Position numbers and translations under genes: made by a program
In this document: one piece after another, positions 1-64,000 of the stretch
Layout of the letters: the number at the start of each line of letters is the position of its first letter
Numbering within the stretch: the first letter of the stretch is position 1
NCBI GenBank assembly: GCA_049840735.1
Contig: JASGJN010000022.1
Span: 192,001-256,000 of the forward strand
From: Anaeromyxobacter sp.
Lineage (GTDB): Bacteria > Myxococcota > Myxococcia > Myxococcales > Anaeromyxobacteraceae
Reading direction: 5' to 3'
Length of the DNA: 64,000 bases
Notes under the pieces: model-generated
What the model was told of the DNA's origin: nothing
The model's input: the letters and a program-made list of their open reading frames with translations, nothing else
Database searches by the model: none

Positions 1-1704
1 GCGCGGCGTCGGCCAGCAGGTCCAGCGTGGGCAGCAGGTTGGCGGAGAGGCCAGCCACCGACAGCTGCAGGAAGCCCGGGGTGGCGCTGGCCTCGAAGCT
101 CGCGCCCAGCGCGCCCGCCGCGTCGGCGAAGTCCGGCCCGCTCCGGCCGCCCGCGCCCGAGGTGAGCAGCTCGGCGAGGATGGAGGCCAGCCCGGCCTGC
201 TTCGCCGGGACCGCCCGGGCGCCGCCGGGGAAGAGCAGGTGCGCGGTGAAGAGGCCGGTGCCGGGGAGCGGCACGGCGCGGACCTCGACGCCGCTCGCCA
301 GCTGGAAGACGGACGGAGCCGGCGGCTGGAAGGGGCGGGCGGCCAGGTCGGCCGGGCGGGCGTCGGGGATCTGGCCGGCCGCGCCGGCCGGGAGCACGCG
401 CAGGTCGAGCCGGCCCGCGCCGAGCGAGCGGGCCGCGTCGCGCAGGCCGGCGGCGGTGGCGCGCTGGTAGCGGGCCAGGTCCAGGGCGAAGCCGTCCGGC
501 ACGCCCAGGTAGGTGCGGTACAGGTTGAGCCGGTCGGCGCGCCGGGTCAGGTTCTCGCGCGCCGAGAGCAGGCCCAGCTGCGCCTGCGCCTTCACCCGGC
601 GCAGCTCCGGCGCGGTGGGCCCCTTCTCCGCCAGCTGCGCCACCGCCGCCAGCACCTCGCGCTTCACCTGCTCCAGGTCGGCGCCGGGCGTGCCGGTCAC
701 CTCGATCCGGAAGAGCGAGCCCAGCGCCCGGTCCTCCTGGTAGACCGCCACCGACTCGGCGATCCGGAGGTCCTGCACCAGCCGCCGGACCAGCCGCGAG
801 GAGAGGCCCTCGCCCAGCACGTCCGCCAGCAGGTCCAGCTCCGCCGTGCCCGGCGCGAAGGCGGCCGGCGCGTGCCAGGCCAGGATCAGCTTCGGCAGCT
901 CCACCTGATCGGTCACCACCCGCCGGACCTCGCGCGTGAGGCGCGCCGGCGCGGCGGCGGCCGGCGCCGGGGCGGGCGCGGCCGGGATGGCGCCGTAGAG
1001 CTGCTCGACGAGCGGCCGGACGGCGTCCGGGTCGAAGTCGCCGGCCACCACCAGCGTGGCGTTGGCGGGCACGTACCAGGACCGGAAGAAGTCCTTCACG
1101 TCCTGGAGCGAGGCGGCCTCCAGGTCGGCGTGGCTGCCGATCACCGGGTGGTGGTACGGGTGGCCGGGGGGGTACATGGCCTCCGGGACCACCAGCTCGG
1201 CGGCGCCGTAGGGCGTGTTCTCGTAGGACTGCCGCCGCTCGTTGCGCACCACCCCGCGCTGCAGGTCCACCTTCTCCGCCGTCATGGCGTCGGCCAGGGA
1301 CTGGAACCGGTCGGCGTCCAGCCAGAGCAGGGTGGGCAGGAGCGTCGAGGGGCCCCAGCTGAAGTAGTTGGTCCGGTCCTCGCTGGTGGAGGCGTTGTTG
1401 GCGCCGCCCCCGACTCCATCAGCACGTCGAACTGGTTCCCCGGCACCCGCTTCGTGCCCATGAACATCAGGTGCTCGAACAGGTGGGCGAAGCCGGTGCG
1501 GCCCGGGGCCTCGTCCCTGGAGCCGACCTGGAACCAGGTGTTCAGGGTGACCTGCGGCAGCCGGTGATCCGGGTGCAGCATGACCGTGAGCCCGTTGGGC
1601 AAGGTGAAGACCCGCACGTCCAGCGGGGGAGGGACAGCGGCGGGGCGGGACGCCTGGGGGGCGGCCGCCAGGAGCAGCGAGAGCGATAGCGCGAGCGAGG
1701 TCAT
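1..1704 (-). CDS. M16 family (pitrilysin/insulinase-like) zinc peptidase; runs off the window start; apparent frameshift at ~1409
   Basis: Signal peptide, then LPNGLTV and the inverted zinc motif HLFEH (GFAHLFEHLMFMGT). Adding one G to the G5 run at 1407-1411 restores GGGANNASTSEDRTNYF, the typical M16 continuation. Confidence 0.85.
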
Positions 1705-1918
1705 CGGATGTTCCCCCGGGGACCGCCGCAGCCTACCGCCAAACCCCGTGCGGCGGTTCAGCACGTACCCGCGTGAACCCGCGGCGTGGTAGAAGCCCAC
1801 GGTGCGTCAGAAGCTTGCCATGATCGCGGCGGCTGCCACCTGCGCCTTCCTCCTCGCTGCAGCGCTCCTGCTCGCCTTCGCGCGGGGGCTCGCGCCGTGA
1901 AGAATCACCTACGAGGGC

Positions 1919-3229
1919 GTGGCGCGGTCGGGCCTCTGGGTCGGTCTCTACATCCTGCTCGCGCTGTACCCGCTGCTCTGGCTGGCGGCCTCGCCGCTGG
2001 GCACGCGCGGGTTCCAGCAGGAGCTGGGCGCGGCGCTGGGCTTCCTGGCGCTCTCGACCATGGCCATGCAGTTCGCCCTGACCGCGCGCTTCAGCTGGAT
2101 GGCGCCGCCGTTCGGGACCGACCTGGTCTACGCCTTCCACCGCTACATCACCGCCGCCGCCATCCTCTTCGCCGCCCTGCACCCGCTCTTCATGCTGGAC
2201 TGGGACGTGGCCTGGGTGGCGCAGAGCCTGATCCCCTCCGGCTGGTACGAGGCCTCCCTCGCGGCCGGCGTGCTGGCGCTCTACGCGCTGATCCTCCTGG
2301 CGGTGACCTCCTTCTGGCGGCGCCAGCTCCGGCTCGCCTACGAGCCCTGGCGCTACCTGCACATCGTCTTCGCCGTGCTGGCCGTCTGCCTGGGGCTCTG
2401 GCACGCGGTCAGCTCCAAGCAGCTGCTGGGCAACACCGTCAGCCGCGTGATGTGGGTGACCTGGACCCTGCTCTGGGCCGGCCTGATCGTCCGCGTCCGC
2501 GTGCTGAAGCCGCTGCTCCTGCTCCGCCGCCCGTACAAGGTGACCGGCGTCCGCAAGGAGCACGGCGGCGCGGTCACGCTGGTGCTCGATCCCGACGGCC
2601 ACGACGGCTTCCGCTTCCGCGCCGGCCAGTTCGCCTGGCTGACCCTGGGCCGCTCCCCCTTCGCCGGCGCCGAGCACCCCTTCTCCATCTCCGGCTCCGC
2701 CCAGCGCGCGCCGCGCGTGGAGCTGACCATCCGCGCCCTGGGCGACTTCACCCGCGCCGTGCAGGAGACCAGGCCCGGCACCCGCGCCTACGTGGACGGC
2801 CCGTTCGGCTCCATGTCGCTCGACGCCGTGCCCGACGCCGACCGCTACTTCTTCGTGGCCGGCGGCATCGGCATCGCCCCCTGCGTCTCCATGCTCCGCA
2901 CCCTCGCCGATCGCGGCGACCGGCGCCCGCACACCATCGTGTACGGCACGCTGGACTGGGAGCACACGCCGCTGCGCGAGGAGCTGGCCGAGCTGGCCAG
3001 CCGGCTCGACCTCAAGGTCGTGCACGTGCTGGAGAAGCCGCCGCTCGGCTGGCTGGGCGAGGTCGGGATCATCACGCAGGACCTGCTCGACCGCCACCTG
3101 CCCCGCAGCGGCCGCCGCGTCTGCTTCATCTGCGGCCCGCCGCGGATGATGGACGCGACCGAGCGCGCGCTGGCCCGGCTGGACGTCCCGCTGGAGGACA
3201 TCCACTCCGAGCGGTTCGATCTGGTGTAG
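1919..3229 (+). CDS. Ferric reductase-like transmembrane domain / FAD-NAD(P)-binding oxidoreductase
   Basis: N-terminal TM helices with His residues (FHRY, LHP, YLH, WHA); FNR motifs HPFSIS, DGPFG, AGGIGIAP, FICGPPRMM. Confidence 0.85.
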   Translation: MARSGLWVGLYILLALYPLLWLAASPLGTRGFQQELGAALGFLALSTMAMQFALTARFSWMAPPFGTDLVYAFHRYITAAAILFAALHPLFMLDWDVAWVAQSLIPSGWYEASLAAGVLALYALILLAVTSFWRRQLRLAYEPWRYLHIVFAVLAVCLGLWHAVSSKQLLGNTVSRVMWVTWTLLWAGLIVRVRVLKPLLLLRRPYKVTGVRKEHGGAVTLVLDPDGHDGFRFRAGQFAWLTLGRSPFAGAEHPFSISGSAQRAPRVELTIRALGDFTRAVQETRPGTRAYVDGPFGSMSLDAVPDADRYFFVAGGIGIAPCVSMLRTLADRGDRRPHTIVYGTLDWEHTPLREELAELASRLDLKVVHVLEKPPLGWLGEVGIITQDLLDRHLPRSGRRVCFICGPPRMMDATERALARLDVPLEDIHSERFDLV

Positions 3230-3240
3230 GGCGGGGCACC

Positions 3241-3505
3241 CTAGGCCGGCGGCTCCGCCGTGTCCTGCTCCAGCTCGGTCGAGTCCGGGCTGGCCAGCAC
3301 CTCGCGCGCCTTCTCGGCCTCGTCGGCCGAGACCAGCAGCGCCAGGCCGCCGTTCGCGAGCGCCACCGGCGGCAGCAGCGACGCCAGCGGCTTGTCCTGC
3401 ACCACCGCCTCGAATCCCCTCCGCGTCGAGCAGCATGCGCGCCACTTCCGCCTCGGAGAGGTTCTCGAAGGTCGCGATGGCCACCAGGTCCCGGTCGTCG
3501 AGCAT
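3241..3505 (-). CDS. DUF2007-like small putative signal-transducing protein; apparent frameshift at ~3413
   Basis: MLDDRDLVAIATFENLSEAEVARMLLDAEGI joins EAVVQD...GGLALLVSADEAEKAREVL if one base is removed from GAATC at 3412-3416. Confidence 0.65.
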
Positions 3506-3645
3506 GGGCTGCCTCCTGCCCATCGTCCACCCGGGGGCGTCGATCGGGGCACCCCGGGCCACCCCTCCGCACGGGGCGTGTCCAGCCGGTAGCGGCCGCA
3601 GCCGAATCCGTTGCCCGCCGCCCAGCGCGCGACCATGCAAGCGGG

Positions 3646-4170
3646 ATGACCAATCTCGCCCGCCTGCCCGCGCGCGATGAGCAGGGCGCGATCCGCGTCG
3701 TCATCGAGTCGCCCCGCGGCGCCACCGTGAAGCTCAAGTACGACACCGGCCTCGGCGTGATGACCGTGTCGCGCCCCCTGCCGCTCGGCCTCTCCTACCC
3801 GTACGACTGGGGCTTCGTGCCCGGCACCCGCGCGCCCGACGGCGACCCCGTGGATGCGCTCGTCTACTGGGACGTGCCCAGCTACCCCGGCGTGGTCGTC
3901 CCCTGCCGCGCCATCGGCGTGGTGCGGCTCGAGCAGGACTCGAAGACCAACGGGCGCGTGCGCAACGACCGGATCCTCGCCGTGCCCGTGAAGCACCCCC
4001 GCGGCGACGGCCTCGAGTCGCCGGACGACCTGCCCGCCCGCGTGCGCGACGAGATCGCCCAGTTCTTCCTGTCCGCGATCTTCTTCGTGCCAAAGAACCC
4101 CGCCCTGCTCGGCTGGGGTGGGCCCGAGGAGGCCGCGCTACTGGTGGACGGCAGCGCCGGAAGCCCCTGA
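3646..4170 (+). CDS. ppa: Inorganic pyrophosphatase (family I)
   Basis: VVIESPRG..VKLKYD, YPYDWGFVPGT, DGDPVD motifs. Confidence 0.85.
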   Translation: MTNLARLPARDEQGAIRVVIESPRGATVKLKYDTGLGVMTVSRPLPLGLSYPYDWGFVPGTRAPDGDPVDALVYWDVPSYPGVVVPCRAIGVVRLEQDSKTNGRVRNDRILAVPVKHPRGDGLESPDDLPARVRDEIAQFFLSAIFFVPKNPALLGWGGPEEAALLVDGSAGSP

Positions 4171-4172
4171 AC

Positions 4173-4198
4173 GGTCAACGTTCGTTGACCTGCGCCAG
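4173..4198 (+). promoter_or_regulatory. Perfect 8-bp inverted repeat overlapping a degenerate FNR/CRP-like box upstream of a hemerythrin gene
   Basis: GGTCAACG-tt-CGTTGACC at 4173-4190; TTGAC-ctgc-GCCAG at 4185-4198. Confidence 0.35.
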
Positions 4199-4270
4199 AT
4201 CAGAATCGGCCCCCGCCCGCGATCGCATGCTTCCAGATCGGCGCCAGGTCGGCGCCAGGAGCCAGCGGAC

Positions 4271-4672
4271 ATGATCGAGTGGACCCCGGATCTGGCGGTC
4301 GGCATCGACGAGATCGACGCCCAGCACCAGGAGCTGTACCGCCGCGCGGAGCGGTTCATCACCGGCCTCTCGGAGTCCAACCGCCAGGACGTCGGCATCC
4401 TGCTGTCGTACCTCCGCCTTTACTGCGTCACGCACTTCGGGGCCGAGGAGGCCTGGATGCGCGACATCGGCTACCCCGGCTACGACCAGCACAAGGCCGA
4501 GCACGACGGCTTCGTCGAGCACCTGCTGCAGCTCTCCGCCGAGCACGAGCGGCGCGGCGCGCCCGGGCTGCAGCCCATGCGCGTCGGCAGCTGGCTCTCG
4601 CGCTGGCTCGAGACGCACGTCTCCGGGACCGACAAGGCCTTCGCCCAGTTCGTGCTGGCAAGAAGCGCGTAG
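4271..4672 (+). CDS. Single-domain bacteriohemerythrin
   Basis: W...L.VGI.EID.QH, HF..EE, H...H, WL..HV..TD iron ligands all present. Confidence 0.9.
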   Translation: MIEWTPDLAVGIDEIDAQHQELYRRAERFITGLSESNRQDVGILLSYLRLYCVTHFGAEEAWMRDIGYPGYDQHKAEHDGFVEHLLQLSAEHERRGAPGLQPMRVGSWLSRWLETHVSGTDKAFAQFVLARSA

Positions 4673-4787
4673 CGCGGGCCGCAGCCCCGGCGACGCTTCC
4701 GGATCACGCCCGCGATCTCACCCGGCCCGCCCAGGCCCTCGCACCGCGCGTGCGCAGGGCGCCGCCCCGGGCTACGCTTCCCGCGCC

Positions 4788-5891
4788 ATGACCCTGGCCG
4801 ACCGGATCGCGCCCATGCTGCGCCCCGCCGGCGGCGGCGTGCACCTCGTCTCCACCGGGAAGGCCGAGCAGCAGGCGCTGCAGCGGCAGCTCTACGGCGC
4901 GGCCGACGAGGCCCAGGTGGCCGCGCGCTGGCGCGAGGACCTGGCGCGCGCCGCCACCGCCCGCGCCGTGCTGCTCGGGATCCCCTCCGACGTCGGCGGC
5001 GGGTTCCAGCGCGGCGCCAACCTCGGCCCCGCCGCCATCCGCGCCCACCTGGCCGCGCACGAGGCCGGGCGGCTCGAGCGGGCCCGCCGGGCCGGGCTGG
5101 TCAATCTCGGCGACGTCTTCGTGGTGCCGCAGCTCCTGCACGACGAGATGCTGGCCAGCGCCCAGCTGGCCGCCTCGCGCCGGGCGCTCTACCCCGACCT
5201 CCCCGAGGCCGCCCGCGAGGCGCTGCCCGTCTCGCCGCTCTCCATCGCCGAGCGGGTGCTGGGCGAGGTGCTGGCGGTGAACCCTGAGGCCAAGGTCTTC
5301 GCGCTGGGCGGCGATCACTCGGCCGCCTGGCCGGCGGTGAAGGCGCTGGCCGCCGCGCGCCCCGACCTCGGCGTCGTGCAGATCGACGCCCACACCGACC
5401 TGCTGGCCGAGCGGCTGGGCGTCCGCTACTGCTTCGGCACCTGGTCCTTCCACGCCAACGAGCTGCTCGGGCGCGGGGGGCGGCTGGTGCAGGTCGGCAT
5501 CCGCGCCTCCGGCCGCGACCGCGCGCACTGGGAGTCCACCCTGGGCGTGCGCCAGTTCTGGGCCGCCGAGGTGAACCGCGCGCCGGGCGCCGCGCTGGAC
5601 GGGATCGTGGACGCGGTGAAGCGGAGCGGCGCACGGGCGGTCTACTTCTCGAACGACATCGACGGCACCGACCAGGCGCACGCCGACGCCACCGGCACGC
5701 CCGAGCCGGGCGGCCTCGAGCCTGGGCTGGTGCTGGCGCTGATCGAGCGGCTGGGGCGCGAGGTCGGCCTGTGCGGCGGCGACGTGATGGAGGTGGCGCC
5801 CGGGATCGCGCGCACGCCGGAGGGCGGGCCCCGCACCGTGGGGCTGGCCGCCCGCTACCTGCTGGCGACGATCGACGCGGCGCTGCGCTAG
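4788..5891 (+). CDS. Arginase/agmatinase family ureohydrolase
   Basis: GGDHS, DAHTD, SNDIDGTD, TGTPEPGGL, DVMEVAP motifs. Confidence 0.85.
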   Translation: MTLADRIAPMLRPAGGGVHLVSTGKAEQQALQRQLYGAADEAQVAARWREDLARAATARAVLLGIPSDVGGGFQRGANLGPAAIRAHLAAHEAGRLERARRAGLVNLGDVFVVPQLLHDEMLASAQLAASRRALYPDLPEAAREALPVSPLSIAERVLGEVLAVNPEAKVFALGGDHSAAWPAVKALAAARPDLGVVQIDAHTDLLAERLGVRYCFGTWSFHANELLGRGGRLVQVGIRASGRDRAHWESTLGVRQFWAAEVNRAPGAALDGIVDAVKRSGARAVYFSNDIDGTDQAHADATGTPEPGGLEPGLVLALIERLGREVGLCGGDVMEVAPGIARTPEGGPRTVGLAARYLLATIDAALR

Positions 5892-6202
5892 GCCGAGCCG
5901 GCCGTCGGCTTCCGGCCGACGAGCCGGCCGAAGATCGCGCTCACGCCCGCGCCGATGGTGCCGCCCACCACCGCGAAGAGCGAGCCGACCGCGGCGATGC
6001 CCACGAACTTCCCGAACCAGAGCAGGGCCACGCCCACCGCGGCGCCCTCCGCCGGCGCGCCCAGGATCCCCTCCGCCAGCAGCTTGCCGGCGTACTCGCC
6101 GAAGTAGAGGGCGGCCCGCAGGCCCACGAAGGCGAAGACCACCAGCGCGATGAGGGCGCCGATGAACGAGGCGAGGCGGTGCTTCTTGTGGGTCGGATCC
6201 AT
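5888..6202 (-). CDS. Small hypothetical membrane protein
   Basis: ATG with a GGAG RBS; hydrophobic helices; host-like codon usage. Confidence 0.6.
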   Translation of the reverse strand: MDPTHKKHRLASFIGALIALVVFAFVGLRAALYFGEYAGKLLAEGILGAPAEGAAVGVALLWFGKFVGIAAVGSLFAVVGGTIGAGVSAIFGRLVGRKPTAGSA

Positions 6203-6356
6203 GGTGGTGCGCTCCTCCGGTGGGCCGGGTCCACCGCCCGAGCGGCGGGAGAGGCCCAGGGCCCGGGCAGTTTGCCACGGAGGGCCCCCTGGCGCCGAGA
6301 GGCCCGGCCCGGGGCCGCGCGACCCCACCCCCCGGGCCCCGTGTTAACTTCCGCCG

Positions 6357-7403
6357 GTGAACGCCTTCAAGCCACACCTCGCCACCGTCGCCGACTACCC
6401 GTACGCCAAGGTGGACGCGCGGGTGAAGCTGGACCAGAACGAGAGCCCCGAGGACCTCCCCGCCGACCTGAAGGCCCGCGCCCTGGAGCGGCTGGCCCGG
6501 ATCCCCTGGAACCGCTACCCCGAGCTGCACGCCGAGGACGTGCGGGCGGCGGTGGCGGCGCACGAGGGCTGGCCGGAGGAGGGCATCGTCCTCGCCCCCG
6601 GCTCCAACTTCTTCTGCCTGGCGCTGGCCGTGGCCTGCCGGTCGGTGCTCGATACCGTGCCCGCCTTCCCGTACTACAAGGGCGGCGCCCAGGCCGCCGG
6701 CACGCCCTGGCGCGGCGTGCCGCTGGGGCCGGACTTCTCGCTCCCCGTGGCGGCGCTGGAGGCCGCGCTGGACGAGGGGCCGCCCGGCGCCTTCTTCCTC
6801 CCCAACCCGCACGCGCCCACCGGCCGGCTCTTCGAGACCGGCGAGGTGGAGCGGCTGGCCCGCCGGGCCGCCGATCGCGGCTGGGTGATGGTGATCGACG
6901 AGGCCTACCAGCTCTTCTCCGGCACCGACGCGCGGCCGCTGGCCCGCGCCTTCCCCAACGTCGCGGTGCTGCGGACCTTCTCCAAGGGCTGGTGCCTGGG
7001 CGGCGTCCGCGCCGGCTACCTGCTCACCTCGCCGAAGGTGGCCAGCGTGGTGCGCGCCTGCCTGCCGCCGTTCTGCATCCCGGCCCACACCGCCGCCATC
7101 CTGCTCACCGCGCTGGAGGCCCCCGGCTTCCGCGCCGCGATGGGCGAGCGGATCCGGGCCGGCCGGCAGCAGCTGGCCGAGGGGCTGGCCGGCCACCGCA
7201 GCTGGCGCGCCTTCCCGTCGGCCGCGAACTACCTGCTGGTCCGGACGCCGGACGCCAAGGCCGCCTACGACCACCTGCTCTCGCGCGGCATCCTGGTGCG
7301 CCGCCAGGATCACTACGCCGGCCTGCAGGGCTGCATCCGCATCTCGGTGGGCACGCCGGAGGAGAACGCGGCGCTGCTGGCGGCTGCGAAGGACGCGCCG
7401 TAG
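6357..7403 (+). CDS. hisC: Histidinol-phosphate aminotransferase
   Basis: KLDQNESP, NRYP, PNPHAPTG, DEAY, RTFSKGW..GG.RAGY (PLP lysine), RISVGTPEEN. Confidence 0.85.
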   Translation: MNAFKPHLATVADYPYAKVDARVKLDQNESPEDLPADLKARALERLARIPWNRYPELHAEDVRAAVAAHEGWPEEGIVLAPGSNFFCLALAVACRSVLDTVPAFPYYKGGAQAAGTPWRGVPLGPDFSLPVAALEAALDEGPPGAFFLPNPHAPTGRLFETGEVERLARRAADRGWVMVIDEAYQLFSGTDARPLARAFPNVAVLRTFSKGWCLGGVRAGYLLTSPKVASVVRACLPPFCIPAHTAAILLTALEAPGFRAAMGERIRAGRQQLAEGLAGHRSWRAFPSAANYLLVRTPDAKAAYDHLLSRGILVRRQDHYAGLQGCIRISVGTPEENAALLAAAKDAP

Positions 7404-7417
7404 GCGGCGCCCGTCAT

Positions 7418-7586
7418 GGTTCGACTCCGGCCGGCCTGGGCAGGGCCGGCCGGTTCGACCGCCGGCCTACGCTGCTCGGAAATGCCGGATCGAGAAGCGA
7501 GCCTGTCTCCGGGCGAGAGGACCAGCGAGAACGCCTGTCCTTCGACTCCGCGCCCGCTGCGCGGGCGCTACGCTCAGGACGAACGG
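7418..7586 (+). repeat. REP-like repeats: a degenerate copy starting at ~7418 and a full copy at 7539-7586
   Basis: CCTTCGACTCC-GCGCCCGC-tgc-GCGGGCGC-TACGCTCAGGACGAACGG. Confidence 0.8.
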
Positions 7587-7685
7587 TTCCTGCGGCGCGC
7601 GCGCTCGAGCCTTGTTCCGCAGGCATTTCATCACGAGCGGGAGGCGAGGCGCGCGCCGCGCCTCTCCCGAGGCCTGAGGCCGCCT

Positions 7686-9096
7686 CTACTCCAGCAGCCC
7701 CTTCACCGCCTCGACCACGCCGTCGCGCGCGACCAGCTGCTGCTGCTGGGCGGCCATGATCTTCACCGCCACCTGGCCGTCGGCCTTCTCCTTCTCGCCC
7801 ACGAAGACCGCCAGCTGGACCTTGCGGGCCTCGGCGTACTGGAGCTGCTTCCCCAGCTTGTCGGCGCTGGGGTAGAGCTCGGTCCGGACGCCGGCGGCGC
7901 GCAGGGCGGCCGCCAGCTGCAGGGCGTCGGAGGTGGTGGAGTCCTCGAGGCGCAGCACCATCACCTGCGCGGCGGCGGAGAGGTCGGGGAACATCTTCCG
8001 CTCCGCCATCACCACCAGGATCCGCTCCAGCCCCAGCGAGAAGCCCACCGCCGGGACCGGCTGCTTGAGGAACATGCCGATGAGCTCGTCGTAGCGGCCG
8101 CCGCCGCCGAGCGAGCCGGCCAGGTCGGGGACCTGCACCTCGTAGATGGGGCCGGTGTAGTAGGAGAGCCCGCGCGCCAGGCTGGGGTCGAGCGAGAGCC
8201 GCCTGCCGCAGGGCGTGCCGGCGGAGAGCGCCAGCATGCGCCGCAGCTCCTCCACGCCGCGCGTGCCGTTGGCCGAGCCCTGCACCGCGACCGCCAGCCG
8301 GTCCAGCACCTCGCCCGCCTCACCGGAGGCGGAGAGGGCGATTCTCAAGCAGCTTGGCCGCCGCGGCCGGCGCCACGCCGCGCTGCTCCAGCGCCGCCTG
8401 GACCTCGGCGGGCGGCACCTTGCCCAGCTTGTCCAGCTCGGTGATGGCCAGCACCTCGTGCTCCACCGGGATGCCCGCCGCCTCGATCACGCCGCGCAGC
8501 AGCGCCCGGTGGTTGAGCCGGATCCGGTAGTCGTCGAAGCCCAGGCGGTCCAGCACCTCGCAGACCGCGCTGGCCACCTCGACCTCGCACACCAGGTCCT
8601 TGGAGCCGACGATGTCCACGTCGCACTGGTAGAACTCGCGGAAGCGGCCGGCCGCCGGCCGGTCGGCCCGCCAGACCGGCTGGATCTGGTAGCGCTTGAA
8701 GAACTTCGGCAGCTTCGACTGGTACTCCGCCACCACGCGCGCCAGCGGCACGGTCAGGTCGTAGCGGAGCGCGCTGTCCGCCAGCGAAAGCTCGTCCCTC
8801 TTGAAGGTGGCCCGGGCCTCGTCGGCCGAGGCGGCGGCCGGCTGGCCGCGCACCTTGTCCAGCGACCGGCCCAGCTCGGCCCCGCGGTGCAGGATGCGGA
8901 AGATGAGCTGGTCGCCCTCGTCGCCGTACTTGCCGAGCAGCGTCTCCAGCCGCTCCATGGCCGGCGTCTCCAGCGGCTCGAAGCCGTAGCGGCCGTAGAC
9001 GTCGCGGACCACCTGCAGCACGTGCTCGCGGCGGCGCACGTCCTCGGGCAGGAAGTCGCGGGAGCCCTTCAGCGGGGCGGTGTTCTCCTTGGCCAT
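7686..9096 (-). CDS. hisS: Histidine--tRNA ligase; apparent frameshift at ~8342
   Basis: KGSRDFLP, ALRYDLTVPLAR, GRFREFYQCD in the first ORF; LARGLSYYTG, GGGGRYD, GFSLGLER in the second. Removing one base from GATTC at 8340-8344 fuses them. Confidence 0.92.
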
Positions 9097-9181
9097 GTCG
9101 ATGCTCCTCCAGCGGGAGGCGCATGCTAGCCGAAGTCGGCGGCGTTTGCGCGCGACCCAGCGCCTTCGCTGGAGCGGCCGG

Positions 9182-9230
9182 CCTTCGACTCCGCCTGCCC
9201 TGAGCCTGCCGAAGGGCCCAGGCTGACCGG
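9182..9230 (+). repeat. Composite REP-like repeat
   Basis: CCTTCGACTCCG followed by an inverted short-class unit CCCTGAGCCTGCCGAAGGG. Confidence 0.7.
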
Positions 9231-9259
9231 ACCCGGTGGGCCGTGTCCCTTGGCAGCTG

Positions 9260-10813
9260 CTACCCCTTCCACCCCCGCACGAACTCCACCAGCGTGCGCA
9301 GCGCGAAGCCGGTGCCGCCGGTGGCGATGTAGCCCCGCTCCTTGCCGGTGTGCGACGGGCCGGCGATGTCGAGGTGGGCCCAGGGCACTTCCTTCGCGAA
9401 CTTCTTGAGGAACAGGGCCGCCGCGATGGCGCCGCCCCAGCGCTCGCCGGTGTTCTTCATGTCGGCGCGATCGCTCTTGAGGTTCTCCTCGCAGACCTCG
9501 GTCAGCGGCAGCCGCCACACGTCCTCGCCGGCCGCGCGCGCGGCCGAGAGCACGCCCTCCACCACCGCGCCGTCCGGGCCGAACAGGCCGGCGGTGGTGT
9601 TGCCCAGCGCCACCATGCAGGCGCCGGTCAGCGTGGCCACGTCGATCATGGCGGCGGGCTGGAAGGTCTTGCCCGCCCAGGCCAGCACGTCGCCCAGCAC
9701 CAGCCGCCCCTCGGCGTCGGTGTTGGTGATCTCCACCGTCTGGCCGTCGAACGCGGTCAGCACGTCGGAGGGCTTGTAGGCCTTGCCGCCGGGCATGTTC
9801 TCGCAGGCGCCCAGCACGGCGTGGACCGGGAAGGGCGGCGCCAGCTCGGCGATCACCCTCATGGCGCCCAGCACCGCGGCGCTGCCGGCCATGTCGCTGT
9901 GCATGGTGACCATGCTCTCGGTGGGCTTGAGCGAGAGGCCGCCGGAGTCGAAGGTGATGGCCTTGCCCACCAGCACCACCGGCGCCCTCTTCGCCGCCGC
10001 CCCCTTGGGCAGGTAGCTCACCCGCACCAGCCGCGGCGGCTCGGCCGAGCCGCGGGTCACGCCCAGGAAGAGCCCCATGCGCAGCGCCTGGATCTCGCGC
10101 GGCCCGCGCACCTCCACCTGCAGCCCGGCCTCCTTCGCCAGCGCGGTGGCCGCGCCGGCCAGCAGCTCCGGCGTGCAGTCGGCCGGCCCCAGGTTGACGA
10201 GGTCGCGGGCCCAGCCCACCGCGCCGGCCAGCGCGCTGCCCAGCTCGGCCGCGGCGCGGACGTCGGCCGCCTTCTCCAGGCCGGCCGGGACGGCCACCGC
10301 CAGCGCCGCCAGCCCCTGCCCCCGCTTCTCCGCGACGGTGCGGTAGCGGTCGAAGCTGTAGGCGCCCAGGAGCGCCCCCTCCACCAGCGCGCGCACCGCG
10401 CCGGCCAGCTGGTCCGCCTCCACCGCCGGCGGCGCCAGCGCCAGCGCGCGCCCGCCGGAGCGGGCCGCGGCGCGGGCCACCTTGCCGGCCGCCATGCGCA
10501 GCGGCTCGAAGCCGGCCCGGGCCGCCTCGACCAGCCGCGCCCTCGACCCGAGCCCCATCAGCACCACGCGGCGGGCCGGCAGCCGGCCCAGCGGCGTGAG
10601 CACCAGCTCCTGCCCGGCCTTGCCCTCGAACTTCTCGGCCTTGGCGGCCGCCCGCGCCGCGCCCTCCAGCGCGGCGTCGAGCGCCTTGAGCCAGCCGCCG
10701 CCGGCGCCGCGCAGCTCCTCCTCCAGGACCGGCAGGGCCAGCGTGTCCGCCTCGACCTCCAGCGCCGGGGTGCCCGTGACCTTCACCGCCGTCCCGCTCT
10801 TGCCGCGCGCCAT
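9260..10813 (-). CDS. pepA: Leucyl aminopeptidase (M17)
   Basis: VGKAITFDSGGLSLK, SDMAG, NTDAEGRL, TLTGA, HLDIAG. Confidence 0.92.
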   Translation of the reverse strand: MARGKSGTAVKVTGTPALEVEADTLALPVLEEELRGAGGGWLKALDAALEGAARAAAKAEKFEGKAGQELVLTPLGRLPARRVVLMGLGSRARLVEAARAGFEPLRMAAGKVARAAARSGGRALALAPPAVEADQLAGAVRALVEGALLGAYSFDRYRTVAEKRGQGLAALAVAVPAGLEKAADVRAAAELGSALAGAVGWARDLVNLGPADCTPELLAGAATALAKEAGLQVEVRGPREIQALRMGLFLGVTRGSAEPPRLVRVSYLPKGAAAKRAPVVLVGKAITFDSGGLSLKPTESMVTMHSDMAGSAAVLGAMRVIAELAPPFPVHAVLGACENMPGGKAYKPSDVLTAFDGQTVEITNTDAEGRLVLGDVLAWAGKTFQPAAMIDVATLTGACMVALGNTTAGLFGPDGAVVEGVLSAARAAGEDVWRLPLTEVCEENLKSDRADMKNTGERWGGAIAAALFLKKFAKEVPWAHLDIAGPSHTGKERGYIATGGTGFALRTLVEFVRGWKG

Positions 10814-10972
10814 CGTCCGTCGCCTCCGTGGTGTGGAGACGGTGAACTAACACGGGCGCGGCCGGCGCGCGCGCGCCCGGGAGGGCGATTCCCCCGGCTT
10901 CTCCAGCGATCGCCCGGTTGACGCCGGCGGGTGAGGGTATTACCTACGAAAGTAAGAAACGGAGACTCCTCG

Positions 10973-11206
10973 ATGCGCATCACGGCCAAGGGGCAGGTGA
11001 CCATCCCGGTGGAGATCCGCGAGAAGCTGGGCCTCCTTCCCAACACCGAGGTCGAGTTCGAGCTGGACGGGAAGGGTGTACGCATCCGGCGGGCCAAGGA
11101 GAGCCGCAAGGCCAGCCGAGGTGCGGCTGCCGTCGCCCGGCTCCGAGGCCGCGGCACGGTCCGGATGAGCACCGACGAGATCATGGCGCTGACCCGGGGC
11201 GAGTGA
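10973..11206 (+). CDS. AbrB/MazE/SpoVT-type antitoxin (VapB-like)
   Basis: MRITAKGQVTIPVEIREKLGL..TEVEF; stop overlaps the toxin start (TGATG). Confidence 0.88.
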   Translation: MRITAKGQVTIPVEIREKLGLLPNTEVEFELDGKGVRIRRAKESRKASRGAAAVARLRGRGTVRMSTDEIMALTRGE

Positions 11207-11608
11207 TGGCCGTCCTGGTCGACAGCAACGTCCTCATCGACATCGCCACCGAGGACCCGGCGTGGGGCGAATGGTCCGCGCGAGCCCTCGAGCGTGCCGC
11301 CGACGAGACCGCCCTCGTCATCAACCCCATCATCTTCGCGGAGGTCTCCGTCAGGTTCGAACGGATTCGAGGAGCTCGAGGAGGTCCTTCCTCCCGAGGT
11401 CTTCCGCCGTGAGGCGCTGCCGTACCAGGCAGCGTTCCTGGCCGGGAAGAGCTTCCTCGCCTACCGGCGCCACGGCGGTCAGCGCCCTGCCCCCCTCCCC
11501 GACTTCTACATCGGGGCGCACGCCGCCGTGGCAGGCCACCAGCTGCTCACCCGGGACGCTACCCGCTACCGGACCTACTTCCCGCGGCTGGCGCTCATCG
11601 CGCCCTGA
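11206..11608 (+). CDS. vapC: PIN-domain toxin (VapC-like); apparent frameshift at ~11366
   Basis: VLVDSNVLID, INPIIFAEVS, PLPDFYIGAHA, LLTRD. Removing one T from GATTC at 11364-11368 gives RFERIEELEE. Confidence 0.85.
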
Positions 11609-11670
11609 GACGGCTGGCGACGCGATCCGCTGCGTCTACCGCGCCCGCTAGCGCGAGCCGGCGACCCGCC

Positions 11671-13416
<1,746 letters not shown>

Positions 13417-13477
13417 GGACGCCGGATTGTACCCTGGTCCGGGGACCAGGCCGTGACGTGAGGGGAAATCCTACCGT

Positions 13478-14647
13478 TCACCACCCCTGCGCCGCCGCCG
13501 GCCGCGCCCCCACCGCCGCCTGGAGCGCCCGCTCCAGCCGCTCCGCCACGTGGCTCCAGAGGAACCGGCTGGCCACCCGGGCCCGGCCCGCCGCCCCCAT
13601 GCGCCGGGCGCGGAGCGGATCGGCCACCAGCCGCGCCAGCGCCGAGGCCAGCGCCACCGGATCGCCGGGCGGCACCAAGAGCCCGGTCTCGCCGTCGGCC
13701 ACGATCTCCGGCACCGCCTCGACGCGGGTGGCCACGCAGGGCACGCCGCAGGCCATGGCGTCCAGGTAGGCGATGCCGAACGGCTCGCGCAGCGTGGGGA
13801 CGCAGAGGACGCTGGCCTGGGAGAAGAGCCCGGGCAGCTCCTCCAGCGGCACCGGCCCCAGGTGGAAGGCGTTCTCCGGCAGAGGCGGCGGCCGGGGCGG
13901 CCCGGCGATCAGCAGCCGCGCCTTGGGGTGCTGGCGGCGCAGGCGCACGAAGGCGTCCAGCAGCACCGTCCCGCCCTTGCGCGTGAAGTCCTTGCCGGCG
14001 AAGAGGATGGTCCGGCCGTCGTCGCGCCGCGGCGCCCGGGCCGGGAAGACGTTGGCGCCGGCGCCCACCACCCGCACGCGCGCCGGGTCCACGCCGTAGT
14101 CGCGCAGCAGCGAGCCGGCCACGTGCTCGGAGAAGGTCGCGATCAGCGCCGCGCCGCGGTAGGCCTGCGCCTCTCGCCGGCGCCAGCCCTCGCCGTAGTC
14201 GGCCGGCGCCGGGAGGCCCGCCTGCGGCCAGGCCGGGCCGCGCATGCCCAGCGCGCGGGTGTGGTCGAGCAGCAGCGCGTAGGGGAAGGGCGGCGGCAGC
14301 CCGGGCGCGAAGAGCGCGCCGTTCTGGAGCACGATGTCCGGCGCCGGCCGCATGGTGCGCAAGAGCTGCCCGGCGCGGCGCGAGTGGGCGTCCCAGGCGA
14401 AGGTGGTGTTCCAGCGGTGCTGCAGGGCCTGCCGGCCGAAGCGGACGGCGGCGAGCGCCAGGTGGGCGAGCACCAGCGGGTGCGGGCGGGGCCGGCGCGA
14501 GGTCGCGTCGCGCGGCTCCAGCTCCCCGGTGGCGGCCACCAGCCGCAGGTCGTGGCCGCGCTCCACCAGCGCGCGCGCCACCGCGCCCGTGACGCCGCTC
14601 TGGGCGCCGTAGTGGACGTAGGCGATGTCGAGCCGGCCTGGGCGCAT
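13478..14647 (-). CDS. Glycosyltransferase family 4
   Basis: EPFGIAYLDAMACGVP, PEIVADGETGLLVPPGD; paralog of 35023-36174. Confidence 0.88.
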   Translation of the reverse strand: MRPGRLDIAYVHYGAQSGVTGAVARALVERGHDLRLVAATGELEPRDATSRRPRPHPLVLAHLALAAVRFGRQALQHRWNTTFAWDAHSRRAGQLLRTMRPAPDIVLQNGALFAPGLPPPFPYALLLDHTRALGMRGPAWPQAGLPAPADYGEGWRRREAQAYRGAALIATFSEHVAGSLLRDYGVDPARVRVVGAGANVFPARAPRRDDGRTILFAGKDFTRKGGTVLLDAFVRLRRQHPKARLLIAGPPRPPPLPENAFHLGPVPLEELPGLFSQASVLCVPTLREPFGIAYLDAMACGVPCVATRVEAVPEIVADGETGLLVPPGDPVALASALARLVADPLRARRMGAAGRARVASRFLWSHVAERLERALQAAVGARPAAAQGW

Positions 14648-14769
14648 CCGCTCCCCCCGGCCAGAAAGGTGCGGCCCGGGGGCGAGGAGGGGAAGCCGTG
14701 TGGGGCTCGCGCCCGGGGGACGGGCGGGGAGGCGGGCGGTCCGGGGGCGCGGGCGACAGGGACCCCTGG

Positions 14770-14809
14770 CCTTCGACTTCGGGCCTGCAGGCGCAGGCCC
14801 TACGCTCAG
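14770..14809 (+). repeat. Left part of a REP-like repeat interrupted by the IS
   Basis: CCTTCGACTTC-GGGCCTGC-aggc-GCAGGCCC-TACGCTCAG; the remainder GCCGAACGG lies at 16239-16247. Confidence 0.9.
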
Positions 14810-14896
14810 ATGGAATGAAGCGGCTGGCCTCCACCTCGGGGTGGTGGCACGAATGCCCCACAACGCGGTCAGAGCCGCAGAGAGTGGAGACCAGCC

Positions 14897-15928
14897 GTGG
14901 ACCATATTGGCATCGACCTGCACAAGAAGGACAGCCAGCTTTGCATCCTGAACGCGGAGGGCGGGGTTCTGGAGGTGCGGATCCCCACCCGGGCCGACCG
15001 GTTCGCCGAGGTGCTCGCGAACAGGCCGCGGGCCAAGCTCCTGCTGGAGGCCTCCACGGAAAGCGAATGGGTGGCGCGGCACATCGAATCGCTCGGGCAC
15101 GAAGTGATCGTGGCCGACCCGAATTACGCGCCGATGTACGGGACGCGGACGAGGCGGGTAAAGACCGATCGGCGAGATGCCCGAGCGCTGGCCGAGGCTT
15201 GCCGTTCAGGGACCTACCGAGCGGCCCACCGGAGGTCGGAATCCAGGCGGACGGTCGCTGTCCGCTTGTCGGTGAGAGACACGCTGGTCCGCACCAGGTC
15301 GCGGTTCATCACGGTGACCCGGACGTCCTTGCGGAGCCATGGGCTACGGGCCCCGAGCTGTGAAGCCGAGCACTTCGCGCGGGTGGTGTTGGAGATGGCC
15401 CTGCCGGACGAGGTCCGCGACGAGGTCGAGCCGTTGCTGCTGATGTTCGACACGCTGAACGCCCGGATCGCCAAGGCCGACGCTGACCTCGAGGCCATCG
15501 CCCGCGACAGCGCAGTGGTACGGAGGCTCACGACGGCGCCAGGCGTGGGCGTCGTGACGGCCATTGCGTACGACGTCGTCATCGATGATCCCAAGCGCTT
15601 CCAGAGTGCCCAGCAGGTGTCCGCCTACTGCGGCCTGGTCCCTAGCGAGCTGAGCTCGGGCGAGAAACAGCGCAAGGGGCGGATCACCAAGACCGGCAAC
15701 GCCAGGGTGCGCTGGCTTCTCGTCCAGGCCGCGCACTGCGTCTTGCGCAGCAAGAGCGCAGAGTCGCTGCCGCTGCGCGAATGGGCGGGGAAGATCCACC
15801 GGCGGAGGGGACGCGCAGTCGCCGTCGTGGCGCTGGCGCGCAAACTCTCCGGAATCCTGTTCGCGATGATGAGGGACGGGAAGGACTTCGACGGCAGCCG
15901 CACCTGCAGGGGAAACGCGATGGCCTAG
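14897..15928 (+). CDS. IS110-family DEDD recombinase/transposase
   Basis: IGIDLHK, LEAST, KTDRRDA (DEDD); APGVG, AYCGLVPSELSSGEK (catalytic Ser region), RITKTGN, VALARKL. Confidence 0.95.
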   Translation: MDHIGIDLHKKDSQLCILNAEGGVLEVRIPTRADRFAEVLANRPRAKLLLEASTESEWVARHIESLGHEVIVADPNYAPMYGTRTRRVKTDRRDARALAEACRSGTYRAAHRRSESRRTVAVRLSVRDTLVRTRSRFITVTRTSLRSHGLRAPSCEAEHFARVVLEMALPDEVRDEVEPLLLMFDTLNARIAKADADLEAIARDSAVVRRLTTAPGVGVVTAIAYDVVIDDPKRFQSAQQVSAYCGLVPSELSSGEKQRKGRITKTGNARVRWLLVQAAHCVLRSKSAESLPLREWAGKIHRRRGRAVAVVALARKLSGILFAMMRDGKDFDGSRTCRGNAMA

Positions 15929-16223
15929 ACGACCGAAATCGGACCCAGTCGGGCGGACGCCGGGCCGGAGATCCGGGAGTGAGGCGAAAGCGGGTTTCGA
16001 GACAGGGTGAGCGCGAGTTCGGCCTTGGCTGGTCACCAGGAACGGCCGTCGCTCAGATGGCGCCCCCTGCTCGAATCCCCCACTGCGCCGGCGGCACTGC
16101 CGCCCCTGTCGAGCGCGAATAGAAGGCTGATGGAACTCGCGTTCGCCTGACTCCCTGACCGATGGCCAACCAGCGCCGCCCAGGCTTCAGGACAAACGAC
16201 ATCACCGGCCCTTGACCGGGGAC
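15929..16223 (+). ncRNA. Putative seekRNA/bridge RNA region of the IS1111-type element
   Basis: Long stem 15975-15998/16132-16155; internal hairpins; GTTCGGCCT (16017-16025) is the reverse complement of core+right target; CGCTCAG (16050-16056) equals left target+core; ATAGAAG (16119-16125) equals right end+core. Transcript ends are unknown. Confidence 0.7.
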
Positions 16224-16256
16224 GCCGCTTCATAGAAGGCCGAACGGCCCGGCCAC

Positions 16257-16304
16257 CCGTTCGGCCTGAGCGCAGCCGCCGCGGAGCGGCGGCGGAGTCG
16301 AAGG
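16257..16304 (-). repeat. REP-like repeat, inverted partner of the IS-interrupted copy
   Basis: Reverse complement reads CCTTCGACTCC-GCCGCCGC-tcc-GCGGCGGC-TGCGCTCAGGCCGAACGG. Confidence 0.9.
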
Positions 16305-16341
16305 CCAGGCGCGGCTCGGCGGTCGTTGCGGCGCCGCTGGA

Positions 16342-16710
16342 CTACGCGTCCTTGGGCCGCTCGCCGTGGCGGGCGGTGACGACGGTGTGGATGCCGCCGC
16401 GGACCATGAAGTCGCCCACCACCTCGAGCCAGCGCGGCGCGATGGCGGCCACGATGTCGTCGCAGATGCGGTTGGTCACCGCCTCGTGGAACGTGCCCTC
16501 GTCGCGGAAGCTCCAGAGGTAGAGCTTGAGGCTCTTCAGCTCCACGCACTTCTCCGCCGGGATGTAGCGGATCCGGATGGTGGCGAAGTCCGGCTGGCCC
16601 GTCATCGGGCACACGCAGGTGAACTCCGGGCACTCCATCGCGACCTCGAACGGGCGCCCGGGCTTCGGGTTGGGGAAGGTCTGCAGCTCGCGGGAGGGCT
16701 TGGTGGCCAT
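16342..16710 (-). CDS. queF: PreQ0 reductase (7-cyano-7-deazaguanine reductase)
   Basis: EFTCVCPMTGQPDFA, VELKSLKLYLWSFR, FHE, RGGI. Confidence 0.93.
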   Translation of the reverse strand: MATKPSRELQTFPNPKPGRPFEVAMECPEFTCVCPMTGQPDFATIRIRYIPAEKCVELKSLKLYLWSFRDEGTFHEAVTNRICDDIVAAIAPRWLEVVGDFMVRGGIHTVVTARHGERPKDA

Positions 16711-16852
16711 GAACCAGTAAATCCTTCAGAAGGAGCCCGAGTGGGGAAATCGCCTACCCAGGGCTGTCGCCTTTTCCAAACGGCGACGGGAAAAACTACA
16801 GCCTCGGCGCTATCGGTCGCGCCAAGCCCCTGTAACGCCGCGGCCGAGGCGA

Positions 16853-16868
16853 AGGCAAGCGGATTGCT
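16853..16868 (+). promoter_or_regulatory. Sigma-54-type (-24/-12) promoter
   Basis: AGGCAAG-CGGA-TTGCT, with GG and GC exactly 10 nt apart, ~33 nt upstream of an ATG with a strong GGAGGGAG RBS. Confidence 0.6.
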
Positions 16869-16900
16869 TTGGAGGAGGTCGAGCCCGAACTGGAGGGAGC

Positions 16901-17095
16901 ATGAAGACCACCGGCACCCGCCGCACCCTGCGCAGCGCCCCCAAGCGTCTGGTCACCACCATCGGCAATCTGATCTCCGCCGCCTACGAGGCCGCCCCCG
17001 GCATCGGCGACAAGAAGCTGGAGCGCGCCCTGCGCCTGCTCACCCGCTCCCCGCTGGCCCGCCAGCTCAATCCTCACGTGGAGTTCGTCCGCTAG
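16901..17095 (+). CDS. Small basic hypothetical protein (64 aa)
   Basis: Strong RBS, host-like codon usage, LVTTIG(N/D)LISAAYE core. Confidence 0.65.
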   Translation: MKTTGTRRTLRSAPKRLVTTIGNLISAAYEAAPGIGDKKLERALRLLTRSPLARQLNPHVEFVR

Positions 17096-17402
17096 CGTCC
17101 GACCCTCGACGCTGCCGGGCGGTACGCCGGCCGCGCGGGCGCTCCTGGCTGAATCCCACGCGCCGGACCCGGCCGCCCCTCCGGGTCCGGCGGCTGCATT
17201 TCTCCCCGCCGAGCCACCTCCGGGCACCCTCCCACCGCCGCCTCCCACCGCCGCCTCCCACCCCCACGGACGGCCCGCGCCCCGGGCGCGCGCTGCCCGG
17301 AGTCCAGGCAGCCGCGAAGGTCGCGCACCGACCCCGAGGCGGGTATCCTCCGCCGCCGCAGGCCAGAACCGCGCACCCGCGCGGCATCGCCGCGGAGGCC
17401 CC

Positions 17403-19488
17403 GTGACCGCACCCCTCGAGACGACCCCAGCGCCCACCGGCCTGCCGGAAAACGCCTTCCGCCCCCTCGAGCCGGGCGAGACCTTCCGGCCCATGGTGCC
17501 GGCCAGCGCCTCGCCGCCCGAGCTGACCGTCCGCTCGGTGGTGCAGGGCGTGATCTGGTCGGCGGTCTTCTCTGCGGCGGCGACCTTCATCATCCTGAAG
17601 CTCGGCCAGGGGATCGAGTCGGCCATCCCCATCTCCATCCTGGCGGTGGGCGTCTCGGCGCTGCTGGTGCAGGTGCTGAAGGCTCGCGGCTCCACGCTGC
17701 TGGAGAACGTGAACGTGCTGGCCTGGGGCGCCACCTCCGGCATCGTGGCCGGCGGCTCGGTCTTCACCATGCCGGCCATCTTCATCCTGGGCCTCGAGGG
17801 CCGGAGCAGCTTCTGGCAAATCTTCCTGGTGCCGCTGCTGGGCGCGGTGCTGGGCGTGTTCCTGCTGGCGCCCTTCCGCCGCTACTTCACCCACGACCTG
17901 CACGGCAAGCTGCCCTTCCCCGAGGGGCGCGCCACCACCGAGATCCTGGTGGCGGGCAACAAGGGCGGCGACAGCGCCATCACCCTGGCCTGGTCGGCCG
18001 GCCTGGCCGCGGCCTTCGACTTCGTCGGCCCGTCGATGAAGGGGTTCTCCGACACCTTCTCGACCGCCGCCATCGGCGCCTTCTCCACGCTGACCCACAA
18101 GGTGAAGGCGGTCTTCTCCATGAACACGTCCGCGGCCATCTTCGGCCTCGGCTACATCATGGGCGTGGACTACGCCGCCATCATCCTGGCCGGCTCCTTC
18201 ATCTCCTACTTCGTGCTGGTGCCGATCTTCGCCTGGGTGGGGCCGCACCTCGCGACCCCGCTGCTCCAGGGCGGCGCGCCGCTCGCGGAGCTGCCGTTCG
18301 ACGGGATCTTCAGGGACTACGCCCGCCCCATCGGCATCGGCGGCATCTTCGCGGCCGGGCTGCTCTCCATCCTCAAGATGTCGCCGGTGATCGGCCAGGC
18401 CATCAAGGTGGCCGTGGGCGAGGTGATCCGGCTGGCCCGCGGCGCCGGCTCGGTGGCCTCCTCCGAGCGGACCGACCGCTCCATCCCCATGGCCGGGGTG
18501 CTGGGCGGCATGGTCCTCACCACGCTGCTCACCTTCCTCTACTTCCGCTTCGCGGTGCTGGCGGACGAGCCCGGCGCCACCCGCCTGGCGCTCCTCTCCG
18601 CGCTGCTCACGCTGGGCATCTCCTTCCTGTTCGCGGCGGTCTCGGCCTGGGCCATCGCCATGATCTCCATCACGCCCATCTCCGGCATGACGCTCACCAC
18701 GCTGATCGTCACCGCCGTGCTGCTCTCGGCCATGGGGCTCAAGGGGCAGAGCGGCATGCTGCAGACGCTCCTCATCGGCGGCGTGGTCTGCACCGCGCTC
18801 TCCATGAGCGGCTCCCTGGTGACCCAGTACAAGATCGGCTACTGGCTGGGCTCGACGCCGCGGCGGAATCGAGTGGGGCAACATCATCGGCTCGGTGGTG
18901 GCGTCGCTCTTCACCACCGGCACCATCTTCCTGATGGCCAAGGTGTACGGCTTCACCGCCTCGCCCGAGCACCTGCACCCCATGGCCGCGCCGCAGCCCA
19001 ACGCCATGGCGGCGGTGCTGACCGGCGTGATGGGCACCGGCGACGCCCCCTGGTTCCTCTACGGCCTCGGCGCGGTCTTCGCGGTGGCGGCCGAGATGTG
19101 CGGCGTCTCCGGCCTGGCCCTGGCGCTGGGCATGTACCTGCCCATGGACCTCAACTCGCCGCTGATCCTCGGCGCGGCCACGGCCTGGCTGCTCAAGCGG
19201 TCGTCGAAGGACGAGAAGGTGGCCGCCGCCCGCCACGAGCGCGGCACGCTGATCGCGTCCGGCTTCATCGCCGGCGGCGCGCTCATCGGCGTCATCACCG
19301 CGCTGCTCCGGTTCCTCGAGGGCCAGTTCGGGATCACCCTCATCCCCGACCTGACCCACCTGCCCGGCCTCGGGCCGGTGCTGGAGGGCTGGGCCAACTG
19401 GTCCGGCCTGGGCGCGTTCCTGCTGCTGGGCGGGTTCGTGTACTGGATCAGCCGCCGGTCGGCGAAGGAGCCGGAGGGGCAGGCATAG
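17403..19488 (+). CDS. OPT/YSL-family oligopeptide transporter; apparent frameshift at ~18868
   Basis: ELTVRS, AIPISIL, LPFPEGRA, PISGMTL, KIGYWLGSTP, APQPNAMA, GMYLP, ASGFIAG. Removing one A from GAATC at 18866-18870 fuses the two ORFs. Confidence 0.88.
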
Positions 19489-21107
19489 GCGCGCGCTGCC
19501 GCCGCCGGCGCAGCGCGTCCCAGGCCTCGTGCAGCCGCAGCCGGTCGGCCGGGGCCACGCCCACGCCGGCCAGGACCCGCCCGTCCTGCGCCTGCAGGAT
19601 GGCCTCGGGGGGCAGGCCGCGCAGGAACGCGCGGTCGAGGGTCTGCAGCGGCAGCTTGCGGGCCGGGAGCGGCAGCGCCAGCCGCTCGAATCTCGGAGGG
19701 GACCAGCTCCAGCACGCCGCCGCCGTAGTGGCGCCCCTCCAGCTCGGCGGTGAGCGCGGTCAGGCTGTTCACGAAGGCCGCCACCAGCTGGCCGGGGTCG
19801 GTCCCGCCCTGCGGCACCAGCCGGTAGGCGGTGTCGGTGGTGAGCGCGCCGGCCTCGTTGAGCACCAGCCGGGGCAGGTCGTGGGCGCGCTTCAGCAGGC
19901 TCACGGGAGCGGGCCAGACCGAGGGCACCACGTACCAGGGCGAGCGGGTCCGGCACTTGTAGCGGCGCGGCAGCCCCTGGGCTTCACCCAGCGCCAGGTA
20001 ATGGCGCAGGCCGGGCGGGTGGCGGTCACCGGCGCGGGAGAGGTCGAGGAAGTGGGCGGGCAGGCCGCTCTTGCGGTTCTCCTCCTGGCGACGCGCGTCG
20101 TGGATCACGCCCCGCACGTGCTCGCTCCGGCCGAACATGGGGCGCGCGTACGCGTGCAGGCCGTGGGCCTCGACGGTGGCGTCGTCCACCAGGAAGAAGG
20201 CGTTGGCGCCGGTGACGATCCCCACGTCCACCTCGGCCGCCTCGCCCAGCCGGCGCACGCCCGGCGCGGCGGAGAGGCCCTCCAGCAGCGCGCGGGTCCG
20301 CTCCGGCAGGAACAGCGTCATCCACTTGCCGCCCAGCCGGTCGCCGGGGACGCAGGCCGCGCGCCGGAAGAGCCGCTCCGGGCTGCCGCGCAGGAAGGCC
20401 GCCCCGCGCACCGCCACCACGCCCACCTCGGCGGGCGGCGCGCCTGCGGCGGCGCGCTCGCAGAGGAGCAGCACCGTGCCCTGCAGCGCGTCCTCGAACC
20501 AGAGCTCGGCCGGGTCGACCACCACCACCCGGCTGCAGCCCGCCACCAGCGCCTCGCGCAGCGCCCCGGCGTGCAGCACGTGCAGGAGCTCGGCCGGGAT
20601 CACCATGGCCAGCCGGCCGCCGGGGCGCAGCTGGCGCAGCGCCGCCAGCACGAAGGGCACCCACAGGTTCACGTGGCGTGTGAAGGGCAGGCCAGCCTTC
20701 GCGAAGAGCTGCTCGGCCCGCTGCTGGGCCTCCTCGGACAGGAACTGGTAGCGGACGTAGGGCGGGTTCCCCAGCGCCGCGTCGAAGCCGGGGCGGGCGT
20801 CGTCGTGCGCGAGCGCCCAGGCCAGCAGGTCGCCCTGCAAGACCGTGGCGCGCAGCCCGGCCGCGCGCGCCGCCTCCCGGGCCTTGGCGGCCTCCTCTCC
20901 CTGGAGCTCGATCCCCAGCAGCTCGCCGTCGAAGCGCGGCGCCTCGGCGGCGACCGCCCGCAGGAAGGCCCCGTCCCCGCAGGAGGGCTCGAGGATCCGG
21001 CGCGGCCGCGCCGCGAGCACCCAGCGCGCCAGGAAGCGCGCCAGCGCCGGCGGCGTGTAGTAGCCGCCGCGCAGCTTGTCTGCGGTCTGGTGCTCGAGGA
21101 AGTCCAT
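19448..21107 (-). CDS. N6-adenine-type (gamma-class, Eco57I/TaqI-like) DNA methyltransferase; apparent frameshift at ~19690
   Basis: GGYYTP, LEPSCGDGAFL (motif I), GNPPYVRY (motif IV), GIVTGAN, GRHYGGGVLELVPSEI. Removing one base from GAATC at 19688-19692 gives a C-terminus ending at 19448. Confidence 0.85.
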
Positions 21108-21146
21108 CGGGGCGGGAGAGCCTAACGCAATCCCGGCCCGAGAGGC

Positions 21147-22412
21147 TCAGAGCACCTGATCGATGGTGACCACGTCCACCAGCCCCAGCACGTTGTAGAT
21201 GGCGGGGATGACCTTCTCCGGCGGGTGCTTGCGCCGCAGCTCGGCCACCTTGTCGGTGCCGGCGCGATACGCCGGCAGGTACATGCGCCCCAGCAGCGGG
21301 TGGCGGCCCCAGGCGCCGGAGAGCTTGTCGGCGCGCTCGTCCGACACCAGGTAGTCGTTGCGCAGCACCTTCGCCACGTCCGCCTGCTCCTTGCCTTCCT
21401 TCCAGGTGAGCCAGGAGGACTGGTTCTTGGCGTCGTCCTGCAACAGGGCCAAGAGCGTGCCGATCTGCGTGTCGTCGTCCGGCAGCTCGTGGATCTCCTT
21501 CACGCCGTACGCCATCAGGATGGCGTTGTTGGCGATGCCCTCTGAGAGCGAGGCGCCGCGGGTGTTCATGGTGAGGACGGTGGCCTCGAACCCCAGCTTC
21601 TTCTCGACGTAGAGCCCCTGCGCCAGCGCGAAGTTGGTGACGTGGCCCGGCACCACCTCGTGCGACACCAGCTGGATGAACTCGGGGTAGGAGATCTCCA
21701 GCGCCGCGTTGATCTCGTAGGTGGCCTCGTACTGCGGCGAGCGGTCGGCGTTGCGGGCCCGGCCCACGTAGTTCATCGAGCCGGAGAACCAGGCGTTCTC
21801 GATGGGCAGGAACTGGATGTTGGCCCGCGGCACACCGTGAAGCGAGGCGGGCAGGTACGGGACCACGTGGCGCCGCGTCCCCTCCTCCAGCTGCGCAATC
21901 AACGCGTCCGCCATCTGCTTGATCGACTTCTTCGGGACCAGCCGCTCCTTGCGCCAGGCGTCCACCGCCGCCAGCAGCTCGGCGGGCGAGCCGGTCTTGT
22001 ACCCGGCCTTCGAGAGCAGCCGCGCCAGCAGGTCCTTCTTGGCGGCCGGCTGCGAGGGCTCCGGCGGGCGGCCGGTGGAGCCGATCACGCACCGCTCGTA
22101 GGCCACCTTGGGCCCCTTGCCGCGCAGCTCCTGGACCAGCTCGTACATGACCTGGCAGCACTCCGCCTGGCCCACGAGGTAGGCGCCGCGGAGGCCGCCC
22201 AGCGCCTTTCCCTGCGCGCCCATCTCGGCGATGGCCCCCTGCACGTCCACCGCCGCCAGGTAGGCGTCGATGGCGGCGTGGTCAGGCGCCTTGGCGGCGA
22301 TGCCGCCGGTGTCCCGCAGCCGGGCGGCGGCGGGGTGGGTGTAGGCGGCCGGCAGCGGCTCGTCGGAGTACCAGGAGTCGGCGATGAACCGGCCGACGCC
22401 CGAGGGGTTCAT
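21147..22412 (-). CDS. Hypothetical protein, probable zincin metallopeptidase (DUF885-like)
   Basis: SHEVVPGH plus downstream SEGIA; clean codon usage; no signal peptide seen. Confidence 0.6.
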   Translation of the reverse strand: MNPSGVGRFIADSWYSDEPLPAAYTHPAAARLRDTGGIAAKAPDHAAIDAYLAAVDVQGAIAEMGAQGKALGGLRGAYLVGQAECCQVMYELVQELRGKGPKVAYERCVIGSTGRPPEPSQPAAKKDLLARLLSKAGYKTGSPAELLAAVDAWRKERLVPKKSIKQMADALIAQLEEGTRRHVVPYLPASLHGVPRANIQFLPIENAWFSGSMNYVGRARNADRSPQYEATYEINAALEISYPEFIQLVSHEVVPGHVTNFALAQGLYVEKKLGFEATVLTMNTRGASLSEGIANNAILMAYGVKEIHELPDDDTQIGTLLALLQDDAKNQSSWLTWKEGKEQADVAKVLRNDYLVSDERADKLSGAWGRHPLLGRMYLPAYRAGTDKVAELRRKHPPEKVIPAIYNVLGLVDVVTIDQVL

Positions 22413-22694
22413 GACGTCCCCGCCCCATAGCGTGTCGAATCCCCAGGATCGCGGTGGCGGTGGTGCTGGCCAGCTGGGCCTCGGTGGGCATGGGGCGGGT
22501 CCTTTCACAGACCGGGGGTCGGGAACGGCGGGGACATTAACACCGGGCCCGCCCGTCCGCCGTGGATGTTGGGACGGGGGCTGCGCCCCCGCCCCGCCAG
22601 CAAAGCTGGCGGGGCCCCCACCCCGGCTTTGTTTCCGATTCGTGATCGCTCGTCTAGACTGCGCGACCAGCCAGGACCCCCGCCCGGAGCCACG

Positions 22695-24698
22695 ATGGAC
22701 GCGCCCTCCCAGACCTCGCTGCCCGAGAACGCCTACCGCCCGCTCAACCCCGGTGAGACCTACCAGCCGATGGTCCCGGCGACGCAGTCGCCGCCGGAGT
22801 CGACCTGGCGCTCGGTGCTGTGGGGCCTCCTCTTCTGCGCCATCTTCACCATCGCCTCGGCGTACTCAGGCCTCAAGGTCGGCCAGGTGATGGAGGCGGC
22901 CATCCCCATCTCCATCCTGGCCATCGGCCTGGCGCGGGTGTACGCGCGCCGCTCCAGCGTGCTGGAGAACGTCATCATCACCGGCATCGGCGGGAACTCC
23001 GGCGCGGTGGTGGCCGGCGCCATCTTCACGCTGCCGGCGCTCTACATCATGAAGCTCGACCCGCACCCCTGGCAGACCATCTTCATCTGCCTGGCCGGCG
23101 GGGTCCTGGGCGTCCTCTTCCTGATCCCGCTCCGCCGCTACTTCGTGCGCGAGACGCACGGGCAGTTCCCGTACCCCGAGGCGACCGCCATCACCGAGGT
23201 GCTGGTCACCGGCGAGAAGGGCGGCTCCCAGGCCAAGCTGCTGCTCCAGGCCACCGGCGTGGCCATGGTCTACGACTTCTTCGTCACCACGTTCCAGGTC
23301 TGGAAGGAGTTCATCGACTTCCGGTTCCTCCCGGTCGTGAACGGCCTCGCCCAGAAGGCGAAGATGACCCTCTCCTTCGACGGCGTGGGGTTCATCCTGG
23401 GGCTGGGCTACGTGATGGGGCTCCGCTCCTCCATGCTGCTCTGCGCCGGCGGGGTCCTCGCCAACCTGGTGCTGGTGCCGCTCATCTGGTTCATCGGGCA
23501 GCGGCTGCCCGACGCCGTCTACCCGGCCACCATCCCCATCTCGCAGATGGACGCGAACCAGATCTTCCGCGGCTACGTCCGCTACATCGGCGTGGGCGCC
23601 ATCGCCACGGCCGGGATCTTCGGCATCCTCAAGTCGCTCCGGATCATCGCCGGCTCCTTCGGCATCGCCGTGAAGGCGTTCCGCTCCGGGGGCGAGGCGC
23701 AGCTGGCGCGGACGGATCGCGACGTCTCGGTGATGACCATCCTCATCGGCGTGGTGGTGGCCACGCTGCTGGTGGCCGTGTTCATGGGCTCGCTGGGGGC
23801 CTCGCCGGCCGTGCTCGTCATCGGTGTGCTGCTCATCCTGCTGTTCTCCTTCTTCTTCACCACCGTGGCCGCCAACGCCATCGCCACCACGGCCCGCAAC
23901 CCGGTCTCGGGCATGACCATGCTGACGATCATCTTCTCGTCGGTGGTGCTGCTCCGGTTCGGCCTCTCCGGCCAGACGGGCATGTTCTTCGTCATGGCCA
24001 TCGCCGGCATGGTCTGCACTGCGCTCTCGGTCTCCGGCCAGACCATCACCAATCTCAAGACCGGCTACTGGCTGGGGTCGACGCCGGCGGCGCAGGAGCG
24101 TGCGAAGTTCCTGGGCCTGGTGGTGGCCGCGGTGGCGGCCGGCCTCACCATCGCGGCCCTGTCGGTGACCTACCAGTTCGGCGAGGCGCTGGAGGGGGAC
24201 GGGCGCCCGGTGCTGGTCGCGCCCCAGGCCTCCATCATGCAGTCGCTGGTGCAGGGGTTCATGAGCCAGCAGCCGGTGGCCTACCTGCTCTTCGGCGTCG
24301 GAGCGATGCTGGCCATCATCCTGGAGATGCTGAAGGTGCCGGCGCTCACCTTCGCCCTGGGCATGTACCTGCCGCTCGAGCTCAACTCGCCGGCCCTGGT
24401 CGGCGGCTTCCTCCACCACCTGGTGACCCGGCGTGCAGACAGGACCGGCGGCGAGGCCGGCCAGTCCATCCGCGAGAAGGGCGTGATCATCGCCTCGGGC
24501 CTGATGGCCGGCGGCGCCCTGGGCGGCGTGCTCGGGGCGGGGCTGCGGCTGGTCCCCGGCTACAGCGAGGACCTGATCCGCACGCCGTTCTACGGGGACG
24601 AGGCCATCTCGCAGTCGGTGAGCACCGTGGCCTTCCTCGGCCTGTGCCTCTACCTGTGGTTCGGCTCCGTCCGGAAGGCCAAGGCCGCCCGGGCCTGA
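22695..24698 (+). CDS. OPT/YSL-family oligopeptide transporter (second paralog)
   Basis: YSGLKVG, AIPISIL, FPYPEATA, NPVSGMT, LKTGYWLGSTP, APQA, GMYLPL, ASGLMAG. Confidence 0.9.
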   Translation: MDAPSQTSLPENAYRPLNPGETYQPMVPATQSPPESTWRSVLWGLLFCAIFTIASAYSGLKVGQVMEAAIPISILAIGLARVYARRSSVLENVIITGIGGNSGAVVAGAIFTLPALYIMKLDPHPWQTIFICLAGGVLGVLFLIPLRRYFVRETHGQFPYPEATAITEVLVTGEKGGSQAKLLLQATGVAMVYDFFVTTFQVWKEFIDFRFLPVVNGLAQKAKMTLSFDGVGFILGLGYVMGLRSSMLLCAGGVLANLVLVPLIWFIGQRLPDAVYPATIPISQMDANQIFRGYVRYIGVGAIATAGIFGILKSLRIIAGSFGIAVKAFRSGGEAQLARTDRDVSVMTILIGVVVATLLVAVFMGSLGASPAVLVIGVLLILLFSFFFTTVAANAIATTARNPVSGMTMLTIIFSSVVLLRFGLSGQTGMFFVMAIAGMVCTALSVSGQTITNLKTGYWLGSTPAAQERAKFLGLVVAAVAAGLTIAALSVTYQFGEALEGDGRPVLVAPQASIMQSLVQGFMSQQPVAYLLFGVGAMLAIILEMLKVPALTFALGMYLPLELNSPALVGGFLHHLVTRRADRTGGEAGQSIREKGVIIASGLMAGGALGGVLGAGLRLVPGYSEDLIRTPFYGDEAISQSVSTVAFLGLCLYLWFGSVRKAKAARA

Positions 24699-24815
24699 CC
24701 GCCCTGGCCCCCGCCCGAGTGGCCGGGGTACCGGTCCGCTGACCTGGGGCTGCGGAGCCCCAGGCGGTCGCACGGCCCGATCGCGCCTTTCCCGGCCCTC
24801 CGCGCGAGGTGCTCG

Positions 24816-24831
24816 CGGCACGTGCACTGCA
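24816..24831 (+). promoter_or_regulatory. Sigma-54-type promoter candidate upstream of the chemoreceptor
   Basis: CGGCACG-TGCA-CTGCA with GG-N10-GC spacing, ~76 nt upstream of the ATG. Confidence 0.5.
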
Positions 24832-24907
24832 CGCCCTGCACGTGCGTCGGCGGCCCACGCTGGCCCACCCGTGATCGTGTACGGGCCCCGGCGCGCGGAG
24901 ACAGCTC

Positions 24908-27658
24908 ATGCGCAACGTTCGGATCGGGACCATGGTCGCCCTGGCCATGGGGAGCCTGGTGGTGCTGCTGGGCGTGCTGGCGGCCACCTCCTGGTTCTCG
25001 CTGGAGCGTGAGGCCAAGGTCCGCCAGCAGCTCTCCGAGGAGACCTACCCCGCGGTCCAGGCCTTCGACACGCTGATGGCCGCGCAGGCCCGGGAGCAGC
25101 AGGCCCTGACCGCGCTGCTGGTCCCCGAGCTGCGCGACCGCGCCCGCGACGCCGCCCACAAGAGCCTGGCCGACGGCCGCTTCGAGATGGACGCCAGCCT
25201 GTCCCGCCTCGACAAGCTGCCCCGCACCCCCGAGATCGAGGCGGCCTGGACCGCGGACAAGGCCGCCGTCAACGCCTGGATCGCCTCCACCGAGACCATC
25301 GTAGACTCCGTCCAGCCCTACGAGGACCTGCTGGCGCAGCTCGACCCGCCGGCCAAGCCGAAGGAGCTGGCCGAGGCGCGGGTCGCCGCCTGGGAGGCGT
25401 ACGGCCAGAGCCTGGAGGCGTTCAAGGAGGCCGACGCGCGGCTGGTGGCGGCGCGCCAGGCGGTGCTCTCGCAGTCCGGCGAGTCCAAGGCCGCCGCCCT
25501 CTCGGCCGAGCGGAAGACCCGCGTCGCGCTGGTGGCCACCGCCGCGGCCATCCTGGTGCTGGGCGTGCTGCTGACCGTGCTGATCCGGCGCGCGGTGGCC
25601 CGGGCCGTGACCGGGCTGGTCCGCGAGGCCGGCGCGCTGGGCGAGGCGGTGGAGGCCGGGCAGCTCGGGGCCCGCGCCTCGGCCGAGCACGTCCAGGAGG
25701 AGTTCCGCCCGGTGGTGGAGCGCATGAACGAGGTCATGGACGCCTTCGCGCGCCCCATCGCCGTGACGGTGGAGGCGCTCACCACGCTGGCCGCCGGCGA
25801 GGCCCCGGCCTACATCGAGGAGCCGTACGCCGGCGACTTCGACAAGATCAAGACCAGCGTCAACGACCTGATCCGCGTGGTGAAGCAGCGCGGCAAGGAC
25901 CTGGACCTGCTCATCGCCGCGGCGGTGGAGGGGCGGCTCGACTACCGGGCCAATCCCTCGAGGTATCAAGGCGGCAACGCGCGCCTCATCACCGCGCTCA
26001 ACCAGATGCTGGACGCGCTGGTGTCGCCGCTCCAGGTGGCGGCCGGCACCGTGGACCGGATCGCCCGCGGCGACCTCCCGCCGCCCATCACCGCCGAGTA
26101 CCGGGGCGACTTCGACCTCCTCAAGCAGAACCTCAACACCTGCGTGGCCGCAGTCCACGCGCTGGTGGAGGACGTGCAGCAGCTGGCCGGCGCCGCCGTG
26201 CGGGGCCAGCTCTCGGTCCGCGCCGACCCGTCGCGCCACCTGGGCGAGTTCCGCGCGGTGGTGGAGGGGCTCAACGCCACGCTGGACGCGGTGGTGGGCC
26301 CGGTGGACGTGGCCGCCCGCGCGGTGGAGCAGATCGCGCGGGGCGAGATCCCCCCGCCCATCCCCGAGCAGGCGGGCGACTTCAGCCGGCTGCGGGACAA
26401 CCTCAACACCTGCATCGCCGCGGTCAACGCGCTGGTGCGCGACACCGACCTCCTGGCGCAGGCCGCGCTGGAGGGGCGCCTCTCGGTGCGCGCCGACGCG
26501 GCCCGCCACCAGGGGCAGTTCCGCGAGGTGGTGGAGGGGGCCAACCGGACGGTGGAGGCGCTGCTGGCGCCGGTGGTGGAGTCCACCGGCGTGCTGGAGC
26601 GGCTGGCCGCCCGCGACCTGCGGGCGCGCGTGACCGGCTCGTTCCCCGGCGACCACGCCCGCGCCAAGGACGCCGTCAACCGGACCGCCGAGGCGCTGCA
26701 CGAGGCGCTCTCGCAGGTCTCGGCGGCGGTGGACCAGGTCTCCGGCGCCTCGGCCCAGATCGCCTCCTCCTCGCAGGCCGTGGCCTCCGGCGCCTCCGAG
26801 CAGGCCTCCTCGCTGCAGGAGACCACCAGCTCCATCGGCGCCGTGGCGCAGATGATCGAGCGCGCCACCGACCACGCCCACGCGGCGGACCGGATTGCCA
26901 GGACCGCGCGGGCGGCCGCCGACGAGGGGACCGCCGCGGTGGACCACCTGCAGCAGACCATGGGGCGGATCAAGGCCTCGGCCGAGGGGACCAGCCAGAT
27001 CATCCGCGACGTCTCGGACATCGCCTTCCAGACCAACCTGCTGGCCCTCAACGCCGCCGTCGAGGCGGCCCGGGCCGGCGACGCCGGCCGCGGGTTCGCG
27101 GTGGTGGCCGAGGAGGTCCGCTCGCTGGCCATGCGGGCCAAGGAGGCGGCGGGCAAGACCGAGGAGCTGATCCGGCAGTCGGTCAAGGAGACCGAGCAGG
27201 GCGAGCAGGCGGCGCGCCAGGTCTCCGGGCAGCTGGCGCAGATCCAGCAGGGCGTCTCCAAGGTCAGCGACGCGGTGGCGGAGATCGCCGCGGCGGCCCG
27301 CGAGCAGAGCTCGGGCATCGCCCAGGTCAACCGGGCGGTGACCGAGATGGACAAGGTCACCCAGCAGAACGCGGCCTCGGCCGAGGAGTCGTCCTCGGCG
27401 GCCAGCGAGCTCTCCAGCCAGGCCGCCGATCTGGCCAGCATGGTGAGCGCGTTCCGGCTGGAGCAGGGTGGGCCCTCCGCCGGCCCTCGCGCCGTGGCCG
27501 GCGCCCCGCGGCGTCCGGCCCTGGCACCCGCCGCGGCGGCCGCACCCGCCGCGCCGGCCAGGCCGGCCAGGCCGGTCACGCCGGCCGGGCGCGCCCCGAC
27601 CGCGGGGGGAGCGGATCCGTTCCCCATGGACGACCCGGGGGAGATCAGGGACTTCTGA
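24908..27658 (+). CDS. Methyl-accepting chemotaxis protein with periplasmic sensor and multiple HAMP-like repeats
   Basis: Two TM helices; repeated RAD/N...H.G.F..VV.G.N and GDF..L..NLN units; [20 protein letters not shown] signalling tip; C-terminal EIRDF pentapeptide-like tail. Confidence 0.93.
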
Positions 27659-27715
27659 GGAGGCGCGGCTCCAGGTCCCCTAGCCTGCCAGCCCCGACCC
27701 GAGGCCCGGCGGCGC

Positions 27716-27798
27716 CCTTCGACTCCGCCGCGGCCTCGCCGCGGCGACGCTCGGGGCGAACGGGCCTCCGAGGCCGTTCGGGCTGAGCCCCTCGAACG
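27716..27798 (+). repeat. REP-like doublet
   Basis: CCTTCGACTC-CGCCGCGGC-ctc-GCCGCGGCG-ACGCTCGGGGCGAACGG, then an inverted short-class unit CCGTTCGGGCTGAGCCCCTCGAA. Confidence 0.75.
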
Positions 27799-27820
27799 AC
27801 CCAGGCACCCACCGGTGGAC

Positions 27821-28303
27821 CTACCGGTGCGGACGCGAGCCGCTGCCTGTGAGGCCGCCGCTCCGGCCGGCGCCCGTCGGGGCCTTCCGCGCGGCGGCGC
27901 GCTGCGCGGCCTGGGCGCGGATGCGCCGGGCCATGGGGCCGTCCACCTCGCGCACGTGCTCGCGCAGCCAGGCGCTGAGCCAGCTGGCCAGCTCCAGCAC
28001 GCCGCTGAGGCTGGGCGCCTCGTTGAGCGCGCGCACCTGGTGGAAGTACTGATCGGCGAAGGCCCGGTGCAGCCGCGCGTGCGCCTCGCGGTACGGATCG
28101 CGGGCCAGCTCCATCTCCGCCTCCTCGGCGGCGAAGTGCTGGGCGGTGTAGCGGCGCAGGCCGGCCAGGATGGCCGGGACCTGCTCCAGCGCGCGCTGCT
28201 TCATGGCCTCGCGCAGCGTGCCCACCAGCCGGTAGAGCTCGCGGTGCTGCCCGTCGATGTCCGCGACGCCGGACGACAGGTCCTCGGTCCATTCCCCAGC
28301 CAT
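27821..28303 (-). CDS. Single-domain bacteriohemerythrin
   Basis: W...L..GV.DID.QH, HFAAEE, H...H, WL.EHV.EVD. Confidence 0.88.
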   Translation of the reverse strand: MAGEWTEDLSSGVADIDGQHRELYRLVGTLREAMKQRALEQVPAILAGLRRYTAQHFAAEEAEMELARDPYREAHARLHRAFADQYFHQVRALNEAPSLSGVLELASWLSAWLREHVREVDGPMARRIRAQAAQRAAARKAPTGAGRSGGLTGSGSRPHR

Positions 28304-28453
28304 GATCAGAGCGTAACCAGCCGCGCGTGGGCTGTCTGCCGGGCGGCTGCTGACACCGCGGCGCGGGACGGGACAGGCTCTCGCACGCGGATGCTCGGTC
28401 CGCGCGGGGCGGGCGCCGGGCGCGGCAGGTCCCCTGCCCGCCAGACACCCGAA

Positions 28454-28591
28454 TCAGAACAACAGGGCGATCCCCCCCGGCGCAGGGACGAGGGTGACGC
28501 CCTTCACCAGCCGCGACTGGAGGAGCGGCACGCTCACGCCCACCGCCGTGCCCGCGGCCGCGCCGGCCAGCACGTCGGTCATCCAGTGGGC
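28454..28591 (-). pseudogene. 3' remnant of a PAP2-family phosphatase gene
   Basis: Frame reads AHWMTDVLAGAAAGTAVGVSVPLLQSRLVKGVTLVPAPGGIALLF*, containing the PAP2 C3 motif HxxxDV.AG; there is no 5' portion before the next gene's stop at 28621. Confidence 0.7.
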
Positions 28592-28620
28592 GGGGGCGCG
28601 GCGCGCTCGCGGCCGGCGGG

Positions 28621-29529
28621 TCACGGCGGGCCGACCACGTCGAAGAAGTCCGGGCGATCGGTCTCGATCACGTCCGGCGCGGCGGCCCAGGTGTCGAGGA
28701 GGTCCTGGTCCTCGTTGATGGTCCAGAGGATGACGCGCTTCCCGGTGCCGTGGATCCCGGCGACCACGCTGGCGTCCATGCGCTCGCTGCCGGGGGCGTA
28801 CTTGAAGGAGATGCCGGTGGCGCCGCGCTCGTGGGCCGCGCCCAGCGGGGCGTCCACGTCGCCGAGCGAGACCACGAAGCTGTAGAGCGGCGTGCGCTTG
28901 TCCACCACGCCGTCGAGGAAGTTGAGCTGCGAGGTCTCCGCCAGCACGCGGCCGTCGAGCTGGTGGAGCCGGACCAGCCGGTCCACCTCGTTGGCCATGT
29001 GCTTGGCCTCCTCGACGCCGATGGAGCGGCAGTACTGCCCCTTGATGTCGAGGGAGATCAACTTCTCCGGCTGGAGCCCGGAGATGGCCTGGAAGACCTC
29101 GTCGACGCGGACGTAGTGCTGGATGCAGGTCTCGGAGGAGCCGGCCGCGCAGGGCTGGCCGCCGTCGCAGTAGGCCACGGCGTCGATCTGCGCGTCGGAC
29201 AGGTCCTGGAAGCAGCCGATCTGGTTGCCGGCGCAGTCCAGCGTCTCGTTGTCGTGGCCCAGCCAGAGCGTCTTGTCGGCGGTGATCTGGATGTCCACCT
29301 CGGCCCCGTCGAGCGTCTCGAAGCCGTGCAGCACCGCCGGCAGGGTGTTGGGCATGCAGGACAGGCCGGGGCCGCAGTCATGGCCGCCGCCGCGGTGCAT
29401 CAGCACCACGGTGGGGCTCCAGCCTTCGACCGGCGCGTCGGGCAGGTAGTCGAACTTGGAGCAGCCGCCCAGCAGCAGCCCCGCGGCCAGCGCGATCAGC
29501 GGCCGAAGCGGTAGACGAGATCCAGGCAT
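28621..29529 (-). CDS. Glycerophosphodiester phosphodiesterase-family lipoprotein, Cys-rich (copy 1)
   Basis: Lipobox LGGC; MHRG, NTLPA, EVDIQ.TAD..L.LGHD, LDIK, WTIN, DVIETDRP. Confidence 0.8.
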   Translation of the reverse strand: MPGSRLPLRPLIALAAGLLLGGCSKFDYLPDAPVEGWSPTVVLMHRGGGHDCGPGLSCMPNTLPAVLHGFETLDGAEVDIQITADKTLWLGHDNETLDCAGNQIGCFQDLSDAQIDAVAYCDGGQPCAAGSSETCIQHYVRVDEVFQAISGLQPEKLISLDIKGQYCRSIGVEEAKHMANEVDRLVRLHQLDGRVLAETSQLNFLDGVVDKRTPLYSFVVSLGDVDAPLGAAHERGATGISFKYAPGSERMDASVVAGIHGTGKRVILWTINEDQDLLDTWAAAPDVIETDRPDFFDVVGPP

Positions 29530-30110
29530 AGGCTCGGGTTCCAGTGCGTGGGGTGGGCGAAGTTGTCGTCCTGCTTCCGGTGCGAGTCGAGGGCGAAGCT
29601 GAAGGCCACCCCGGCGTCCAGCTTGAGCGAGAAGCGCGCGTCCAGGTCCTTCACCAGGTAGCCGCCCGCGATGATCGACATGTTCTTCCAGTCGTAGTTG
29701 GGGTCGGACTCGGTCCAGTAGAGCGCCTTCAGGTCCCAGCCCCACTCCAGCGTCTTGATGCGCTCGCCCAGCGCGTGGGCGAAGGCCAGGCCCAGGGAGG
29801 TGGAGTGGGAGTTGCCGGTGAAGCCGAACCCGACCAGCCCCTCGAACGCGGCCCGCTCGTCCAGGTGATAGCTGGCGCCGGCGTGGATCACCTCGTAGAA
29901 GCCCACGCCGCCCAGGGCCGCCCAGCCCCTGCGCACCACCGCGGGCGCGGCCAGCGGCGTGGCGGGCTGCCCGGGGGCCGGCGCAGGGGCCGGCGCCGCG
30001 GCGGGCGGGTCGGCGGGGGGAGTGGCCGGCTCGTCGGCGCGCGCGGCAGGGCTCGCGGCGGCGCCCAGCCACAGGAGGACCGCCCAGGGACGGATGCGCA
30101 TGCCACGCAT
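29496..30110 (-). CDS. Hypothetical exported protein, probable small outer-membrane beta-barrel (copy 1)
   Basis: Signal peptide, Pro/Ala linker, amphipathic strands, C-terminal LVYRF; start uncertain (30110 or 30101). Confidence 0.65.
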   Translation of the reverse strand: MRGMRIRPWAVLLWLGAAASPAARADEPATPPADPPAAAPAPAPAPGQPATPLAAPAVVRRGWAALGGVGFYEVIHAGASYHLDERAAFEGLVGFGFTGNSHSTSLGLAFAHALGERIKTLEWGWDLKALYWTESDPNYDWKNMSIIAGGYLVKDLDARFSLKLDAGVAFSFALDSHRKQDDNFAHPTHWNPSLCLDLVYRFGR

Positions 30111-30150
30111 GGTGACAGCCGGGGCCGTCCCGGCAAACAGGACCAAGGGC

Positions 30151-31089
30151 CTAACGCGATCGCACGCTGGCCGACAGCTCCAGGTAGTCCAGGAAGTCGC
30201 TGCGATCGGTGAGGATCACGTCCGGCGCCATGCCCCAGGCCGGCGCGATGTCCTCCACCTTGGCCTGCGGGTCCGGGACCGGCCAGATGATCACCCGCAG
30301 GCCGCGGTTGCGGAGCCCCGCCGGGAAGGACGGGTCGAGCGGCTCGCTGGTGTAGCGGTAGGAGATGCCGTCCGCGCCCTCGCGATCCGCGTCGGCGATG
30401 ATGGGATCGGCCTCGGCGTACCCCTCCACGAACAGGTAGGTGGGCGTGCCGTTGTCCTTGAAGCGGCGCATGAAGGTCACGTAGTCCGACTCGACCAGCA
30501 GCCGCCACTCCATGCCGTGGGCGCGGGTCAGCGCGTCGATCCGGTCGGCCATGGTCTTCGACTCGTCCAGACCCAGCGAGCCGCAGAGCTGGTCCTTCAC
30601 GTCCAGCGCCAGCAGGTCCTGCGTCAGGGCCGGGTCGGTGGAGAAGCGCTGGAAGACCTCCTCCAGCCGGACGTAGTGCTGCACGCAGCCGTCGCCCTCC
30701 GGGTCGGTGCAGGGCTGGGCGGTGGCGACGTCGCAGCTGGCCACCGCGTCGATGGCGGTGTCGCGCAGCTCCTGGAAGCAGCCCACCACCGCGCCGGCGG
30801 TGGCGCCTCCCAGCGGATCGCTGCAGTCGTAGACGTCGTTGTCGTGGCCCAGCCAGAGCGTGCCGTCGCGGCTCAGCTGCAGGTCCATCTCCACGCCGTC
30901 GTAGAGGCTGGCGCCGTAGAGCATGGCCGGCATGGTGTTCTCGCGGATCTCCGGGTTGTTGGCCCCGGCCCCGCGGTGCATGAGGATCAGCGGCCGGTCC
31001 AGCGGCTCCACCGGCCCGCGATCCACCTGGGTGAACTGATCGCAGCCGCCGGCGAGGAGGGCGGCCAGCGCGAGCGCGCGTCTCACCAT
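30151..31089 (-). CDS. Glycerophosphodiester phosphodiesterase-family lipoprotein, Cys-rich (copy 2)
   Basis: Lipobox AGGC; MHRG, ENT, EMDLQLSRDG.L.LGHD, LDVK, DVILTDR. Confidence 0.82.
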   Translation of the reverse strand: MVRRALALAALLAGGCDQFTQVDRGPVEPLDRPLILMHRGAGANNPEIRENTMPAMLYGASLYDGVEMDLQLSRDGTLWLGHDNDVYDCSDPLGGATAGAVVGCFQELRDTAIDAVASCDVATAQPCTDPEGDGCVQHYVRLEEVFQRFSTDPALTQDLLALDVKDQLCGSLGLDESKTMADRIDALTRAHGMEWRLLVESDYVTFMRRFKDNGTPTYLFVEGYAEADPIIADADREGADGISYRYTSEPLDPSFPAGLRNRGLRVIIWPVPDPQAKVEDIAPAWGMAPDVILTDRSDFLDYLELSASVRSR

Positions 31090-31694
31090 GTGTCGAACCT
31101 GTACCTGAGCTCGAGCCCGGCGAAGCCGTTCCAGCGCGTCGGGTACTCGAAGTTGACGTTCTGCTTGCGGTCCGCGCCCACGTCGAAGGTGAGCGCCACG
31201 CCGGCGTGCGGGACGAGGAAGAGGTCAGGCCGCAGCTGCATGGCGCCGTACGCGCCCAGCTCGAGGGTGACGAGCTTCCAGTCGTAGTCGGAGGTGGAGC
31301 GCGTCCAGTAGAGCGCCCGGGTCAGCAGGCCGGCGTCGGCGAGGGTCACGCCCGCACCCGTGGGGAGCCGGGGCGCGGCCCAGAACGCGTAGCGCCAGTC
31401 GAGGCCGGCGGTGTACGTGTCCTCGCCGCCCGTGCCGAGGCTGGAGCCGAGCAGCGCGCCGATGGAGGAGCGCGGGCCGGGCTGGTAGGAGCCGACCACG
31501 TAGAAGCGCTCGTAGCTCGCGGCGCCGCCGTGGACCTGCCAGGCGTGGTTCCAGTCCGGCGCGGCCGGCTCGGCCGCTGGCGGGATGACGGGCGCTGCGG
31601 CCGCCGCCTCCGCCGGTGGCCCGGCGCCTTCCTCGGCCAGCGCCGGCGGCGCGAGGAGGAGCGCCAGGACGGCCAGTGCGCTGCGTGCGGACAC
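31083..31694 (-). CDS. Hypothetical exported protein, probable small outer-membrane beta-barrel (copy 2)
   Basis: Signal peptide; shares ALYWT.S...YDWK, AGVA..F, RKQ..NF..PT.WN and L.YRF with 29496-30110. Confidence 0.65.
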   Translation of the reverse strand: MSARSALAVLALLLAPPALAEEGAGPPAEAAAAAPVIPPAAEPAAPDWNHAWQVHGGAASYERFYVVGSYQPGPRSSIGALLGSSLGTGGEDTYTAGLDWRYAFWAAPRLPTGAGVTLADAGLLTRALYWTRSTSDYDWKLVTLELGAYGAMQLRPDLFLVPHAGVALTFDVGADRKQNVNFEYPTRWNGFAGLELRYRFDTW

Positions 31695-31800
31695 GGAACT
31701 CCCTTCCCGCAGGCCGGACCATCCGACCTGCTGCGCCCACTATAGGAGAGCGGGCCCGGGCCGGAACCGGGACCAAGGTCGCACGCGGCACGGGAGCGCC

Positions 31801-33345
31801 CTAGAGCCCCGTGGCGCCGCCGGCCGGCGCGGGGCGCGGGGTGGGGCCGACCGGCTGGACCAGCGGGGCGGGCCGGCCGGCGAACGTGTACAGGTGGTAG
31901 CGCCCGGCCTGGCCGGCGGGGCGGAAGCTCCCCGCGATGGCCTGCACCACCGGCGTGCCCAGGTGGCGCGGGTTGGGGCCGGCCAGGTCGGGGTGCTCGA
32001 TGGGCTCGAACAGCACCACCGCCGGCACCTGGCCTGCCTGCAGCGCGGCCACCAGCGGCGCCGCGAAGGCAGGGTCGCGCTCGTCCAGCAGCCGCAGCAT
32101 CCAGCTGTCGAGCGCCAGCGGCCGCTGGCCGGCCAGGAGCGGCACCAGCGGATCCTCCGAGAGCACCCGCGCGCCGGGCGGCAGGAGGGCGATGGCGGCG
32201 CGCACCTGGGCCAGGCGGCTCTCGCGCCGGTCCTGCCGGAGGTCGAGCCCGGCCGAGGCGAGCCCGGTCACGGCCGCGAGCGCGGCCGCGGCCACCGCCA
32301 CCCGCTGGCGCGCCGGGCCCGCGCCCACCGCCCGGGCCAGCGCCGCGCCCAGCACCGCCGCCGAGGCCACCTCCAGCTCCACGAAGTGGTTGGTGGCGGT
32401 CCCCGGCGATCCGAAGACCACCGCCGCCGCGCCCACGGCCAGCGCCAGCCAGCACGCGCCCAGCAGCAGCACCGCCGACTCCGGCGCGCGCCAGCCCCCC
32501 GGCTCCCGCGGCCGCGCTGCCAGGAGCGCCGTCACCGCCGCTGCCAGCAGGGCCAGCCCGGCCCGGTCGGCGAAGCGCAGGTGGAAGAGGACGCGCGCCG
32601 GGCCGCCCAGCAGCGAGCGGAGGTCGGCGCCGCCCGAGGCGCAGGCGGCCAGGGTGGTCAGGAAGCGGCCTCCGGAGAGCAGCTCGGCCAGCGCCAGCCA
32701 GAGCAGGCCCAGCCCACCACCCAGCCCGAGCAGGCGCACCGCCGCGACGCGCTCGCGCCGCAGGGCCAGGAAGGCGACGCCGGCGGCCAGCCCGGTGAGC
32801 GCGGTCATCTTGGCCGCGAACGCCAGCGAGAGCAGGAGCGCGGCCAGCGGGAGCCGCCAGCGCCCGGCGCCGAGCAGCGCCGCCAGCCCGAGCGCGGTGA
32901 GCGCCACCGGCCAGAGATCGCCGCGGTTGGCGGTCAGCGCCCGCTGCGCCGCCCCGCCCGCCAGCGCGGCGGCCGCCAGCAGCGCCGCCTCGGCCCGCCC
33001 CAGCCCGGCGCGGCGCAAGAGCAGCGCCACGCCCAGCACCGCCAGCAGGCCGGCCGCCGCCGCCACCGCGTAGCCGGCGGGCAGGAGCGGGACGCCGGCC
33101 CGGAGCAGCCCCGCGTGCAGCGCGAAGACCAGCGGGAAGTTGCGCGTGCCGCCGTAGCCGAGCCGAGGGTCCTGCAGCGGCCGGTAGAAGGTCCCGTGCG
33201 CCAGGTCGTCGGCCAGCGCCATCCAGGCGCCGCCCACGTGGTTGAGGGCGTTGCCGCTCTGCCAGGCCGCCGGCAGCCGGGCCAGCGTGAGGGCGGCCAG
33301 CAGGGCGCAGAGGGTCAGGGGGAGCGCGAGCGCACGCCTCGGCAT
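31801..33345 (-). CDS. Polytopic membrane protein, possible GT-C-type glycosyltransferase
   Basis: Many TM segments; loop motifs YGGTRNFPL, RGD, AAK; follows the flippase and GT4 genes. Confidence 0.5.
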   Translation of the reverse strand: MPRRALALPLTLCALLAALTLARLPAAWQSGNALNHVGGAWMALADDLAHGTFYRPLQDPRLGYGGTRNFPLVFALHAGLLRAGVPLLPAGYAVAAAAGLLAVLGVALLLRRAGLGRAEAALLAAAALAGGAAQRALTANRGDLWPVALTALGLAALLGAGRWRLPLAALLLSLAFAAKMTALTGLAAGVAFLALRRERVAAVRLLGLGGGLGLLWLALAELLSGGRFLTTLAACASGGADLRSLLGGPARVLFHLRFADRAGLALLAAAVTALLAARPREPGGWRAPESAVLLLGACWLALAVGAAAVVFGSPGTATNHFVELEVASAAVLGAALARAVGAGPARQRVAVAAAALAAVTGLASAGLDLRQDRRESRLAQVRAAIALLPPGARVLSEDPLVPLLAGQRPLALDSWMLRLLDERDPAFAAPLVAALQAGQVPAVVLFEPIEHPDLAGPNPRHLGTPVVQAIAGSFRPAGQAGRYHLYTFAGRPAPLVQPVGPTPRPAPAGGATGL

Positions 33346-33397
33346 CGGTCGGATCTACCTGCCTTTCCGGCGGCCGGATACCCCGGCGACGCGGGCC

Positions 33398-34879
33398 TCA
33401 CCCCTCGGCCGGCGCGCGCTCTCCCGCGGCCACCGCCGCCCGGCGGCCCCGGAACAGCCCCACCCAGCCGCCCGGGAGCCAGCCGCGCGCCCAGGAGAGT
33501 CCGACGTAGGCCAGCGCGAAGGCGATCCCGGCCGCCGCCAGCCGCGCCAGCTGCGGCACCCCCGGCAGCTGCAGCGCCACCCACGCCGCCGGCATGGCCA
33601 CCGCGGTGGCCGCGCCCTGGCGCAGCAGCGCCCGCCACGGCAGCACCGCCCGGAGCGGGACCTCGAAGAGCTGGCCGGTGCGGTGCAGCAGGGCGGCGCG
33701 CGCCAGCGCCTCCGCCACCACCCAGCCCAGCAGCGCGCCGAGGGGGCCGACCGCGCGCAGGCCGGCGGTGACCAGCGCCAGCGTCGCGGCCAGCTTGAGC
33801 GCCGAGAGCACCAGCATGTAGCGGTTCTGGGCGCGGGCCCGCATCACGCCGTCGAGCGGCAGCGCGGCCAGCGCCACGGGGATCACCGCCACGCGGAAGA
33901 TGGGGACCGAGGCCTGGTAGCGGGCCGAGAAGAGGAAGGTGATTAGCTCGGGGGCGGCCACCAAGAGGAGCCCGGTGAGCGGCACGAAGGCGAAGGAGAG
34001 CTGCAGCACCGCCTCGTGGAAGAGGGCCAGGCCGGCGTGCCGCGGCCGCCCGGCGCCGTCCAGCTCGGCCAGGCCGATCTGCAGCAGCTCCGAGATCGGC
34101 GTGTAGAGGATGTCCACCACCGGCAGCTGGAAGCAGCCCACGCTGTAGACCGCGAAGGCCGCCGCGCTCACCGCCGCCGCCACGGCGTACAGGTGGTACT
34201 GCTGCTGCGGGACGATCAGCAGGAAGGCCGCGCCGAAGGGGAGCGCGTAGCCGGCCATGCGCCGCAGCAGCGCCAGCTCCGGCCGCAGCCCGTGCTTGCC
34301 CAGCGCCCACCAGGTGACGACCGCGCGCAGCCCGGCCGCCACGGCGATCCCGGCGAACACCCCCTCCACCCGCCCGGTCAGCGCCGCGCCCGCCACCATG
34401 GCCGCGCCGCGCGCCACCTCGGTCCCCACCCGCACCAGCGCCGCGGCCGTGACCCGCCCGGCCGCGTTCCAGGCCACGTCGAGCGGCGCGCCGGCCAGCC
34501 CCAGCGCGGTGAAGAGGGCGATCCAGGGCAGGTTGCGGGTCAGGTCGGGGTTGCCCAGGGTGGCCTGGACCAGCGGCGCCCCCGCCAGCAGCAGCGCCGC
34601 GGCCAGGGCGCCCAGGCCGGCGGTGACGAGCAGCGTCTGCCCCACGTAGCGCCAGTGGTTGGCCGGGTCGCGCGGCACGAAGTAGTAGAGGCTCTGGGTG
34701 AGCCCCATGGGCAGCACCAGCTGCAGCGTCTGCGAGAGCAGCCAGGCCTGCTTGAAGGTGCCGTACGCGTCGGGCAGGAGCGCCCGGGCCAGCACCATGG
34801 GGACGGCGAACGTCAGCGCCGCGCCCGCCAGCCGCGCCACCAGCAGGGGCCGCGCGCGGCCGAGGATCGAGTCCGCCAC
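33398..34879 (-). CDS. Wzx/MOP-family polysaccharide flippase
   Basis: Many TM helices; VLARALLPDAYGTF, GL..SLYYFVPR, FAVYSVG patterns. Confidence 0.78.
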   Translation of the reverse strand: MADSILGRARPLLVARLAGAALTFAVPMVLARALLPDAYGTFKQAWLLSQTLQLVLPMGLTQSLYYFVPRDPANHWRYVGQTLLVTAGLGALAAALLLAGAPLVQATLGNPDLTRNLPWIALFTALGLAGAPLDVAWNAAGRVTAAALVRVGTEVARGAAMVAGAALTGRVEGVFAGIAVAAGLRAVVTWWALGKHGLRPELALLRRMAGYALPFGAAFLLIVPQQQYHLYAVAAAVSAAAFAVYSVGCFQLPVVDILYTPISELLQIGLAELDGAGRPRHAGLALFHEAVLQLSFAFVPLTGLLLVAAPELITFLFSARYQASVPIFRVAVIPVALAALPLDGVMRARAQNRYMLVLSALKLAATLALVTAGLRAVGPLGALLGWVVAEALARAALLHRTGQLFEVPLRAVLPWRALLRQGAATAVAMPAAWVALQLPGVPQLARLAAAGIAFALAYVGLSWARGWLPGGWVGLFRGRRAAVAAGERAPAEG

Positions 34880-35022
34880 CAGTCCTCCTCACCTCCCGCC
34901 CGCGGCTGACGCCGGGCGCGGGGCAACGATGCGCCTCGCCCGCGCCCGCGGCGGGGCCCGCCGGCCGGTCTTCCGGGGACGGGCTCCGGGCGGGCGGCCT
35001 GCTGCGGGGCGAACGGCAGGCC

Positions 35023-36174
35023 TCACCCGGCGCGGGCGGCGCCGGTGCCGGCGGGCGCCCGCTGCGGGTCGAGCACCGCCAGCATCCGCGCCGCGGCCCG
35101 GTCCCAGCCGAAGCGGGCCTGCGCGCGCGCCCTGCCGGCCGCGCCCATGCGCGCCGCCCGCCGCGGGTCGGCCACCAGCGCCCCCAGCGCCGCCCCCAGC
35201 GCCGCCGAGTCGCGCGGCGGGACCAAGAGGCCGGTCTCCCCGTCGGCCACGATCTCCGGGATGGCCTCGATGCGGCTGGCCACCACCGGGAGGCCGAAGG
35301 CCATGGCCTCCAGCAGCGAGAGGCCGAAGGCCTCGCGCAGCGTGGGCAGCGCGAACAGGGTGGCCCGCGCGTAGAGCCGGGCCAGCGCCGCGCGCCCCAG
35401 CGGGCCGTGGAAGGTGACGCCGGGGGGGGCGGAGGCGGGCATGGCGGCGGAGACCACGTCCAGCTGGGCCTCCGGGTGCTCGCGCCGGACCGCGGCGAAC
35501 GCGTCCAGCAGCTCCGGGCCGCCCTTGGGGACGAAGGTCTTGCCCACGAAGAGCACGCGCGGCAGCCGCGCCCGCTCCGGGAGGCCGCCGCCCGGGGCCA
35601 CGTTGGGGCCGGCGCCGACCACCGTGACGCGGGCCGGATCGACGCCGTAGTCGTGGCGCAGCGAGTCGCGCACGTGCTCGCTCATCACGAAGATGCCCTG
35701 CGCGTTGCGGTAGACGGCCCGCTCGCGGGCCCGCCAGGTGGGCTCGTACGGCACCGGCGGCGGCAGCCCGGGCAGCGGGTCGTAGCGCTCGGCGATGGCC
35801 CGGGTGTGGTCCAGGTAGAGGTGGTACGGCACCTCCGGGTAGGGGCCCGTCCCGAAGAGCACGCCGGCCTGGATCACCGCGTCCGGGCGGGCGCGGCGCA
35901 CCTCGCGGGCCGCGGCCGCAGAGAGGTGGTCGAAGGCCCAGGTGGTGTGGAGGTAGTAGGACTTCCAGTGGATGCCGTGCTGGCGCAGCGCCTCGGTCAC
36001 GCCGCGCACCGCGGCGGGGCGAAGGTTTGGCAGGTGCGAGCCGGGGCGCAGCTGGTACATGAACGGCTCGACGGGGTTGGCGTGGAGCACCTCGACCCCC
36101 TCCGCCGAGAGCGCGGCGGAGAGGGAGGCGGTGACGCCCGACTGCGGCCCGTAGTGGAGGTAGAGGAGGCGCAC
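35023..36174 (-). CDS. Glycosyltransferase family 4
   Basis: EAFGLSLLEAMAFGLPVV, PEIVADGETGLLVPP; N-terminal Y.HYG.QSGVT shared with 13478-14647. Confidence 0.88.
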   Translation of the reverse strand: MRLLYLHYGPQSGVTASLSAALSAEGVEVLHANPVEPFMYQLRPGSHLPNLRPAAVRGVTEALRQHGIHWKSYYLHTTWAFDHLSAAAAREVRRARPDAVIQAGVLFGTGPYPEVPYHLYLDHTRAIAERYDPLPGLPPPVPYEPTWRARERAVYRNAQGIFVMSEHVRDSLRHDYGVDPARVTVVGAGPNVAPGGGLPERARLPRVLFVGKTFVPKGGPELLDAFAAVRREHPEAQLDVVSAAMPASAPPGVTFHGPLGRAALARLYARATLFALPTLREAFGLSLLEAMAFGLPVVASRIEAIPEIVADGETGLLVPPRDSAALGAALGALVADPRRAARMGAAGRARAQARFGWDRAAARMLAVLDPQRAPAGTGAARAG

Positions 36175-36281
36175 CCGCGGAAGGTGGTGACGCGGCAGGC
36201 CACCGGCCGCCTCCCGGACGGACGCTCCTCCGCGCGGGCCGGGAGGGGTCTCCTGCCTACCTCCCCTCCGTCCTCCCGCCT

Positions 36282-36330
36282 CCGTTCGCCCTGAGCGTAG
36301 CCTCGCCACCAGGCGGGGCGAAGTCGAAGG
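36282..36330 (-). repeat. REP-like repeat
   Basis: CCGTTCGCCCTGAGCGTAG-CCTCGCC-acca-GGCGGGG-CGAAGTCGAAGG on the + strand. Confidence 0.85.
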
Positions 36331-36337
36331 GCAGGGT

Positions 36338-37369
36338 TCAGCGCCCGGCCGTCCCCCAGGCCGGATCGTCCTCCACCATCCGCCGGAGCCACTCCGGGAG
36401 CGGGACGTCACCCGCCGTGTACCCTGCCGGCGCCTGGAGCAGGGCGTGGTCGCTCCCGGGCACTAGGAAGGCCGCGGTCCCGGGATCGGCGAAGCGCTCG
36501 TCCACCAGCCGGAGCAGCGCCTGCTCGAACGCCGCCGGCTCGAGCAGCAGGAAGGCGCGGATCACCTCGTCCTGCCGGGAGGAGAGCAGCGCCAGCCGGT
36601 CGCCCGGATGCCGGGCCGCCAGCACGGGGACGATCTCCGAGAGATCGAGCGCGCAGTCCGGGCAGAGCTGGAGCAGCGTCCGGTCCAGGCGCCAGGCCAC
36701 GGTCCAGAGCGCCCGCTCCTCCGGCCGGATGTCGTCGCCCACCAGCGGCGGCCCGGCGTCGTCCACCAGGTAGCCGCCGCCCTCCGGCCAGCGCTGGCGC
36801 GCCAGGTCGAACGCCAGCAGCGCGCCGTAGCCGCCGGCGCTGGAGCCGCTCACCACCAGCTTCTGCGGCGCGGGCAGGTGGTCCCCCAGCCAGGCCACGT
36901 CGGCGCGCAGGTTCTCGGCGCCGTGGTGGTGCCAGGGGCGGGGCGCCTGCGGGTAGTCCTGGGTGGCGTCGCCCCAGTGCTCGTCCCCGGTGCAGTAGGG
37001 GACGAACACCAGCGTGGCGTCGGCGAAGGGCGAGCCCGGCAGCGCGCGGTCCAGGAGCGAGCCGGGGATGCGCGTCTCCGCGTCCCACTGCGCCTGTGCG
37101 TACGGCCCGGGCTTGGCGAGGTGGAAGGTGAAGCAGGTGAGCGTGTCCCAGCAGGCGCCGCCGCCGTCCAGGAAGACCACGGTGGTGCCGTCGGTGCCGG
37201 GGCTGACCGCCAGGCCGGTGGCGCTGCCGTCGCTGCACTGCGTCCCGGGCACGTCCACCCAGGTCCAGGTCTTCACCGGCAGCGGGGGAGCGGGCGCGGG
37301 CATGCCCGTCCCGCCGCAAGCGGCGGCGAGGGCGAGCAGGAGGGCGGGGGCGGCGAGGCGGCGGGGCAT
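36338..37369 (-). CDS. Pectin acetylesterase-family hydrolase lipoprotein
   Basis: Lipobox AAAC; CSDGS, FLDGGGACW, VPYCTGD.H.G, GSSAGGYG. Confidence 0.82.
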   Translation of the reverse strand: MPRRLAAPALLLALAAACGGTGMPAPAPPLPVKTWTWVDVPGTQCSDGSATGLAVSPGTDGTTVVFLDGGGACWDTLTCFTFHLAKPGPYAQAQWDAETRIPGSLLDRALPGSPFADATLVFVPYCTGDEHWGDATQDYPQAPRPWHHHGAENLRADVAWLGDHLPAPQKLVVSGSSAGGYGALLAFDLARQRWPEGGGYLVDDAGPPLVGDDIRPEERALWTVAWRLDRTLLQLCPDCALDLSEIVPVLAARHPGDRLALLSSRQDEVIRAFLLLEPAAFEQALLRLVDERFADPGTAAFLVPGSDHALLQAPAGYTAGDVPLPEWLRRMVEDDPAWGTAGR

Positions 37370-37413
37370 GACCGCTCAACCTGGGGCGCGGCGGCCCGGC
37401 GCGCCAGCGCCGA

Positions 37414-38400
37414 CTAGAACGTGAGCACCAGCTTCCCGAAGCTCTCGTTCCGGTCGAGCCGGGCGTGGGCCTCGCGCACCTGGTCCACCGGCAGCACGGC
37501 GTCCACCACCGGCTTCACCTTCCCGGCCTCCACCAGCGGGAGCACCTCGCGGGCGAAGGCCTGGGTGGCGGCGATCTTCTCCTCCAGCGGGCGCGGGCGG
37601 AGCACCGTGCCGACGATGGCGCCGCGGGCCTTCATGAGGCCGGAGAGGTCGAGCTGGAGCTTGGCGCCGGCCATGGTGCCGATGACCACGATGCGGCCGC
37701 CCGTGGAGAGGGCCGCCACGTCCTCGGCCAGGTAGGGGCCGCCCACGAACTCGAGCACCAGCGGTGTGCCGCGCCCGCCGGTGAGCGCCCGCACCTGCTC
37801 GGCGAAGCGGGGCGGGTCGCCCTCCACGCGCAGCCCGTGGTCGAGCCCCAGCGCCGCCGCCTGCTCCAGCTTGGCCTGGGTGCGGGAGGTGCCGATCACG
37901 GTGGCGCCGGAGGCGCGGGCGATCTGCAGCGCCACGGTGGCCACGCCCGAGCCGACGGCGTGGATGAGCACGGTCGCGCCCGGGCGCAGGCCGCCCTGGG
38001 TGAAGAGCGCGTCGTGCGAGGTGAGGCCGGCCTCCGGCAGCGCGCCCGCCTCCTCCCAGGAGAGCCGTTCGGGCACGCGCAGCAGCATCCGCTCGTGGAC
38101 CAGGCAGAGCTCGGCCTGGGCCTCGCCGGCGGTGATGGCCATGACCCGGTCGCCTGGCTTCCAGGCCGTCACCCCCTCGCCCATCGCCGCCACCTCGCCG
38201 GCCAGCTCCAGCCCGGGCACGTCGGCGCGGGTGCCGGGCGGCGGCGGATAGAGCCCGCGCCGCTGCAGCAGGTCGGCGCGGTTGAGCGCCGCCGCCTTGA
38301 CCCGCACCAGCACCTCGTGGCGCGCCGGCGCCGGATCCGGCAGCTCGCGGACCTCGATCACCTCGGGCCCGCCCTTCCCCGTGAAGATCACCGCGCGCAT
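37414..38400 (-). CDS. NAD(P)H:quinone oxidoreductase (PIG3/zeta-crystallin-like MDR)
   Basis: LNRADLLQRRGLYPPP, PGLE.AG.V, LIHAVGSGV, FGKLVL. Confidence 0.88.
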   Translation of the reverse strand: MRAVIFTGKGGPEVIEVRELPDPAPARHEVLVRVKAAALNRADLLQRRGLYPPPPGTRADVPGLELAGEVAAMGEGVTAWKPGDRVMAITAGEAQAELCLVHERMLLRVPERLSWEEAGALPEAGLTSHDALFTQGGLRPGATVLIHAVGSGVATVALQIARASGATVIGTSRTQAKLEQAAALGLDHGLRVEGDPPRFAEQVRALTGGRGTPLVLEFVGGPYLAEDVAALSTGGRIVVIGTMAGAKLQLDLSGLMKARGAIVGTVLRPRPLEEKIAATQAFAREVLPLVEAGKVKPVVDAVLPVDQVREAHARLDRNESFGKLVLTF

Positions 38401-38417
38401 CGCTTGCCTCCCGCCGC

Positions 38418-38864
38418 TCAGCCGGCCTGCCCGCGCCGCATCCCCGGCGCGCCGAAGTGGCCGGTCGCGGCGCCGAAGGGCGCCTCCCAGGCCGCGCCCT
38501 CCGCGTCGGCCGCGATCGAGGCCCGGCCGGGCTCGACGCGGGCCAGAGGATAGCGATCGCGCCGCGCCGGCGCGACGCGCTCCTCGTCGCTGGGGCAAAC
38601 GGCCGAGAGGTCCAGCCCCGGGAGCGCATCCGGGGGCTCGACGGCCACCGCCAGGAAGTAGCCGTTGTACGTCCCCTCCCACCACATCGAGAGCTCGGCC
38701 GGCGCCGCGGCGGCGGCCGCGCAGGCCTGCAGCAGCGCCGCGCGGAAGGCCCGGAACGGCGCGCCGTCGTGGCGCGGATCCAGCTCCGGCGTGGCCGCGG
38801 CGCCGAAGCGGTGGCGCAGCTCGTCGAGCGAGAAGAGCAGGGTGCGGGCGGGCGCGGCGGGCAT
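38418..38864 (-). CDS. Hypothetical protein
   Basis: Fills the gap co-directionally; protein-like core WWEGTYNGYFLAVAVEP. Confidence 0.55.
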   Translation of the reverse strand: MPAAPARTLLFSLDELRHRFGAAATPELDPRHDGAPFRAFRAALLQACAAAAAAPAELSMWWEGTYNGYFLAVAVEPPDALPGLDLSAVCPSDEERVAPARRDRYPLARVEPGRASIAADAEGAAWEAPFGAATGHFGAPGMRRGQAG

Positions 38865-38952
38865 GGGGGAGGCGTAAGGCGCAGGGCGCCGCCGTCCAGG
38901 GCTCAGGCGTGGTCGCGGGGCCGGCTGTCCACCGGCGAGCTGCCGCGGGCCG

Positions 38953-39753
38953 CTACCCCCGCAGCTGGCCGTCGATCCCCACCACCACGTCGCGCAGGGG
39001 GAGGTCCTTGCCCGAAGCGGCGATGGCCTGGCGCGCGGCCATGGCGATGCCGCCGCAGCAGGGCACCTCCATCCGCACCACCGTCACGCTCCGCACGTCG
39101 GAGCGGGTCAGGATCTGCGCCAGCTTGGCGGCGTGCGAGTGGAGGTCGTCGAGCTTCGGGCAGCCCACCACCAGCGCGTTGCCGTCGAGCAGGTCCTGGT
39201 GGAAGCGGGCGTAGGCGAAGGGGACGCAGTCGGCCGCGACCAGCAGGTCGGCGCCCTGGAAGTAGGGCGCCGTGGGCGGGACCAGCGTCAGCTGGACCGG
39301 CCACTGCCCCAGCCGGCTCTCGCTGCCCTCGGCCGGGCGGCGCGCGGCCGGCCCCGCGGGCGGCTCCGGGACCACGCTCAGGCTCCGGCGCGGGAGGACC
39401 TGCGCGCGCGAGCCTGGGCAGCCGCCGCCGTGATCGCCGTGAGGACCGTGGCCGTGCGCGGCGTGCGCCGCGGCCGGCGCGGGGTGGGCGTGCGCGTGCG
39501 GCGCCGGGCGGCCCTGGCGCGCCAGGTGGGCGCTCACCGCCACCTCGTCGAAGGCGTCCGCCTCGCGCTCGATGACGGTGATCGCGCCCTGCGGGCACTC
39601 GCCCAGGCAGGCGCCGAGGCCGTCGCAGAGGACGTCAGCGGAGAGGCGCGCCTTGCCGCCCACCAGGGCGATGGCCCCCTCGGCGCAGGAGGGCACGCAC
39701 TGCCCGCAGCCGTCGCACTTCGCCTCGTCGATCTGCACGATCTTCCGGAGCAT
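38953..39753 (-). CDS. 4Fe-4S dicluster iron-sulfur protein
   Basis: CDGCGQCVPSC, CDGLGACLGECP, GCPGS, QWPVQL, AADC, GCPKLDD, MEVPCC. Confidence 0.85.
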   Translation of the reverse strand: MLRKIVQIDEAKCDGCGQCVPSCAEGAIALVGGKARLSADVLCDGLGACLGECPQGAITVIEREADAFDEVAVSAHLARQGRPAPHAHAHPAPAAAHAAHGHGPHGDHGGGCPGSRAQVLPRRSLSVVPEPPAGPAARRPAEGSESRLGQWPVQLTLVPPTAPYFQGADLLVAADCVPFAYARFHQDLLDGNALVVGCPKLDDLHSHAAKLAQILTRSDVRSVTVVRMEVPCCGGIAMAARQAIAASGKDLPLRDVVVGIDGQLRG

Positions 39754-40012
39754 CTGCCGCTTATCCCATGTGGGACGGGGGGGCCGATAGTCAGCGAACG
39801 CTTTTCAGGTGTGGGCGGGCGGCGCCGGGCCCGGCCAGGCGGCTGCCGCCAGGCGGTGGCCCGACCCATGCTTTGGGCGATACCGGCGTCGCGCTCGCGT
39901 CAGCCGCCTGACGCGCCCGTGTGCCCGTCCGCCGATCGGGCGAGGAAGAAAACTGGAACAGGCCGAGCCGAGGGGCTAGGCATGTAGGCTGGCGATATCG
40001 CCCGGAGCTTAG

Positions 40013-41023
40013 GTGCCCGAGGACACGCTGCAGGTCACGCTGGAGGACGTCATCGCGGCGGGGCGCGTGCTCTTCGGGCCCGCGTTCCACGCGCAGGGCC
40101 AGGGCTGGCGCGCCGACCTCAAGACCACCTACAAGCGGCGCGCGCTGGAGACGCACCCGGACCGCGCCCGCTCGGTCGGCCGCTCGGAGAGCGACCTCTC
40201 GTCCGAGTTCCGCCGCGTCGCCGACGCCTACCGCGTCCTCTCCCAGCTCGCCGCCGGGCCGCTCCCCACCGCCGCGCCGGTCGACCCGCCCGCCCCACCG
40301 CGCCCGCCGCGCCCCCGCCCCCCGCCGACCGCGCGCGCCGCGCGCCCCCAGCCGCCGCCGGCCCAGCCGCCTCCTCCCGCCGCCGAGCCGCCGCCCGGCG
40401 CGCGCCGGCCCGCCAGCGAGGCCCGCGACGCGGCCCGCAGGCGCGCCGAGGCCGCCGCCGCGGCTGCGGCCGCCGAGGCCGCCGCGAACGCGGCCGCCCC
40501 CGAGCCGCCGCCCGGCCGCGCGCAGCGCCCCGCTCCCTCCGCCGCCGCGCCCGGCCCCGCCGCGGCGCCGGCCCGCGATCCCGGGTCCACCGTCCCCGGC
40601 CACCGGGTCCGCTACTCCGTCCACCCCGACCAGCTCCCGCGCCGCAAGCTGCGCTTCGCCGAGTACCTGTACTACACCGGCCGTGTACCCTGGACGGCGC
40701 TGGTCGAGGCCATCGCCTGGCAGCGCACGCAGCGTCCGCCGGTGGGGCGCATCGCCGTGGAGTGGGGCTTCCTGGAGCCGGACGACGTGGGGAGGATCCT
40801 CGAGCAGCGCCGGGTGGAGAGCGCGACCGCGACGCCGTTCGGGGAGTACGCGGTGCGGCTGGGCTACCTGACGTCGTTCCAGCTGCTGGCCGTGCTGGGC
40901 CGCCAGCTGCGCCTGCAGCGCCGGATCGGCGAGTTCTTCGTCGCGCGCGGGTGGCTGGACGCGGAGGAGATCGACGACCTCCGCCGCCGGATCGCGCGCC
41001 ACAACGCGAAGTGGAAGGCGTAG
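40013..41023 (+). CDS. J-domain protein with C-terminal MshEN-like repeats
   Basis: YKRRALETHPD...F..V..AY.VL J-domain; Pro/Ala linker; four G-x6/7-G-hydrophobic repeats. Confidence 0.75.
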   Translation: MPEDTLQVTLEDVIAAGRVLFGPAFHAQGQGWRADLKTTYKRRALETHPDRARSVGRSESDLSSEFRRVADAYRVLSQLAAGPLPTAAPVDPPAPPRPPRPRPPPTARAARPQPPPAQPPPPAAEPPPGARRPASEARDAARRRAEAAAAAAAAEAAANAAAPEPPPGRAQRPAPSAAAPGPAAAPARDPGSTVPGHRVRYSVHPDQLPRRKLRFAEYLYYTGRVPWTALVEAIAWQRTQRPPVGRIAVEWGFLEPDDVGRILEQRRVESATATPFGEYAVRLGYLTSFQLLAVLGRQLRLQRRIGEFFVARGWLDAEEIDDLRRRIARHNAKWKA

Positions 41024-41053
41024 CGGCGGTCCGCCGCCGGCAGGCGAGGCACG

Positions 41054-42055
41054 CTACCGCCGGCGGAACAGGTCCACCAGCACCGCCACCAGCACCACGC
41101 CGCCGATGATGACCCGCTCCCAGTAGCCGGACACGTCCAGCAGGACGATGCCGTTGGCGAGGACCGCCATCAGCAGCGCGCCGAGCGTGGTGCCCACGAT
41201 GGACCCCTCGCCGCCCCGCAGGCTGGTCCCGCCGATGATGGCCGCGGTGATGGCGCCCATCAGCCAGCCCTGGCCGACGGACGGCTGGGCGGCGTCCATG
41301 CGGCTGGCGTAGAGGATGCCCGCCAGCGCCGCGAACAGGCCCGCCAGGCCGAACACCGCCAGCTCCACCCGCGCGACCCGGATGCCGACCAGCGCCGCGG
41401 CGTCGCGGTTGCCGCCCATGGCGTAGATGTTCCGGCCGAAGCGGGAGCGCGAGAGGACCCACCACAGCACCACGTCGGCGGCGAGGAAGATCAGCACCGG
41501 CACCGGGATGGAGAGGAGCTCCCCCTGGCCGAAGACGCGGAAGGTCTCGCCCAGCGGGCGGATCGGGTAGCCCTTGGTGATGACCAGCGTGAGCCCGGCG
41601 AAGATCTCGCCCGAGGCCAGGGTCACGATGAACGGGTTGAGCTTCAGCCGGGCCACGAAGGCGCCGTTCACGAGCCCCAGCCCCATCCCGAAGAGCGCGG
41701 TCAGCGGCACGACGAGGTACGGGTGCACGCCGGCCCGGGTCAGGAGCAGCGAGCCGATGATGGCGGAGAAGGCGGCGTTGGTGCCCACCGAGAGGTCGAT
41801 GCCGCCGGCCAGGAGCACCAGCGTCTGGCCCAGCGCCACCAGCCCCACGAACGAGGCCTGCCGCGCCACCACGCTCAGGTTGTACGGCGAGAGGAACCCG
41901 GGCGCGGCCCAGGCGAGCGCGCCCAGCAGCAGCAGCAGGGCCAGCGTGATCCCGCTCGCCTCCCAGCGCCGGATCCGCCCGACGAGCTGCCCCAGCGAGC
42001 GGCGCGGGTTCGCGGCCTGGGGGGCGGGAGAGGTCTGTTCCGGGTGGTCGTGCAT
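41054..42055 (-). CDS. Monosaccharide ABC transporter permease (RbsC-like)
   Basis: GGIDLSVG, PFIVTL, FGRNIYAMGGN..AA.LVGI, AAIIGGTSL.GG.GS. Confidence 0.9.
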   Translation of the reverse strand: MHDHPEQTSPAPQAANPRRSLGQLVGRIRRWEASGITLALLLLLGALAWAAPGFLSPYNLSVVARQASFVGLVALGQTLVLLAGGIDLSVGTNAAFSAIIGSLLLTRAGVHPYLVVPLTALFGMGLGLVNGAFVARLKLNPFIVTLASGEIFAGLTLVITKGYPIRPLGETFRVFGQGELLSIPVPVLIFLAADVVLWWVLSRSRFGRNIYAMGGNRDAAALVGIRVARVELAVFGLAGLFAALAGILYASRMDAAQPSVGQGWLMGAITAAIIGGTSLRGGEGSIVGTTLGALLMAVLANGIVLLDVSGYWERVIIGGVVLVAVLVDLFRRR

Positions 42056-42057
42056 GG

Positions 42058-43545
42058 TCAGCTCATCGCCTGCCGGAGGAGGGACTCCTGGGTGGCCTCG
42101 CGGGCGTCGGCGACGCCCTTCACCAGCCCCTCGTGCATGACGAGGATCCGGTCGGAGATCTCGAGCACCTCCTCCAGCTCGGAGGAGATGTAGACCAGCG
42201 AGAGCCCCTCGCCGGCCAGCCGCCGCAGGTGCGCCTGGATCTCGCCCTTGGCGTGCACGTCGATGCCGCGGGTCGGCTCGTCCAGCACCAGGATGCGGCT
42301 CCCGGCCATCAGCCAGCGCGCCAGGATCACCTTCTGCTGGTTGCCGCCGCTCAGGCTGGTGATGGGGTCGGAGGGGTCGCCGAGCTTGATGCGCAGCCGC
42401 GCGACCTGCGCCGCCACCTCGCGCAGCAGCGCGCCGGAGCGGAGGCCGAGCGGGCCGCGGAACCGGCCCAGCGAAGGCTGGGCCATGTTCTCCGCGATGC
42501 TCAGCACCGGGAAGATGCCCTCCTGCTTCCGCTCCTCGGGCAGGTAGACCAGCCCCAGCGCGGCGGCGTCGGCGGGGTGGCGGATGCGCGCCGGGCGCCC
42601 CTCCACCTCGATGGTGCCGGCCTGCGGGCGGGTCACGCCGAACAGGCACTTGCCCAGCTCGGTGCGCCCCGAGCCGATCAGCCCGGCCACGCCCAGGATC
42701 TCCCCGCGGTGCAGGTCGAAGCTCACGTCGCGGAACTCGCCGGCGCGGGTGAGGCCCCGGACGCGCAGGACCACCGCCTCGGTCTGCCGCGCCGCGCGCT
42801 GGCTGGCCGCCCCTTCCACGCTGCGGCCGGCCATGTGCCGGACCAGCTCGTCCTTGCTGGTCGCGCCGGGCGCGAGCTCGGCCACCAGCTCGCCGTCGCG
42901 CATGACCGAGATCCGGTCCGAGAGGGCCAGCACCTCGTCCAGCCGGTGCGAGATGTAGAACACCGCCCCGCCGCGCGCCCGGAAGGCGCGGATGAAGTCG
43001 AAGAGCCGGCCCGACTCGCGGTAGGTGAGGGCGGCGGTGGGCTCGTCGAAGATCAGCACCTCGGCCGAGGTGGCGGCGGCCCGGGCGATCTGCACCAGCT
43101 GCTGCTGCGGCTTGCTCAGCGCCTGGACCGGCGCGTCGAGCGGGATGCCGGGGTCGATCTCGCGGACGTGCGCCGCGGCCTGCGCGCGGGTCCGCGCCCA
43201 GTCGATGGCCCGCAGCCGCCCCAGCGGCTGCGCGCCCAGCAGGACGTTCTCCGCCACCGTGAGCGCGGGGACCAGGTTCACCTCCTGGGGCGCGATGGCC
43301 ACGCCGGCGCGCTGCGCGTCGAGCGGGGAGCGGAAGGCGACCGGCGCGCCGCGCCGGTGGAGGGCGCCGCTGGTCGGCGCGAGCCGGCCGCAGAAGAGGC
43401 TCATGAGCGTGCTCTTGCCGGCGCCGTTCTCGCCCACCACGGCGTGCACCTCGCCGGCGCGGATCCCCAGCGTCACGCGGGAGACCGCCTGCACCACCCC
43501 GAAGCTCTTGGAGACGTCGCGCGCCTCCAGCAGCCACTCGCTCAC
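42058..43545 (-). CDS. Monosaccharide ABC transporter ATP-binding protein (RbsA-like)
   Basis: GENGAGKST, DEPTAAL, ISHRLDE, LSGGNQQK, DEPTRGID. Confidence 0.92.
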   Translation of the reverse strand: MSEWLLEARDVSKSFGVVQAVSRVTLGIRAGEVHAVVGENGAGKSTLMSLFCGRLAPTSGALHRRGAPVAFRSPLDAQRAGVAIAPQEVNLVPALTVAENVLLGAQPLGRLRAIDWARTRAQAAAHVREIDPGIPLDAPVQALSKPQQQLVQIARAAATSAEVLIFDEPTAALTYRESGRLFDFIRAFRARGGAVFYISHRLDEVLALSDRISVMRDGELVAELAPGATSKDELVRHMAGRSVEGAASQRAARQTEAVVLRVRGLTRAGEFRDVSFDLHRGEILGVAGLIGSGRTELGKCLFGVTRPQAGTIEVEGRPARIRHPADAAALGLVYLPEERKQEGIFPVLSIAENMAQPSLGRFRGPLGLRSGALLREVAAQVARLRIKLGDPSDPITSLSGGNQQKVILARWLMAGSRILVLDEPTRGIDVHAKGEIQAHLRRLAGEGLSLVYISSELEEVLEISDRILVMHEGLVKGVADAREATQESLLRQAMS

Positions 43546-43603
43546 GCGGCACCTCGTGGGCCGGCGCGCCCCGCGACCGCGGGTGCGCGCCGGCCGCGGT
43601 GGC

Positions 43604-44557
43604 TCACTTCAGCAGGTCCTTGGTCAGGATCTGCGAGCCGGTGGCGTGGACCTTCGGCACGGTGTGGTTCTGGTTCATGGCGATGAGGTACTTCACGCCC
43701 CAGTAGCCGATCTCCCACTGCCGCTGCGCCTTCACGCCGGCGATGGAGCCGTCCTTGATGTGCTCCAGCGTCTCCGGGAGGTCGTCCATGCCGACGATGG
43801 TGACCTGGCCGGTCTTCTTGGCGTTGATCACGGCCCGGGCCGCGCCGATGGGGTTGGAGGCGTTGGAGCCGAAGATGCCCGCCAGGTCGGGGTTGGCCTG
43901 CAGCGCGTTCTCGGTGAGGCTGACGGCCTTCTCCAGGTTGTCCTCGTCCGGCTGCTCGAACACGATCTTGATGTTGGGGTGCTTCGCCATCGCGTCCTTG
44001 AAGCCCTTCACGCGGGCGGCGTGGTTGGTGGCGGTCAGGCTGCCGGAGAGGATGCCCACCTTGCCCTTGTCGCCGATCTTCTTCGCCAGGAACTCGGCCA
44101 GGTCCCAGCCGTCCTGGTAGTCGCCCTTGTGGCCGACGAAGACGAAGTCATCGGCGCAGAAGGTGTCGAAGGTGATGGTGTTGATGCCGGCCTTGACCGA
44201 CTCCTTGAGGAGCTGGACGTTGGTGGCGGGATCGAGGCAGGACACCGCCAGGCCGTCCGGCTTGCGGCCGATGTCGGTCTCGATGCGGCGGTTGTGATCG
44301 GCCACGTCGGCCTGCGGGGGCGCGTCCCAGATCAGCTTCACCTGGATGCCCTGGACCTTGGCCTCCTCGATGGCCTTGCGCGCGCCGGCCTGGACCACCT
44401 CGTACCAGGGGTGGACCACCTTGGGCACGAAGACGAAGGTCAGCTCCTTCTTGACGGGCTTGATGAGCTGGCCCTGGTCGAAGGCCAGCGAGGAGAGGGG
44501 GGCGAGCGTCAGGGCCGCGAGCAGCGCGCCGGCGAACCAGCAAGAGCGTCGAGACAT
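43604..44557 (-). CDS. Monosaccharide ABC transporter substrate-binding protein
   Basis: Signal peptide; VPKVVHPWY, RVKGF, IVGMDD, IKDG.I; periplasmic binding protein type I pattern. Confidence 0.88.
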   Translation of the reverse strand: MSRRSCWFAGALLAALTLAPLSSLAFDQGQLIKPVKKELTFVFVPKVVHPWYEVVQAGARKAIEEAKVQGIQVKLIWDAPPQADVADHNRRIETDIGRKPDGLAVSCLDPATNVQLLKESVKAGINTITFDTFCADDFVFVGHKGDYQDGWDLAEFLAKKIGDKGKVGILSGSLTATNHAARVKGFKDAMAKHPNIKIVFEQPDEDNLEKAVSLTENALQANPDLAGIFGSNASNPIGAARAVINAKKTGQVTIVGMDDLPETLEHIKDGSIAGVKAQRQWEIGYWGVKYLIAMNQNHTVPKVHATGSQILTKDLLK

Positions 44558-44800
44558 CTGCTTCCTCCGCGCGAGCACGGGCCTGCGCGAGCGGGCCCGG
44601 CGGGTGGTGTTCGTCGATGAGGGATTCTGAATATTTATGCTATCGACGAATGTACATGCGCACTGTAGGCTTCGCCCGGTGTCGCTGACAAGTCGTGGCG
44701 TGCGAAGGCCCCCCGCTGGGACGCGGGGAGCAGGCCGCACGCTCGCTGGTCACTCGATCCCGCCGCCGGGACCGGTCGCCGGGCGAAGCCCGTGGCGCCC

Positions 44801-45916
44801 CTACCGCACCTCGGCCAGCGCCTCCGCGTAGACCTCGCGCACCCGCTCCGCCGTGCGACGCACCGTGAACTCCTGCAGCCGGCGCCGCCCGCCCTCCACC
44901 AGCCGCGCCCGCAGCGCCGGGTCGCGCAGCAGCCGCTCCACGGCCGCCGCCAGCGCCGGCACGTCGCTCACGGCGGCCAGCAGCCCGGTCTCGCCGTCGA
45001 CCACCACCTCCGGGATGCCGCCGGCCCGGGTGGACACCACCGGCACGCCGGCCGCGAAGGCGTCCAGCAGCGTCGTGCCCAGCCCCTCGGTGACCGAGGG
45101 GAAGAGCAGCACCGCGAGCTCCGCCAGCAGCGGCGGGACGTCGGCGCGGAAGCCGGTCAGCGCCACCTTCCCGGCCAGGCCGCGCGCGCGCAGGTCGGCC
45201 TCGATGGCGCCGCGCTCCTCGCCCTCGCCCACCAGCGCGAAGCGGACGTCGAGGCCGCGGTCCAGCAGCGCCGCCGCCACCGCCACGAAGGTCGGGTGGC
45301 CCTTGTGCGCCGCCAGCGCGGCCACGTTCCCGACGACGGGCACCTCCGGCGCCAGCCCCAGCTCGCGGTGGAGCCGTCCGTCCGCCGCCACGCCCTGGAA
45401 GCGGGCCAGGTCCACCCCGCTGTGGACCACCCGCAGCCGCCGGTCCGGTTCGCGCACCGCCGGGCGCAGCACCTCGGCGATGGCGCCGGAGACGCAGACG
45501 ATGCGCCGGACCGCGCGGTGGTCGTACTTCCAGCGGGTGAAGCGGTCGCGCTTGATGGGGAAGTCGACGCGCCGGTGGACGATCACCGGGGCCCGAAGGC
45601 CGAACAGGGAGGCGGCCAGCACCGCCGCCGTGTGGGCGTGCGGATCGTGGGCGTGAACCACCGCCGCGCCCAGCTCCGCCGCCGCGCGCGCCACGCCGCG
45701 GGCGAAGAACGGGTCCACCGCGCCGCGGCGGCGGAGCGGCACCACGCGGAAGCCCCGCTCGCGGGCGCGCCGCTCCAGCTCCGACCCCGCGACGCAGGCC
45801 AGCGCCTGCGGGACGTCCAGGGCGCCCAGCTGGGCGTAGAGCGAGGCGACCTGCTGCTCTCCGCCCCGCCAGGTGCGCGCGGAGGAGACGTGGAGGACGG
45901 CGTCGGAGGTGGTCAC
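44801..45916 (-). CDS. Glycosyltransferase family 4 (LPS-type)
   Basis: WRGGEQQ, HKGH, EGLGTTLLDA, GGIPEVV.DGETG. Confidence 0.88.
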   Translation of the reverse strand: MTTSDAVLHVSSARTWRGGEQQVASLYAQLGALDVPQALACVAGSELERRARERGFRVVPLRRRGAVDPFFARGVARAAAELGAAVVHAHDPHAHTAAVLAASLFGLRAPVIVHRRVDFPIKRDRFTRWKYDHRAVRRIVCVSGAIAEVLRPAVREPDRRLRVVHSGVDLARFQGVAADGRLHRELGLAPEVPVVGNVAALAAHKGHPTFVAVAAALLDRGLDVRFALVGEGEERGAIEADLRARGLAGKVALTGFRADVPPLLAELAVLLFPSVTEGLGTTLLDAFAAGVPVVSTRAGGIPEVVVDGETGLLAAVSDVPALAAAVERLLRDPALRARLVEGGRRRLQEFTVRRTAERVREVYAEALAEVR

Positions 45917-45970
45917 CCCGCCATCGTAGCCCGGCTTGGGCAGGTTGGGTTGGCCGCGCCGCGCGCGGCG

Positions 45971-46753
45971 CTACGGCGCCGGGGCGTCCGGCCGCTGCCG
46001 CGCCTCGCGGTGCAGGTCCCAGAGCCGGACCTGCTTGAGCAGCGCCGCCTGCGCGTGCATGGCGGCCAGCACGAAGCCGTGCAGGCCGTCCAGGAACCCC
46101 CGCTTCACGACGTAGGCGCGGAAGAACGTGACCAGCGGGGAGAAGACGATGCCCAGCGCGGAGGGGCGCCGCCCGCGCGAGAGCCGGTGCTGCGCCGCCA
46201 GGGCCGAGTAGTGGGCCACCTTGGCGACGTGGTCCGGGAACCGCTCGCAGGCCCGGTGCAGGAGCTGTCCGGGCAGGCGGGTGATCGTGGTGCCGGGCGC
46301 GAGCCGCAGCGACTCGTGCACCAGGGCGTCGTCCCAGGACGCCTGGCCGCGGTGGAACAGGCGCACCTTGCGGTCCGGGTACTCGAAGCCGTGCCGGATC
46401 CAGCGGCCGTAGAACCAGTTGAGCCGCGCGGAGGCGTAGGCGCCCGAGAGCCCGGCCTGCTTGGCCTGGAGGATGGCGGCGCGCAGCGGCTCGTCCAGCG
46501 CCTCGTCCGCGTCGAGCGAGAGGATCCAGTCGTGGGCGGCCAGCGCGTTGGCCCGGTTCTTCTGCGGGCCGAAGCCGAGCCAGTCCTGGTGGACCACCCG
46601 CGCGCCCAGCGCCTCGCAGGCGGCCACGGTCCCGTCCGTCGAGCCCGAGTCCACCACCAGGATCTCGTCGGCGATCCCCGCCAGCGAGCGGAGGCACCGC
46701 TCCACGGACCGCACCTCGTTCTTGGTGATCAGGACGGCCGAGACGGGATCCAT
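45971..46753 (-). CDS. Glycosyltransferase family 2 (WaaE/KdtX-like LPS core enzyme)
   Basis: SAVLITKNE, VVDSGSTDGT, GFGPQKN, WILSLDADE, VHE, GFLDG. Confidence 0.88.
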   Translation of the reverse strand: MDPVSAVLITKNEVRSVERCLRSLAGIADEILVVDSGSTDGTVAACEALGARVVHQDWLGFGPQKNRANALAAHDWILSLDADEALDEPLRAAILQAKQAGLSGAYASARLNWFYGRWIRHGFEYPDRKVRLFHRGQASWDDALVHESLRLAPGTTITRLPGQLLHRACERFPDHVAKVAHYSALAAQHRLSRGRRPSALGIVFSPLVTFFRAYVVKRGFLDGLHGFVLAAMHAQAALLKQVRLWDLHREARQRPDAPAP

Positions 46754-46808
46754 GCGTGGACCGGTGTACCGCGGCTGCGCGGGGCTGACAACGCGTCCCG
46801 GGCCGGGG

Positions 46809-47402
46809 TCAGCGCCAGAACGCCAGCAGGCGATCTCCCTCCTCCGGCATCACCACCTCCTCCACCAGCCGCAGGCCGGCGTCGCGCCCCAGCGCCGCCA
46901 GCCGCTCCACGCGGCGGACCCCCAGCGCCGGATCGTGCGCCGAGAGCTCGCGCTCGAGCCGCGCCAGCCGGCCGGCCAGCGGCGCGTCGCCGCGCGGGAA
47001 GGGGCCTTCGATCACCAGCGGCCGCCCCGGCGCCAGCGCGCGCGCGGCCCCGGCGAAGAGCGCCTCCGCGACCGGCCACGGCGTCACGTGCAGCACGTTG
47101 AGGCAGAGCAGCGCCTCGGCCTGCACCGCGTGCCACGCGTCGGCCCGCAGGTCGAGGTCGAGCGGCGGGCGCAGGTTGGGCAGCCCCGCCTCCGCCGCCC
47201 ACGCCGCGATGCTGGCCCGCGCCTCCGGATCCGGGTCGCTCGGCTGCCAGGTGAGCCCGGGGAACCGCGCGGCCAGGAAGAGCGCGTGCTCGCCCGTGCC
47301 GCTGCCCAGCTCCAGCACCGTCCCCGCCGGCGGGAGCAGCTCGTCCAGCGCGGCGGCGATCGCCTCGCGGTTGCGCAGCGCGGCGCGGGCGGTACGCTTC
47401 AC
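46809..47402 (-). CDS. DUF938-family SAM-dependent methyltransferase
   Basis: RNREAI, VLELGSGTGEHA, WQPSD, NVLHV.PW, GPF. Confidence 0.82.
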   Translation of the reverse strand: MKRTARAALRNREAIAAALDELLPPAGTVLELGSGTGEHALFLAARFPGLTWQPSDPDPEARASIAAWAAEAGLPNLRPPLDLDLRADAWHAVQAEALLCLNVLHVTPWPVAEALFAGAARALAPGRPLVIEGPFPRGDAPLAGRLARLERELSAHDPALGVRRVERLAALGRDAGLRLVEEVVMPEEGDRLLAFWR

Positions 47403-47548
47403 GGACGTGAGTATGCCCGCCGGCGCCCCCGGCCGCGAGCGCCGCGCCCGGCCAGCCGCTCCCCCGCGCCAGGGACCCCGCCGCCCGGCTTCCCGGGGGC
47501 CCCCGCGGCGCGCCCTTCCGGATTAAGGTGACGATCCCAGGAGCCCCG

Positions 47549-48676
47549 ATGCCCCCTCGCCCCGCCCCCGTCCTCCGCAGCGCCACCCTCGCCCTGGCCG
47601 CCCTGGCCCTGGCCTGCGCCGGGGTCCGCCCGGCCGGCGCACCCAGCCTGGAGCGGCGCAGCTTCCAGGTGGAGGACCGCGGCGCCCTGGAGGTGGGCAT
47701 CCCGGCGGGCTGGAGCGTGCGCGAGGTGGAGGGCTCCGGCCAGCTGCCCGGCTCCACGCTCGAGCTGGCGCCGCGCGACCGCGCCTTCGTGCTGCACCTG
47801 ACCCCGCTCGCGAACCCGGCCCAGGGCGCCACCGCCGGGGCCGACGCGGCGCAGGTCATGGCCGAGCTGGCCCGCCGCTCCGCCAGCGAGTCGGCCGTCG
47901 AGCGCGAGATCGCCCTCCAGGAGCTGCGCGGGCAGGCGGGCGTGCACGGGTACTGGTTCGCCGTCACCGACCGGACCATGGAGGGGCGGACCGCGAAGCC
48001 GGAGGAGTTCCGCCACCTGCTGCAGGGCGCGGCCTCGGTGGGGGACCTGATCGTCGTCTTCACGCTGCTCGACAACGCCGAGGGGCCGCAGCGGGAGCAG
48101 GTGCTGGAGCTGGTGCGCGGGGCCCGCCAGCTGGGCGGCGAGCCGGCGCGGGCCGGCGGGGCGGGCGCCGATCGCGAGGCTGGCCCCGCGGACGGGCTGG
48201 AGCGGGACCCGGGCGCCGCCACCGAGCCGGCGGTGCTGGGCACGGGCGACGGCAAGGTGACGGCGCTGGTGGACCTGCCCGGCTTCACGCTCTACAAGCC
48301 GCGCCTCGCCTCCGACGGCGGGAGCGCGCTGCTGGTGGCCGAGCAGCCGGGGGAGGGGCTGGTGGCGTCGCTGCTGCTCACCCGCCAGGAGGGCGCCAGC
48401 GACGCGCGCAGCTGCCGCGACCAGGCGCTGGACCGCATCCAGCGCGCCGAGCCCGGCGTGGAGGCGCTGGAGCGGAGCGAGCGCGCCGGCGCGGCCCGCG
48501 CCACCTACGCGGTCCACGAGGCCGGCGGCGGGACGCTGCACCACGCGCACGCCTTCCTGCAGCGCGACGGCGTCTGCGTCAGCGTGCACGTGAGCGCCGG
48601 CGGCCAGACCACGCGGCAGCAGCAGCAGCGGCTGGAGCGGATCCTGGCCTCGCTGCGGCTGTCCGAGGTGCTTTAG
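47549..48676 (+). CDS. Hypothetical lipoprotein
   Basis: Lipobox-like ALAC; two globular-looking halves; host-like codon usage. Confidence 0.6.
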   Translation: MPPRPAPVLRSATLALAALALACAGVRPAGAPSLERRSFQVEDRGALEVGIPAGWSVREVEGSGQLPGSTLELAPRDRAFVLHLTPLANPAQGATAGADAAQVMAELARRSASESAVEREIALQELRGQAGVHGYWFAVTDRTMEGRTAKPEEFRHLLQGAASVGDLIVVFTLLDNAEGPQREQVLELVRGARQLGGEPARAGGAGADREAGPADGLERDPGAATEPAVLGTGDGKVTALVDLPGFTLYKPRLASDGGSALLVAEQPGEGLVASLLLTRQEGASDARSCRDQALDRIQRAEPGVEALERSERAGAARATYAVHEAGGGTLHHAHAFLQRDGVCVSVHVSAGGQTTRQQQQRLERILASLRLSEVL

Positions 48677-48713
48677 GACCCACGCCGCCGCGGAGTGCGG
48701 TAGGACCATCGCC

Positions 48714-49451
48714 ATGGTGGAGCCCTTCCGCGAGCCGTTCGTCGTCCACACCTACGGAACCGACGCCTTCCTCACGCTGGCCACCCCGGCGCTGACCGGG
48801 TTCCTGATGGAGGCCGCCGGGCTGCACGCCCAGGCGCTCAACGTGGGCGTGGAGGGGCTCTGGGCGCGCGGGCTGTCCTGGGTGATCGGCCGGCTGCGGC
48901 TGGAGCTCGACCGGCCCATCCGGCTGGGCGAGACCCTGGAGATCGAGACCTGGCCCTCCGGCATCGACCGGCTGGCGGCGCTGCGCGACTTCCGCGTCAC
49001 CGCCGGCGGCGAGGAGGTGGCCCGCGCCTCGACGCAGTGGTTCGTGCTCGACCTCACCACCCGCCGCCCGGTGAAGCTGGAGGGCGTGCTCGACCCGCGC
49101 TTCCCGCGCGACGGCGCCCACGCGGTGGCCTTCACGCCCGGCAAGCTGCCCGAGCTGGCCACCTGGGACTTCCAGAAGCGGTTCCACATCCGCTACGCCG
49201 ACATGGACGTGAACGGCCACGTCAACAACGGCTCCTACCTGGCCTGGGCGCTCGAGGCCGTGCCGCGCGAGGTCTGGGCCGGCCTGCGCCTCTCCGCGCT
49301 GGAGGTGCAGTACCTGGCCGAGTGCCGCGAGGGCAGCGCCATCCTCTCGCGCCAGTCGCTCACCGGCGAGGCCGCCTACGCGCACGCCATCGTCCGCGAG
49401 GAGGACGGCAAGGAGCTGGCCCGGGCGACGACACGGTGGGTGAAGCGGTAG
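48714..49451 (+). CDS. Acyl-ACP thioesterase (double hot-dog)
   Basis: IETWP, RDF, W.VLD..TRRP, RYADMDVNGHVNN. Confidence 0.88.
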   Translation: MVEPFREPFVVHTYGTDAFLTLATPALTGFLMEAAGLHAQALNVGVEGLWARGLSWVIGRLRLELDRPIRLGETLEIETWPSGIDRLAALRDFRVTAGGEEVARASTQWFVLDLTTRRPVKLEGVLDPRFPRDGAHAVAFTPGKLPELATWDFQKRFHIRYADMDVNGHVNNGSYLAWALEAVPREVWAGLRLSALEVQYLAECREGSAILSRQSLTGEAAYAHAIVREEDGKELARATTRWVKR

Positions 49452-49458
49452 GCCCGGG

Positions 49459-49506
49459 CCTTCGACTCCGCGAGCCCTGCGGGCTCGCTGCGCTCAGGCC
49501 GGACGG
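49459..49506 (+). repeat. REP-like repeat
   Basis: CCTTCGACTCC-GCGAGCCC-tgc-GGGCTCGC-TGCGCTCAGGCCGGACGG. Confidence 0.85.
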
Positions 49507-49530
49507 GCGGTGAAGGGGCCGCTCCGAGCC

Positions 49531-50064
49531 CTACCCGAACACCGCCCGCGCCACCAGCACGGCCGCGATCATCCCGGCCAGGTCGGCCAGCAGGCCGGCC
49601 GCCAGCGCCTGGCGGTAGCGCGTGACGCCCGCCGCGCCCATGTAGACCGCCAGCACGTAGAAGGTGGTCTCGGTCGAGCCCGCCATGATGGAGGCCACCC
49701 GGCCGGCCCAGGAGTCCGGCCCCTCGGTGCGCAGCACGTCCCCCACCACGCCCAGCGCCGCGCCGCCCGAGAGCGGGCGGACCAGCGCCACCGGCAGCAC
49801 CGAGGGCGGCAGCCCCAGCGCCGAGGTGAGCGGCGCCAGCGCCTGCGCCGCCGCGTCCAGCGCCCCCGAGGCGCGCAGCATGGCCAGCAGCACGAAGATG
49901 GCCACCAGCGGCGGGATGATCCGCACCGCGGTCTCGAAGCCCTGCTTGGCGCCGTCCAGGAAGACCGGGTAGACGTTCACGCGCCGGGTGAGCGCCAGGA
50001 GCGGGATCCCCACCAGCAGCAGCGGGATGGCCCAGGTGGAGATGGCGTCCAGGACGGACTTCAG
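49531..50064 (-). CDS. spmB: SpmB-family membrane protein; start codon uncertain
   Basis: VY..F.DGAK.GF, RASGALD, RPLSG, GSTETTFYVLAVY.G. The frame stays open upstream (LKSVLDAISTWAIP) without an ATG. Confidence 0.8.
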   Translation of the reverse strand: MKSVLDAISTWAIPLLLVGIPLLALTRRVNVYPVFLDGAKQGFETAVRIIPPLVAIFVLLAMLRASGALDAAAQALAPLTSALGLPPSVLPVALVRPLSGGAALGVVGDVLRTEGPDSWAGRVASIMAGSTETTFYVLAVYMGAAGVTRYRQALAAGLLADLAGMIAAVLVARAVFG

Positions 50065-50068
50065 CGTC

Positions 50069-50655
50069 TCAGGGCTCCCGCACCGGGAAGAGCCGGCGCA
50101 GCCCGCGGGCCGCCAGCACCGCCACCACCACGCCGCAGGCCGAGGCCAGCAGCGTCGGGCCGATGATCTCGCCCGGCGCGCGCGAGCCGGCCGCCACCCG
50201 CAGCGCGATCACGCTGGCGGGCACCAGCTGGATGGAGGCCGTGTTGAGCGCGCACAGCATCGCCTGCGCGTCGGTGGCCGTGCCCGGGCGCGGGTTGAGC
50301 TGCTCCAGCTCCTTCATGGCCTGGATGCCGAAGGGCGTGGCCGCGTTGCCCAGCCCCAGCACGTTGGCCGAGACGTTCATGACGATGGCGCCCATGGCCG
50401 GGTGCCCCCGGGGGACCCCCGGGAACAGCCGGGCCAGCACCGGCCCCAGCGCCCGCGCCAGGGCGCGCACCAGCCCGGCCTCCTCCGCCACCCGCATGAG
50501 GCCGAGCCAGAGGGCCATGGCGCCCGCCAGCCCGAGGGAGAAGGTGACCGCCTTTCCGGCCGCTTCCACGGCCGCGGTGGTGAGATCCCCATGCGGCCGT
50601 TCGCCGCCGCCACCACCACCGACACCACCAGCAGCAGCGTCCAGAGCGCGCCCAT
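50069..50655 (-). CDS. spmA: SpmA-family membrane protein; apparent frameshift at ~50587
   Basis: LWLGLMRVAEEAGL, LFP.VP..HPAMG, AN.LGLGNAATPFG.QAM.EL. One extra base next to GATC at 50584-50587 joins the N-terminus. Confidence 0.82.
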
Positions 50656-50730
50656 TCGCCGCGATTGTGTCCTGGCCCACCCCGAAGGCGAGTTTTTGGT
50701 ACAAGGCGCGTGTTACGGGGAAGGCAACCC

Positions 50731-52304
50731 ATGCAGACCATCCGCCTCGCCGCCCTCCTGTCGCTCGCGTCCCTCCTCGCCGCCTGCCCCGAGCCGCGCG
50801 TCGAGAGCCAGCGCGAGCCGCCCCGCCCACCCCAGGCCACGATCTCCGCCGGCGCCGGCAACCAGCCGGACGTGCTCGGCGTCCCCCGGCCGGACGGGCA
50901 GGAGTGGTACGGCATCTACATCGGCGGCCAGAAGGCCGGCTGGGTGCAGCAGTCGGTGCACCGCGAGATCCGCGACGGCCGCGACGTGCTGGTCGCCACC
51001 GGCCAGCAGCACCTCAAGGCGCTCGGCGCCGGCAAGCAGATCGAGCGGAGCCTGTCCGAGGAGCGCGTCTACGAGGCGCGCCCCGGCGGGCGCCTGCTCT
51101 CGGTCCGGACCACGTTCAGCGGCGACGGGGGCGAGCGGGTGCTGACCGGCGGCTGCGCGCGCGAGCGGTGCCAGCTCGGATCCGCACCCAGGGGCTCGAG
51201 CCGCAGGACCGCGTGGTGGACGGGATCACCGAGACCACCGAGCTGGCCGATCCGGTCCGGCTGGCGGCCGCGCGCCGCGGCGTGATCCGGGCCGTCCACC
51301 TCGAGACCTTGCAGGTGCGGGCGCAGGAGATGGAGTGGCGCTATGTCGGGCGCAGGTCCATCGCGGGGGCCGGCGTGCAGCAGGAGGTGGCGGTCGTCAC
51401 GGAGATGGAGCTCGGCGACCGCATCAAGACCGAGTACCTGGTGGCGGACGACGGCCGCTTCGTCGAGATCAGCCAGGGCGAGGGCGTGGTGATGCGGCCC
51501 GAGCCCGAGGCGCAGGCGCGGTCGCTGGAGGCCGTCGATCTCTTCGCCCTCATCAGCGCCCCGCTGCCCGGGCCCGTCCCGAGGGACGTGCCCGCCACCG
51601 TCGTCTACCGGCTCCAGGGGCTGCCGGCCGCCTTCGCCGTGGACGACGGCAGGCAGAAGTTCGAGAAGGCCCGGGACGGCGCCACGCTCCTGACCGTCGC
51701 CGTCCGCGCGCCGGTGGCCGCCGACCCGGCCCGCGACACGCCGCTCCACCGGGCCGCGCAGGGCGCCGACCCGGAGGACCTGGAGGCGACCGGCGAGGTG
51801 GACGCGGACAACCCGGCCATCGTGGCGCTGGCGCGCCAGGTCGCCGGCGACGCCCCGGGGGCCTACGCGGCCGCCGTCCGGCTGGCGCAGCACGTCCACG
51901 GCCGGCTGCGGCCGGCGTACGGCGCCAGCCACGACCGGGCCAGCGAGGTGCTGGCCGCGGGCCAGGGCGACTGCTCGGAGCACGCCATCCTGACCGCGGC
52001 CCTGACCCGCGCGCTGGGCATCCCCACGCGCAAGGTGCAGGGGCTGGTCTACGCGCCGTACGTCGCCGGCCGGGACGCCCTCTACTGGCACGCCTGGGTC
52101 GAGGTGCGGAGCGCCGGCGAGTGGATCGCCATCGACCCCATCTTCGACCAGCCGGTGGCCGACGCCTCCCACATCACGCTCGGCCGGAACAACCGCGTCG
52201 ACACCCCCGGGCTGTTCGGCGCCCTCAAGGTCACCGCCCTCGAGATCCGCGAGCCCCGCGCCGCGGGCAAGGTCCGCCCGGCCAGCGCCGCGCCGGGGAA
52301 GTGA
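50731..52304 (+). CDS. Transglutaminase-like (Cys-His-Asp) lipoprotein; apparent frameshift at ~51179
   Basis: Lipobox LAAC; WYGIYIGGQKAG; GDCSEHA, HAWVEV, WIAIDP. Confidence 0.8.
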
Positions 52305-52353
52305 GCCCGCACCCGCATTCACCCGCAGCACCCGATAGAAAGTGAGAACGCAG

Positions 52354-52761
52354 ATGTCTTCCGGTTCCGGTCTCGATCACGTCGCCATCCTCGTCGCCAA
52401 TCTCGATGCCGCGGTGAAGCTGTACCGCGACGTCTACGGCCTGCCCGCCCCCGAGATCGAGGAGGTCCCCACCGAGCAGGTCAAGGTGGCGATCTTCGGC
52501 CACGGCGCCGGGCGCATCGAGCTGGTCAGCCCGCTCACGCCGGCCAGCCCGCTCGCCAAGCAGCTCGAGAAGCGGGGTGAGGGGCTGCACCACATCTGCC
52601 TCTCGGTCCCGAACATCGAGGGCTCGATGGCGTCGCTCAAGTCGGCCGGCGCGCCGCTGCTCGACGAGAAGCCCCGCCCCGGCGCCGGCGGCTCGAAGGT
52701 GGCGTTCGTCCACCCCAAGGGCAGCCGCGGCGTCCTGGTGGAGCTGAAGCAGGAGCAGTAG
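52354..52761 (+). CDS. mce: Methylmalonyl-CoA epimerase (VOC fold)
   Basis: DHVAI.V, IELV.P, KRGEGLHHI, GAGG.KVAFVHPK...GVLVEL. Confidence 0.85.
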   Translation: MSSGSGLDHVAILVANLDAAVKLYRDVYGLPAPEIEEVPTEQVKVAIFGHGAGRIELVSPLTPASPLAKQLEKRGEGLHHICLSVPNIEGSMASLKSAGAPLLDEKPRPGAGGSKVAFVHPKGSRGVLVELKQEQ

Positions 52762-52931
52762 GTCGAAGCGGCTCTGCTCGCCCCGACGGCCTGCCGCCGG
52801 GGCGATCCGGAGCCAGCGTGTCCCACCTGGACCGCGGAGGGCGCCGGGTGACCCCGGCACACGAGGGTTGACCGCCCGCTGGGCGCGTGTTTTATCCAGC
52901 CGTTCGGCACTCCTCGGAAGGGGTCACACGC

Positions 52932-54806
52932 ATGTCTCGTCTCGTCGCCGCCGCGGCCGCGGCGCTGCTCCTCGCGCCCCTCGTCGGGCGAGCCCAGGAC
53001 AACAAGGCCCCGGCGGCCCCCGCCAAGCCCGCTCCTGCCGCGAGCGCGCCCGTCACCGGCAACCCGGAGACCGACGCCAGGATCCAGGCCGCCATCCAGA
53101 AGGCGGTGGAGAAGGCCAAGGAGGACGTCCGCAACGAGCTGCGGGCCGAGATCGACTCGGCCAAGGCCGGCGCCGACTTCATGGGCACCGTGGCGCCCGG
53201 CCCCAAGCTCGAGTTCCTCGAGCTGGACGGCTACTTCCGCACCCGCGGCCAGCTGCTGGACGGCCTCGACCTCGGCCGCGACGTGGACAGCGCCGGCTAC
53301 TACATCTTCCCGGTCCCGCTCTCCAAGGGGAGCGACGGCGGCCCGGCCACCTTCGCCACCGCCAACATGCGGCTCCGGCTGGAGCCCACCCTCAACATCT
53401 CCGAGAACGTCCGGGTCCGCGCCCAGTTCGACATCCTCGACAACTACGTGCTCGGCTCGTCGGCCAACAAGCTGATGAACGCGCCGGGCAGCCCGTACCC
53501 GGTGCCGTTCTACGGCTCGACCGTCACCTACTACGCGAACGAGAAGACCCAGGACCGCGACCTCGTCCTGCCCAAGCGCGCCTGGGGTGAGGTGCAGACG
53601 CCGGTCGGCCTGCTCAGCTTCGGCCGCATGCCCTCGCACTGGGGCCTGGGCATGATGACCAACGCCGGGCGCGACATCGACGCCGACTACGGCGACTCGG
53701 TCGACCGGCTCCAGTTCGCGCTGCCCCCGGTGGCCACGCCCTTCGGCGCGCTCACCTTCGTGCCCATCATCGACTTCGACGCCGAGGGGCCGCTCTACAA
53801 CGACCCGGTCTACGGCTACGGCAGCGGCCAGCCGCTCGACGCCACCCAGGCCGACGACGCGCGCACCTACGCGCTGAAGGTGGCCCGCCTCGACACCGAC
53901 GACGAGCTGCGGCGCACCGTCGAGGCCGGCCGGTCGTCCTACAACTTCGGCCTCTACTACAACTACAAGACCCAGCGTTACACGTACCCGGCCTGGCTGG
54001 AGAACGGCTTCGGCGGCGACTACACCGAGTCCGACGGCAACCTGAAGCGGAACGGCTGGGCCCACGTCCTCAACTTCTGGAACCGCTGGCAGAACGGCAA
54101 GCTGCGCATCGAGGCCGAGGTCGCCGGCGTCTACGGCCACATCAGCGATCCGCGCAACGTGAACAGCACCACCGTGAAGGCGGTGCCGCTCGACATCGGG
54201 CAGTGGGGCGGCGTGCTGCAGCTCGAGTACAAGGTGCTGCCCAACAAGTTCACGCTGGGCGGCGAGCTCGGCGTCGCCAGCGGCGACAGCGCCCCCGGCT
54301 TCGGCAACCAGCCCAACCGCTACCACGCGGCCGCCGCCGAGGGCGACCTGCCCTACGCCCCCTCCTACGGCGCCATGGAGGGTCCGCAGTGGGGTTACCG
54401 CGGCGACCACTCCATCAACAACTTCCGGTTCAACCCGGCCTACACGGTCGACATGATCCTCTTCCGCCGCATCCTGGGGAACGTGACCGACGCCTGGTAC
54501 CTGCGGCCGAGCCTGCGCTGGGACATCTTCCCCGGCCTGACCCTCGACTCCGCGGTCATCTACTCGCAGGCGCTCTTCTCCGAGTCCACGCCCAGCTCCG
54601 CCTCCGAGGACGACTCGCAGGACAGCCGCCTCACCGACCGGGGCCACAAGCCGCTCGGCCTCGAGCTCGACAACCGGATCAGCCTGAAGACCGGCGACGG
54701 CTTCCTGACCTGGGGCGAGATCGGCCTGCTGCAGCCGCTCTCCGGCTTCGGCGTGGACACCAGCCGCGCCTGGGTCTTCAACTTCGGCTTCGCGGCCAAG
54801 TTCTAG
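52932..54806 (+). CDS. TIGR04551-like myxobacterial outer-membrane beta-barrel protein
   Basis: Signal peptide; [44 protein letters not shown]; terminal F. Confidence 0.75.
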
Positions 54807-54924
54807 CCGACGCACCGCAGCGCGCCTCCCGCGGGCCCCGCCGCCGGCTCCTCCAGGGCTCGGGGTCGGGGCCCGCGCCGCTGGTGCCGGCGTGGGCGGA
54901 GGTGTGCTACCTTTCGCGGTCCCG

Positions 54925-56331
54925 ATGAGCAAGACGACGAAGGCGAAGCCCGTTTCCCGCGCGGCGCTGGCCGGCGAGGCCGATCCCCGCCTGGTGGCGA
55001 TGTCCGTCTCGATCCAGGACGACGGCGCGCTCTACGCCGAGGACATCCGCGGCAGCCAGGCCCACGTGACCATGCTGGCGGCGCAGGGCATCGTCCCGCG
55101 CGCCGTGGCGCGCCGGATCGTGGCCGCGCTCGACCAGGTCCGCGCCGAGTTCGCCGCCGGGAGGATCAAGCTCGACCCGGCGCTGGAGGACGTGCACACC
55201 CACGTCGAGCGCCGGCTGGGCGAGCTGGTGGGGCGGGACGCCGGCTACCTGCACGCCGGGCGCAGCCGCAACGACCAGGTCGCGCTCGACGAGCGGCTCT
55301 TCATCGTGGGGGCCTGCCAGCGGGTGGACGCCGCGCTGGCCGGGCTGCAGCGGGCGCTGCTGGGCCAGGCCCGCCGGCACGAGGCCACCATCCTGCCCGG
55401 CTACACCCATCTGCAGCGGGCGCAGCCGGTCTCGCTGGCGCACCACCTGCTGGCCTACGTCGAGATGCTGGGGCGCGATCGCGACCGGCTGGTGGACGTC
55501 CGCCGCCGCGCCGCGGTCTCCCCGCTCGGCTCCGGCGCGCTGGCCGGGACCACGCTGGCGCTTGACCGCGAGCGGGTGGCGCGCGAGCTGGGGCTCGACG
55601 GCGTGACCCAGAACTCGCTCGACGCGGTCTCGGACCGCGACTCCGCCGTCGAGCTGGTCTTCGCCTGCGCGCTGGCCGCCGTCCACCTCTCCCGCCTGGG
55701 CGAGGAGATCGTGCTCTGGACGGCCAGGGAGTTCGGCTTCATGACGCTGGCCGACGCCTTCGCCACCGGCTCGTCGCTCATGCCGCAGAAGAAGAACCCG
55801 GACGTGGGCGAGCTGGCCCGCGGCCGGGCCGGGCGCGCGCTGGGCGACCTGGTGGCGCTGCTCACCGTCGTGAAGGGGCTCCCGCTCTCGTACAACCGCG
55901 ACCTGCAGGAGGACAAGCGGCCGCTCCTGGACGCGCCCGCGGCGCTGGTGCTGACCACCGACGCGCTGGCCGGCGCGGTGGAGACCGCCACCTTCCACGC
56001 CGACGTCATGGAGGCCGCGCTGGGCTCCGGCGAGGCGCTGGCCACCGACGCCGCCGAGTACCTGGTCGAGCGCGGCGTGCCCTTCCGCGAGGCGCACGAG
56101 GCGGTGGGCAAGGCGGCCGCCTTCTCCACGGCGCAGGGGCGCTCCATGGCGAAGCTCACCGCCGCCGAGTGGGCCACCTTCCACAAGCGCTTCGAGAAGG
56201 ACGTCCTCCGCTGCTTCGACGCCCGCCGCAGCCTGCGCCGGCGCGACCTGCCCGGCGCGCCCGGGCCGCGGCAGGTGAGGGCCCAGCTGCGCCGCTGGGA
56301 GAAGGCCCTCGCCGCCCGGAGGCGGCCGTGA
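54925..56331 (+). CDS. argH: Argininosuccinate lyase
   Basis: [45 protein letters not shown]. Confidence 0.95.
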
Positions 56332-56540
56332 CCCGCCGCGGCCTGCGCTGCGCGCTCGCCGCCCTGCTGCTGGCCGGCTGCGGCATCAAGGGGCCGCCCC
56401 GGCCGCCGCTGCCGTCCCACCCCGCCGCGCCGGCGCAGCCGGCCGCGGCCGCCGGCGCCACCTCGGCCGACGCCCACCGCCCGCCCTCCGACCCCGCCGA
56501 CTGCGGCTGCGCCGCCCCCAGCCCCGCCCCCGCCCGATGA
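56328..56540 (+). CDS. Small lipoprotein, LptM/LppL(YifL)-like
   Basis: [14 protein letters not shown]; lies between argH and lysA with 4-bp overlaps. Confidence 0.7.
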
Positions 56541-57816
56541 ACCACTTCCAGCGCAAGAAGGGCGTCCTGCACGCCGAGGCCATCCCGCTCGAGGACCTGG
56601 CCCAGGCCCACGGCACGCCGCTCTACGTCTACTCCAGCGCCACCCTGACCCGGCACTGGCGCGTGCTGCACCGCTCGCTCAAGGGCCTCCGCCACCTGGT
56701 CTGCTTCGCGGTGAAGGCCAACGGCAACCTGGCCGTGCTCCGCAGGCTGGCCCAGCTCGGCTCCGGCTTCGACATCGTCTCCGGCGGCGAGCTCTACCGC
56801 GTGCTCAAGGCCGGCGGCGCGCCGCAGAAGGTGGTCTTCAGCGGCGTGGGCAAGCGCGACGACGAGATCGCCTTCGCGCTCGAGTCGGGCGTGAAGGTCA
56901 TCGACGTCGAGAGCGGCCCTGAGCTGGGGCGCGTCTCGGTGGTGGCGCGGCGGCTGGGCGTGCGCGCGCCCATCGCGCTGCGGGTCAACCCGGACGTGGA
57001 CCCGAAGACCCACCCGTACATCTCCACCGGCCTGCGCGAGAGCAAGTTCGGCGTCACGGTGGCGGACGCCCGCAAGCTCTACGCGCTGGCCGCCAAGGAC
57101 CCGGCGCTGGAGGTGCGCGGCGTCGCCTGCCACATCGGCTCGCAGCTCACCACGCTGCGCCCGTTCGTCGACGCGGTGGGGCGCATCCGCAAGCTGGCCG
57201 AGGACCTGCGGGCGGCCGGGGTGCCATCCGCCACCTGGACGTGGGCGGTGGCCTGGGCATCCCCTACGGCGACGGCGACGAGCCGCCCCACCCCGACGCC
57301 TACGGCGAGGCCGTCCGCAAGGCGCTGGCCTCCTTCGACGGCGAGGTGCTGCTCGAGCCGGGGCGCGTGCTGGTGGGGAACGCCGGCGTGCTGGTCACCC
57401 GCGTCCTGTTCGTGAAGCGGAGCGGGCGGAAGACCTTCGTGGTGGTGGACGCCGCCATGAACGACCTGATCCGCCCCTCGCTCTACGGCGCGCACCACGA
57501 GATCGAGCTGGCCGGGCCGCGGCGCCCCGGCGCGCGCGAGGTGGTCTGCGACGTGGTGGGGCCGGTCTGCGAGTCCACCGACTTCCTGGCCCGCAAGCGC
57601 CGGCTCCCGGAGCCCAGCGCGGGCGACCTGCTGGTGGTCCGGTCGGCCGGCGCCTACGGCTTCTCGATGGCGTCCAACTACAACGCCCGCCCCCGCGCCG
57701 CCGAGGTGGTGGTGGACGGCGAGCGCGCCCTGGTGGCGCGCAAGCGCGAGACCTACGCCGACCTGGTCCGGGGCGAGGACGCCGGGGGCGGGGCGGAGCG
57801 CAGGGCGCGCGGATAG
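56537..57816 (+). CDS. lysA: Diaminopimelate decarboxylase; apparent frameshift at ~57225
   Basis: TPLYVYS, AVKAN, HIGSQ; then [21 protein letters not shown]. One added base (CC[G]ATC) gives [11 protein letters not shown]. Confidence 0.93.
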
Positions 57817-57888
57817 GTTAGAGTCCGGCCGGCGCCCACGGGCGCCGGCCCGGCAGGGCGCCTCGCGGCGCCGCACGAGGAGACCGGC

Positions 57889-58779
57889 ATGGCGAAGCTC
57901 GAAGGCTCGATGGTGGCGATCGTCACCCCGCTCAAGGACGGCGCGGTGGATCTGCCCGCGCTCCGCGAGCTGGTCGAGTGGCAGGTGGCCGAGGGGACGG
58001 ACGGGATCGTCCCCTGCGGCACCACCGGCGAGGGCGCGACCCTCACGGCGGCCGAGCGCGCGCAGGTGATCCGCACCACGGTGGAGGCGGTCCGCGGCCG
58101 CGCGGCGGTGATCGCCGGGGCCGGGTCCAACTCGACGGCCGAGGCCATCGAGGCGGTGAAGCTGGCGCGCGAGCTCAAGGCCGACGCCGCGCTGGTGGTC
58201 ACGCCCTACTACAACAAGCCCACGCAGGAGGGGCTGTACCGCCACTACCAGGCCATCTGGGACGCGGTCCGCTTCCCGGTGGTGGCCTACAACGTCCCCG
58301 CGCGCACCTCGGTGGACATGCTCCCCGAGACGGTGGCGCGGCTGGCGAAGGGCGGCGCGATCGTCGGCATCAAGGAGGCCACCGCCAACCTCGACCGCCA
58401 GGTCCAGCTGGTGGAGCTGATCGGGCGCGGCGGCTTCGCCTACCTGTCGGGCGACGACTTCACGGTCCTGCCCTACGTCGCCTGCGGCGGCCACGGCGTG
58501 ATCTCGGTGGTGGCCAACATCGCCCCGCGCGCCATGAAGGAGCTGGTCACCGCCGCCCGCCGCGCCGACCTGGCCCTCGCGCTGGAGCGGCAGGTGCGGC
58601 TGGCCGAGCTGAACCGCGTGATGTTCGTGGAGACCAACCCCGGGCCGGTCAAGGCGGCGGTGGCGCTGCTGGGGCGCTGCACCGGCGAGCTGCGGCTGCC
58701 GCTGGCGCCGGTCGCCGACGCCAGCCTGGTGAAGATCCGCGAGGCCATGGTCCGCTTCGGGCTGCTGGGCGCGGCGTAG
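57889..58779 (+). CDS. dapA: 4-hydroxy-tetrahydrodipicolinate synthase
   Basis: CGTTGE, TPYYNKP.QEGL, YNVP.RT, GIKEA, SGDD, ETNP.PVK. Confidence 0.95.
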
Positions 58780-58797
58780 CACATCCACCGCGCGTGG

Positions 58798-58862
58798 TGA
58801 GCCTGTCGAACCCCGCGCGCGGCGGTCCTGTGCGCGCCCTTCGACAGGCTCAGGGCGAGCGG
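58798..58862. repeat. Short-class REP-like inverted pair
   Basis: TGAGCCTGTCGAA (58798-58810) and TTCGACAGGCTCA (58840-58852), a perfect 13-bp inverted repeat, continuing GGGCGAGCGG. Confidence 0.8.
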
Positions 58863-58885
58863 GTGTCTGCTCGAGGAGGCTCATC

Positions 58886-59695
58886 ATGAAGAAGGTCGTC
58901 GTCACCGGGGCCGCCGGCCGCATGGGCCGCGAGAACATCCGCCTGGTCCACGCCGCCGAGGGGCTCACGCTCCACGCCGCGGTGGAGCGCCCGGGCAACG
59001 CCACCGGGCAGGACGCCGGCGTGCTGGCCGGCCTGGGCCCGCTGGGCGTGGCCGTCGGCAGCGACCTGGACGCGGCGCTGGCCGGGGCCGACGTGGTCAT
59101 CGACTTCACCAGCCAGGAGGCCTCCGCCGAGCACGCCGCCCGCTGCGCGGCGCGCGGGGTGGCGCTCATCATCGGCTCCACCGGCTTCACGCCGGAGGGG
59201 AAGGCCCGGGTGGCCGAGGCGGCCCGGAGGATCCCCATCCTCCTCTCGCCCAACATGAGCGTGGGCGTGAACGTCATGTTCGAGCTGCTGCGCCGGGCCG
59301 CCGCCCTGCTGGGCGACGACTACGACGTGGAGATCGCCGAGATCCACCACAAGCGGAAGCGCGACGCGCCCTCCGGCACCGCCATGAAGCTGGGCGAGGT
59401 GGCGGCCGAGGCGCTGGGGCGCAAGCCGGACGAGGCGCTGGCCTTCACCCGCCATGGCCTGATCGGCGAGCGGCCGCCCTGGCAGATCGGCGTCCAGACG
59501 CTGCGCGGCGGCGACGTGGTGGGCGAGCACACGGTCTACTTCTTCGGGGAGGGCGAGCGGCTGGAGATCACCCACCGCGCCACCTCGCGCGAGCAGTTCG
59601 CGCGCGGCGCGGTGCGTGCCGCCGCCTGGCTGCCCGGGCGCCCGCCCGGCCTCTACGACATGAACGACGTGCTGGGGCTGCGGAGCAAGCCGTGA
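58886..59695 (+). CDS. dapB: 4-hydroxy-tetrahydrodipicolinate reductase
   Basis: [42 protein letters not shown]. Confidence 0.95.
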
Positions 59696-60444
59696 GGGTC
59701 TGCCGCTTCCGGCGCGAGGGGCAGGAGCGGTACGGCCTAGTCGAGGGCGACCGGATCCGGCCGCTCGGCGCGGCCCCCTGGGCCGGCGGGCTGCCGGACG
59801 GCGCGCCGGTGGCGCTGGCCGAGGTGGAGCTGCTGGCGCCGGTCGAGCCCAGCAAGGTGGTCTGCGTGGGGCGCAACTACCGCGCCCACGCGCGCGAGCT
59901 GGGCAACGAGGTCCCCGCCACGCCGCTCATCTTCCTCAAGCCCTCCACCGCGGTGATCGGGCCGCAGGAGGCCATCCGCTGCCCGGAGGGCTCGAGCGAG
60001 GTGCACCACGAGGCGGAGCTGGCCGTGGTGGTGGGGCGCCCGCTGGCGCGCGCCACGCCGGTCGAGGCCCGCCTGGCGGTGTTCGGCTACACCTGCCTCA
60101 ACGACGTCACCGCGCGCGACATCCAGCGCGAGGAGAAGCACTTCACCCGCGCCAAGGGGTTCGACACCTTCTGCCCCATCGGCCCGGTGGTGGAGACCGC
60201 CGCCGATCCGCTGGAGGCCTCGGTCGTCTGCCGGGTCAACGGCTCGGAGCGGCAGCGCGGCTCCACCCGCGACATGGTCTTCGACCCGTTCGCGCTGCTG
60301 GCCTTCATCTCCGGCGTGATGACGCTGCTGCCCGGGGACGTGGTGGCCACCGGCACGCCCGAGGGCGTGGGCGCCATCCGGCACGGCGACTGGGTGGAGG
60401 TCGAGGTCTCCGGCATCGGCGTGCTCCGCAACCCGGTGGTGTGA
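59692..60444 (+). CDS. Fumarylacetoacetate hydrolase-family protein
   Basis: [40 protein letters not shown]. Confidence 0.9.
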
Positions 60445-60666
60445 CGCCGCCCGCCGGCCTGCTCCGCCGGCGGGGGGCCCCGGGGCCGCCGCGCGCCCGG
60501 CCGTCCGGCCGGGGCGCCATGCCCCACGAGAACGTTCACACAAGGTGACGCCGGCTCCCCGCGAACGTTTGCGGGCGCACCGGGTCCTCCGCCACTTGCG
60601 GCGCCCCGCCTTGCGTCTTCGTGACGCTGGCGGAGGTAGGTGGATGGGCGTTAACGTCGCCTCCAC

Positions 60667-61161
60667 ATGCGCGCCTACGTGGGGATCGGCTCGAACCTCG
60701 GAGATCGCTGGGGGCACCTGGCCCTGGCTCACCGGCTGCTGCGGCAGGAGCCCAGGGTCGCGGTCACCCGCGCCTCGCGGGTCTACGACACGGCGCCCAT
60801 CGGGCCGCCGCAGGGGCGGTACCTGAACGCCGTGCTGGAGCTCGAGACCGAGCTGCCGGCCGCGGCGCTCCACGCGGTGCTGCAGCAGGTGGAGGACGCC
60901 GCCGGGCGCAAGCGCAACACCGGGCACAGGTGGGCGCCCCGCACGCTCGACCTCGACCTGCTGCTCTACGGCGACGAGGTCATCCGCGACCCGAACCTCC
61001 GGGTCCCGCACCCCGAGATCGCCTTCCGCCGCTTCGTGCTGGCGCCGCTGGCCGACCTCTGCCCGGACCGGGTCATCCCCGGCCTGGCCAGGACGGTGCG
61101 CGAGCTGCTGGCCCGCGCGCCGAAGGACGACGTGGCCACGGTGGGGCTGTTCCCGGGCTGA
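60667..61161 (+). CDS. folK: 2-amino-4-hydroxy-6-hydroxymethyldihydropteridine diphosphokinase
   Basis: YVGIGSNLGD, YLNAV, WAPRTLDLDLL, VPHP, RRFVL.PL. Confidence 0.93.
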   Translation: MRAYVGIGSNLGDRWGHLALAHRLLRQEPRVAVTRASRVYDTAPIGPPQGRYLNAVLELETELPAAALHAVLQQVEDAAGRKRNTGHRWAPRTLDLDLLLYGDEVIRDPNLRVPHPEIAFRRFVLAPLADLCPDRVIPGLARTVRELLARAPKDDVATVGLFPG

Positions 61162-61178
61162 TCGCGGTCGTCCGCTGC

Positions 61179-61287
61179 CCTTCGACTCCGCGAGCCCTGC
61201 GGGTTCGCTACGCTCAGGGCGAACGGATCCCCTGGAGCCGTTCGGCCTGGGCGTAGGGCGCGCGCCCAGCGCACCCGGAGTCGAAGG
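61179..61287. repeat. REP-like doublet (61179-61226 on +, 61238-61287 on -)
   Basis: CCTTCGACTCC-GCGAGCCC-tgc-GGGTTCGC-TACGCTCAGGGCGAACGG, then the inverted copy CCGTTCGGCCTGGGCGTAG...GGAGTCGAAGG. Confidence 0.88.
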
Positions 61288-61311
61288 CCAGGGCTCGCGT
61301 CGAGGACGCGC

Positions 61312-61701
61312 TCACTGCACCGTGCCCGACTCCTCGTGGATGCAGAGGGTGTTGCCCTCCGTGTCCTTGAACCAGGCCGCCTTCTCCGAGCCCAGCACGC
61401 AGATGTGCCCCACCGTCTTGAGGCCGGGCAGGTCGTAGTCCTCGAAGCGGACGCCGCGGCTCTCCAGGTCCTGCACCTCGCGCTCCACGTCCCGCACCTC
61501 GAACGTGGCGGCGGTGTACTGGGCCTGCGTCGGCTCCTGGCGCGGCGACAGCTCCAGCGCCGTCCCGCCGGCCGAGTAGCGCACCCCGCCGTCCGGCCGC
61601 GGCCGCCCCGGCGTCAGCCCCAGCCGCTTCTCGTAGAACTGCCGCGCCCGCTGCACGTCGACCACCGGCAGGATGGTCGTGATCCGGCACTGGTCCAGCA
61701 T
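61312..61701 (-). CDS. VOC/glyoxalase-family protein
   Basis: LPVVDVQRARQFY..LGL, GVRFEDYD.P, AWFKDTEGN. Confidence 0.85.
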   Translation of the reverse strand: MLDQCRITTILPVVDVQRARQFYEKRLGLTPGRPRPDGGVRYSAGGTALELSPRQEPTQAQYTAATFEVRDVEREVQDLESRGVRFEDYDLPGLKTVGHICVLGSEKAAWFKDTEGNTLCIHEESGTVQ

Positions 61702-61794
61702 GGTGGCATCCTCCTCGCGCGGAAGCTGCCGCGGGCGCGGCCGCGGCGCAGCGCTCGGAGGGGGAGGCCGGATCCGGGGAAGCAGGCGGACGGG

Positions 61795-62475
61795 CTAGCG
61801 CCCGCGCGGCGGCTTGCCGGCGGCGGCCAGCACCGCGTCCACCGCCGCGGGCGGGAGCGGCTCGCACCGCCCGGCGGCGCGGGCCAGCAGCGCGATGCGC
61901 GCCACCCGCTCCAGCGTCTCCATCCGGTCGAAGGCCTCGGCCAGCGTGTGCCCCAGGGCCAGCGCGCCGTGGCGCTCCAGCAGGAACACCTCGTGGCCGG
62001 CCAGGTGCGGCGCCAGCGCGGCCGGCAGCTCGTCGGTGCCCGGGGTGGCGAACGGCACGCGCGCGATGGGCCCCAGCGTCACCGCCGCCTCCGGCACCAG
62101 GTCGTCCGGCGGCGGCAGCCCCGCCACCGTCAGCGCCACCGCGGTGAGCGGGTGGGCGTGCACCGCGGCCGCCGCGTCCGGCCGGGCGGCGTAGGCGGCC
62201 AGGTGCATGCGCACCTCGGTGGAGGCGCGCCCCGTCCCGCGCACCACCTGGCCGGACCCGTCCACGACCACCAGGTCGGCGGGCGCCAGCCGCGCCTTGT
62301 TCGCGCCCGACGGCGTGACCAGGAAGAGCCCGGGGCAGAGCCGGGCCGAGACGTTCCCCTCCGCGGCGCCGATCAGGTCGCGGGCGTGCAGCGCCCGGCA
62401 GACCTCGATCAGCTCGGCCCGGAGCAGGGCCTCGGCGGTGCGCGGCGCGCGGCGCAGGGCAGGGCGGTCCGGCAT
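61795..62475 (-). CDS. Class II aldolase/adducin-family protein
   Basis: EGNVSAR, TPSG, STE..MH, VHAHP, LERHG. Confidence 0.88.
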   Translation of the reverse strand: MPDRPALRRAPRTAEALLRAELIEVCRALHARDLIGAAEGNVSARLCPGLFLVTPSGANKARLAPADLVVVDGSGQVVRGTGRASTEVRMHLAAYAARPDAAAAVHAHPLTAVALTVAGLPPPDDLVPEAAVTLGPIARVPFATPGTDELPAALAPHLAGHEVFLLERHGALALGHTLAEAFDRMETLERVARIALLARAAGRCEPLPPAAVDAVLAAAGKPPRGR

Positions 62476-62478
62476 GGC

Positions 62479-63549
62479 CTAGAGGATCTTGGCGGCCAGC
62501 AGGTCCTGGACGTCGAGCAGGCCCACCGGCCGCCCCTCCTCGTCCACCACCGGCACCTGGTCGATGCGGGCCTGGCGCAGCACGCGGGCCGCGTCCACCA
62601 CCAGGCCGTCCGGGCGGACCGTGCGCGGGTTCTTCCCCATGGCCGTGGCCACCGGGCGTGCGAAGTCGGTCTGGTGGTGCTCCACCAGCCGGCGCAGGTC
62701 ACCGTCGGTGAAGATGCCCACCAGCTTGCCCTGCGCGTCGGTGACCGAGGTGGCGCCGGGCCGGCCGGGGGTCTCGGTCATGACCGCCACCGCGGCCGAG
62801 AGCGGCTGGTCCTCCCGCACCACCGGGTTGGCCTCGCTGGCGCGCATCAGCTCGCGGACCTTCATCAGGCCGCGCCCCAGCTTCCCGCCCGGGTGGAAGA
62901 GCGCGTACTCCTCCTTGTCGAAGGGGCGGTTGGCCAGCACGGTCATGGCCAGCGCGTCGCCCACCGCCAGCAGCACGGCGGTGGACGCGGTGGGGGCGAG
63001 CCCCATCGGGCAGGCCTCCTCGACGTTGCCGATGGCCAGCACCAGGTCGGCCGCGCGGGCCAGCGGGTTCACCCGGTCCCGCGTCATGGCGACGATCCGG
63101 ACGCCCATCTTCTTGAGCGCGGGGAGGAGGCGCAGGATCTCCTCGGTCTCGCCCGAGTTGGAGAGGGCGAAGACCACGTCGTCCCGCGCGATGCGCCCCA
63201 GGTCGCCGTGGGCCGCCTCCGCCGGGTGGACGTACAGCGAGGGGGTGCCGGTGGAGGCCAGGGTGGCGGAGATCTTCTGGGCCACGAACCCCGGCTTTCC
63301 CATGCCGGTGATCACCACCCGGCCCTTGCAGGACAGGATCCAGCGGACCGCCTGGGCGAACCCCTCGTCCAGCGGCACGGCGCCGATGGCGCGGGCCTCG
63401 GCCTCGACCACCGTCCGCGCGTAGGCGAGCAGGTCCCGGGTCTGCGGCTTGCGCGCCGGGGCCGGCGGGCGGGCCTTCCGTGCGGGGGAGGCGGCGGTCG
63501 CGGAGCGGCGGGGGAAGCGGACCACGCGGGCTTTCGGGCGGCTGGCCAT
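62479..63549 (-). CDS. kdsD: KpsF/GutQ-family arabinose-5-phosphate isomerase (SIS + CBS)
   Basis: TGMGK, STGTP, HPAEAAHGDLG, SNSGET.E, APTAST, HPGGKLG, GIFTDGDLRR. Confidence 0.88.
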   Translation of the reverse strand: MASRPKARVVRFPRRSATAASPARKARPPAPARKPQTRDLLAYARTVVEAEARAIGAVPLDEGFAQAVRWILSCKGRVVITGMGKPGFVAQKISATLASTGTPSLYVHPAEAAHGDLGRIARDDVVFALSNSGETEEILRLLPALKKMGVRIVAMTRDRVNPLARAADLVLAIGNVEEACPMGLAPTASTAVLLAVGDALAMTVLANRPFDKEEYALFHPGGKLGRGLMKVRELMRASEANPVVREDQPLSAAVAVMTETPGRPGATSVTDAQGKLVGIFTDGDLRRLVEHHQTDFARPVATAMGKNPRTVRPDGLVVDAARVLRQARIDQVPVVDEEGRPVGLLDVQDLLAAKIL

Positions 63550-63632
63550 CGGGGGTTGTCTAGCACTTTCCAGGCCGTGGCGGCAGGTCGGCGCGTAGGC
63601 TACAGAACCCCCGTACAACCATCGGAGGCTAC

Positions 63633-64000
63633 ATGCAGTTCTTCATCGATTCGGCGGACGTCGGCGAGATCCGGAAGGCCCTGTCCATGGGCCTCTGCGA
63701 CGGGGTGACGACCAACCCCTCGCTGGTGGCCAAGACCGGCCGCGCCTTCGACGAGGTCCTGAAGGAGATCGTCTCCTTCGTCCCCGGCCCCATCTCCGCC
63801 GAGGTCACCGCCGTCGAGCACGACGGGATGATCCAGGAGGCGCACCACTACGCCAAGTTCGGCGAGCAGGTGGTGATCAAAATCCCGCTCATCCCCGAGG
63901 GGCTGCGCGCGGTGAAGACGCTCTCCGAGGAGGGCGTGAAGACCAACGTCACGCTCTGCTTCTCCGCCGTGCAGGCGCTCCTCGCGGCCAAGGCGGGCGC
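63633..64000 (+). CDS. Transaldolase / fructose-6-phosphate aldolase family, 3' truncated by window end
   Basis: [16 protein letters not shown]...[30 protein letters not shown]. Confidence 0.9.

Follow-up and report, generated by a model that had tools for sequence, protein, structure and literature searches.

The insertion sequence and its target

The stretch of DNA analyzed here (64,000 nucleotides from a genome of Anaeromyxobacter sp., referred to below as the window) contains an insertion sequence of 1,429 bp at positions 14810-16238 (+), which includes a core dinucleotide AG at its right end (16237-16238) and which belongs to the IS110 family and, on the grounds given below, to its IS1111 type. 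Its boundaries were set by comparing the junctions of five copies, the number found by DNA search in the genome of the organism (6.67 Mb, 73.5% G+C), which are 99-100% identical to one another. All five are inserted at exactly the same point and in a single orientation, CGCTC-AG-GCCGAAC, that is, CTACGCTC-AG-GCCGAACGG, and the left flank CTACGCTCAG and the right flank GCCGAACGG are constant across the five. In the window, the left target half (CTACGCTC) together with the left core AG (14808-14809) lies at 14800-14809 (+) and is part of a genomic repeat of about 100 copies, while the right target half (GCCGAACGG) lies at 16239-16247 (+). The uninterrupted 14-mer target, CGCTCAGGCCGAAC, occurs intact at 101 places in the genome besides the occupied sites and forms part of a longer repeat unit that also has a hairpin, variable and rich in G+C; 5 of the 106 sites are occupied, all in the same orientation. 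The core AG is present at both junctions of the inserted copies and once in the empty sites, and the element thereby displays a trait of the IS110 family, namely, site- and orientation-specific insertion with a short core common to donor and target and no longer duplication.

The element carries subterminal inverted repeats of 10 bp, ATGAAGCGGC on the left (14815-14824, +) and GCCGCTTCAT on the right (16224-16233, +), each located 5 nt inside its end, and the inverted-repeat arm TGAAGCGGC is kept in relatives. Its non-coding ends are 87 nt on the left (14810-14896) and 310 nt on the right (15929-16238). Within the latter, 27 nt from the right end, is a conserved box resembling a -35 element, TTGACC (16212-16217, +), and TTGAC is found at a fixed distance from the right end (22, 27, or 28 nt) in 39 of the 45 relatives described below. 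[quoted passage not shown] A convincing -10 box to partner TTGAC was looked for and not found, and a promoter and terminator scan of the linear sequence from 14700 to 16400 gave neither a sigma-70-like promoter nor an intrinsic terminator.

The transposase and the assignment to the IS1111 type

The transposase gene (14897-15928, +) has a GTG start and encodes a DEDD/Ser recombinase of 343 residues, the sole open frame of that length in the region 14300-16500. The protein matches the two Pfam domains PF01548 (DEDD_Tnp_IS110; 50.2 bits, cut-off 29) and PF02371 (Transposase_20; 83.8 bits, cut-off 21.3) as well as the NCBIfam model NF033542, "IS110 family RNA-guided transposase" (249.5 bits, cut-off 140). 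In an alignment of 18 sequences, there is no variation at residues D7, E51, D94, and S254 and little at D91 (at least 90% conserved); these five were matched, by spacing alone, to D11, E60, D102, D105, and S241, the residues named for IS621 (Hiraizumi et al., 2024, PMC11208158). The features described for IS1111 elements include a transposase of 330-350 residues with the motif GL-P----S(t)G (PMC11187229) and subterminal inverted repeats 7-17 bp in length (Durrant et al., 2024, PMC11208160). The motif is present here as G246-L247-V-P249-S-E-L-S-S254-G255, of which G246, P249, and S254 are invariant. Judged by its inverted repeats, its downstream non-coding region, and the length and motif of its protein, the element is of the IS1111 type.

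The family to which the transposase belongs is large (5,776 proteins at E ≤1e-60 among 8,000 candidates scored), and NCBI already labels such proteins RNA-guided. No close named ISfinder relative was found in a plasmid collection, where identity was at most 35.5%, and the values of 27% to an IS1111-type transposase of the IS4321 family and 29% to ISShdy1-family matches, both in plasmids, do not discriminate between IS1111 and IS110. A search of 5.8 billion proteins returned generic names only, the nearest match other than the protein itself being 73% identical. In the GTDB family of the organism itself, identity to other transposases reaches about 40%, apart from one fragment of 109 residues (66%), and these sequences were excluded from the analysis. 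The element end and target motifs were also sought in supplements of two published studies, as far as these were accessible; they were absent from those of PMC11187229 and gave unrelated matches only in those of PMC11208160.

Guide-like segments in the window copy

An earlier note on this DNA had proposed that the region following the transposase gene (15929-16223) encodes an RNA with segments that read out the target and the junctions of the element, and the strings and stems that it quoted were all verified in the sequence. Four segments are involved. The first, GTTCGGCCT (16017-16025), is the reverse complement of the core plus right flank, AGGCCGAAC (16237-16245), and as RNA (GUUCGGCCU, +) it is therefore complementary to the top strand of the core and right target; we refer to it as the right-target guide, and U16026 lengthens its match to the right junction to 10 nt. 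The second, CGCTCAG (16050-16056), has the same sense as the left target plus core and continues as CGCTCAGATGG to 16060, such that 11 nt are identical to the left junction (14803-14813); in the left-target guide so defined (CGCUCAG, 16050-16060, +), the extension AUGG corresponds to the outermost bases of the element on its left side. The third, ATAGAAGGC (16119-16127), is the same as the right junction (16232-16240), and its first seven bases, AUAGAAG (16119-16125, +), have the same sense as the right end plus core and form the left-donor guide. The fourth, GATGGAA (16129-16135, +), equals 14809-14815.

How far such matches might arise by chance was estimated from 3,000 dinucleotide-preserving shuffles of 15929-16223. 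The 11-mer of the left junction was reached in 2 of these, the reverse-complement 10-mer of the right junction in 15, and the match of GTTCGGCCT in 28. CGCTCAG was reached in 167 and ATAGAAG in 191, single 7-mer matches being not rare in this sequence of 73% G+C, and GATGGAA was reached in 344, which is not above chance. The three guide matches GTTCGGCCT, CGCTCAG, and ATAGAAG were not reached jointly in any shuffle. From the window copy alone, the case is thus good for the ensemble, moderate for the single 7-mers, and absent for GATGGAA.

A conserved RNA scaffold

Relatives of the element were collected by scanning one genome per species, which gave 80 loci with transposases 45-67% identical to that of the window. 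Eight loci with a frame shorter than 320 codons or without a stop were dropped, leaving 72 loci plus the window, and the right inverted-repeat arm was within reach in 60 of these 73, yielding 45 distinct non-coding regions, whose transposases have 45-57% identity to that of the window. The ends of the relatives' elements were located automatically through their inverted-repeat arms, blind to the guides. A replicate set was taken from metagenome contigs (80 loci, 72 of them usable, with 44 distinct guide pairs).

The aligned regions share a common scaffold. In order, it consists of GAGCGCG, about 9 variable nucleotides, a UGGC/GCCG hairpin, about 9 further variable nucleotides followed by AG(A/T)TGG, GCGCC, UGCGCC with a hairpin and GAGCGCGA, and A-Y-AGAAGG. 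In the alignment, the two variable blocks fall on 16017-16025 and 16050-16060, the two target guides of the window copy. An RNAalifold consensus places both blocks in one internal loop between two helices and adds a second stem with a hairpin. In window coordinates, the predicted target-binding arm (16006-16067, +) comprises stem P2 (16006-16014 with 16060-16067), the internal loop, and hairpin P3 (16026-16029 with 16045-16048), and the second arm (16085-16116, +) comprises stem P4 (16085-16089 with 16111 and 16113-16116) and hairpin P5 (16090-16094 with 16100-16104). Two single strands would connect the arms to the outer stem and to each other: J2/4 (16068-16084, +) and J4/1 (16117-16131, +), the latter containing the left-donor guide.

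The outer stem P1 pairs 15975-15998 with 16132-16155 and would close a predicted RNA of about 181 nt (15975-16155, +) around a three-way junction. This long stem, which the earlier note had pointed out, is present in minimum-energy folds, and its duplex energy of -50.4 kcal/mol compares with -27.8 for shuffled sequences (z -5.7). A comparable duplex between the 5' and 3' parts has z < -2 in 25 of 45 relatives; in Vicinamibacterales-type elements, which have longer tails, no P1-like duplex was seen within the stretch tested. The overall fold is modeled as a three-way junction made up of the outer stem, the target arm, and the second arm. The internal hairpins listed in the earlier note fared differently: GGCGGCA/TGCCGCC corresponds to a helix that is kept in relatives, CTGG-tca-CCAG is an insertion peculiar to this element, and in the case of GCTCGA/TCGAGC the comparative data speak instead for a competing helix.

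Compensatory changes support the consensus. Both partners have changed in 12 of the 21 pairs, including, in the target-binding arm, 5 of the 8 pairs in helix 1 and 2 of 4 in helix 2 and, in the second arm, 3 of 4 in helix 4, with helix 3 of that arm being nearly invariant, and the share of paired cells in the alignment is 94.4% versus 88.5% in shuffled alignments and 30-56% when the partners are slid against each other. The helices contain many G-U pairs (one position has 15 G-U, and others have 11 and 42 U-G), from which it follows that the RNA strand is the + strand, the same as that of the transposase gene. A covariance model built from 44 relatives, with the window left out, matched the window at 16001-16143 (+) with 96.4 bits (E 1.6e-22), the next match in the window having 15.7 bits, and in the whole genome it found exactly five places, one in each copy of the element and none as a solo copy. 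An Rfam search (cmscan of 14500-16600, E up to 10) returned only chance-level matches to the families P5 (18.8 bits) and P17 (18.5 bits), far below their gathering scores.

Covariation of the target guides with the flanks

If the variable blocks are guides, they should follow the target from one relative to the next, and comparing the right ends of homologous elements with different targets was the test that the earlier note had put forward. Both segments, 16017-16025 and 16050-16056, do covary with the target, and this is so in two independent sets. In the genome set, the longest common run between the right-target guide and the reverse complement of its own right flank averaged 7.66 nt versus 3.91±0.21 with permuted flanks (n = 44 of 45), the maximum of 5,000 permutations being 4.82, and the left-target guide matched its own left flank over 7.92 nt versus 4.60±0.25 when permuted (n = 38 of 45). 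The metagenome replicate gave 6.97 versus 3.85±0.20 for the right-target guide (n = 39) and 8.56 versus 4.72±0.25 for the left-target guide (n = 36). When every region was scanned against every strand, z was 17.4 for the right-target guide, 13.8 for the left-target guide, and 8.6 for the left-donor guide, and the other block combinations were near zero. Read from the 5' end, the match complementary to the top strand precedes the one that has the top-strand sense, as the earlier note had remarked, and this agrees with the order in IS1111 elements, where the RNA lies downstream of the transposase gene and the segment complementary to the top strand comes first (PMC11187229).

The guides do not always spell the site at which an element is observed. 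Among 28 distinct types of right-target guide, 15 match their own flank over at least 8 nt and 13 over a shorter run, for which off-target insertions, assembly errors, or the register of the alignment are possible reasons. The closest relative for which DNA is available, L050 (67% protein identity), shares both the left junction and the left-target block of the window copy, and its right-target block is unlike that of the window copy; its right flank lies off the contig. One target guide is therefore shared and the other is not, which argues that the two are modular and vary independently. The metagenome scan returned none of the relatives of 64-73% identity that are known as proteins, so that L050 is the one relative that represents covariation in the nearest clade.

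In the relatives, the left-target guide is also extended beyond the core. Positions 1 and 2 of the extension equal the left end of the element in 27 and 23, respectively, of 31 distinct relatives, and equal the right flank in 4 and 6 of the 31. The extension therefore appears to run into the left end, a reading that draws on few independent changes, mainly A versus T between two clades.

The donor guides

The left-donor strand tracks the right end of the element, its second position varying between T, C, and G along with that end, and a relative designated L109 has A in both. The z of 8.6 given above refers to the left-donor guide and the bottom strand of the relatives' own right ends, and with its extension included the guide scored 7.27 versus 6.07±0.12, a value not attained in any of 2,000 permutations. 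The further 2 nt by which ATAGAAG extends into the flank in the window are absent in 38 of 75 distinct relatives, and as a general feature this extension was ruled out.

A right-donor guide is more elusive. An exact 6-mer search for a reverse-complement guide gave no consistent column. When gaps were allowed, the 3' part of J2/4 (about 16077-16084, CCCCCACU), which is an imperfect complement of the left-end top strand, gave a score of 4.03 for complementarity to the relatives' own left-end top strand versus 3.36±0.12, which was reached in 0 of 2,000 permutations, and a same-sense control for this candidate gave no signal. In the window copy, only about 5 pairs with one bulge can be read from the sequence. 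The likely right-donor guide is a candidate at about 16077-16084, with a weak match in this element and a modest signal at the level of the family.

GATGGAA, which the earlier note had taken as a match to the left end, did not hold up as a guide. Taken with the 3' part of J4/1 as a same-sense left-end guide, it scored 4.15 versus 3.82±0.15 with shuffled and 4.07±0.08 with non-cognate pairs, and in L050, whose left end is the same, GATGGAA itself is not intact. Its bases 16132-16135 are in P1, and the warning in the same note that some matches might be intramolecular stem partners was justified in this case by the overlap with the outer stem.

Function of the RNA and alternative explanations

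With the boundaries and target of the element, the conserved structure, and the covariation of three guides with the flanks established, the region 15975-16155 (+) very probably encodes the bridge RNA, or seekRNA, of the IS1111-type IS110-family element at 14810-16238. By analogy with the family, the RNA would be transcribed and bound by the transposase, the element would pass through a circular intermediate, and strands would be exchanged in the order known from its relatives. The folded RNA would have an outer stem that closes a three-way junction, with one arm providing a target-binding internal loop for pairing to the two strands of the 14-bp site around its AG, while the junction strands would serve as the donor-binding loop, with the joined ends of the circularized element as their pairing partners. 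The 343-residue DEDD/Ser transposase, with the RNA bound, would bring the circularized element and the 14-bp target together, and strand exchange would take place at the AG core. Such RNA-guided targeting of the 14-bp site would explain why five copies are found at one point and in one orientation in a repeat of 100 copies. The view of an RNA-guided recombinase with a readable natural target, first put forward in the earlier note, is supported by the covariation of guides and flanks, and that the recombinase is also programmable may be expected from what is known of its family.

Three other explanations were considered. The transposase gene carries frameshifting indels in two of the five copies and only 5 of 106 sites are occupied, as might be the case if the RNA gene were real and the element a relic in this genome, such that the guide matches record a specificity of the past. 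We consider this very unlikely, given that the 343-residue frame is open in the other three copies, that the window copy and a copy designated C21 are identical across all 1,429 bp, and that the guides and ends are intact in all five copies, among which only positions 16030 and 16110 vary inside the RNA. It is even less likely that the region has no part in choosing the site, being a 3' untranslated tail with a structure or a small RNA carried as a passenger, such as Ssr9 of ISPpu9, and that it matches the flanks by chance: single 7-mers are indeed common in the shuffles (167, 191, and 344 of 3,000) and the small RNA downstream of the ISPpu9 transposase gene is reported to be dispensable for transposition (PMC12288879), but the joint matches appear in 0 of 3,000 shuffles, the guides follow the flanks across relatives in two sets, and the five places found by the covariance model are all within elements, unlike ssr9 with its solo copies. 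The least probable of the three, and one to which we give hardly any credence, is that the region acts as DNA, either as subterminal single-stranded DNA that pairs with the target in the manner of IS200/IS605 or as boxes bound by the transposase. In its favor, the covariation of short segments with flanks is by itself silent on whether the partner is RNA or DNA, and no promoter-like site was seen in the scan of 14700-16400; against it, the frequent strand-specific G-U pairs would be C-A mismatches on the other strand and the protein is an IS110-family DEDD/Ser enzyme, whose relatives are RNA-dependent in the experiments reported (PMC11187229, PMC11208160).

For the bridge RNA itself, one further proposition concerns the strand arrangement. 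In the large soil-bacterial branch of IS1111 elements represented here, the bottom-strand guides might have the integrated junctions as their reference and not the naked target and donor, as is suggested by the left-target guide, which goes beyond the core by 2-4 nt and enters the left end of the element itself, and by the degenerate right-donor guide situated in the three-way junction. We think it rather unlikely that this is correct, but if it were, the RNA would stabilize the product or the excision substrate, a role corresponding, on the bottom strand, to that of the IS621 handshake bases, and the left end would be recognized mainly through the long inverted repeat and by the protein.

Significance

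The class of RNA, its location in IS1111 elements, and the donor site in a multi-loop have been in print since 2024, and the element is an ordinary new example of them; the finding opens no new question. What it does provide is a clean natural RNA-guided recombinase whose 14-bp target can be read from the predicted RNA, in a high-G+C genome and with a repeat of 100 copies as the target. In addition, the relatives display at least 28 natural guide combinations in the genome set and 44 in the metagenome set, all on one conserved scaffold of 146 positions that has no Rfam family, and this collection could serve bridge-recombinase engineers as natural examples of reprogramming.

Comparison with known systems

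The nearest parallels in layout are the IS1111-family elements ISEc11, ISPa11, ISKpn4, and ISPst6, for which seekRNAs have been described, with their expression and co-purification reported (Siddiquee et al., 2024, PMC11187229). The element in the window resembles these four in having a long non-coding region downstream of the transposase gene, subterminal inverted repeats with short terminal extensions, a transposase of 330-350 residues with the GL-P----SG motif, and a specific short target. The seekRNAs in that study are described as predominantly 82-96 nt long with longer forms of 148-172 nt, while the length of about 181 nt given here is predicted from folding alone.

Another parallel is provided by ISPpu9 and ISPpu10 of Pseudomonas putida, two members of the IS110 family with site-specific insertion into a palindromic repeat that occurs in multiple intergenic copies (PMC12288879; bioRxiv 10.64898/2026.03.19.712850). 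As in the present element, ISPpu9 has a small-RNA gene downstream of its transposase gene. According to the account in PMC12288879, however, the downstream RNA is in that case dispensable and a separate mobile module with solo copies, whereas in the element described here the guides track the flanks and no copy is solo. By analogy, ISPpu9 serves as a caution that a small RNA downstream of a transposase gene need not be a guide.

A further point of reference is the bridge RNA of IS621 (Durrant et al., 2024, PMC11208160; Hiraizumi et al., 2024, PMC11208158), whose recombinase is of the same family. As described in these papers, it has four guides, for the left and right target and the left and right donor, each including the core dinucleotide, and its left guides pair with the bottom strand and its right guides with the top strand, an arrangement to which the predicted RNA would conform, its right-donor guide being a weak candidate. 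The two are also alike in that bases adjacent to the guides match the recombination product, the idea of a handshake (PMC11208158). They differ in that the RNA lies at the opposite end of the element and the guides follow one another in the opposite order within the loop, the right guide being 5' here; in that the core is AG rather than CT and the inverted repeats are long; and in that the donor-binding bases would be located in the three-way junction and not in an internal loop. Donor-binding bases in a multi-loop are described for many members of the IS1111 group (Durrant et al., 2024, PMC11208160).

The target repeat and the copies of the element in the genome

The repeat family targeted by the IS1111-type element comprises about 100 copies genome-wide in the Anaeromyxobacter assembly, and portions of it adjoin the element in the window on both sides (14755-14809 and 16239-16300). 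Each repeat unit consists, in order, of CCTGGCCTTCGACTCCG, a G+C-rich hairpin and CTACGCTCAGGCCGAACGG, and the arms of the hairpin vary from copy to copy with their complementarity kept. The repeats occur singly, as inverted pairs, which is the arrangement around the insertion in the window, and, on contigs C10 and C20 of this genome, as tandem arrays whose periods are close to 83 and 112 nt. An Rfam search with the two repeat copies adjoining the element gave no match.

Two of the five copies of the element in this genome, at C4:42302-43733 and on C26 near 118167-119622, carry frameshifting indels in the transposase gene (+2 and +1 nt in the former, +1 and +7 nt in the latter), and both keep intact ends, guides and RNA, the last of these scoring 97.3 bits with the RNA covariance model. 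The frameshifted copies could be mobilised in trans by the intact ones.

Guides and targets of related elements

A second natural multi-copy case in which the guides are readable is provided by a related element (loci L087-L102 and L117), of which a single Vicinamibacterales chromosome carries at least 14 copies. The non-coding regions of these copies are identical, and every copy is flanked by ...GGGGAG on the left and by GATCTTCA on the right.

The nearest relative for which DNA is available, L050 (positions 1147-1367), has a protein identity of 67%, and it shares the left junction and the left-target guide of the window element, whereas its right-target guide is different. From this combination of guides a hybrid target is predicted, the right half of which would start with GATGAGC. 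At a further locus, L120, the left half is similar and the right half is different again. The contig that carries L050 is labelled as part of a Brevundimonas MAG, and since its 1367 bp contain nothing but the element, its placement in that bin is doubtful.

Boxes at the element ends

A TTGACC box lies at 16212-16217 in the window, 27 nt from the right end of the element, and in 39 of 45 relatives the distance from TTGAC to the right end is constant (22, 27 or 28 nt). This box may supply the -35 half of a promoter formed at the circle junction; across the joined element ends, a clear -10 was not seen. At the left end, a box located 30-50 nt upstream of the transposase start in relatives is degenerate in the window (AACGCGGTCAG, 14862-14872). 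In roughly half of 41 relatives, the reverse complement of the left end finds its best match within the RNA at the GAGCGCG(T) box (columns 40-49 of the alignment of non-coding regions in 15 relatives, columns 180-189 in 6). Taken singly, these matches do not exceed what chance would give in a G+C-rich sequence. The left-end box might bind protein, as a third such site, or might be where the 5' leader pairs with the RNA.

Weak matches elsewhere and to another RNA-guided system

The covariance model, built from 44 relatives, also gave weak hits on the minus strand of the window at 49332-49388 (15.7 bits, E 0.012) and 23820-23938 (12.8 bits, E 0.062), and these are probably G+C-rich noise. Links between the C-terminal domains of IS110 transposases and other RNA-guided proteins are reported in the literature. 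In line with such reports, residues 177-285 of the transposase (window 14897-15925) give a weak, sub-threshold match (26.5 bits against a cut-off of 100) to NCBIfam NF052498, the 'TIGR-Tas system RNA-guided endonuclease'.
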